Part shown: in pieces, positions 1 to 64,000 of the stretch
Numbering within the stretch: the stretch's first letter is position 1
How the letters are laid out: each line of letters begins with the position of its first letter
Assembly: GCA_963544995.1 (NCBI GenBank)
Contig: CAUUHH010000001.1
Coordinates: 31,465 to 95,464 of the forward strand
Direction: 5' to 3'
DNA: 64,000 nt
From: an uncultured Alphaproteobacteria bacterium
GTDB lineage: Bacteria; Pseudomonadota; Alphaproteobacteria; Rs-D84; CACZYB01
The notes under the pieces: generated by a model
Told to the model about the DNA's origin: nothing
Seen by the model: only the letters and a program-made list of their open reading frames with translations
Database searches by the model: none
Made by a program: the position numbers and the translations under genes

Positions 1-18529: not shown

Positions 18530-19366
18530 ATGGTTAAACCAACAAGTAAAAATAAAAAAGTAGCAGCAACTACTAATGCTGTAAAATCAGTAAAAGTTGC
18601 TAGTAAACCTGTTAAAAAAGTTGCTGTAAAACAAGCTGTTAAAACGCCAGCAAAAGTAGCATCCAAACCTGCAGCAAAAGCAGCGGTAAAGACTACATCA
18701 AAATCTGTTAAATCAGTAAAAACAAATACAAAATCAGTTGTAACGAAAAAAGTTGCACCGAAAAAAGCTGTGAAAGCACCGGTTAAAAATAAGAAGCTTA
18801 ACTCATCGAAATTTGTTTTAATATTGTCAATTTTGTTACTTATAGCAGCAGGTGTTTTGATAGGTATCAAAAAGTTTGTAGTTAAGAAAAATGTAAAAAC
18901 GACTGTATTTTCCCTTGTTTCAAAAGATGGGGTGCAAAAGGTTGATTTGAATTTGATGGTTGCTGATAGTGACCCTGTGAGGTTAAAAGGTTTGATGGGA
19001 GTTAAAAAATTGGCACCCAAAAGTGGAATGATTTTTGATTTCGAAGAACCAGGTTATTATTCTATGTGGATGAAGAATATGAAAATTCCTTTGGATATGG
19101 TGTTTTTAAATAATTATGGTAAGGTTATAGTTCTTGCACCAAATAGACCTGCAAATAATGAAGATTTGATTACTCCATGTTCAATTGAATTGGAAGGTAT
19201 GAAAGCAAGAAATAAGAAATTAAAATTGAATGAAGATAAATTTTTTGATAAGTGTGAAGAAAAATACCTTAAATATCCAAATTTAACCAGGTATGTATTG
19301 GAGCTTCCTGCAGGAACAATCAAAAATCATAATATGATGCTTGGTGATGTATTGCTTCGTAAATAA
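18530..19366 (+). CDS. Membrane protein with an N-terminal histone-H1-like Lys/Ala/Val/Pro-rich tail, a single TM and a C-terminal DUF192 (COG1430) domain.
   Basis: Residues 1-95 are K/A/V/P repeats (AKVASKPAAKAAVKTT…). TM is FVLILSILLLIAAGVLIGI. C-terminal …RLKGLMGVKKLAPKSGMIFDFEEPGYYSMWMKNMKIPLDMVFLNNYGKVIV… matches the DUF192 consensus. Strong SD AAGGAGG. Confidence 0.55.
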   Translation: MVKPTSKNKKVAATTNAVKSVKVASKPVKKVAVKQAVKTPAKVASKPAAKAAVKTTSKSVKSVKTNTKSVVTKKVAPKKAVKAPVKNKKLNSSKFVLILSILLLIAAGVLIGIKKFVVKKNVKTTVFSLVSKDGVQKVDLNLMVADSDPVRLKGLMGVKKLAPKSGMIFDFEEPGYYSMWMKNMKIPLDMVFLNNYGKVIVLAPNRPANNEDLITPCSIELEGMKARNKKLKLNEDKFFDKCEEKYLKYPNLTRYVLELPAGTIKNHNMMLGDVLLRK

Positions 19367-19391
19367 AAATTTTAAATGACTTTTTATTATG

Positions 19392-19420
19392 GCTACTGTA
19401 TATAAGCAGTAGCTTTTTTA
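19392..19420 (+). terminator. Rho-independent terminator after gene 18530..19366.
   Basis: GCTACTG-tatataa-GCAGTAGC hairpin followed by TTTTTT. Confidence 0.5.
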
Positions 19421-19443
19421 TTATTATAAATAGGGATATAGCT

Positions 19444-19809
19444 ATGAAGAGTGTTACCAAACGACAATTTCAGATAGGAGAAAAGATAAAAAGAACATTA
19501 TCTATAATGTTTAGAACAGGTGTATTTGCTGGTAGAATTAATGATATTTTTTCCATTACAGAGGTTAGTCCAAGTCCAGGATATCAAACTGCATGGGTTT
19601 TTATTGCTGCATTGGATAATAATAAAAACTCAAGTATAGTAAAAGAATTAAATGCCATGAGTGACGAAATTAGATGGGAATTAGCAAATAATATTAAAAT
19701 GAAATTTACTCCAGTATTGATATTTAAATTTGATAACTCTCTGGAATATGCAAACAGGATAGAAGAAATTTTAAATTTCCCTGATGTAAAAAAAGATTTA
19801 GAAAATTAA
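19444..19809 (+). CDS. rbfA: Ribosome-binding factor A.
   Basis: 121 aa. KRQFQIGEKIKRTLSIMFRTG… then TEVSPSPGYQTAWVFI… then C-terminal PVLIFKFDNSLEYANRIEEIL fits the RbfA KH-like fold pattern. Confidence 0.75.
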   Translation: MKSVTKRQFQIGEKIKRTLSIMFRTGVFAGRINDIFSITEVSPSPGYQTAWVFIAALDNNKNSSIVKELNAMSDEIRWELANNIKMKFTPVLIFKFDNSLEYANRIEEILNFPDVKKDLEN

Positions 19810-19837
19810 ATTTACCTATATAGTATAAAAATTTTTA

Positions 19838-20743
19838 TTACTTACTGTATTCGATAGTTGCGCCTTGCTTTAATTTATCAAAATATTTATTAGCATAGGT
19901 TTCAAGTTTTTCATCATATGCAGAAGCTCTGATTCGCATTTTTTTTTCGTCTGAGATTTTTTCCTTATACACTGCTTTATCACATACAAAAAATATTGTG
20001 TTTTCACCATTTAATTTTACTGGAGCAGAGGCAGAGTTTACAGGTATATTAATCAAAGAATCATATAATTTTTTATCCATATCCTTTGATAAAATAGTAA
20101 TTTTGTTTACTGTTCCAATTTTAGAATTAATTTTTGTAAAATTTTCAAAATCTGTACAAGAATTTATTTTTTCTATTACTGATTTAAGATTAGCATAATC
20201 CTTATTATTTTTTAAAGTAAAAGGGATAAGGGTATAATTAAAATTATCTTTATTTTCCTGCTGTACTACATTTTTTATAATAGAATCCAGTTCGTCATCA
20301 TTTAATTTTACAAAACCGCGTAGAACTTGGTAAATAAATTTTAACCACAATAGATCTGTTTCAACCTTTTTATTAAAGGTTTCTTCCTTTAATCCATTTT
20401 TTATAAGTTTTTGGTATAGATTCCTATCCAAACCAAGATATTGTTTTGTTTTTATTTTATAATTTTCTATTTCTTCCGCGCTGATAGAAATACCAAATTT
20501 TTTTGCCTCGGTTATTTTTATTTTATCATCAATAAGTTCTTTTAATGTAGTTTGATAAATTTCATTTTTATCCAATTTAATGCCTTGTTTTTTTATAAAC
20601 TCGGTAACAAGTTTTTCGCGCTGTGCAATATCGTATGAAGTTATAGGCTTTCCATTTACCACAGCAATAATTGATATGGGATTAGCATTGGTTAAATATG
20701 GAATGCAAGAAAGCACACACGCATAAAATATTTTTTTTATCAT
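19838..20743 (-). CDS. surA: SurA-like periplasmic chaperone (SurA N-terminal-domain protein), downstream of lptD.
   Basis: Signal peptide then a SurA N-domain-like helical region. Classical lptD-surA linkage. Start chosen at MIKKIFYACVL (SD GAGGGA); the ORF-track start at 20773 would overlap the lptD stop. Confidence 0.6.
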   Translation of the reverse strand: MIKKIFYACVLSCIPYLTNANPISIIAVVNGKPITSYDIAQREKLVTEFIKKQGIKLDKNEIYQTTLKELIDDKIKITEAKKFGISISAEEIENYKIKTKQYLGLDRNLYQKLIKNGLKEETFNKKVETDLLWLKFIYQVLRGFVKLNDDELDSIIKNVVQQENKDNFNYTLIPFTLKNNKDYANLKSVIEKINSCTDFENFTKINSKIGTVNKITILSKDMDKKLYDSLINIPVNSASAPVKLNGENTIFFVCDKAVYKEKISDEKKMRIRASAYDEKLETYANKYFDKLKQGATIEYSK

Positions 20744-20753
20744 AATTTTCCCT

Positions 20754-22925
20754 CTATTCGGCATCTTCATCAAGGTTGTTTACATTAAAGCTGCTGGACA
20801 CAGAACCAAGTGTTTTAAATTTTAGTGTAAAATAGAATGCTTTATCTCCCTTATAATCTCTGTCCTTTGTGCTATTATTAACAAAATTTAAATCAAAAGT
20901 GAAGCAATCATTTTCATAAGCAAGACCAGTTAGAACCTGTATATTATTTTTTATGTATAAATCATATCTTTCACCTGCAAAAATTCGCCAATGTTTTGTA
21001 ATTTTTGAACTGATATATACTCCAGCTTCATTTTTATTAACAGGAAGTTCATGTTCAACTATCATATCTTTTAAATAGCTGTAATTTAATGTAAGATTTA
21101 ATCTATCAGTTCCGGTGTAGGTATATAAATCGTGTCTTTTTATTTCCATATGTTTGTTATCTATTCTGGCCTTATATTTAAAAGTTAGGTATTTATTTGG
21201 TGAATAATAGGTGCTAGCAATTATATTGGAAAAGCCACTTTTGTTTGAAAGACCACTGTTTTCAAAATATAAATTATCCGGCGTATTTATATTATAATTT
21301 TGCCCTATAAAAAATCCAAGTACCCTATTATTTTTATAATTTTGAACTAAATTAAGACCATAATTAAGCCTGGTACCACTTTCATATAAATCGAATCCGG
21401 CAAACCTGTTATGATTAAACATATTTTCCATGGTAAGCTCTAAATATTTACTATCTATATTAGGAATATTTTCTGATTTATTATATTTTGGAGAGTGAAT
21501 AAACTGTATTTGCGGTTCAAAAATTTCTGTTTTATTATTTAGTTGTCTGTATAATGGGTATTTCCAAGATAGATCAACACCTGTATTTAGCCTGCCTTTG
21601 GTTCCTGTATAATAATTATTACCAATTCCTGTATTAACATTTTTTAACATAAACATATCGCCACGTAAATCGAGTCCTAAATTAAATAAATGGCCGCCAG
21701 TTGTTTTATATGGTTGCAAGAATCTGATAATTCCGGATGAACGAAAACTGTATTCATCCTTTGTATTATCGGATACATAATCCAACATTGTGTTTGCCGT
21801 ATTTAGGTTTATATCAAAATATCCTCCATATTTATTAGGTTCAGTTAGTGTCCTGTAATTTATAATAGGAAAAATCCTTGGCACATATCCATTTGATAGA
21901 TTTCGCAAATCTTGGTATGAATAAAGATTTGCAGTAAGATAACTTTTTTCAAAACTTCCTTCCAATGTGATACGAGAAAGAAGCCATGGATCATAATTTG
22001 ATCGATATAACCTTAGATAAGTATCGTCACTTGCCCTTTCTATATTGGCATTTAATCTCCATGTATCATTTATTTCTATATAGTTATTTGTTTTAAAATA
22101 CCATCTGTTTTTTTCTTTTTCGTATTTATTTTTATAACTGATATTAGTTACATTGGTACCGTATTTATAATTATGCCTATATTCTGCATTTATTAAATTT
22201 CCGTGTAAACTTGTAAACATAGGGGTCAAGGTAAGGTCGTTATAATTACTTAATTTTAATAAAAATGGTGTTTTAATTACCGATCCCAAATAAGAAGAAT
22301 TTCCAAATTTTGGAATTAAAAACCCGGTTTTGTTTCCAGATTTATCAACATGATTTCTGAAATATGGAAGGTATAATATTGGAACATTCCACATATAAAA
22401 AAACATATTTTTAAAAGTTAAACTGGAATTTTCTTTATTATGAGAAATTTTACTTGCAGAAATTTTCCATGTAGGTGTACCAGAGCATTTTTTTAAACCT
22501 TCTTTACATGCCGTATATTCCACATCGTTAAATGATATTTTTTTGTTGTTTTGCATAGAGGCAGAATTGGCCCTAATAAAAGAGCTGTAACCAAATTGCA
22601 TATCCATCATACCAAAATTTACAGTATCATTTTTTGTATTGATTACAAAATCGTTTGATTCAAGTTTCGTATTATCACTGCCACCTTTAAAATCTACTTT
22701 CCCAATGGTTTTTATTTCAGATGTCTTGGTATCATATTCTATTTTATCGGTAACTATATCTTTATCATTATACTTAATGTTTACTGTTCCACGACTTGTA
22801 AATTTACCGGTATTTTTATCATAAATTATTTCATCTGTATCAAATATTGCAGTATTTTTACTAGGGGTATTTGCAAGTAATAAATTTGGTAAAAATAACA
22901 AGAAAGTGATAAGAATTTTTATCAT
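20754..22925 (-). CDS. lptD: LPS-assembly outer-membrane protein LptD (OstA).
   Basis: 723 aa. Signal peptide, OstA N-terminal beta-jellyroll (IFDTDEIIYDKNTGKFTSRGTVNIKY) and a large C-terminal beta-barrel. Confidence 0.8.
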   Translation of the reverse strand: MIKILITFLLFLPNLLLANTPSKNTAIFDTDEIIYDKNTGKFTSRGTVNIKYNDKDIVTDKIEYDTKTSEIKTIGKVDFKGGSDNTKLESNDFVINTKNDTVNFGMMDMQFGYSSFIRANSASMQNNKKISFNDVEYTACKEGLKKCSGTPTWKISASKISHNKENSSLTFKNMFFYMWNVPILYLPYFRNHVDKSGNKTGFLIPKFGNSSYLGSVIKTPFLLKLSNYNDLTLTPMFTSLHGNLINAEYRHNYKYGTNVTNISYKNKYEKEKNRWYFKTNNYIEINDTWRLNANIERASDDTYLRLYRSNYDPWLLSRITLEGSFEKSYLTANLYSYQDLRNLSNGYVPRIFPIINYRTLTEPNKYGGYFDINLNTANTMLDYVSDNTKDEYSFRSSGIIRFLQPYKTTGGHLFNLGLDLRGDMFMLKNVNTGIGNNYYTGTKGRLNTGVDLSWKYPLYRQLNNKTEIFEPQIQFIHSPKYNKSENIPNIDSKYLELTMENMFNHNRFAGFDLYESGTRLNYGLNLVQNYKNNRVLGFFIGQNYNINTPDNLYFENSGLSNKSGFSNIIASTYYSPNKYLTFKYKARIDNKHMEIKRHDLYTYTGTDRLNLTLNYSYLKDMIVEHELPVNKNEAGVYISSKITKHWRIFAGERYDLYIKNNIQVLTGLAYENDCFTFDLNFVNNSTKDRDYKGDKAFYFTLKFKTLGSVSSSFNVNNLDEDAE

Positions 22926-24034
22926 TAAATTTTATCCTTGTTATTTGGTTCGTAGTATAAAATTTTATATAAAATAAAAATTGCGGCAAATGTTAATAAA
23001 TATACCAGAGGATATAATTTATAATAACGTCTTAACATTTCGAAAGAATATAGATATAGCATTTGAATAGTACTCATCCCGGAAATTGCAAACAGCATAT
23101 TTTTACTGCTGGAACGTTTTGTAAAAGAAGATTTAAAAATTGCAATAAGCGACACTAAGACAAAAATAATATTATATAGTGGTTTTAATAATCGTTTATG
23201 TAATTCGACAAGATATTTTGGATAGCTTTCTTTATCAGAATAACCCAGTTGTTTTGCAAGTAACAACTCAAAAAATGTAAATTCCTTTAAATGTTTTTTC
23301 CTTATATAATTTTTTGCGATTACCCCAAGATCCGCAGTATATTTATCAAAAGAACCAAAAGTATATTTTCCCATATTATTTTCTTCAAAGCTTCCATTTA
23401 ATAAGGAAATTATCATATTACTGTCGGTGGTTATAAGCATACCTTTGCTTGCCATTATAGTTCTGGTTCTGTCCTTATTTCTGCCATCGTGTATAAAAAT
23501 TTCATCCAGGATATTATTTTGTGCCTTTTTAACATATATTGTTAAACCACTTGCAATTTGGTTAAATTCCCCTTCCTTTAGCATTAAAGCAGATACATTA
23601 TTTTTTGAATCAAATAAAAAATTTTTATATTTTGTTTCATATTTTGGCGCAATGTATAATGTTATATAAAAACATACTAACATTACTATTTTTGTTATAT
23701 TTATTGCAGGACGGATAAGTTGTTTTGTAGATTTACCTGCAGCTTGCATTACTATTAATTCTTTATCAAGGACCAATTTATTATACACAAATAAAACAAC
23801 TGCAAATAATGATATAGGAAGTATCGTTGTAAGTAGGTCAGGAAATAACAAAGAAGTTAGTTTTAAAAAAGTAAAAAAGCCTATATTGTCATTTATTATA
23901 TAACTGATTAAACGTAGTATTTGTGTAAACCATGCAATACCTAGTAATACGGATGATACAACAAACAATCCCGCAAGTATCTGTTTTGCGATATATTTGT
24001 CGGTAATAGTAATCTGTGGAGCTATTTGCAACAT
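22925..24034 (-). CDS. LPS export ABC permease LptF/LptG family (YjgP/YjgQ).
   Basis: 369 aa with 6 TM helices and a periplasmic insert, N-terminal YIAKQILAGLFVV… pattern, immediately upstream of lptD. Confidence 0.7.
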   Translation of the reverse strand: MLQIAPQITITDKYIAKQILAGLFVVSSVLLGIAWFTQILRLISYIINDNIGFFTFLKLTSLLFPDLLTTILPISLFAVVLFVYNKLVLDKELIVMQAAGKSTKQLIRPAINITKIVMLVCFYITLYIAPKYETKYKNFLFDSKNNVSALMLKEGEFNQIASGLTIYVKKAQNNILDEIFIHDGRNKDRTRTIMASKGMLITTDSNMIISLLNGSFEENNMGKYTFGSFDKYTADLGVIAKNYIRKKHLKEFTFFELLLAKQLGYSDKESYPKYLVELHKRLLKPLYNIIFVLVSLIAIFKSSFTKRSSSKNMLFAISGMSTIQMLYLYSFEMLRRYYKLYPLVYLLTFAAIFILYKILYYEPNNKDKI

Positions 24035-24093
24035 AGGGCATAGTCTACTATAACTTTTTTATTTTTAAAGAGTTTTGTATTATGTAACGTTTA

Positions 24094-25908
24094 TTATAAT
24101 TTTAACTCTTTTATTAAAATTTCTGCCTCATCCAGCCATTTTTTTATTGATACATTAATTCCATTTTCCCAGAAATTTGTATCAGTTGGATTTAATCCAA
24201 ATGGTTTCATTAACTGTATTGCATTTTTAGTGGAACCACTTTCTAGCATTTCTATGTATAATTTTTCGAAATTTTTAAGATTATTGGATTTTATAGCAAA
24301 TAAACTTTGTGTAAATAATTCACCAAATGCATATGAATATACATAGAATGGACGCATAAAGTGAGAGACATAGCACCATAAATTTTCTATGTTTTTATAG
24401 GTAAAAATTTCGCCTTCCTCTCCATACATATCTTTTGTCACCTGAAGCCAGGCATCATTAAAATCTTTTGTTGTTAATTTTCCATTTTTTCTTTTTTCAT
24501 GTATTATTTGCTCAAATAAAGAGAAGCTGATTTGGCGATTTACGGAATTAATCCAATCATTTGCTTTGTTAAGTAATAAAACCAATTTTTCTTGTTTATC
24601 AGTAATTTTACTTATCATATATTCAAAAGTTAACATTTCGCCAAAGATACTTGCAGTTTCAGCATAGGCCATAGGAGCCTGTGCCTGGAGAGAGCCTTGC
24701 ATATTACCCGCAAGAAGCCCATGTACAGAATGACCCAATTCATGAGCCAAAGTCATAACATCCCTTGTAGTACCCATATAGTTTAAAAAAGTCCATGTGG
24801 AAACCTTGCCACCCTTTGATACCACGGTGTAATTATATGCACCACTTGTTTTTCCATTATATACCGGAGCGTCAACCCTGTTATTTTTAAAAGAATCTTT
24901 TATCAGATCGGCAAGTTTTGGAGAAAAAGAATTATATGCGGATAACACTATATCTTTGCAATCATCCCATTTATAATAAGTTTCTGATTTTAATGGTATC
25001 ATTGCATTTCTGTCGGACCAATTTAATACTTTTTTACCAAGTAAATTTTTAAGTATATTATAATAACGCTTACCCTGTTGTTTACCATATTTTAAAACAC
25101 TTTCATGCAATGCATTTACAGTTTTGTCATCTAGGTTATTTTCAAGATTCCTTGCCTCCATTATATGTTTTAGTCCCCTCTCGGTATCCATTAAATTTTT
25201 TTGACCCAAAATAATGTTTAGTGCCCTGGTCCGTAGGCTTTGATAATTAGAATTTTTTAATTCTACATTTAATAAGTCCAAAGCTTTTTTACGAAGTTTT
25301 GATTTAGGAGAGTTATTTGCTATATGCAAAATTTCAGAAAAATTATAGGTTTTAAAGCCCATTTTAAATTTTAATTTTGTTTCTGCCTCCTCAAGTAGAT
25401 CGTCCCATTCATTTGATAAAAAGGGTGATATTTTTGTAAGAATTGTTTCAACATTTTCAGATAATTGATATTTAGAAAACTTTCTTATCATATCCATATG
25501 AGGTTTGTTTTTTAAAAGTAATTTTGAAGATTTTACTTGTTGGTCATAATATTGTTTATCAAGTTTTCCTAGTTCTATATCAAAGAATGACAAATTTGCA
25601 AGAGCAATAGATATTCTTTCGTTCGCAATAGATGTTTGTTTTTTTATTTCCTCGTTTTCAGCATCACGGCTGCTGTTTAGATAAAAAAATGCAAAAATAC
25701 TACTAGTGATTTCATCTATTAAAATAAAATCTTTTAGTGCATTTTCAAGATTGGTATCTAAATGATCTTTGTATTTTTTAGGAAAAGCTTTACAAATTTT
25801 TTCAACTTCATTTATGTCCTTTGTTATTTTCGGATCGTTAATAGATTCATATAGTGGAGATAAATCCCATCTGGTATTAATTAGATTTATATCTTGTTTC
25901 ATTATCAT
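24094..25908 (-). CDS. pepF: Oligoendopeptidase F (M3B metallopeptidase).
   Basis: 604 aa with HELGHSVH zinc-binding motif and a downstream E ligand region. Confidence 0.8.
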   Translation of the reverse strand: MIMKQDINLINTRWDLSPLYESINDPKITKDINEVEKICKAFPKKYKDHLDTNLENALKDFILIDEITSSIFAFFYLNSSRDAENEEIKKQTSIANERISIALANLSFFDIELGKLDKQYYDQQVKSSKLLLKNKPHMDMIRKFSKYQLSENVETILTKISPFLSNEWDDLLEEAETKLKFKMGFKTYNFSEILHIANNSPKSKLRKKALDLLNVELKNSNYQSLRTRALNIILGQKNLMDTERGLKHIMEARNLENNLDDKTVNALHESVLKYGKQQGKRYYNILKNLLGKKVLNWSDRNAMIPLKSETYYKWDDCKDIVLSAYNSFSPKLADLIKDSFKNNRVDAPVYNGKTSGAYNYTVVSKGGKVSTWTFLNYMGTTRDVMTLAHELGHSVHGLLAGNMQGSLQAQAPMAYAETASIFGEMLTFEYMISKITDKQEKLVLLLNKANDWINSVNRQISFSLFEQIIHEKRKNGKLTTKDFNDAWLQVTKDMYGEEGEIFTYKNIENLWCYVSHFMRPFYVYSYAFGELFTQSLFAIKSNNLKNFEKLYIEMLESGSTKNAIQLMKPFGLNPTDTNFWENGINVSIKKWLDEAEILIKELKL

Positions 25909-25960
25909 TCCTTTAGTAATTTTATTTGGATTGGATTTTATTGTATTTATAAAGTAATTA

Positions 25961-26788
25961 CTAGTTTAAATTTTTAATTTCTGTTTCTATTTCATTAATA
26001 GAGTAATCTGGGGTTGAAAGGCCAGCTGCAATTCCGCAGTATTTTTTACCATCAAACCAATTTTTATCTAAATCTGACTTATTTTCAACCTGATATACTG
26101 AATTACAAAATTTTTCTGCTGTAATTATCAAGGTTTTTGTATTAGATGATTTTTTACCACCGATTACTATCATAATATCAGCCCATTTAGCAAGTTCAGC
26201 AACAGAATTTTGATTATTTTGTGTCGCAGGGCATATGGTACATATTGATTTAAACTCTTTTACTGTTTTTTTTAAAAACTCCTCTGCCAATTTAAATTCT
26301 GGTATAGGCTTTGTCGTTTGTGAAATTAGGGCAACTTTGTGAGGAATATTTAATGTTTGTAATTCATTAAAATCTTTGAATACTATTATCCCTTGCGACA
26401 CACGACCACATATTCCCATAACTTCGGGGTGATCTTTATTCCCAAACAAAAATATGTTATATCCATCTTGTATTAATTTATTTGCCAAATTTTGAACATA
26501 TTTTACCCTGGGACAAGTAGTATCAACAATTTTAATATTTCTGTTTCTCATAGATAATTCAGAGGCCAATCCTATACCGTGTGCAGAAATAATTGTCGTG
26601 GAATTATTTGGAATATCATCAATATTCATAGATTTTATATTAAAATCTTTCTTTAATCTTTCAGTTTCATTTGGATTATGAATTATATCTCCACCTGCAA
26701 TAAAGGAGTTAGGTGAATTTTCAGCTATTTTAATAGCTCTTCGTACACCAGCACAAAATCCAATAATTTTTGTTTTTTTGATTTCCAT
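25961..26788 (-). CDS. ispH: 4-hydroxy-3-methylbut-2-enyl diphosphate reductase.
   Basis: 275 aa. N-terminal …IGFCAGVRRAI… with conserved Cys ligands (…TTCPRV…, …TICPAT…), typical of IspH/LytB. Confidence 0.85.
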   Translation of the reverse strand: MEIKKTKIIGFCAGVRRAIKIAENSPNSFIAGGDIIHNPNETERLKKDFNIKSMNIDDIPNNSTTIISAHGIGLASELSMRNRNIKIVDTTCPRVKYVQNLANKLIQDGYNIFLFGNKDHPEVMGICGRVSQGIIVFKDFNELQTLNIPHKVALISQTTKPIPEFKLAEEFLKKTVKEFKSICTICPATQNNQNSVAELAKWADIMIVIGGKKSSNTKTLIITAEKFCNSVYQVENKSDLDKNWFDGKKYCGIAAGLSTPDYSINEIETEIKNLN

Positions 26789-26914
26789 TTTTTTAGCTTA
26801 TACTAATAGTTGTTAAATATAAATCATGACCTTTAAAAATCCAATATTAAAAAATTACTTTTAATTTTAACATGGTATTATATAATAGGTTTACTTTAAT
26901 AATGGAAAGATTTA

Positions 26915-27715
26915 ATGACTAATTATTTAGATAGTATAAAAAATGATAAATTTGAAGTTAGATTAACAAAAAATAATGAAGAATTGGTCTTAGCACAGAA
27001 ACTTCGTTACAAAATATTTTTTGAAGAAGATGGCGCGATTCCATCGGAACAAGTAAAAAAAGAAAAAAGAGATTTTGATGAGTTTGATCCCTATTGTGAT
27101 CATTTAATAGTGGTAAATAAAAAGGTAGATGTAAATTCTGATGATTATATAATAGGAACCTATAGATTAATGAAGAAAGATGGGGCTAAAGCCCTTGGCA
27201 AATGGTATTCAGATACAGAATTTAATGTTTCAAAATTTAATAATTATGATGGTGAGGTCTTAGAATTGGGCCGGGCATGTGTAAAAAAAGAATATAGATC
27301 AAAATTAATTATGACTATGTTGTGGAATGGCCTAGCAGCATATATGTTTGATTATAATATCAAATTAATGTTTGGATGTGGAAGTTTTTTAGGAACAGAT
27401 GTTAATCAGTATAGGCAGTCGCTTTCTTATCTATATTACAATGATTGTATTGCGACCGGTGATATGGAGGTAGAGGCAATTTCAAAAGATAAATGTGAGT
27501 ATCCAATTATTTCGGAAAGTGAATTTAATTCAATAGCTGCGTTTCAGGAACTTCCTACTATGATTAAAGGGTATCTTCGTATAGGATGTAAGGTTAGTCG
27601 CAGTATTTATATAGATTGGAATTTTAATTGTTTTGATATTTGCATAATATTTGAAACAAAAAATCTTAAAAAAAGTTATTTAGATCATTATAGAAAAATT
27701 ATATCTAATGCTTAG
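26915..27715 (+). CDS. GNAT-family N-acyltransferase (OlsB-like / 'putative hemolysin' Acetyltransf_5 family).
   Basis: …GTYRLMKKDGAKALGKWYSDTEFNV…LELGRACVKKEYRS…LWNGLAAYMF…MFGCGSF… matches the OlsB/ornithine-lipid N-acyltransferase family pattern. Confidence 0.6.
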   Translation: MTNYLDSIKNDKFEVRLTKNNEELVLAQKLRYKIFFEEDGAIPSEQVKKEKRDFDEFDPYCDHLIVVNKKVDVNSDDYIIGTYRLMKKDGAKALGKWYSDTEFNVSKFNNYDGEVLELGRACVKKEYRSKLIMTMLWNGLAAYMFDYNIKLMFGCGSFLGTDVNQYRQSLSYLYYNDCIATGDMEVEAISKDKCEYPIISESEFNSIAAFQELPTMIKGYLRIGCKVSRSIYIDWNFNCFDICIIFETKNLKKSYLDHYRKIISNA

Positions 27716-27734
27716 AATAATATTATAAAAAAAT

Positions 27735-28463
27735 TTATTGTAGTTTTGTTTTCTGAATATTATAAACCAAAAAAGCAAAAATTGATGAAGGTTGCTTTTT
27801 GTTTATTAATTTCTTATCCACAGTTTTAAGTACGGCGTGAAGAGCAATTTCGTACAATTCTGTTTTTGCATCTTTTCTGTTAAAAATAGATGCGGTTTTG
27901 TATATAAATTTTACCTTTGTTGTCCACCAGTCACCTTTTTTTTGTGGCATATCAATTATTTCAACTGTTCTTGTTATATTATTTTTCATTAAATCTTTTA
28001 TTTCTTGTAATTCACCATCTGATTTATTTATAAAATGACTGTATGCGTTTGTTATATCTGGACTGCCATCAGCCTTAAATCCTAAAATACTGGGCCTTTT
28101 TAGTAACCAACCGTGATTAAAATCTTTGATATCGCTTTCTAAGCCAAGATTGTTTTCCATTAAAATTTTTGAGTTATTTACAGTATATCGATTTATTAAA
28201 TATTCTACTATTAATTTTTTCATAAAATCATTACGAATTTTCGCTTTTTTACCAAGTGCTTGTCTTTCAAGTGGAATAATAGAAAAATTATTATCAGTTT
28301 CATTTTGATTTTTTATAATAAGGCTTTGGATTTTGAAATTATCTTCCTCTAAATAATTAAAAAAGACACTTGCAGAATAAAGTAAAACTATACTGGATAT
28401 AAAGCACAAAAATCCCAAAATCCACAATGGAGTAAATGATATATGTTTTTTGTTTTGTAGCAT
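27735..28463 (-). CDS. Bitopic membrane protein, possible divergent VirB8-like (NTF2-fold) protein; paralog of the upstream gene.
   Basis: N-terminal TM (LWILGFLCFISSIVLLYSA). Periplasmic segment has KKLIVEYLINRYTV resembling the VirB8 KYWLSQYVIARETY helix. 1-nt spacing to the upstream gene. Confidence 0.35.
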   Translation of the reverse strand: MLQNKKHISFTPLWILGFLCFISSIVLLYSASVFFNYLEEDNFKIQSLIIKNQNETDNNFSIIPLERQALGKKAKIRNDFMKKLIVEYLINRYTVNNSKILMENNLGLESDIKDFNHGWLLKRPSILGFKADGSPDITNAYSHFINKSDGELQEIKDLMKNNITRTVEIIDMPQKKGDWWTTKVKFIYKTASIFNRKDAKTELYEIALHAVLKTVDKKLINKKQPSSIFAFLVYNIQKTKLQ

Positions 28464-28464
28464 T

Positions 28465-29370
28465 TTAAATTACCCTATTATATATAGATAACAAATCATC
28501 CGCCCTTATAGAATGGAACATATAATTTTCTGAAATTATTTTTTGATATTCAGGCTCGTTATATAAACCGTTAACAGTTATATATCCTATAAAACTTTCT
28601 TTATCTGTGACTATATTATCCTTTATATCATTTATTATAAATACAATTTTATATATGGATGTCGCAGTAGCCTTTGGCATCTGTTTTAGATACTTTCCTG
28701 AAACAAATAACTTTAGTACTTTATCAACAAAATCCAATTTTGGAAAGGTTATATTATGGTGCAATCTTTTCATATCAAGAATTTGAACGGTTCTTTTTAT
28801 GCCGCTATTTGATGTATCAATATATTTGGTGTAATCATTTTCTATAAATGCGGAAAATACTTCTTTAGATGTAAAATTGCATAAATAGCATTTCGTATCA
28901 TCATTTAAAAAACCTATTTTTATTTTTTTTGTTTTATCCTCTTTGCAATCACACCACTTATTATAATTTTCAGCAAAAGAAGCGGATATAGAAAATCTGT
29001 TATTGATATAATTTGTTAAAAAATTTTGTTCCATATAATCATAAATATCTAAAATTTCTGTAGTTATAGCAGGATTTTTACCATAATAAGTTTTTGTATA
29101 AACAAATTTCTTATTTACAGAATCCCAATTAATAAATATAGGTTTGTTACTTTTTGAAAAAGCACGAATTAAAATTAATGAAGATAAAATTATGCTTATA
29201 AAAATTGATATATATAGCCATTTTGAAATTGCATAAATCCCAGCAATGTATTTTCGTTCTGGGAATCCAGCAACATCCACCTTAAACGGATAAACAGGTG
29301 AAGAAGTTAAATCACCACCATCTGATTTTTTTTTGGATTTAGATTTTATACTGTTGTTTGAAGTAACCAT
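28465..29370 (-). CDS. Bitopic membrane protein, possible divergent VirB8-like protein.
   Basis: Cytoplasmic N-terminus, TM (WLYISIFISIILSSLILIRAF), periplasmic domain with …MEQNFLTNYINNRFSIS… (VirB8-helix-like). Overlaps the upstream lipoprotein gene by 25 nt. Confidence 0.35.
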   Translation of the reverse strand: MVTSNNSIKSKSKKKSDGGDLTSSPVYPFKVDVAGFPERKYIAGIYAISKWLYISIFISIILSSLILIRAFSKSNKPIFINWDSVNKKFVYTKTYYGKNPAITTEILDIYDYMEQNFLTNYINNRFSISASFAENYNKWCDCKEDKTKKIKIGFLNDDTKCYLCNFTSKEVFSAFIENDYTKYIDTSNSGIKRTVQILDMKRLHHNITFPKLDFVDKVLKLFVSGKYLKQMPKATATSIYKIVFIINDIKDNIVTDKESFIGYITVNGLYNEPEYQKIISENYMFHSIRADDLLSIYNRVI

Positions 29371-29528
29371 TCTGGTAATCCCGGTTTTGTATCAACCTTT
29401 ATACAAGCACACGGAGACATCTTCAGTTCATTAACATCATAACCAACACCAACAGGGTCTGGTTCATACATTTGCCCACCACAACCAGATACTAACAATA
29501 GTAATGACACTGCAAAAAATTTTTTCAA
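29346..29528 (-). CDS. Small lipoprotein (60 aa), first gene of a three-gene operon; candidate VirB7-like lipoprotein.
   Basis: Lipobox MKKFFAVSLLLLVSG|C. Small size and position upstream of two VirB8-like genes. Confidence 0.4.
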   Translation of the reverse strand: MKKFFAVSLLLLVSGCGGQMYEPDPVGVGYDVNELKMSPCACIKVDTKPGLPEWLLQTTV

Positions 29529-29658
29529 TTTACAACTCCTTATCCTTCGTATAGAAGGTTACAAGATAGGATTTTTTTATGCAAGGTATTTTTCATGGTT
29601 TAAAAATTTAATGAACATGTTATAATTTGCCACATAAAAAAAATTGAAAGTTTTATAA

Positions 29659-30246
29659 ATGAAAAATATTCTTAATAAATTGTATAACTATGTTTTGAAA
29701 TTAAGTGAAACAAAATATGCAATGGTTGCAATGATATTTGTTTCGTTTTTTGGAAGTATTATATTCCCCCTACCAACAGAAGTAATTATGATACCTATGA
29801 TACTAGCAAGGCCGTCAAAGGCGTTTTATATAACGACAATAGCCCTTATAACCAGTGTGCTTGGAGGAATTGCAGGATATTTTGTTGGAGCAGTTTTTTT
29901 TGAAAATATTGGAAGTAGAATTTTATCAATTCTTGGTTATACAAATATGTTTAATGATTTTTCTGCACTATATAATAAATTTGGATATTGGATAGTGTTT
30001 GCAGGTGGATTAACGCCGTTTCCGTATAAAGTAATTTGTATTGCAAGTGGAGTTTTCAAAATGAATCTTGCAATATTTATTATGGCGTCTGCAATATCTC
30101 GTGCTGTTAGATATTATTTTATTTCATATCTATTATATAAATACGGTGATAAATCGAAAATATTTATAGAAAAACATCTAGAAATGTTAACTATAGTTGC
30201 ATTTATCTTATTGATACTTACCGTATATTTAATAAAATTACTGTAA
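29659..30246 (+). CDS. DedA/YqaA-family inner-membrane protein.
   Basis: 195 aa polytopic protein with the SNARE-associated (DedA) pattern. Confidence 0.65.
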   Translation: MKNILNKLYNYVLKLSETKYAMVAMIFVSFFGSIIFPLPTEVIMIPMILARPSKAFYITTIALITSVLGGIAGYFVGAVFFENIGSRILSILGYTNMFNDFSALYNKFGYWIVFAGGLTPFPYKVICIASGVFKMNLAIFIMASAISRAVRYYFISYLLYKYGDKSKIFIEKHLEMLTIVAFILLILTVYLIKLL

Positions 30247-30253
30247 TAGAAAA

Positions 30254-30709
30254 CTATATTTTTTTACGACCAGATTTCATTGCACTTAGTATTGCGGAAA
30301 CGCAAAGCTTACCATCGACATAGGCTTCAGCTTTCCATTTTTCAAATGGTTTACGCTCTGCGAATTTTTCAACTTTTATTAGCACTTGGTCACCAGGGAT
30401 AATGCGATTTTTAAATTTTGCATTATCAATACCTGTTAAAAGGACTATTTGACCCTTATCCTCATCTGGATCTGTCGTTGAACCAACAAGAACTGCTGTC
30501 TGACACATAGCCTCTAGCATTAAGACACCAGGCATAGTTGGAGTTGACGGGAAATGTCCATTAAAAAATTCTTCGTTAACAGTTATATTTTTTATTCCAG
30601 TACCACTTTTCCCGGGAATAATATCAATAACTCTATCGACCATCAAAAAAGGGTAACGATGCGGTAAAATACTTTTTATTTCATCAATATACATTACATT
30701 ATCAGTCAT
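30254..30709 (-). CDS. fabZ: 3-hydroxyacyl-[ACP] dehydratase FabZ.
   Basis: …LPHRYPFLMVDRVIDI…NEEFFNGHFP…PGVLMLEAMCQ… hot-dog dehydratase signature. 151 aa from MTDNVMYIDEIK (SD AGGTG); the ORF-track start at 30745 adds 12 aa. Confidence 0.85.
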   Translation of the reverse strand: MTDNVMYIDEIKSILPHRYPFLMVDRVIDIIPGKSGTGIKNITVNEEFFNGHFPSTPTMPGVLMLEAMCQTAVLVGSTTDPDEDKGQIVLLTGIDNAKFKNRIIPGDQVLIKVEKFAERKPFEKWKAEAYVDGKLCVSAILSAMKSGRKKI

Positions 30710-30792
30710 AATACACCTGTTTGAATTTTTTATTAAAGTGTGCATTAAAATACCACTAGATTAATAAAAACTCAAGTAATTTTATATAGCAA

Positions 30793-31854
30793 TTATTTAG
30801 AATTTTTTTTGGTTTTTACCATATGTTTGATTAGTATTGCGGATTTTAGAAAATCTTTTAATGGCATCGCTGGGTAACCACCAACTTTCTCACCATCTGG
30901 GATATCCTGTGCAACACCTGTTTTTGCAGAAATTTGAACTCCATTGCCTATATTTAAATGGCCTGATATACCGGCCCCTGCTCCAACAAGCACCCAATTA
31001 CCAACAGTTGTTGATCCAGCAATACCACTCATTCCAGCAAAAATACAATTTTCACCTATTTTAACGTTGTGGCCTATTTGTACTAGGTTATCTATTTTAG
31101 TTCCTTTCCCTATTACTGTATCACCGATGGTTCCCCTGTCGATACATGTATTTATTCCTATATCTGTATTATCGTGCAAAACAACGCGGCCCAATTGCTG
31201 AACCCAAATATGACCGAATGAACCGCTGTACCAGCCAAACCCATTTCCCCCGATACAGCTACCTTCCCCTATATTTACGTTATTACCAATAATTGAATGA
31301 CTGATTACTGCATTTTCCTTTATAAGGCAATTATCACCTATTTGGACACCAGCCTTTATCTTTACACCGGAACCTATATAACAATTTTCACCTATATAGA
31401 CGCCCTGTTCTATTACAGCAAAATCACCTATGTGAACACTGTCCTTGTTTTTAAATGTAACAGTATCATCCACACTAGCAAAACGAGAAATACCTTTTTT
31501 GATTGTAGCATTATCCGTATAAAATACGTCGGTTAATTTTATAAAAGCTAGCTTTGGATTAGGAACGATAACAGGAATAACAGAATCGGGAAGTAAAGAC
31601 AAATTATCCCTAGTTATAAAACAAGCACCAGCGGTTATATTTTTTAATTTTTCTTTGTATTCTGCAGATTTATCAAGTTGTTTATTTAAACTAGCTACAA
31701 GGTCTAGGTATATTATGCTGGTTTTATCAAAAATTTCGAGAGATCCAAGATTTGTAATCTTAAAATCTGAAAATTGGTTATTAAATTCACCACCGGTAAT
31801 TTTTGCAATTTCAGCAATAGTAATAAAATCTAATTTATTATAAAAATTATCCAT
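30793..31854 (-). CDS. lpxD: UDP-3-O-acylglucosamine N-acyltransferase.
   Basis: 353 aa with long left-handed beta-helix hexapeptide repeats (IGDNCLIKENAVISHSIIGNNVNIGEG…) and an LpxD N-terminal domain. Confidence 0.85.
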   Translation of the reverse strand: MDNFYNKLDFITIAEIAKITGGEFNNQFSDFKITNLGSLEIFDKTSIIYLDLVASLNKQLDKSAEYKEKLKNITAGACFITRDNLSLLPDSVIPVIVPNPKLAFIKLTDVFYTDNATIKKGISRFASVDDTVTFKNKDSVHIGDFAVIEQGVYIGENCYIGSGVKIKAGVQIGDNCLIKENAVISHSIIGNNVNIGEGSCIGGNGFGWYSGSFGHIWVQQLGRVVLHDNTDIGINTCIDRGTIGDTVIGKGTKIDNLVQIGHNVKIGENCIFAGMSGIAGSTTVGNWVLVGAGAGISGHLNIGNGVQISAKTGVAQDIPDGEKVGGYPAMPLKDFLKSAILIKHMVKTKKNSK

Positions 31855-31878
31855 TATGTAACATCCCTATTTTTGAAT

Positions 31879-32835
31879 TTAATTAGAACATTTTTCCAGT
31901 GTAAACGCAATATTTAATATTGATTCATTTATATCATGTTGAACTTTACGCATCTGTTTATCCTCGTATTCATAGATAAGCGCTGTTCTGTAGAATTTTT
32001 TGTCTTCATTGTACAACTTATAGAAATTTGCAATATTATTTCTTAACAAAGTTTTATTATTACAGATACAATCGGTTCTTGCCTCGTGTAGTGAATTATT
32101 TATTATTTTATCATTTATTATTTGATTTATATCTCTGTCGGCCACTACCATACAATTATTTTGCATACGATATTCTTTTGCATCGATCTTTAAAAAATTA
32201 TCTATACCTTCATCATTTACCTTATTTATTCTTAACCTTTCTGCAATATTTGCAACACAGCAAGATGATGAGATATTCAAAATATTTTTATAATTATTCA
32301 TTAAAATATTTAAATTTTTCTTCCTTCTTTCCTCTATTTTTTCACTATCATCTTCTTTTAATTCTTCCTCGTCATCATCAACCAGTTCTATTGGTTTTAT
32401 ATCCTCTTCTTTTATTTCAAGTGTACTTACTTCATTACTATTTGCAATACTATCAAGAAGTTCACGAATCTCGGTCTTACTTAATTTCTTATTAGAATTA
32501 GCTTTTTCATTTAGGACAAAAGGCATAACATCTATTGCGTCTTTTTTATGCTCCTTTTCTATTCTTTCTTTTCTTTGTTCTATTTGATAAAGAGGAATAT
32601 TTGCATTGACACTTGCCCCACCCCATAATGGAATATTTTTATCTAATTCTGATGGATTCGTGTTGTAATCAGATATAGAATTATTATCAGCATCATTCAA
32701 TAAAAAATCTTTTTTATTAGTTATATTCTTTGTTTGTACCATATTTGCAGATTTTTTGGAATCATTATTTATATTAGAGCAAGAGGAAAGATGGAAACTG
32801 CCAATTACGATAAAATATAATAAAATACGTTTCAT
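31879..32835 (-). CDS. Hypothetical lipoprotein with acidic central region and Cys-rich C-terminal domain, inserted between skp and lpxD.
   Basis: Lipobox LSSCSN. DDDEEELKEDDSEKIEE acidic stretch. C-terminal region has ≥8 Cys (SSSCCVANI…NNCMV…DCICNN…EKCSN). Confidence 0.45.
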   Translation of the reverse strand: MKRILLYFIVIGSFHLSSCSNINNDSKKSANMVQTKNITNKKDFLLNDADNNSISDYNTNPSELDKNIPLWGGASVNANIPLYQIEQRKERIEKEHKKDAIDVMPFVLNEKANSNKKLSKTEIRELLDSIANSNEVSTLEIKEEDIKPIELVDDDEEELKEDDSEKIEERRKKNLNILMNNYKNILNISSSCCVANIAERLRINKVNDEGIDNFLKIDAKEYRMQNNCMVVADRDINQIINDKIINNSLHEARTDCICNNKTLLRNNIANFYKLYNEDKKFYRTALIYEYEDKQMRKVQHDINESILNIAFTLEKCSN

Positions 32836-32884
32836 AAAAAAACTCTCCTTTTTTTTGCTATATTATCACAAAAAGAAAGGAGAG
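32836..32884 (-). terminator. Putative terminator after skp (minus strand).
   Basis: CTCTCCTTT…AAAGGAGAG 9-bp stem with a 24-nt loop, followed on the minus strand by a T-run. Confidence 0.35.
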
Positions 32885-32921
32885 ACAAATAAAAAGTATT
32901 AAATAAATGTGTGAATTAGAT

Positions 32922-33449
32922 TTATTTTACCTCTAACTTTATCTCCTTTACCTCCTCATTTAAAGCATCTATTACTTCGGAAGTAACATCCAATTTTGTG
33001 TCTATTACCACAGCTGTTTGACCGTTTATTATTAATGAAAATTTCTTTTCTTTTCCTATTTTACTTATTATCCTATCTAAGTAATCTTTTTGTACCTTTT
33101 GAAGAGAATTTATGTAACCTTGCTCTATTGCAGATAATTTTTGTTGAGTCGCCTTATCTGTATTTACCATATCTAGTTGAAAAGTTTGTACGGCCTTTAC
33201 AAAAGCATCTTTATCCATTAATGCCTGCTTTGATTTTAAATCTGCCTCACGTTTTTCAAATTCTTTTCTTTTTTCCTCTACTGATTTTGTTACCTTTGCA
33301 ACCTCCGCTTCTTTTTGTCTATTAAGAGATTTCATTACACTGGCCTCTTTATTAAGCCTTAACAAATCTATTACTCCTATGCTTAAATCACCTGCAAAAG
33401 ATGGAGATACCAAAATAATACCTGTTAAAAATAAAATGAATTTTTTCAT
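32922..33449 (-). CDS. skp: Periplasmic chaperone Skp (OmpH).
   Basis: 175 aa. Signal peptide and coiled-coil-rich sequence (…VIDLLRLNKEASVMKSLNRQKEAE…), immediately downstream of bamA. Confidence 0.7.
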   Translation of the reverse strand: MKKFILFLTGIILVSPSFAGDLSIGVIDLLRLNKEASVMKSLNRQKEAEVAKVTKSVEEKRKEFEKREADLKSKQALMDKDAFVKAVQTFQLDMVNTDKATQQKLSAIEQGYINSLQKVQKDYLDRIISKIGKEKKFSLIINGQTAVVIDTKLDVTSEVIDALNEEVKEIKLEVK

Positions 33450-33511
33450 AACTTCCTCCTATTTGAAATATGTTTATTTCTATAACAGTGGTAAAAAATA
33501 GTCAATAGATA

Positions 33512-35800
33512 TTAGAAATCTTGCCCTATCGAAAAACGGAATCTTTCTATTTCATCATACTTTTTGTAATGTATTGGGTAACCCCAAGAAAAAGTTATAG
33601 GACCAATAGGTGATGTCCATGCAATTCCATATCCAGCAGAGGTCCTTAAATCACTATCATATAATACTTTTTTATAATCTTTTAATTTTGGTGTACCAAG
33701 TTTTCCCCAATCATAAAATAAAAATCCTGATACTTTATACTTTTTTGGAATACCAACAGGGAAATTTAATTGGAAAGTTCCATCCAGTTCCCAATTACCA
33801 CCGTATGCATAAAGACTGTTTACTGTACTTCTGGCACCAACTCCACTATAATCAAAACCTCTTAAAGTGTCGCCTCCTAACATAAATCTATCACTTCTGG
33901 AAAGAGTGGTTTTGTTTAATGCCTTTATATGACCGGCATTCATTGCAATACCAAATTGCCATTCATTATCCCAGAATGAAAAAGATTGTTTTGCAGAAAA
34001 TACATTCTTTAAATAAGACTTATTTCCACCAAGGCCAGCATAATCAGTTGAAAAAGATAAAGCATAACCATTTCTGGTTTCATTTACGTAATCAATAGTT
34101 TGATCACGATAGGAAAAAGTGTTCCCTATTTTAAAAATATTATAATTGCCAACACCGTCTAATAACTTTCCAGATAATTTTGATGATATATTAGACATGG
34201 TTTCATGTTTACCAGACCAACGAACAGAATGATAAAAATTATCGTTATAATTCCAACCTAGTTTGAAGCCCAAACCTAAGGTATCTATATCATATCCATA
34301 AATAGAATTTCTGCGATATTGACTGTAATATAAATCAATACCACCAAGTAAATCACGTCCCCATAAATAAGGTTCAACAAATGATACACTGTAGTTATTT
34401 TGCACTTTTGATATGGTAGATGAAAATCCAAGTGTTTGCCCCTTACCCATGAAATTTGTTTCGCGAATACCAAATTCAAGAAAACCACTATTCATAGAGG
34501 ACCAACCGGCCCCAAGTGATAATTCGCCAGTGGATTTTTCTTTTACCTCTACTACTATATTAACCTTGTCTTTTACATTTTGAACAGGAACTGGCGATAT
34601 AGTTACATTTTCAAAGAAACCTGTTTCCATTAATTTTTGTTTTGATGAAATAAATTTTGCAGAATTAAAAACATCCTGTTCATCAAAATCTAATTGTTTT
34701 CTTATCACACGATCATACGTTCTGGTATTATTTTTTATATCTATTTTATTTATAAATACCCTTTTAGAGGCCTTTATTACAAAATTTATATCAACAATTG
34801 ATGTATCGGCATGAGGGATTTTTTCTGTATCAATATTTACAAATGCGAAACCAAGCTCACCCATTTTGGTTTCTATATCTGTGGTTGTTTTTTTAACAAG
34901 AGAATCCTTATAAAAATTACCAGATTTTAGAAGTATAAGATCATTTAATTTTGATGTATCAAGATCTGTAATTTCATTTTTTAAAGTAACATTTCCTATT
35001 TTATACCTATTACCCTCTTTCAAATTAAATGTTACAAAATAATTACTTTGGGTTAAATCCATCTTGGTATTTTGTGATAAAATCTCGAAATCCAAAAATC
35101 CATTTTCAATATAAAAATTACGAAGCAATTCTGCATCATATAAAACCCTATCTTCGTCATAGGTGTCAAATACCTCTAATAATTTCCACCAGGAATATTC
35201 CTTACTCATAATCACATCAATAAGTTTATATGAAGTAAAATTATTGTTACCAGTAAATACAATTTTATCTATATAAGATTTTTTATTTTCATTTATTTCA
35301 AAAATAACATCATATTGATTATCATTTCTTTCAATGGTTTTTACATCAACCGTTGCTTTTAATAGTCCCATCCTCTTGTACAATAATTTTATTGCATCAA
35401 CATCTTTTTGTAGAGAATATTTATTTAAAATATCGGTAGTTTTGGTTGTGGTTGTTTTTTTTAAATCATCCAGTTTAATTTTATCATACCCTTCAAATGC
35501 GACCTGGCGAACAGTTGGATATTCCGTTAAATTTACATTGAGAACATTTTTATCAATATTCAAACTAACATTTTTAAAGTATCCAGATGAATAAAGTTTT
35601 AATGTTATGTCATTTAGCTCATTATCCCCTATTTTATCATAAGAATCCGGAGCAATGATATTTTTTACCATTTCTGAATTGAGACGTTTTAGGCCTGAAA
35701 TTTTTATATCATTTATTTTTGCATAAATTAAATTTGGGTAAATAAAACAAAATAGAAATAGGAATATCTTAGAATAAAATCTCATTTTGCAGACCACCAC
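33512..35800 (-). CDS. bamA: Outer-membrane protein assembly factor BamA (Omp85).
   Basis: 762 aa. POTRA repeats then a C-terminal 16-strand barrel ending …RFRFSIGQDF. Start could be the internal MRFYSK (35785). Confidence 0.85.
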   Translation of the reverse strand: MVVCKMRFYSKIFLFLFCFIYPNLIYAKINDIKISGLKRLNSEMVKNIIAPDSYDKIGDNELNDITLKLYSSGYFKNVSLNIDKNVLNVNLTEYPTVRQVAFEGYDKIKLDDLKKTTTTKTTDILNKYSLQKDVDAIKLLYKRMGLLKATVDVKTIERNDNQYDVIFEINENKKSYIDKIVFTGNNNFTSYKLIDVIMSKEYSWWKLLEVFDTYDEDRVLYDAELLRNFYIENGFLDFEILSQNTKMDLTQSNYFVTFNLKEGNRYKIGNVTLKNEITDLDTSKLNDLILLKSGNFYKDSLVKKTTTDIETKMGELGFAFVNIDTEKIPHADTSIVDINFVIKASKRVFINKIDIKNNTRTYDRVIRKQLDFDEQDVFNSAKFISSKQKLMETGFFENVTISPVPVQNVKDKVNIVVEVKEKSTGELSLGAGWSSMNSGFLEFGIRETNFMGKGQTLGFSSTISKVQNNYSVSFVEPYLWGRDLLGGIDLYYSQYRRNSIYGYDIDTLGLGFKLGWNYNDNFYHSVRWSGKHETMSNISSKLSGKLLDGVGNYNIFKIGNTFSYRDQTIDYVNETRNGYALSFSTDYAGLGGNKSYLKNVFSAKQSFSFWDNEWQFGIAMNAGHIKALNKTTLSRSDRFMLGGDTLRGFDYSGVGARSTVNSLYAYGGNWELDGTFQLNFPVGIPKKYKVSGFLFYDWGKLGTPKLKDYKKVLYDSDLRTSAGYGIAWTSPIGPITFSWGYPIHYKKYDEIERFRFSIGQDF

Positions 35801-36843
35801 CTTATTACATCATTTGCGTTGGATAGCAGCATTAAAAATATAACTGCAGCAAGACCAATAAAATAAAATACAGATTTTACAATATCTGGAAGATCACGTC
35901 TTATAATACTTTCTATTAAAATAATGAAAATTTGACCGCCATCAAGTATAGGGATAGGAAATAAATTAAACAACCCTAAACTAACCGATATAATGGCCAT
36001 TAAATACATAAAACTATAAAATCCATTTGAAAGTGCACTGCCACTGATTTTTGCAATAGAAATCATTCCTCCAAGTTCTTTTGACGATCTGGTACCGGTA
36101 ATCATTTCGCCAACTCCTTTTATAGTAGTAGTAACTATATCTGAGATTTTTTTACCACTTTCATATACTGCAGCTGTAAAGCCAATTTTTTTATAATTTG
36201 CTGATTCTATAGTATATTTCATGCCAAGAAAATAACTATTTCCTTTTTTTTCTGCATTTACAGGGATAGTAACAATTTTGTTGTTTCGTTTAATTTTTAA
36301 AATATTATTTCTTTCAATTTTAAGTATAGATTTTGTATGTTTTAAAGCATTTCCATTTATTTCCAGTATTTCATCACCAACCTTTAATCCTGAAGATATT
36401 GCTGGCGAATTTTTTAATATTTCAACTATTGATATTTTTTGTTCTGGTAGCCCTTTGAATGAAAAGATAAATAAAAAAACTATAAACCCAAAAATAAAAT
36501 TAAATAACGGACCTCCAAAAGCAATTGCTATCTTTTGATAGCGTTTTTTAAATTCGAAACTTTCTGTTTTTTCTGTTTCTGTTAATTTTGCCCTTGCCTC
36601 TTGTTTTTGTTTTATTGTTTCTGGAGCATCATTTTGGCCGAGCATAGAAACAAATCCGCCCAAAGGTATCATAGATATAGACCAAATTGTTCCATAAGAA
36701 TCTGTCCACGAATATAAAGATTTACCAAAACCTATTGAAAATTTTATTACGCGAACCCCACACCATCTGGCAAATAAGAAATGCCCCAGTTCATGAACAA
36801 ATACTATTATAGGCAATAAAATAACAAAAGCGAGTATACTCAT
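35782..36843 (-). CDS. rseP: RIP zinc metalloprotease RseP (site-2 protease).
   Basis: HELGHF motif at the N-terminus, a PDZ domain (…ISSGLKVGDEILEINGN…) and C-terminal LDGG motif. Confidence 0.8.
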   Translation of the reverse strand: MSILAFVILLPIIVFVHELGHFLFARWCGVRVIKFSIGFGKSLYSWTDSYGTIWSISMIPLGGFVSMLGQNDAPETIKQKQEARAKLTETEKTESFEFKKRYQKIAIAFGGPLFNFIFGFIVFLFIFSFKGLPEQKISIVEILKNSPAISSGLKVGDEILEINGNALKHTKSILKIERNNILKIKRNNKIVTIPVNAEKKGNSYFLGMKYTIESANYKKIGFTAAVYESGKKISDIVTTTIKGVGEMITGTRSSKELGGMISIAKISGSALSNGFYSFMYLMAIISVSLGLFNLFPIPILDGGQIFIILIESIIRRDLPDIVKSVFYFIGLAAVIFLMLLSNANDVIRWWSAK

Positions 36844-36912
36844 ACGTGACCTTTCTAAAATTTGTAAGTTTTTTGAATATACAAAATTTTAATATAAGAA
36901 TCAAATACAATT

Positions 36913-37641
36913 TTAAGAATGCTTACCAATTACCCTTGCAAAAGTGATAACAAAAATTTTCTTTGCACCATATTTTTTTAAAATCTTTGAACATTCGTTT
37001 ATTGTGGTTCCAGTTGTAAAAACATCATCCACAAGTAAAATAATTTTATCCTTTATTTTGTCTGAATGTTTTATAGAAAAAGCATTTTTAAGATTTTGTT
37101 TTCTTTCTTTTATTCCAAGATGCCCCTGTGATGCAGTATTTTTTATTCTGTTTAGTACATTATAATAAATGGGTTTTGAATAATGTTTTGCGATAATATT
37201 TCCGATTAATGAGGACTGGTTATATTTTCGTTTTATCATACGAAAAAGATGTATTGGAATTGGTAAAATTATATCCACAGATTTTATAAAAGAGTCATAA
37301 TTATTAATCATAAGTTTTGCAATGAGATTAGCGAATTCTGTCCTATCAGCATGTTTAAATGGAAGTATTATATTTTTTGCCATTTCGTTATAGATGGCAA
37401 CAGACCTTGCCATATCAAAATTAAATGATTTTTTTATACATGATGGACATAAATTAGAATCATTATCATACATATAAAATTCAAATGGATAGCCACAAGT
37501 AGGACAATAAGGCTTTGTTATAAATTCTAGTTTAGAAATACAATTATCACATAAGCCATCTGTATCTATACATTTTTTGCAAACATAGCATTCTGATGGA
37601 AAAATAAACTTTATTAAAAATTTTATAAATTTAGTTACCAT
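36913..37641 (-). CDS. comF: ComF/GntX-family phosphoribosyltransferase.
   Basis: N-terminal double zinc ribbon (CYVCKKC…CDNC…CPTCGYPF…CPSC) plus C-terminal PRTase motif ILLVDDVFTTGTT. Confidence 0.7.
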   Translation of the reverse strand: MVTKFIKFLIKFIFPSECYVCKKCIDTDGLCDNCISKLEFITKPYCPTCGYPFEFYMYDNDSNLCPSCIKKSFNFDMARSVAIYNEMAKNIILPFKHADRTEFANLIAKLMINNYDSFIKSVDIILPIPIHLFRMIKRKYNQSSLIGNIIAKHYSKPIYYNVLNRIKNTASQGHLGIKERKQNLKNAFSIKHSDKIKDKIILLVDDVFTTGTTINECSKILKKYGAKKIFVITFARVIGKHS

Positions 37642-39287
37642 TTCATAATGGCATATTCTTTTGCAGATGCATCTTCGTCACCGAAAATATCCGAGGCAGT
37701 AGCTATTTTCAATTTTTCTATTTTATCATTTGATACAACACGAAATGCAAAACTGTTTTCATCCCTGTTACTTAAGACTGGTCTTATCTGCCTATCGGAA
37801 ATTCCACTTTCTCTTATAATATTGCTTACCAAGGCAAGACGTCTTGCCGTTAATTTTTTCTTATCCAAATTATTCATGGTAGATTGCGGTAATGTTATTT
37901 CGATAGAAGAAGTTGGTCTGTCAGCAACTATTTGAGAAAAAGATCTTAATAAATTTACACTATCACCAGAAATAGCGCTGCTTTCTTTCTGAAAATCAAC
38001 TTTCATCTGTAAAACTTCTCTTGTTCCAACTTTTAATGAACCCGTTGGCTTTGCGTTTTTCTTACTGTTTTCAATCTTTGCTCTTATACTATTTACGTCT
38101 ATCAAAGGTTCCGTTTTAACTGTAGCTCCAGGAACAGAATGTTTAACATCGGATTTATTAGATTCTTCTTTCGCATTTGTTGATTTTTGTTCATCAACTA
38201 TATTTTCGCTGCCTCCACCTTCTTCTTCCGATTTTTTATCCTCTACTTTTTCCGCAGAGTCATCTGTATCTTTTGCATCATTAGTATCTTCGTTGGTATC
38301 ATCAACATTCTCTTCATCTATTTCAACAGGAGATAAATACTTATTATCAGATAAATAAGTTCTGTTTAAATCTTTTTTCAAATCAGATGGAGAGATGTAT
38401 GCGAAATTTTTCTCTATTTTCTTAAATTTTGGAGTAGTAGTAAAAATTTTTGTATCAACTTTTTCTGGTTTTAACGCCGAAAAAGCCTTTACAAAGGGAT
38501 TATCTTTTATTTTAGTTCCATAATAAATTTTTTCTGTTTTATTATTTGTTTTCTTAGTAGGTTTTATATTATCACCCATCATATATGCTAAACTTTTTGG
38601 AATTTTCCTATTATTTGCAAGTGTTATTTCTTCTTCCCCTTCATAATCTTGATATTTAGGTGTTTGTTCTTTATGTTCAACTATTGGAAATAGAGGTGTG
38701 TTTGTATTACTATTTGCAACTGAAACAGTTTTATCCATTATTACTGGTGGTGTAAAATTTTTATGATTTTTTGTTTTATTTTGTTTCCTGTTTTTTTTAG
38801 GAGGAATGTTTGTAAATACCTTTTCCCCTACATTACTGCTATTTTCAAATTCTTTTGGTGAAGTCATAGAAACTAATACTTCTTCCCCTTCACCTATATT
38901 TAAATTATCAAACCTATCAATAATTTTTGATTCTTTTCTTTCTATTACAGGTTTATTAACAGCAACTTTTGCAACAAACTTTTCTATTTTTCTAAATGAT
39001 TTCGTTTCAGAAGATTTCAGTTCTTCAATTTTATTATTTTTATTCTCAACGCTATCAGAAATTTTTAAATTTTGTTTTGTATCATTTTCTATTTTTGTTT
39101 CTGTGTTTAAATCTTCATCATCTGGAATGGATGCAATATTTGATACTTCTGCATCATCAATAAGAGCAATATTAGGTGCAAAGGCAGAATTTATATCTGA
39201 TGATAAATTCTGCCTTATAACATCAAGGGCATAAGAATTATTTGAGATGTAAATACACATCAAAAATAAACTTATCTTTTTTAACAT
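37635..39287 (-). CDS. Secreted low-complexity protein (K/E/N/D/T-rich) with possible OmpA/MotB-like C-terminal peptidoglycan-binding domain.
   Basis: Signal peptide MLKKISLFLMCIYISNNSYA. About 350 aa of low-complexity charged sequence. C-terminal …LRSFSQIVADRPTSSIEI…NLDKKKLTARRLALVSNIIRESGISDRQI… loosely fits the OmpA-C motif. Overlaps the comF start by 7 nt. Confidence 0.45.
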   Translation of the reverse strand: MLKKISLFLMCIYISNNSYALDVIRQNLSSDINSAFAPNIALIDDAEVSNIASIPDDEDLNTETKIENDTKQNLKISDSVENKNNKIEELKSSETKSFRKIEKFVAKVAVNKPVIERKESKIIDRFDNLNIGEGEEVLVSMTSPKEFENSSNVGEKVFTNIPPKKNRKQNKTKNHKNFTPPVIMDKTVSVANSNTNTPLFPIVEHKEQTPKYQDYEGEEEITLANNRKIPKSLAYMMGDNIKPTKKTNNKTEKIYYGTKIKDNPFVKAFSALKPEKVDTKIFTTTPKFKKIEKNFAYISPSDLKKDLNRTYLSDNKYLSPVEIDEENVDDTNEDTNDAKDTDDSAEKVEDKKSEEEGGGSENIVDEQKSTNAKEESNKSDVKHSVPGATVKTEPLIDVNSIRAKIENSKKNAKPTGSLKVGTREVLQMKVDFQKESSAISGDSVNLLRSFSQIVADRPTSSIEITLPQSTMNNLDKKKLTARRLALVSNIIRESGISDRQIRPVLSNRDENSFAFRVVSNDKIEKLKIATASDIFGDEDASAKEYAIMKW

Positions 39288-39437
39288 TCCTTTTCCCTTT
39301 CGCTCCTTCGATGTAGGTTTTACTATGCTTTTTTTATTATATCAAGAATAAAAAATAGAAAAATGCCATTGATATAATTTTTTATATGATATATCCTGCG
39401 TCAAGATCTTGATAAGGAAAATTTTTGAAGGGGTAAT

Positions 39438-41633
39438 ATGAAAAAATTTATATCAGATAATGATATATTTAATATTTCTGTTGGTAAGTGTAATGATCCG
39501 TTTAAATTCCTTGGCATACATAAAATTGAAGAAACAGATTTTTCTGTTATAAGAGTGTTTAACCCATTTGCAACTTCTATTATTGTTTTAACAGATGATA
39601 TATCTTTTTCTCCAAGTATGGTAAAAATTCATGATAATGGTTTATTTGAAGCAATAGTTAAGAGTGATATAAAAAATTATAAACTTCTTGTTTCTTTTTA
39701 TGATGGAAAGGAAAAAGTAATTAGTGATCCATATAAATTCTCATCAACAATAGGTGATGTGGATGAATATTTATTTAATGAAGGTAAGCATACTGAATTA
39801 TTTAATAAACTAGGGGCTCATCTTGCAACAATGGATAATGAGAACGGTGTCTGTTTTGCCGTTTTTGCACCAAATGCATTTCGTGTAAGTGTTGTTGGGG
39901 ATTTTAATAATTGGGATGGCAGAGTCCATGTTATGAGAAAAAATATCAATAGTGGTATATGGGATATTTTTATTCCTGGTATTGTTGAAGGTGTCGTTTA
40001 TAAATATGAAATACTAGATAAAAATCAAAACTTACTACCTCTTAAAACTGATCCATTTGGGTATTTCCAAGAAATGAGACCTAAAACTGCTTCTGTGGTT
40101 TATAATTTAGATAGATTTAAATGGTCAGATAGTGATGTGTGGAATAGTAAAAAATTTAGCATTAATAACCTTGATAAACCAGTATCCATTTATGAAGTGC
40201 ATTTTGGTTCATGGAAGAAAAAAGATGGTTGTAAGTGGCTCAGTTATAGGGATATGGCATATGATTTAGTTCCATATGTTAAAAATATGGGATTTACACA
40301 TATAGAATTGATGCCAATAATGGAATATCCATTTGATGGGTCATGGGGATATCAAACAACGGGGATGTTTGCACCTACCTCTCGTTATGGCGGGCCAGAA
40401 GATTTTCAATATTTTATAGATACATGTCATAGTAATGGAATAGGTGTAATCCTAGATTGGGTTTCAGCACATTTTCCAAAAGATGAACATGGGCTTTCTA
40501 TGTTTGATGGGACTGCACTTTATGAATATGAAGATAGCAGAAAAGGAGAGCATAAAGATTGGGGAACAAAAATTTATGATTATTCAAAAAAACAAGTAGT
40601 AAATTTTTTATTATCATCAGCTTTGTTCTGGGTAAAAAAATATAGAGTAGATGGAATTAGATTTGATGCGGTTGCATCAATGTTATATTTAGATTACAGT
40701 AGAAATTATAATGAGTGGGTACCAAATAAATATGGTGGCAAGGAAAATTTAGAGGCAATAGAGTTTTTGAAACAAGCCAATATTTTGTTATATAAGGAAG
40801 CACCTAATATTGCGACATTTGCAGAAGAATCAACTAGTTGGAAGGATGTGTCGAAACCAACAGAGGTTGGAGGTCTTGGGTTTGGATATAAGTGGAATAT
40901 GGGTTGGATGAATGATTCTTTATCATATATAACAAAAGATCCAATATATAGAAAGCATCATCATGGATTTTTGCATTTTTGTTCAGTTTATGCTTTTAAT
41001 GAAAATTTTGTTCTTCCTATTTCTCATGATGAAGTAGTACATGGCAAAAAAAATATGATAAATAAAATGCCAGGTGATGAATGGCAAAAATTTGCAAATC
41101 TTCGTTTATTTTATTCTATGATGTGGACATTTCCTGGAAAAAAGTTATTATTTATGGGGTGTGAAATAGCACAATATGAAGAATGGGATAAAGATAGCAG
41201 TATCAGTTGGCATTTATTATCAGACAGCAGACATAAGGCTGTGCAAAGTATAGTAAGAGATTTAAATACTATATATAGAAAAGAAGCTGCATTGTATGAA
41301 AATGATGCAAATGCAGCTGGGTTTTCGTGGATTTGTAGTGATGATAATCAAAATAGTGTTTTTTCATACATAAGATATGCAAAAGATAAAAACGATTATT
41401 TGATAATAGTTTTAAATATGACTCCGGTCGTTAGAAATAATTATAGAATAGGAATTCCAGATAGTGGAATATTTACGGAAATTTTTAATAGTGATGATGA
41501 AAAATACACTGGATCTGGAATTAAAAATAGCACATTTATAAAATATGAAAATATACAAAGTCATGGACATGAATTTTCAATAGAATTAACATTGCCACCA
41601 CTTGGTTGTTTAATATTAAAGCCACTTAATTAA
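39438..41633 (+). CDS. glgB: 1,4-alpha-glucan branching enzyme.
   Basis: 731 aa. N-terminal CBM48 domain. GH13 catalytic core (…GFTHIELMPIMEYPFDGSWGYQTTG…, …VDGIRFDAVASMLY…, …FAEESTSW…, …HDEVVHGK…) and C-terminal beta domain. Confidence 0.9.
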   Translation: MKKFISDNDIFNISVGKCNDPFKFLGIHKIEETDFSVIRVFNPFATSIIVLTDDISFSPSMVKIHDNGLFEAIVKSDIKNYKLLVSFYDGKEKVISDPYKFSSTIGDVDEYLFNEGKHTELFNKLGAHLATMDNENGVCFAVFAPNAFRVSVVGDFNNWDGRVHVMRKNINSGIWDIFIPGIVEGVVYKYEILDKNQNLLPLKTDPFGYFQEMRPKTASVVYNLDRFKWSDSDVWNSKKFSINNLDKPVSIYEVHFGSWKKKDGCKWLSYRDMAYDLVPYVKNMGFTHIELMPIMEYPFDGSWGYQTTGMFAPTSRYGGPEDFQYFIDTCHSNGIGVILDWVSAHFPKDEHGLSMFDGTALYEYEDSRKGEHKDWGTKIYDYSKKQVVNFLLSSALFWVKKYRVDGIRFDAVASMLYLDYSRNYNEWVPNKYGGKENLEAIEFLKQANILLYKEAPNIATFAEESTSWKDVSKPTEVGGLGFGYKWNMGWMNDSLSYITKDPIYRKHHHGFLHFCSVYAFNENFVLPISHDEVVHGKKNMINKMPGDEWQKFANLRLFYSMMWTFPGKKLLFMGCEIAQYEEWDKDSSISWHLLSDSRHKAVQSIVRDLNTIYRKEAALYENDANAAGFSWICSDDNQNSVFSYIRYAKDKNDYLIIVLNMTPVVRNNYRIGIPDSGIFTEIFNSDDEKYTGSGIKNSTFIKYENIQSHGHEFSIELTLPPLGCLILKPLN

Positions 41634-44600
41634 TTTTCCATCCATTCTTTTACCCGCGCCAAGTGATTAAATTCTCCATATTGTTTTATATTATTACCTA
41701 CGATTCCTTCGTTTGGACGACAGGTATATGGGGTATTTGGATCAGAGAAAAGTTTTATAGTGTTTAACAATTTTGCCTCAGCTAAATTTATCAATTCATC
41801 TATATCTTCGTCGATAATAATTTCTTTACAATCTTTTAAATTCCCTAATTTTATATATTTTAATGCATTTATTGGCCTTGGTCTGATATCTTTAAATCCG
41901 TTATTCTTAAGTATAATAGCTTCTATCAATAATTGTGGATAGATTCCTTCTTTTACTGATTTTTTAGCGGGTGTAGTTCCTGTTTTATAATCATATATAC
42001 AAATTGTATTATCTTTTAAAACATCAATCCTATCGGCATTTGCTGTTATAGTAAAATCATTTGTAATTTCAAATTCACCTTCATTTTCGACGTAGGTTTT
42101 TTCTATTTTATCTATTATTCCTTTTTCATATTCGATAAACCAAGTTGCAATATCATTAAATTTAGTTTGCCAAAAACTGATTTCTGGAATGTCTTTAAAT
42201 ATTTTTGAATTGTTGTAGAGTAAATTTTTCAACTCTTCTACTGTAGTCATATTTTGCAATTTATAGGTTTCTAGACTTTTATGTATGATAGTTCCTATAT
42301 CTGAAGCACTAGGTAGTTTATTTATTTCATCCAATTTTTTAAGTTTTAAAATTTTTCCAGCAAAGACTGTATAAGGGTCTTGATACCATTTTTCTATCCA
42401 AGTTGCAGATAATTTTTTTGGTCTGGCATATAATGGCGGAATAGGCGTAGGTTTTGAAATTCTTTTCCTTTTAATATTCCTGTAAGTCCCGTTCCACCAT
42501 GATTTGATATCTTCATTTAAACCTGTATCTAAAGATAGATTATTTAATTTAAGTATAGCATCTAGTTTTGTAATCCATCTGGATGGAATAGTTGTAAAAC
42601 CATCGACCTTATTAGAGTTAGTTAAAATAATATTTTTTTTACAAAAAAATTCTGTAAAATCATGAGAAGAAAGACCTATCTTTTTTTCAGGAAGAGGAAG
42701 TTTAAATTCTGCTTTCATAGATCTGTTCATCCATGGATCATCAGATGTTATACGAGGAAATGTTTGTTCATTTAATCCAGATAAAATATAATAATCTGCA
42801 TCTAATAACCTGGCTTCGATAGAATTCATAATAGCAATATTAGGATGAAAATTAGAGGTAGGTCTTAATGAAATAGAAAATAGATAATTTGAAATAAATG
42901 TAAAATATGCCTTGGCAGTCATCCCGTCGATCATTCCAATTAATTTATCGTTTGAATAATCTGTTTTAATATTTTCCAAATCTTTAAGTAGTGTCCTTAA
43001 TTCATCACTTAAACTGTTACCATTGTCATCACCCCATAAAATAGAGGTGGTATCAATATCAGTTGCATTTACAAAAGTTTCAACTAATTCAAGGTGGCTC
43101 TTTAGTAAATCGTATAGGTTATATTTTACTCCATCTGTCATTTTATCAGTGAAATTTTTTGTAATGGATTTTAAATGTAAAATTAAATTTTTGATATTTT
43201 TATAATCTGTTTGAAGTACTGTTAATTGATCATTAGATTTTTTTTCAAATGGCAATTTGTTTACAATGTAATCATCAATAAAATCCAATATACTATCGAG
43301 GCCATTGAAACAAGAGCCTTTTCTTAGTACATGAATTTCTAATTTTTGTATTATCTCATTTAATTCATTTTTATTATATAAAATATTTGTATATTTATGT
43401 CTTAATACTGACAATAATAAAAAAGGTTCAAAATTTTTGTAAATCATTTTTAAAACTAGTATTATATAATTGCCAGTGATGCTGTCACTTGCATGAATTC
43501 CAGCGGAATCATCAACAACTATATTCCATTTTTTAAGGTAACTTGATACTGATTTCGCAATTTTTCTGTCCGGAGTTATAAGTATTGCTTTCTTTTTTTC
43601 AAACACAACTTTCCTTAAAAAATGAGAAATTGCAAAAACTTCCTCTGCTTCATTTTTCATATTTAAATATGATATACCATCTATTATTTCTTTTGTAAGA
43701 CCAGTTGCTGTATTTACGTTATTATCCATTTCAGCAAAAGCCATAATTTGTGATGAAAGCAGCTCTCTGTATTTAGAGGTAGCATCATACTCATCATATA
43801 AAGGTAAATCGGGGACATCAGCAATCTTTACACCAAGATTATTTACTAATCTTACCAAGCTGTATTGTGGGTGGTTTTGATTTGTTGTTGGATAGTCTGA
43901 TAATAAAAATTTTATATCCTTTTCTGTTAGATTTTTATCCAACCCTGGCAGAATTAAATATCCATTATCCATATTTGCTATATTTTGTAACATTTTTGAA
44001 ATAGGGATGAGCGAGCCGGTTGAGCCGCAGGCAAAAATTCTTCCTTTTGGTTTATTTCGTTTCCAAAAATCAACTTGAGCTTCGATTAGTTTTATTTTTC
44101 TATCTATTGGATTTAGATAACCTATTTGAGATAATAATTTCGGATATTCCTCGGTAATTACCTTTAAAAATTTTAATGTTTCTTGCCAATGTATTGAATA
44201 TTCATCTGGAACTATTTTATCAAGATTTTTAAAATCTAATTGCTCCATTTCAACCGTATCCATAAGGTGAGCAAGTTCAACAGCAAGAGAATAAGATTGT
44301 TCCTCGGTTATATCTTCACCTAGATAACTATAATCTTTTACAATCTTTGATAAAATTAGGGCTCGCTCTACTTTAGGAATACTTTTTTTAATATCTTTTG
44401 TTAAATAATTATCATGATCAGATATAGAAATTTCATCTTCATCTATATCACCAAGTGGATATATATATGGTAAAATAGCGGCATCATTTTTGCTTAATTT
44501 TAAAAAAGTGCTTTTTATATGGCGACAAGCCCGTCTAGTTGGAAGTAAAATTATATCATTTGCAACATTTAAATTTTGTGATTTTGCTGTTTCTATTATG

Positions 44601-44659
44601 TAAGATGTAAGGACATCAAGGAAAGGATATCTGGGGGATATATTATATACATTAGGCAT
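41630..44659 (-). CDS. addB: Double-strand break repair protein AddB (alphaproteobacterial type, C-terminal PD-(D/E)XK nuclease).
   Basis: About 1000 aa. Inactivated helicase-like N-terminus. C-terminal nuclease motif …DRIDVLKDNTICIYDYKTG… and terminal Cys cluster. Start chosen at MPNVYNISPRYPFLD; the ORF-track start is at 44719. Confidence 0.8.
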   Translation of the reverse strand: MPNVYNISPRYPFLDVLTSYIIETAKSQNLNVANDIILLPTRRACRHIKSTFLKLSKNDAAILPYIYPLGDIDEDEISISDHDNYLTKDIKKSIPKVERALILSKIVKDYSYLGEDITEEQSYSLAVELAHLMDTVEMEQLDFKNLDKIVPDEYSIHWQETLKFLKVITEEYPKLLSQIGYLNPIDRKIKLIEAQVDFWKRNKPKGRIFACGSTGSLIPISKMLQNIANMDNGYLILPGLDKNLTEKDIKFLLSDYPTTNQNHPQYSLVRLVNNLGVKIADVPDLPLYDEYDATSKYRELLSSQIMAFAEMDNNVNTATGLTKEIIDGISYLNMKNEAEEVFAISHFLRKVVFEKKKAILITPDRKIAKSVSSYLKKWNIVVDDSAGIHASDSITGNYIILVLKMIYKNFEPFLLLSVLRHKYTNILYNKNELNEIIQKLEIHVLRKGSCFNGLDSILDFIDDYIVNKLPFEKKSNDQLTVLQTDYKNIKNLILHLKSITKNFTDKMTDGVKYNLYDLLKSHLELVETFVNATDIDTTSILWGDDNGNSLSDELRTLLKDLENIKTDYSNDKLIGMIDGMTAKAYFTFISNYLFSISLRPTSNFHPNIAIMNSIEARLLDADYYILSGLNEQTFPRITSDDPWMNRSMKAEFKLPLPEKKIGLSSHDFTEFFCKKNIILTNSNKVDGFTTIPSRWITKLDAILKLNNLSLDTGLNEDIKSWWNGTYRNIKRKRISKPTPIPPLYARPKKLSATWIEKWYQDPYTVFAGKILKLKKLDEINKLPSASDIGTIIHKSLETYKLQNMTTVEELKNLLYNNSKIFKDIPEISFWQTKFNDIATWFIEYEKGIIDKIEKTYVENEGEFEITNDFTITANADRIDVLKDNTICIYDYKTGTTPAKKSVKEGIYPQLLIEAIILKNNGFKDIRPRPINALKYIKLGNLKDCKEIIIDEDIDELINLAEAKLLNTIKLFSDPNTPYTCRPNEGIVGNNIKQYGEFNHLARVKEWMEN

Positions 44660-44672
44660 AAATTTTCCTTTG

Positions 44673-45935
44673 TTATTTTTCAAATAGTTCCTTGTATACA
44701 TCAATCGATGGATAGCCATCCTCTATTATATCTCTGCCTGTTTTATATTTTTTATTATTTTGTTTTAAAAATTTTTGATATTTTTTTATTGAGATAGCAG
44801 TAATCTTTCCATAAAACCCAGTTGGATTTGCATCATAAAATTTTAACTCTTTTAATCTTGTTTGTATTTGATTTATTTGTTTATGACTTAATGAATGTAT
44901 ATTTTTCCAATTAGATGGTCTGTAAATTGCGCCTTTATTATTGTACTTTATTGCATCTGATAAAAGACAAACTGATAATGCATAATTTGTTGATGCATTC
45001 CAATTCATAATATATTTAAAATTTTTATATACCATAAATATTACTCCATCAGAACCGATAGGAGCAATTAAAGTTGCGAGAGATTTATTTTTATCAACTA
45101 TTTTATTTTTTGGAATATTCACACCTAAACTTGCAAAAAATTTTGCAGATTCCCATTTATTTGAATTGATATATTCCCATGCTTTGGTATTAGATTTACT
45201 TACTATTACAGGTGTACCCCAAGTAACAGAACTATCCCACCCCATCTTTTTTAAATAATTTCCAGCGGAATGCATTGCATCAACTATATCACCAGTAATA
45301 TTTTTAAAACCATCATTATTCCCATCAATTGCATAGGTATTAAATGTTGATGGCATAAATTGAAAATTACCAAATGCACCAGCCCAAGAACCATATAATT
45401 GTGATATAGTCATATCTTTTTTATCAATTATTTTTAAAGCATGAATTAATTCCTTTTTAAAAAATTCTGATCGTCTAGAATTATATGCAAGAGTTGTAAG
45501 AGCCTCTATTAAATCATAATTACCCTTTATTTCACCATATAAGGTTTCAAGTCCCCAAAAAGAAACAATTATTTCTGGTGGAATTTTATATTTGTCATAT
45601 ACATTTTTTAGTAAAGTTTTATAATTTTGCATCATAAATTTACCAATTTTTATTCGCTTTTTACTTAATGCAGAATCCATATATTTATAAAAAGTTTTAT
45701 TAAATTCTGGTTGATAATTATCAGCATTGATAACCTTTGGATTATATTTTATATTTTCAAAAGCAAGAACCAGCGTATCCTTTGATATATTATGTTTTTT
45801 TTCTGCCTCATCCTTAAAAGATTTTATCCAATATAAAAAATCTGTTTTATTATAAGAATCATTATTACCTTTTTTTAATGCACTGGTAGAGCAGTTGCTG
45901 AATAATAATAAAGCTATAAATAAAAATTGTTTCAT
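44673..45935 (-). CDS. Lytic murein transglycosylase (MltB/Slt35 family) with C-terminal peptidoglycan-binding domain.
   Basis: Signal/lipobox-like N-terminus (LLFSNCST). Transglycosylase core (…EALTTLAYNSRR…, …GSWAGAFGNFQFMPSTF…DGNNDG…). C-terminal PG_binding_1 (…TRLKELKFYDANPTGFYGKITAISIKKYQKF…). Confidence 0.75.
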   Translation of the reverse strand: MKQFLFIALLLFSNCSTSALKKGNNDSYNKTDFLYWIKSFKDEAEKKHNISKDTLVLAFENIKYNPKVINADNYQPEFNKTFYKYMDSALSKKRIKIGKFMMQNYKTLLKNVYDKYKIPPEIIVSFWGLETLYGEIKGNYDLIEALTTLAYNSRRSEFFKKELIHALKIIDKKDMTISQLYGSWAGAFGNFQFMPSTFNTYAIDGNNDGFKNITGDIVDAMHSAGNYLKKMGWDSSVTWGTPVIVSKSNTKAWEYINSNKWESAKFFASLGVNIPKNKIVDKNKSLATLIAPIGSDGVIFMVYKNFKYIMNWNASTNYALSVCLLSDAIKYNNKGAIYRPSNWKNIHSLSHKQINQIQTRLKELKFYDANPTGFYGKITAISIKKYQKFLKQNNKKYKTGRDIIEDGYPSIDVYKELFEK

Positions 45936-45939
45936 ATGG

Positions 45940-47781
45940 CTAATTACTCCTTGCAATATCATCAACAATTATTTGAATAGTTTTTTTACCGTTCCATTCA
46001 TTAATTCTAATTTTTCCAGCTATATTAAATCTGTCGCCTATACTATTTAATAATGTTTCACCCAGATTTGTATCTGATACTTTATATGCAATACATGAAA
46101 TACTTTTACCATTATCGGATGCAATATAAAACCTTATATGTCCGCCATTTAGAGCATCACTTCCCGTTAATTTTGCATTTAAAATAGCAAACCTTGGTTC
46201 CTCGTTTGCGGTTCCAAATGGTTCAAGAATGGATAATTTTTCAACAAATTCACCAGTTATCCCTGTTATATCAATTAAAGAATCTATTTTTAATACAGGT
46301 ATTATTTTTTTTGATGAAGTTGCTTCGTTTATATAATCTTTTAAAAATTCTTTAAATTTTGGAATAGAATCTTTATGTAATGAAAAACCAGCGGCCATTA
46401 TGTGACCACCACCTTCTAATAAAATACCTAGTTCTTTTGCTCTTATTATTGCGGTTCCAAGATCTATTTCCGGTATGCTTCTTCCACTGCCATTTGCAAT
46501 ACCATTATCATCTATTGTTGCGACACAGGTTGGTAAATTATATCTTTCTTTTATCCTACCTGCAATTATACCTATTACTCCGGTATGCCAATTATTACCA
46601 CTTACGAAAATGAAATTATCATCTGGAGTTATAGAATTTGATACTTTATCAAATGCTTCCTGTAATACAGATTGTTCTATATCCTTTCTAGTATTATTAA
46701 AATTATTTAATTTTGTAGCCAGATTATTTGCAACAATAAAATCTCTGGATGAAAGTAATTGGGCCCCTATTGAAGAATTTCCAACCCTACCACCAGCATT
46801 TATCCTTGGCCCCAAAATATATCCCAGATGATATACTGTAGGTGCAGTTTTAATTTCAGCAATATCACATAAAGATTTTAATCCAATATTTTGGCGTTTT
46901 GCCATAACCTTTGTCCCAACAGCTACAAAAGCTCTGTTTGCATTTACGAGTGGTACAACGTCACACACCGTTCCAAGAGCCACTAAATCAAGATAAGAAA
47001 AGAGATCAGGTTCTGGAATCTTATTTTTTTCATAAAATCCATCTTCGCGTAATGTTTTATTTAAAGCTACGACAAATAAAAACACTACTCCACATGCAGC
47101 AAGATATGTCAGATTTGATGTATCGTCCATACGTTTTGCATCCACGACAGCAACTGCATTTGGAATTTTGGTTTCTGCCTCGTGATGGTCCATGACTATT
47201 ATATCAAGGCCCATATTATTACCTTCGTCGATAGCAGCAAATCCCGTAATACCACAATCAACGCTAACTACTAAGCTAACACCTTTGTCTTTTAATTCTT
47301 TCAAACCTTGTTTATTAACACCATACCCCTCTTGTTGTCTATCTGGAATATGAATAAAAATATTTCTTAAACCTATATCATATAAAAACCTGTACAGAAC
47401 AGAGGTGCTGGTTGCTCCATCGACATCATAATCTCCAAATATACCGATAGATTCATTATTATAAATTGCCTTTACCATCCTAGTAACTGCACGGTCCATA
47501 TCTTTCATAATAAATGGGGATGGCATTAAAGTTTTAAGTTGAGGATTTAAATAATTTTGTATTTCATCAAATGGAATATTCCTTGTAGATATAATTTTTG
47601 CAATGACGTCAGGTAAATCATACTTTTGAATTATTGTTGTAATTAATCTTTCGTCAAAAATCGGCAACTGCCATCTATAATTATTTAATGATGAGATTTC
47701 AGTTACCAAAAAGTCATTTTTATCGTTTTTATTGCCCTGCACCATTACTAATTCTTTCTGATAAGAATAGCTGTCAAACAA
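45940..47781 (-). CDS. recJ: Single-stranded-DNA-specific exonuclease RecJ.
   Basis: DHH motifs (…GDYDVDGATS…, …DHHE…), DHHA1 (…GGGHIMAAG…) and C-terminal OB-fold. 613 aa. Confidence 0.85.
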   Translation of the reverse strand: MFDSYSYQKELVMVQGNKNDKNDFLVTEISSLNNYRWQLPIFDERLITTIIQKYDLPDVIAKIISTRNIPFDEIQNYLNPQLKTLMPSPFIMKDMDRAVTRMVKAIYNNESIGIFGDYDVDGATSTSVLYRFLYDIGLRNIFIHIPDRQQEGYGVNKQGLKELKDKGVSLVVSVDCGITGFAAIDEGNNMGLDIIVMDHHEAETKIPNAVAVVDAKRMDDTSNLTYLAACGVVFLFVVALNKTLREDGFYEKNKIPEPDLFSYLDLVALGTVCDVVPLVNANRAFVAVGTKVMAKRQNIGLKSLCDIAEIKTAPTVYHLGYILGPRINAGGRVGNSSIGAQLLSSRDFIVANNLATKLNNFNNTRKDIEQSVLQEAFDKVSNSITPDDNFIFVSGNNWHTGVIGIIAGRIKERYNLPTCVATIDDNGIANGSGRSIPEIDLGTAIIRAKELGILLEGGGHIMAAGFSLHKDSIPKFKEFLKDYINEATSSKKIIPVLKIDSLIDITGITGEFVEKLSILEPFGTANEEPRFAILNAKLTGSDALNGGHIRFYIASDNGKSISCIAYKVSDTNLGETLLNSIGDRFNIAGKIRINEWNGKKTIQIIVDDIARSN

Positions 47782-47802
47782 TTATCATAATTGATTTATA
47801 AA

Positions 47803-48819
47803 CTAATAGCTAATATAAATTTCTGTTCTTCTGTTTACAGCTTCGTTAAGAGGCATATTTTCCTCTGCAACCTTTTCTGTATCTGCAACAGCATTAATGA
47901 ACACATTCTTTGGGTTTACGCCATATTTTAGAAGTAAATTTCTAACCTTTTCTGCGCGCATCAATGAAAGTTCAAAATTTTTTATTTTATTTTCAACTAT
48001 TTTCATATTTTTTGAACGACTGGATGAATGACCAACTATAGTTACTATACCATCCTTACGTTTTACAAAATCAGCAACCATTTTTATAGCATCTGTATTA
48101 TTTATATCACTTTTTGTATGAGAATGATATATTATACTATGTAAGAAAGTTATATTCTTTTTTGTAGAGTTTTTTGAGTATAAGTTTCTATCATACGACC
48201 CATTATAAATAACCTGATTATTTTGATCATTTTCTGCAATAATGTCTACTTTTGTTGTTTTAGCGGTATTTATAAGCTTTCTTTTGGAAGAAACGAAAGG
48301 TTTTTTTATACCTCTTTTTTCTTCAGCACTTTTTACAGCCAATTCAAATTCATCATCAATATTTTCCTTTTTATAACTTGCAGCAGTTATATCTATATTC
48401 TCATCTTTTTTAACTGGTTCTGGAATTATAACCTTTATTTCATCTTTTTTATCTGAGAATACAATTTTTTTATTTTCTACCTGATTTATTTCATTTTTTA
48501 TAGTTTCAGTTTTTAAGGTTTTATTTTCTGCTATCTTTATCTGTTTTTTATCTTCTTTATTTTCAGAAACTTTAACATCTGTAGCTTTTTCTATTATCAC
48601 TGGTTTTGTTGTACTTTTATACACAACATTTTGATCGATTAAATCGTTACTAGATACTGAGATATCCTGTTCGTATCCTGAAGAATCTGCACAACCTGAA
48701 AGAATTAAACATATCCCAAATAGATAAAGAAAATTTCTATTTATAAATTTCATTTTATTTCCCTTTATATACAAAGCATAGAATAATTTCATAATATCTT
48801 TTCCATATAAAGATTTCAA
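47803..48819 (-). CDS. OmpA-family (peptidoglycan-associated) lipoprotein/secreted protein.
   Basis: N-terminal signal (…CLILSGCADS). C-terminal OmpA-like domain (…IVGHSSSRSKN…LSLMRAEKVRNLLLKYGV…NRRTEI…). Confidence 0.65.
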   Translation of the reverse strand: MKSLYGKDIMKLFYALYIKGNKMKFINRNFLYLFGICLILSGCADSSGYEQDISVSSNDLIDQNVVYKSTTKPVIIEKATDVKVSENKEDKKQIKIAENKTLKTETIKNEINQVENKKIVFSDKKDEIKVIIPEPVKKDENIDITAASYKKENIDDEFELAVKSAEEKRGIKKPFVSSKRKLINTAKTTKVDIIAENDQNNQVIYNGSYDRNLYSKNSTKKNITFLHSIIYHSHTKSDINNTDAIKMVADFVKRKDGIVTIVGHSSSRSKNMKIVENKIKNFELSLMRAEKVRNLLLKYGVNPKNVFINAVADTEKVAEENMPLNEAVNRRTEIYISY

Positions 48820-48841
48820 TAACTTTATTTTTATAAAATTA

Positions 48842-49537
48842 TTAATTTTTTATGAAATTTAGATATATAGGAATTCGTTTTTCACGAATTGCCTTTTGTT
48901 CGTATTTGGTGGTTTCCCAATCTGGTGGAGTCTTTGTAAAACTGGATGAAGATATTACATCCCAGCGAAATAAATTTTGATTTTGCATAATAAATAATAC
49001 CCAGGTGGTATAGATATGATGATCACTTACAATAAGAAGATTGCCTTTTGATTTAATTAATCTTGCAAAAAGTTTTATATTATCATTATTTATAATACGT
49101 CTGTTTTCATTTCTATTTTTTGGCCAAGGATCTGGATATAAAATGTATATGGTATCAAAAATATCTTCTGGTAAATATTGAAATAGTAAATTTACATCAT
49201 TTGGAAAAATACGAATATTTTTTATGTTATTATCAATTATTTGTTTTATGATAGATGCGTTACCATTTATAAAAACTTCTGTTCCAATAAATGCGACTGT
49301 TGGGTTCTTAAGAGCCATTTGTATCAAATGTTCACCGGTACCATATCCTATTTCGAAAACATATTTTGATGGTGTAAAATCGAATAATTTTGAAAAGTCT
49401 ATTTTTTCATCTTTATTTTTTGGTATTAATATTTCGAAATCACACAAGTAATTTTCAAGCAAGACTTCTTTTGCTTTACTCATACCCTTACCTTTTCTTC
49501 GACCAAAGAAAGTTTTTTGTGTAACAATATTTTCCAT
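48842..49537 (-). CDS. trmB: tRNA (guanine-N7)-methyltransferase.
   Basis: 231 aa with FEIGYGTGEHL SAM-binding motif and the conserved TrmB core. Confidence 0.8.
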   Translation of the reverse strand: MENIVTQKTFFGRRKGKGMSKAKEVLLENYLCDFEILIPKNKDEKIDFSKLFDFTPSKYVFEIGYGTGEHLIQMALKNPTVAFIGTEVFINGNASIIKQIIDNNIKNIRIFPNDVNLLFQYLPEDIFDTIYILYPDPWPKNRNENRRIINNDNIKLFARLIKSKGNLLIVSDHHIYTTWVLFIMQNQNLFRWDVISSSSFTKTPPDWETTKYEQKAIREKRIPIYLNFIKN

Positions 49538-49552
49538 TTTTATAAATTAATA

Positions 49553-50677
49553 TTAAAGCCAATCTTTTATTTTATCAAAAAAGCTTTTTGTATTACTGTT
49601 CGTTTTTCTATCTAACTCGAATGCCCTTAATAATTCTTCTTGTTTTGCAGTAAGTTTTGTTGGAGTTTCAACAGTAATATTTAAATACATATCACCCCTT
49701 GCAGATGAACCAAGTGAAGTCATACCCTTTCCACGAAGACGTAATCTTTCACCCGTTTGTATTCCCTTTGGAATGTTTACATCTGCCTTACCACCCTCTA
49801 TTATTGGGACCTCTATAATTCCACCAAGAGCAGCTTCCCCAAATGAAAGAGGGATATTTAAGAATAGATTTCTACCATCTCTTTCAAAAATTTTATGTTC
49901 TTTTATCATTATATATATAAATAAATCACCTGATGGACTGCCTGCAAATCCTGCTTCACCTTCACCACTTATTCGGAGTTTCGTTCCATTATCAACGCCT
50001 GATGGAATTTTTACTTCTAGTGTTTTTGACTCGGTTTCTATACCAGTTCCATTACAGTAAGAACAAGGATTTTTTACTTTATGACCAGTTCCATTACATT
50101 CTGGACACATTTGCTGACTCATGAAAAAGCCTTGTCTGATATTTATAACGCCGGCTCCTCGACATTTAGGACAAGTTGTAACACTATCACCACCATGACC
50201 AGAACAATGGGAACATTTTCCATTTCGTCTGAAAGAAATATTTTTTATAGTTCCAGTAAATGCCTCTTCAAGAGTTATTACCATATCATAACGTAGATCC
50301 TGTCCTTTTGTGGATTTTTGTGTGCTTCGCCCACCACCCATAAAATCAGAAAATATATCTGAAAATATATCTGAGAATCCACCTTCTCCGCCAAAATTAA
50401 AATCAAAACCATTAGAATTAAATCCAGCACCAGGGCCACCGCCCATCCCATTTTCAAAAGCAGCAGATCCATATTGATCATAGGCAGCTTTTTTTTGAGG
50501 ATCTTTTAATACTTCATAAGCTTTATTAATTTCTTTAAATTTTTCTTCAGCAGATTTATCTCCTTGATTTCTGTCAGGATGATATTTCATAGCCATTTTT
50601 CTATAGGCACTTTTTATCTCATCGTCACTGGCACCTTTTTTAATTCCAAGTAAATCATAATAATCAGTATTTGCCAT
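49553..50677 (-). CDS. dnaJ: Chaperone DnaJ (type I Hsp40).
   Basis: J-domain with HPD (YHPDRN), G/F region, four CxxCxGxG zinc-finger repeats and a C-terminal substrate-binding domain. Confidence 0.9.
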   Translation of the reverse strand: MANTDYYDLLGIKKGASDDEIKSAYRKMAMKYHPDRNQGDKSAEEKFKEINKAYEVLKDPQKKAAYDQYGSAAFENGMGGGPGAGFNSNGFDFNFGGEGGFSDIFSDIFSDFMGGGRSTQKSTKGQDLRYDMVITLEEAFTGTIKNISFRRNGKCSHCSGHGGDSVTTCPKCRGAGVINIRQGFFMSQQMCPECNGTGHKVKNPCSYCNGTGIETESKTLEVKIPSGVDNGTKLRISGEGEAGFAGSPSGDLFIYIMIKEHKIFERDGRNLFLNIPLSFGEAALGGIIEVPIIEGGKADVNIPKGIQTGERLRLRGKGMTSLGSSARGDMYLNITVETPTKLTAKQEELLRAFELDRKTNSNTKSFFDKIKDWL

Positions 50678-50744
50678 AATACATGTATCCCGTATAATTT
50701 GTAATTTTTATTATATGTCTAAATGTAGTAATTTATTACATAAT

Positions 50745-50751
50745 TTTCAAG
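50745..50751 (-). promoter_or_regulatory. CTTGAAA (-35-like sigma32/RpoH element) upstream of dnaJ.
   Basis: Minus-strand CCTTGAAA about 70 nt upstream of the dnaJ ATG, directly after the SOR stop. The same heptamer occurs upstream of dnaK. Confidence 0.25.
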
Positions 50752-50756
50752 GTTTG

Positions 50757-51116
50757 TTATATATCTGTTTTCCAAAGTCCATGCAAAGTGCAATATTCAT
50801 ATACAGTAATAGGTTTTTCATTTTTTATACAAAATATTACCTCTGGTTTATCATTTGGTTTTAAGTATTTTATTTGGCCACCATTTTCTGTTTCAAGGTA
50901 TATAAATGATATGTAATGATTTTCATCCATTGGATGAGTAATACTTCCTATTGTTACAGTTAAGATATCGTCATTTATCTTTATATCTGGAATATGTTTT
51001 TCCTTTGATGCATCGGATGTATTAGGTGTTAATTCAATAAATTCAGTATTATTAATAATTGTGTTTGACAAAATTACTGTTTTTGAAGTGGTATTTAAGT
51101 AAAATTTTGTATTCAT
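50757..51116 (-). CDS. Superoxide reductase (desulfoferrodoxin/neelaredoxin family; class III-like, with Cys-less N-terminal domain).
   Basis: All Fe centre-II ligand motifs are present: EKHIPDI, HPMDENHYISFIYL, CTLHGLWK. N-terminal ~35 aa lacks the CxxC desulforedoxin Cys. Confidence 0.7.
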   Translation of the reverse strand: MNTKFYLNTTSKTVILSNTIINNTEFIELTPNTSDASKEKHIPDIKINDDILTVTIGSITHPMDENHYISFIYLETENGGQIKYLKPNDKPEVIFCIKNEKPITVYEYCTLHGLWKTDI

Positions 51117-51248
51117 ATGTTTTCTCCTGTATGTTTGTTTCAGTTTAACAATAGTATATATATTAAGTAAAGTTTTAATGTTAAAATTTATTTTTTATTG
51201 TATTATTAAAATAATGTTATAATCTGAATTTGAATAGAGGAAATTACT

Positions 51249-51701
51249 ATGCTTGAAAGTATTTGGAATTTATTTAGTTTTGATTTACTGCCAACCTTGC
51301 CTATTAAATTTAATATTATTCGTTTTATTGTTTTAATAATTTTCGTATCCATACCATCTGTTATTGCATATCTTAAACAATCTATAAAACGATATAGAAT
51401 CCATATATTTGTTATGATGGATTTTTTACTGTTTTATTTTTGTATATTCGTTCCAGTTGAGGATATGTATTTTGATAGAGGCGATTTAACAATATTTGCA
51501 AAAACTTTGTATGTTTTGTTATTTTTGTTTTCTATTTTAGATAACAGAGAAAGGACAGATAGATGGAATAATGTTGTAAATAATTTTAAAAATATTAAAA
51601 ATTCTGCTTTGGAATATATTCATAATTTAAATGGTAATTTAAACAGAAAAAGTAAACCTGTAGGTAAGAAAAATGCAAAAACAAAGAACAATAAAAAATA
51701 G
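51249..51701 (+). CDS. Hypothetical small membrane protein.
   Basis: 150 aa, 2-3 predicted TM helices, basic C-tail. Overlaps the lpxC start by 29 nt. Confidence 0.35.
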   Translation: MLESIWNLFSFDLLPTLPIKFNIIRFIVLIIFVSIPSVIAYLKQSIKRYRIHIFVMMDFLLFYFCIFVPVEDMYFDRGDLTIFAKTLYVLLFLFSILDNRERTDRWNNVVNNFKNIKNSALEYIHNLNGNLNRKSKPVGKKNAKTKNNKK

Positions 51702-52527
51702 TATTACTATTTCAGGAATAGGACAACATAAGGGAACAGTTAATACAATAAATCTTATCCCTGCAGATGTTAATACGGGGATAATGTTTGAAATAAAAGG
51801 TAAAAAATATTTAGTAAATAAAGAAAATGTTGTTGGCAATGGTGGTTTTACATATATAGGTGATGATGGTATAAATGTTAAAACAATAGAACATCTGCTA
51901 TCAGCAATATGTGGTTTAGGTATAGATAATTTAATTATAAAAACAGAAAGTGAAGAAATTCCTATATTAGATGGTTCATCTGAATGTTTTGTGAAAGAAT
52001 TAACTGAAAAAGCTGATTTTATAGAGCAAGATATTAGTAGAAAATATATTAAAATTTTGAAAGATATTGTTTATAAAGATGATAGTGGAGAAGTTAAATT
52101 ATCACCATCTGATAAACACTTATTGACGTTAGATGTTACAATAGATTATGCAAATATAAAACCTATAGGTATAGAAAGAGAAGTTATAGATTTAACAGAA
52201 GAAAATTATAAAGATATTATTTGTCATGCCAGAACCTTTGCAAGAATGAGTGATGTAGAATACTTACATTCAAAAGGTTTATGTTTAGGAGCAACCCTTA
52301 ATAGTGGAATTGCAGTAGATGAAGAAAAAATTTTAAATCCAGAAGGACTTCGCATGCCGAATGAATTCGTTTTTCATAAAATTTTAGATGCAATTGGAGA
52401 TTTGTTTGTTGCTGGATACAGAATTATAGGAAATTATAAAAGTATTAAAGGGGGCCATACCCATAATAATGGATTAGTAAAATTATTAATGTTAGATGAA
52501 TCTAATTATCAGATAATAGAACTGTAA
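51673..52527 (+). CDS. lpxC: UDP-3-O-acyl-N-acetylglucosamine deacetylase.
   Basis: MQKQRTIKNSITISGIGQHKGTVNTINL…, conserved His/Asp zinc ligands (…HLLSAICGLGIDN…, …HKILDAIGDL…). Confidence 0.85.
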   Translation: MQKQRTIKNSITISGIGQHKGTVNTINLIPADVNTGIMFEIKGKKYLVNKENVVGNGGFTYIGDDGINVKTIEHLLSAICGLGIDNLIIKTESEEIPILDGSSECFVKELTEKADFIEQDISRKYIKILKDIVYKDDSGEVKLSPSDKHLLTLDVTIDYANIKPIGIEREVIDLTEENYKDIICHARTFARMSDVEYLHSKGLCLGATLNSGIAVDEEKILNPEGLRMPNEFVFHKILDAIGDLFVAGYRIIGNYKSIKGGHTHNNGLVKLLMLDESNYQIIEL

Positions 52528-52542
52528 ATTTAGGAGAGCATT

Positions 52543-53016
52543 TTGAAGATTATTGGAATAGATCCTGGACTTAGGTTTACAGGTTGGGGAGTTGTTGAAT
52601 TCAATAATAATCAATTTAATCATATAGCAAATGGAACCATAAAAATTAAAACAGATTTACCATTATCTGAAAGGTTACTTTTTATTTATAATGAATTAAG
52701 TAAAATATTAAAATATTATACACCTGATTTTGCATCAGTTGAGGAAGTCTTTGTAAATGTTAATCCATCATCAACATTAAAATTAGGACAAGCAAGGGGT
52801 ATTGCAATTTTGACACCTGCTTTATTTAATATACCAGTTTTTGAATATTCTCCTAATTTAATAAAAAAATCTGTAGTAGGGGTTGGACATGCAAGTAAGG
52901 AACAAATACAAATGATGGTTGGTGTTTTATTAAATAAACCCAAAATAGATTCTGAACATTCTGGAGATGCCCTTGCAATGGCAATATGTCATGCACATAA
53001 CAGAAAATTTGTATAA
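52543..53016 (+). CDS. ruvC: Holliday-junction resolvase RuvC.
   Basis: MKIIGIDPGLRFTGWGVV… catalytic Asp, …EEVFVNVNPSSTLKLGQARG… and C-terminal …SGDALAMAICHA. Confidence 0.85.
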   Translation: MKIIGIDPGLRFTGWGVVEFNNNQFNHIANGTIKIKTDLPLSERLLFIYNELSKILKYYTPDFASVEEVFVNVNPSSTLKLGQARGIAILTPALFNIPVFEYSPNLIKKSVVGVGHASKEQIQMMVGVLLNKPKIDSEHSGDALAMAICHAHNRKFV

Positions 53017-53061
53017 TGATTTATTAAATTTTTATCATTTAATTAAAAAATTATAAAAAAA

Positions 53062-53091
53062 ATGGAGTCATTAAAGACTCCATATTTTTTT
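53062..53091. terminator. Bidirectional rho-independent terminator between ruvC (+) and tsf (-).
   Basis: ATGGAGTC-attaaa-GACTCCAT hairpin flanked by an A-run upstream and a T-run downstream. Confidence 0.5.
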
Positions 53092-53103
53092 GTTTTAACG
53101 TAA

Positions 53104-53985
53104 TTAGCAACATTCTTCAGATTTTACCTCTATACCTTCACCTACTGCATAGCGTAAGAATTTGGTAATTTTTGCATTACCACCAATAGAAGCTACTACA
53201 TCTTTTATCTTTTTTGATGGTTCCATAAAGAAAGCTTGTTCGTTTAAAACAACTTCTTCATAGTATTTATTTATTCTACCATTTACCATTTTTTCAACTA
53301 TTTCAGCTGGTTTTCCAGATTTTAAAGCAGTTTCTTTAAATATTGCTTTTTCCCTTTCTAGAGAATCTGCATCAACATCTTCTATATTTAAAAATAGAGG
53401 GGAACTTGCTGCAACATGCATCGCTATTGTATCACCGATTTCAAGAATTTTTGCCCTATCTGCGGAAGATTCTATACCAACAAGAACAGCTATAAGGCCT
53501 TCACCATCTGTAACTTTGTTATGAACATATGATATAACTGCACCATTTTTAACCTCTACAACATCACTTCTACGGATATTTAGATTTTCACCAATTGTTG
53601 CTATTTCATTTGCAAGAGCATCCGAAACACTTACTCCATTAATATTTGCATTTAAAATATCATTAATATTTCCATTCTTTTCGAATGCAACATCTGTCAT
53701 TGTTTTCACAAAAGATTGAAATTTTTCATTCCTTGCGACAAAGTCTGTTTCACTATTAACCTCTAAAACAATTCCTTTATTTCCGTCAACTTTTAAAGAA
53801 ACAAGACCTGCAGCTGCTGTTCTGTCACTTTTTTTGGCCGCTTTTGATAAACCTTTTTTCCTTAAAACGTCTATTGCGGCTTCTATATCACCGTTTGCCT
53901 CAATTAGTGCTTTTTTGCAATCTAACATACCTGCACTAGTTCTATCACGAAGAGTTTTTACTAAACTTGCACTTATCTCTGCCAT
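53104..53985 (-). CDS. tsf: Elongation factor Ts.
   Basis: N-terminal UBA-like …LVKTLRDRTSAGMLDCKKALIEANGDIEAAIDVLRKKG… and dimerisation domains. Confidence 0.9.
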   Translation of the reverse strand: MAEISASLVKTLRDRTSAGMLDCKKALIEANGDIEAAIDVLRKKGLSKAAKKSDRTAAAGLVSLKVDGNKGIVLEVNSETDFVARNEKFQSFVKTMTDVAFEKNGNINDILNANINGVSVSDALANEIATIGENLNIRRSDVVEVKNGAVISYVHNKVTDGEGLIAVLVGIESSADRAKILEIGDTIAMHVAASSPLFLNIEDVDADSLEREKAIFKETALKSGKPAEIVEKMVNGRINKYYEEVVLNEQAFFMEPSKKIKDVVASIGGNAKITKFLRYAVGEGIEVKSEECC

Positions 53986-53988
53986 TTA

Positions 53989-54747
53989 TTATTCTCCCTC
54001 TTTTACTTCTACTTTTGGATTTAATATTGCACCTAAATCAGCACCAGATTTTTTAAGTTGTTCTTCTAACCCATCTAATACTGCTTTTACTGCAAGATCA
54101 GTATAAAGTTTTATAGCCTTTATTGCATCATCATTTCCAGGTATTGGAAAATCAACATAAGAAGGATCAGCATTAGAATCACAAACTGCTACAACAGGTA
54201 TACCAAGCTTGTTTGCTTCGGTAATCGCAAGAGTTTCTTCGGTCGCATCAATAATAAATATTATATCTGGAGAACCATTCATATCAACAACGCCACCAAG
54301 AACAGCATTTAGTTTTCTATACTCTAACTCTTTTTTAGCTATTTCTTTTTTAGTTAGCGCCAACTTTTCAGCATTTTTTATTGTTTCATCCAAATTTTTT
54401 AATTTTTTTATAGAATTAGCAATTGTTTTCCAGTTGGTAAGCATACCACCAAGCCACCTGGTATTAACATAATATTGTCCGCAAAGTTTTGCTGCCTCGG
54501 CAATTATATCTTGAGATTGTCTTTTTGTTCCAACAAATAAAATTTTACCACCATTTGCAGCAACATTTTTAAGTTCTGTTAATGCAGCGTGAAGCATAGG
54601 AACAGTTTTTTGTAGATTTATTATATGAATTTTATCTTTTACACCAAAAATATATGGAGCCATTTTTGGATTCCATCTGCGTGTATGGTGCCCAAAGTGA
54701 CAACCAGATTCTATTAGTTCTTTCATAGTAAATTTAGGAAATGCCAT
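53989..54747 (-). CDS. rpsB: 30S ribosomal protein S2.
   Basis: …LIESGCHFGHHTRRWNPKMAPYIFG… and conserved S2 core. Lies 3 nt upstream of tsf. Confidence 0.9.
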   Translation of the reverse strand: MAFPKFTMKELIESGCHFGHHTRRWNPKMAPYIFGVKDKIHIINLQKTVPMLHAALTELKNVAANGGKILFVGTKRQSQDIIAEAAKLCGQYYVNTRWLGGMLTNWKTIANSIKKLKNLDETIKNAEKLALTKKEIAKKELEYRKLNAVLGGVVDMNGSPDIIFIIDATEETLAITEANKLGIPVVAVCDSNADPSYVDFPIPGNDDAIKAIKLYTDLAVKAVLDGLEEQLKKSGADLGAILNPKVEVKEGE

Positions 54748-54911
54748 GATTTTGTCCTTTCATTTTTATTAGTTATTTCCTCTACTGGTATTCTGATAAA
54801 TCAGACTAATCTAGGTTATAAAGGAAGATTAAAACCTTTACCAGTATGTTTATTCCCTTTTTAAAGGGTTGGGTTATTTTATAAAATACTAGGCAAAAGT
54901 CAATAAAAAAT

Positions 54912-55373
54912 CTATGGATACGTTGTTTTATTACAAATAACTATTTTATTTTCAATAAAATGGAATGCTTTATTTAATTCTATAACTAAATCATTATAAC
55001 TTGTTTCATTAATTTTATTCCTAGCAGTAATTACAAAATCATATCCAATTAAATTATAATTTCTGATATTTTCATTTATTCCAGACCTTAATTTTCGTTT
55101 TATAAGATTTCTTTTTACTGCTAATTTTGATATACTTTTTTTACTTACTGTAATTCCTATATGTAAATTATTATCTGTAAATCTGGTTTTAGCCCAGTTT
55201 ATTATAAATATAGAAGAGTTATATAAATTATTACTAGGAATAACTTTTATTCTTTCTGGTTTAAAACTGTTTTTAAGTCTTGTACTGGGATTTACCCTTT
55301 TAAAATCATTTAAACGACTTTTAAGAGGAATTATTTTTATAGGACTGTTTTTAAAATTTATAGAATTTACCAT
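54912..55373 (-). CDS. rnpA: Ribonuclease P protein component (divergent).
   Basis: Basic 153-aa protein directly downstream of rpmH. RNR-like motif region …VKRNLIKRKLRSGINE…. Confidence 0.6.
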   Translation of the reverse strand: MVNSINFKNSPIKIIPLKSRLNDFKRVNPSTRLKNSFKPERIKVIPSNNLYNSSIFIINWAKTRFTDNNLHIGITVSKKSISKLAVKRNLIKRKLRSGINENIRNYNLIGYDFVITARNKINETSYNDLVIELNKAFHFIENKIVICNKTTYP

Positions 55374-55390
55374 AATTACAATTTTTAAAT

Positions 55391-55411
55391 AAAAAAAGGG
55401 CTGTCTAGCCC
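55391..55411 (-). terminator. Hairpin plus T-run between rpmH and rnpA (attenuator/terminator).
   Basis: Minus strand GGGCTAGACAGCCC followed by TTTTTTT. Confidence 0.4.
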
Positions 55412-55435
55412 GATAAATCTTAAATTCTTTGAAAA

Positions 55436-55582
55436 TTAGAATTCAACTTGAACACAGATTCTTTTTCTACCTTTCGCCCTTCTTGCACTTAAAACTTTTC
55501 TTCCGTTAAAAGTTGCCATACGAGCACGAAAGCCATGTCTCCTGCTACGAACTATCTTGGATGGCTGAAATGTTCTTTTCAT
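55436..55582 (-). CDS. rpmH: 50S ribosomal protein L34.
   Basis: [42 protein letters not shown]… canonical L34. The ORF-track start at 55681 is an upstream extension artefact. Confidence 0.85.
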
Positions 55583-55625
55583 AATAAATACCCTTATAAT
55601 AAAAAATTTTTTCGTATAATATATA

Positions 55626-55950
55626 TTGTTAAACAAAAAAGTCAAGCAAAATCGGGACTTTCTGTTGATAGGTTGTCCCATACCCCACTTTAAAGGTTCT
55701 ATATCTTTAAAGAATTTAGTTCGCGAGCCACTAATTAAGCAGCCATTGCGAAAGAACGAGTATCATTTGCGTTCATTTTTTTTCGACCCGATTGAAAGTC
55801 GGAATCATCACTTAATACACCTTAACCCTTTATTGTATCCGTCAAAGCTATTTTACCCCCGTTAATGAATTTTTAAATTTTGGTGGAGGTATGGGGTACT
55901 GCCCCCCAGTCCGAAATACCTATTCTAATTAAGATTTAGTATTATAGTCA
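55626..55950 (-). ncRNA. ssrA: tmRNA (ssrA), permuted two-piece alphaproteobacterial type. Order is acceptor piece (…CCUCCACCA-3'), ~20-nt intervening segment, then coding piece starting GGGGGUA…. Tag peptide is [11 protein letters not shown].
   Basis: Minus strand reads …GGGGGGCAGTACCCCATACCTCCACCA | AAATTTAAAAATTCATTAAC | GGGGGTAAAATAGC…. The 5' GGGGGTA pairs with TACCTCC, giving the G3:U70 wobble. Resume codon and tag GCA AAT GAT ACT CGT TCT TTC GCA ATG GCT GCT TAA at 55770..55735. TATAAT -10 at 55946..55941. Exact boundaries are approximate. Confidence 0.6.
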
Positions 55951-56001
55951 TAAAGACATTTTTATTTTATAAATTATTTTTACTTTTTCAATATAATTTA
56001 A

Positions 56002-64000: not shown

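Follow-up and report, generated by a model that had tools for sequence, protein, structure and literature searches.

A three-gene operon on the minus strand

The locus lies in a 64-kb window (the whole stretch of DNA that was analysed) and consists of three consecutive genes on the minus strand. The first, at 29346-29528, is supported by its open reading frame and by homologues; it encodes a 60-aa lipoprotein that starts at a TTG codon and carries the lipobox LLVSG followed by C16. A Shine-Dalgarno sequence, AAGGAG, can be read on the same strand at 29536-29541, 7 nt 5′ of this TTG. The second gene (28465-29370) encodes protein B of 301 aa and the third (27735-28463) protein C of 242 aa, both divergent VirB8 paralogues as discussed below. 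In the window, the lipoprotein and B genes overlap by 25 nt, the ATG of B lying inside the codons for P-E-W-L of the lipoprotein, and 1 nt separates the TAA stop of B from the ATG of C. A preliminary description had reported three overlapping or abutting minus-strand genes, the first coding for a 60-aa lipoprotein with the lipobox VSG followed by Cys. All these reading frames were confirmed at the coordinates it gave, and the lipobox Cys (C16) is invariant in 18 aligned homologues.

The gap between B and C ranges from -17 to +2 nt across 18 triplet loci, the one exception (L007) being an artefact of longest-ORF start assignment, and the three loci in which the overlap between the lipoprotein and B genes was measured gave 22-25 nt. 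No fewer than 18 species-level genomes keep the triplet, and the lengths of its ORFs are conserved among them. Estimates of dN/dS come to about 0.19-0.25 (B) and 0.09-0.20 (C), at dS values close to saturation. Given this conservation and the low dN/dS, the three ORFs did not arise by chance. The lipoprotein, B and C form one translationally coupled operon; the genes are real, selected and co-translated. A scan for promoters and terminators returned fewer promoter-like sites than in shuffled sequences, and no terminator.

First searches with B and C returned only a handful of homologues. A 52-kb contig (L001) carries a triplet of 60, 292 and 238 aa in the same neighbourhood as in the window. 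The best-conserved member of the triplet is the lipoprotein, with 73% identity versus about 40% for B and C. Its profile retrieved 19 relatives at first; the count later rose to at least 507 species-representative genomes with a relative, nearly all of them MAGs of uncultured gut, rumen or termite Alphaproteobacteria.

The window also contains, on the minus strand, a canonical virB8 of the VirB8b or RvhB8-I-like type (17692-18420; Pfam PF04335, E = 1.4e-10), a virB9 encoding a CagX domain and a C-terminal SPOR domain, as recognised by Pfam (16112-17623), and a virB10 encoding a TrbI-domain protein of 758 aa (13798-16074; PF03743, E = 8e-22). The triplet lies about 9.3 kb from this virB8, on the same strand as virB8-virB9-virB10, with surA, lptD, lptF, pepF, ispH and a GNAT gene in between. 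No virB4, virB6, virB11 or virD4 was found within the 64-kb window.

Relationship of B and C to VirB8

Searched against Pfam and NCBIfam at E ≤ 10, the lipoprotein, B and C gave nothing meaningful. In particular, B and C do not match PF04335, the Pfam family of A. tumefaciens VirB8, even at E ≤ 10, and they stay below its gathering score. Pairwise BLASTP is equally faint, with E = 0.016 for B versus C, and E = 0.006-0.55 when B and C are compared with each other and with the VirB8 of the window. When 1.84 billion representatives were searched exhaustively by HMMER with a B profile, 59 matches were obtained; 20 of them, all reached at E ≤ 1e-3, are VirB8 according to PF04335 (best E = 1.9e-19). 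An intermediate protein, P0036, scores 6e-26 with the B profile and is also above the Pfam VirB8 cutoff. B and its Pfam-recognised VirB8 relatives have in common the cytoplasmic motif YPxxVxVxAFPER(R/K)Y(L/I).

The comparison of families by hhalign, using alignments of 18 to 66 members built from the loci, was more telling. B and C align with a probability of 97.0% over their full length and 96.2% when restricted to the periplasmic domains (E = 2.6e-9). The corresponding values are 97.2% and 95.6% for B and VirB8b (E = 1.3e-8), 92.2% and 92.6% for B and VirB8a, 96.6% and 95.6% for C and VirB8a (E = 1.2e-8), and 96.6% and 95.7% for C and VirB8b (E = 9e-9). As a control, VirB9 reached at most 1.6% (full length) and 1.1% (periplasmic) with any of these families. 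The depth of the alignments matters: the probability was 12.6% with 5 versus 2 sequences and 96-97% with 18-member families. The scores are too similar to assign B or C as an orthologue of VirB8a or VirB8b specifically.

The match extends to the α1 helix. The motifs 112-YMEQNFLTNYINNRFSIS of B (aa 112-129) and 80-FMKKLIVEYLINRYTV of C (aa 80-95, nt 28179-28226) align column for column with the helix EIAKYYITNYITDRETLY of the VirB8 of the window in hhalign comparisons restricted to the periplasmic domains. The preliminary description had aligned these helices with the VirB8 signature helix and called B and C paralogous, and both statements hold. The paralogy is visible at the profile level only, with hhalign probabilities of 97% and 96% against a BLASTP E of 0.016. 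As for its suggestion that similarity to VirB8 profiles be sought, such similarity is evident from hhalign of B and C with VirB8b (95.6-97.2%), PF04335 itself being silent. Its reading of B and C as highly diverged VirB8 proteins is essentially right, and we regard them as ancient, fast-evolving VirB8 paralogues.

Other searches and families gave no lead. With shallow first alignments, hmmsearch of the PDB returned chance matches only (a MarR regulator and a designed protein), and tblastn of B against plasmids gave no match. Membership of the PilN/PilO/PilP-like, GspL/M-like or DotI/DotJ groups was rejected, no sequence link to any of them being found and the link to P-type VirB8 being direct. 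DotI/DotJ (IcmL/IcmM) of the Legionella Dot/Icm system and TraM of R64 are type IVB components with no detected sequence relationship to B and C; moreover, DotJ is devoid of a periplasmic domain, whereas it is the cytoplasmic tail that C lacks.

AlphaFold predicts for each protein a single N-proximal transmembrane helix (residues 38-72 in B, 13-39 in C) followed by a globular domain. The membrane-spanning segments are located at about aa 46-68 of B (nt 29167-29235) and aa 13-35 of C (nt 28359-28427). Together with the Lys-rich N-termini, the single helix points to the bitopic topology of VirB8. The globular domains of both models, in which helices pack against a long, curved antiparallel sheet, are predicted to adopt the periplasmic NTF2-like fold of the VirB8 type. 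In Foldseek, a check that had been proposed for the VirB8 likeness, the top 47 PDB matches of C all belong to the VirB8 family, with RvhB8-II (4o3v) at rank 2. This model is of moderate confidence (pLDDT 75.7) and its input alignment contained VirB8 homologues, so that it is less independent, and both points weigh against our main reading of the triplet as parts of a secretion system. For B, the NTF2-like domains of PARC6/ARC6 are among the top Foldseek matches, as they would be if B and C were generic NTF2-like proteins (Tim44-, ARC6- or SnoaL-like) resembling VirB8 by convergence. We hold such convergence to be extremely unlikely.

B and C each have features of their own. The cytoplasmic tail of B contains VYPFxxDVxxFPERKY (aa 26-41, nt 29248-29295), and its periplasmic domain an insertion with four nearly invariant Cys, W139-C140-x-C142...C161-x-x-C164 (nt 28879-28956), which is absent from the VirB8a, VirB8b and C families. 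This four-Cys signature occurs in 29 of the 59 representative clusters (50% identity) from the B-profile search. C has a cytoplasmic tail of only 11-12 aa without the tail motif, and carries a TRxVxI strand. At the position of NPXG, the major dimer interface, C has P-S-S-[IL]-F (PSSIF in the window) and B has E-x-Y-M-F. The canonical VirB8 of the window has an intact NPLG and is scored higher by the VirB8b HMM (68.7 bits) than by that of VirB8a (50.6 bits). The window thus holds three different VirB8-type proteins, namely B, C and the canonical VirB8, whereas the well-studied systems of plasmids employ a single VirB8 in three copies.

The extreme divergence of B and C, their loss of NPXG and the silence of Pfam are also what decaying, non-functional remnants of a VirB8 duplication might display. 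Yet at least 18 species have intact ORFs whose length is conserved, the four Cys and the tail motif are invariant, dN/dS is 0.09-0.25, the gene overlaps are conserved and folds are predicted. We consider decay barely credible.

The lipoprotein and the operons of relatives

The lipoprotein has the features of a small VirB7 lipoprotein, with a size inside the usual range of about 45-70 aa, a signal peptide and lipobox, MKKFFAVSLLLLVSG preceding C16, and Gly at +2. Three motifs are invariant, PVGxG, ELKxSPCAC (aa 34-42, nt 29403-29429) and TKPGLPEW; in the alignment the second reads ELK[MLI]SPC40AC42. The lipoprotein and its homologues linked to virB8-virB9-virB10 have the motif LKxxPCAC...GLPxF/W in common. 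No curated VirB7 model recognises it: NCBIfam LvhB7 (NF041529) matches the signal peptide only (E = 0.1, 12.3 bits versus a cutoff of 70). An LptM-like lipoprotein was rejected, the NCBIfam match being likewise limited to the signal peptide.

A motif [KI]KSP has been described beside the second conserved Cys of Rickettsia VirB7 and ComB7 (PMC2653234), and the K-x-S-P-Cys arrangement of the lipoprotein resembles it. With the Cys of ELKxSPCAC, the lipoprotein has a second Cys of the kind that could form a disulfide with VirB9, and 98% of 66 VirB9 orthologues have a Cys at position 293, where the CagX domain ends. The disulfide partner of VirB7 occupies the same place in the VirB9 of Agrobacterium and Rickettsia. 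The P[ILV]NK motif, of the pKM101 TraN type, inserts into the C-terminal domain of VirB9. It is absent from the lipoprotein, whose conserved C-terminal motif is TKPGLPEW.

The genomic context of relatives is informative. Assigning the ORFs of 80 fetched loci by HMM revealed three architectures. In about 60 loci, the order is virB4 ... virB8a - lipoprotein - virB8b - virB9. In 16 fetched loci, those of the clade of the window, lipoprotein - B - C occur with no T4SS gene within 10 kb. Finally, L035 and L084 are bridging loci that have lipoprotein - B - C - virB8 (b-type) contiguous on one strand, and in L084 virB9 follows about 1.4-1.5 kb beyond virB8. In every triplet locus, B and C follow virB7 immediately. 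The ancestral order is virB7-B-C-virB8(-virB9-virB10), and it was rearranged in the lineage of the window, leading to the separation of about 9 kb.

A homologue of the lipoprotein is found directly upstream of virB8-virB9 in the about 60 MAG loci, in L003 and on two annotated plasmids. In L003 (Alphaproteobacteria bacterium UBA5343), the locus is a virB2...virB4...virB6 operon in which the homologue is flanked by two VirB8 fragments on one side and by virB8-virB9-virB10 on the other; a weak DUF4141 (VirB5-like) match in it argues against a strict rvh architecture in the relatives. In tblastn against plasmids, the lipoprotein matched small "hypothetical" ORFs of two Sphingomonadales, on plasmids of Erythrobacter aureus and Sphingosinicella, located exactly between a virB6-like gene and virB8 in operons annotated as TrbC/VirB2, VirB4, VirB8/TrbF, TrbG/VirB9, TrbI/VirB10, a VirB11-type ATPase and VirD4. 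These plasmid lipoproteins are about 42-50% identical to that of the window over 36-41 residues (E = 7e-4 to 1e-2). The E. aureus protein (WP_115418092.1, "hypothetical protein") has the lipobox, VGVG, LK[MR][ST]PCAC and GLPxF, as here; on the plasmids, the lipoprotein in the VirB7 slot is directly followed by a single canonical VirB8. In the window, B and C come between virB7 and virB8, and the operon is broken in two. The space upstream of virB8 in the window is taken by DUF192 and rbfA genes and holds no further small lipoprotein gene.

Taken from sequence, the operon position in relatives, the motifs and the lack of another lipoprotein gene upstream of virB8 identify the 60-aa lipoprotein as the T4SS's own VirB7, not an extra one, and as the only VirB7 candidate for the virB8-virB9-virB10 of the window. 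The preliminary description had raised the possibility of an extra VirB7/VirB8 set. A VirB7 and two diverged VirB8 paralogues are indeed encoded, but they do not make up a second set, the lipoprotein being the sole VirB7 candidate of the system.

Probable place of the triplet in the secretion system

We consider it probable, at roughly 80%, that the triplet encodes the VirB7 and two VirB8 paralogues of the organism's P-type (vir/rvh-like) T4SS, co-assembling with its canonical VirB8. On the grounds of homology, predicted fold, purifying selection, the organisation of the operon and its earlier junction with virB8, we infer physical interactions and co-assembly as follows. VirB7 would be lipidated at Cys16 and sorted to the outer membrane. 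There it would bind VirB9 at its C-terminal domain, perhaps with Cys40 or Cys42 in a disulfide to VirB9 Cys293, and stabilise the VirB7-VirB9-VirB10 outer-membrane core. B and C, as bitopic inner-membrane proteins with a periplasmic VirB8-type NTF2-like domain, may join canonical VirB8 in the periplasmic ring (the "arches") and the inner-membrane complex.

Several observations do not sit easily with this assignment. The triplet of the window, like those of its closest relatives, is placed among envelope-biogenesis housekeeping genes, away from T4SS genes. The curated VirB7 and VirB8 models are silent, B and C have no NPXG, the lipoprotein has no P[ILV]NK, and virB4, virB6, virB11 and virD4 are absent from the window. 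One could propose that a triplet derived from VirB7 and VirB8 now forms a T4SS-independent complex that spans the periplasm and acts, for example, in outer-membrane or lipid homeostasis. A VTT/DedA gene adjoins the triplet, with envelope-biogenesis genes nearby, in the window, L001, L002 and L004, and such a role would account for this conserved location by the DedA/VTT gene and the bamA-skp-lpxD-fabZ and lptF-lptD-surA clusters. Two distant loci, L085 and L086, in which a lipoprotein with the core DPVGxG...AExKLSPCAC precedes a four-Cys B-like gene (and, in L085, a C-like gene with EYIVARYTV and TSRTVEIL), are also triplet-type loci among housekeeping genes, with no T4SS gene in view. However, a neighbourhood common to close relatives may reflect genome-wide synteny alone. 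The lipoprotein is 45-85% identical to the copies in T4SS operons and is the only VirB7 candidate for the window, the bridging loci L035 and L084 keep virB7-B-C-virB8 contiguous, and B retains the VirB8 cytoplasmic tail motif. Such an exaptation is unlikely in our judgement.

The triplet might also belong to a second, separate T4SS elsewhere in the genome, of which 64 kb are visible. Some bacteria have several T4SSs, and VirB4, VirB8 and VirB9 are duplicated in Rickettsiales (PMC4676284). But the visible virB8-virB9-virB10 would then have no lipoprotein gene of its own, and in L035 and L084 the triplet is joined to a canonical VirB8b-type gene, with virB9 nearby in L084. We regard a second system as very unlikely, and assignment of the triplet to the visible T4SS remains our preferred reading.

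The nearest described system is the rvh T4SS of Rickettsiales, in which RvhB7 is cryptic and RvhB8-II divergent (PMC2653234; PMC4676284). Its order rvhB8-II/rvhB7/rvhB8-I (PMC4676284) is that of VirB8a-VirB7-VirB8b in the genomes related to ours. Among other hallmarks of rvh, VirB4 and VirB9 are duplicated, VirB6 is multicopy and VirB5 is absent (PMC11077975); of these genes, the window contains one virB9. A duplicated, divergent VirB8 is common to both systems, with three VirB8-type genes here versus two in rvh. Like B and C, RvhB8-II has no NPXG (PMC4676284), whereas neither the four-Cys insertion of B nor the truncated tail of C is described for it. In contrast with RvhB8-II, the VirB8a of related gut MAGs keeps NPXG, and its duplication may therefore have arisen separately from that in Rickettsiales. 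What is new relative to rvh is the third paralogue, the four Cys of B and the tail loss of C, and the host, a large radiation of uncultured Alphaproteobacteria of gut and rumen with none of these genes annotated. We found no paper on three VirB8 paralogues in gut Alphaproteobacteria.

VirB8 is the central assembly factor of T4SSs. The role of the duplicated, divergent VirB8 of Rickettsiales has been a standing question since 2009, and the triplet offers a handle on the reason for VirB8 duplication in T4SSs. With its strong motif and at least 507 species-level relatives, the lipoprotein family now makes it possible to annotate small VirB7 proteins in rvh-like and alphaproteobacterial T4SSs. B and C represent two VirB8 subfamilies missed by current HMM libraries, one with a unique four-Cys insertion and one without a tail. 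The locus also illustrates that T4SS parts can sit as "hypothetical proteins" among the housekeeping genes of abundant uncultured gut and rumen Alphaproteobacteria.

In the cryo-EM structure of the R388 T4SS, the arches consist of six trimers of VirB8peri, the three subunits of each making use of different interfaces, and each outer VirB4 is associated with three non-equivalent VirB8 tails, one of them barely engaged (PMC9259494). There, one gene (VirB8/TrwG) supplies all three subunits of the trimer (PMC9259494), whereas three genes are present here. By analogy, we tentatively raise the idea, doubtful as it is, that B, C and VirB8b have subfunctionalised for the three non-equivalent positions and form a heterotrimeric arch protomer. 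The nearly tail-less C would then take the position with sparse tail contact, and B, with its tail motif and a four-Cys insertion that may be a knob held together by disulfides or a metal, would make a periplasmic contact specific to the lineage. As the number of paralogues equals that of the non-equivalent VirB8 positions, such specialisation within the arch trimer is directly testable. If it were true, the spread of the triplet (L085, L086 and the 29 four-Cys clusters) would mark an unrecognised T4SS subtype.

Elaborated VirB9 and VirB10 proteins

The window's virB9 (16112-17623, minus strand) encodes a protein whose C-terminus carries a peptidoglycan-binding domain of the SPOR family (Pfam, E = 3.4e-5), in which the cysteine pair C487 and C497 is conserved in 98% of 66 orthologues. 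Such a fusion of VirB9 with SPOR is unusual and may stand in for a VirB1-type or peptidoglycan-anchoring function. The very long product of virB10 (13798-16074, minus strand; 758 aa) possesses a large N-terminal or periplasmic extension: its TrbI domain is confined to residues 444-663, and residues 153-214 give a weak ASH/MSP-like match. In L016, a typical related locus, the place expected for virB10, after virB9, is occupied by a gene (12654-16385) whose 1243-aa product is packed with repeats of the beta-flower, DUF3659 and RHS types (Pfam, E = 2e-74). This product may act as an effector or toxin, or it may be a protein of the VirB10 region that has become highly elaborated.

Variants of B and VirB8a in related loci

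The VirB8 paralogue B is usually about 290 aa long, versus 570 aa in L035 (10162-11874) and 390 aa in L084 (10162-11334), the two bridging genomes in which the triplet adjoins virB8. The sequence added in these long forms has no match in Pfam; similar to them are P0046 (569 aa), P0044 (390 aa) and P0048 (432 aa). In L003 (Alphaproteobacteria bacterium UBA5343), VirB8a, the paralogue upstream of the lipoprotein gene, is broken into two ORFs (8874-9843), whose lengths in the contig's gene calls are 123 and 127 aa; the break reflects either a frameshift/pseudogene or an assembly error.

Genome character and ORFs without Pfam match

The genome, of 29% GC and apparently streamlined, retains LPS and Bam machinery and encodes a full-length glycogen branching enzyme, GlgB (39438-41633, plus strand), a combination that is atypical for classical obligate intracellular Rickettsiales. 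The gut, rumen or termite sources of the related MAGs would be consistent with a lifestyle other than theirs.

Four sizeable ORFs of the window, all on the minus strand, have no Pfam match: 550 aa (37635-39287), 510 aa (58895-60427), 318 aa (31879-32835) and 400 aa (30-1232). The 318-aa ORF, which may encode a lineage-specific envelope protein, is flanked by lpxD and by ORF 32922-33449, probably skp. An ORF of 282 aa without Pfam match likewise lies between OmpH/skp and lpxD in L001, and others follow OmpH/skp in L002 (257 aa; lpxD not among the called genes) and L004 (299 aa; two further ORFs precede lpxD).

Annotation and record anomalies

Since a tRNA-Leu gene (4358-4442, plus strand) overlaps the 5′ end of ORF 4364-5788, which was mechanically listed with a GVG start, its true start is probably further downstream. 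Among L005-L084, several MAGs with this alphaproteobacterial T4SS locus are recorded as Bacteroidales, Lachnospiraceae or Azospirillaceae, labels that are probably binning or taxonomy errors.
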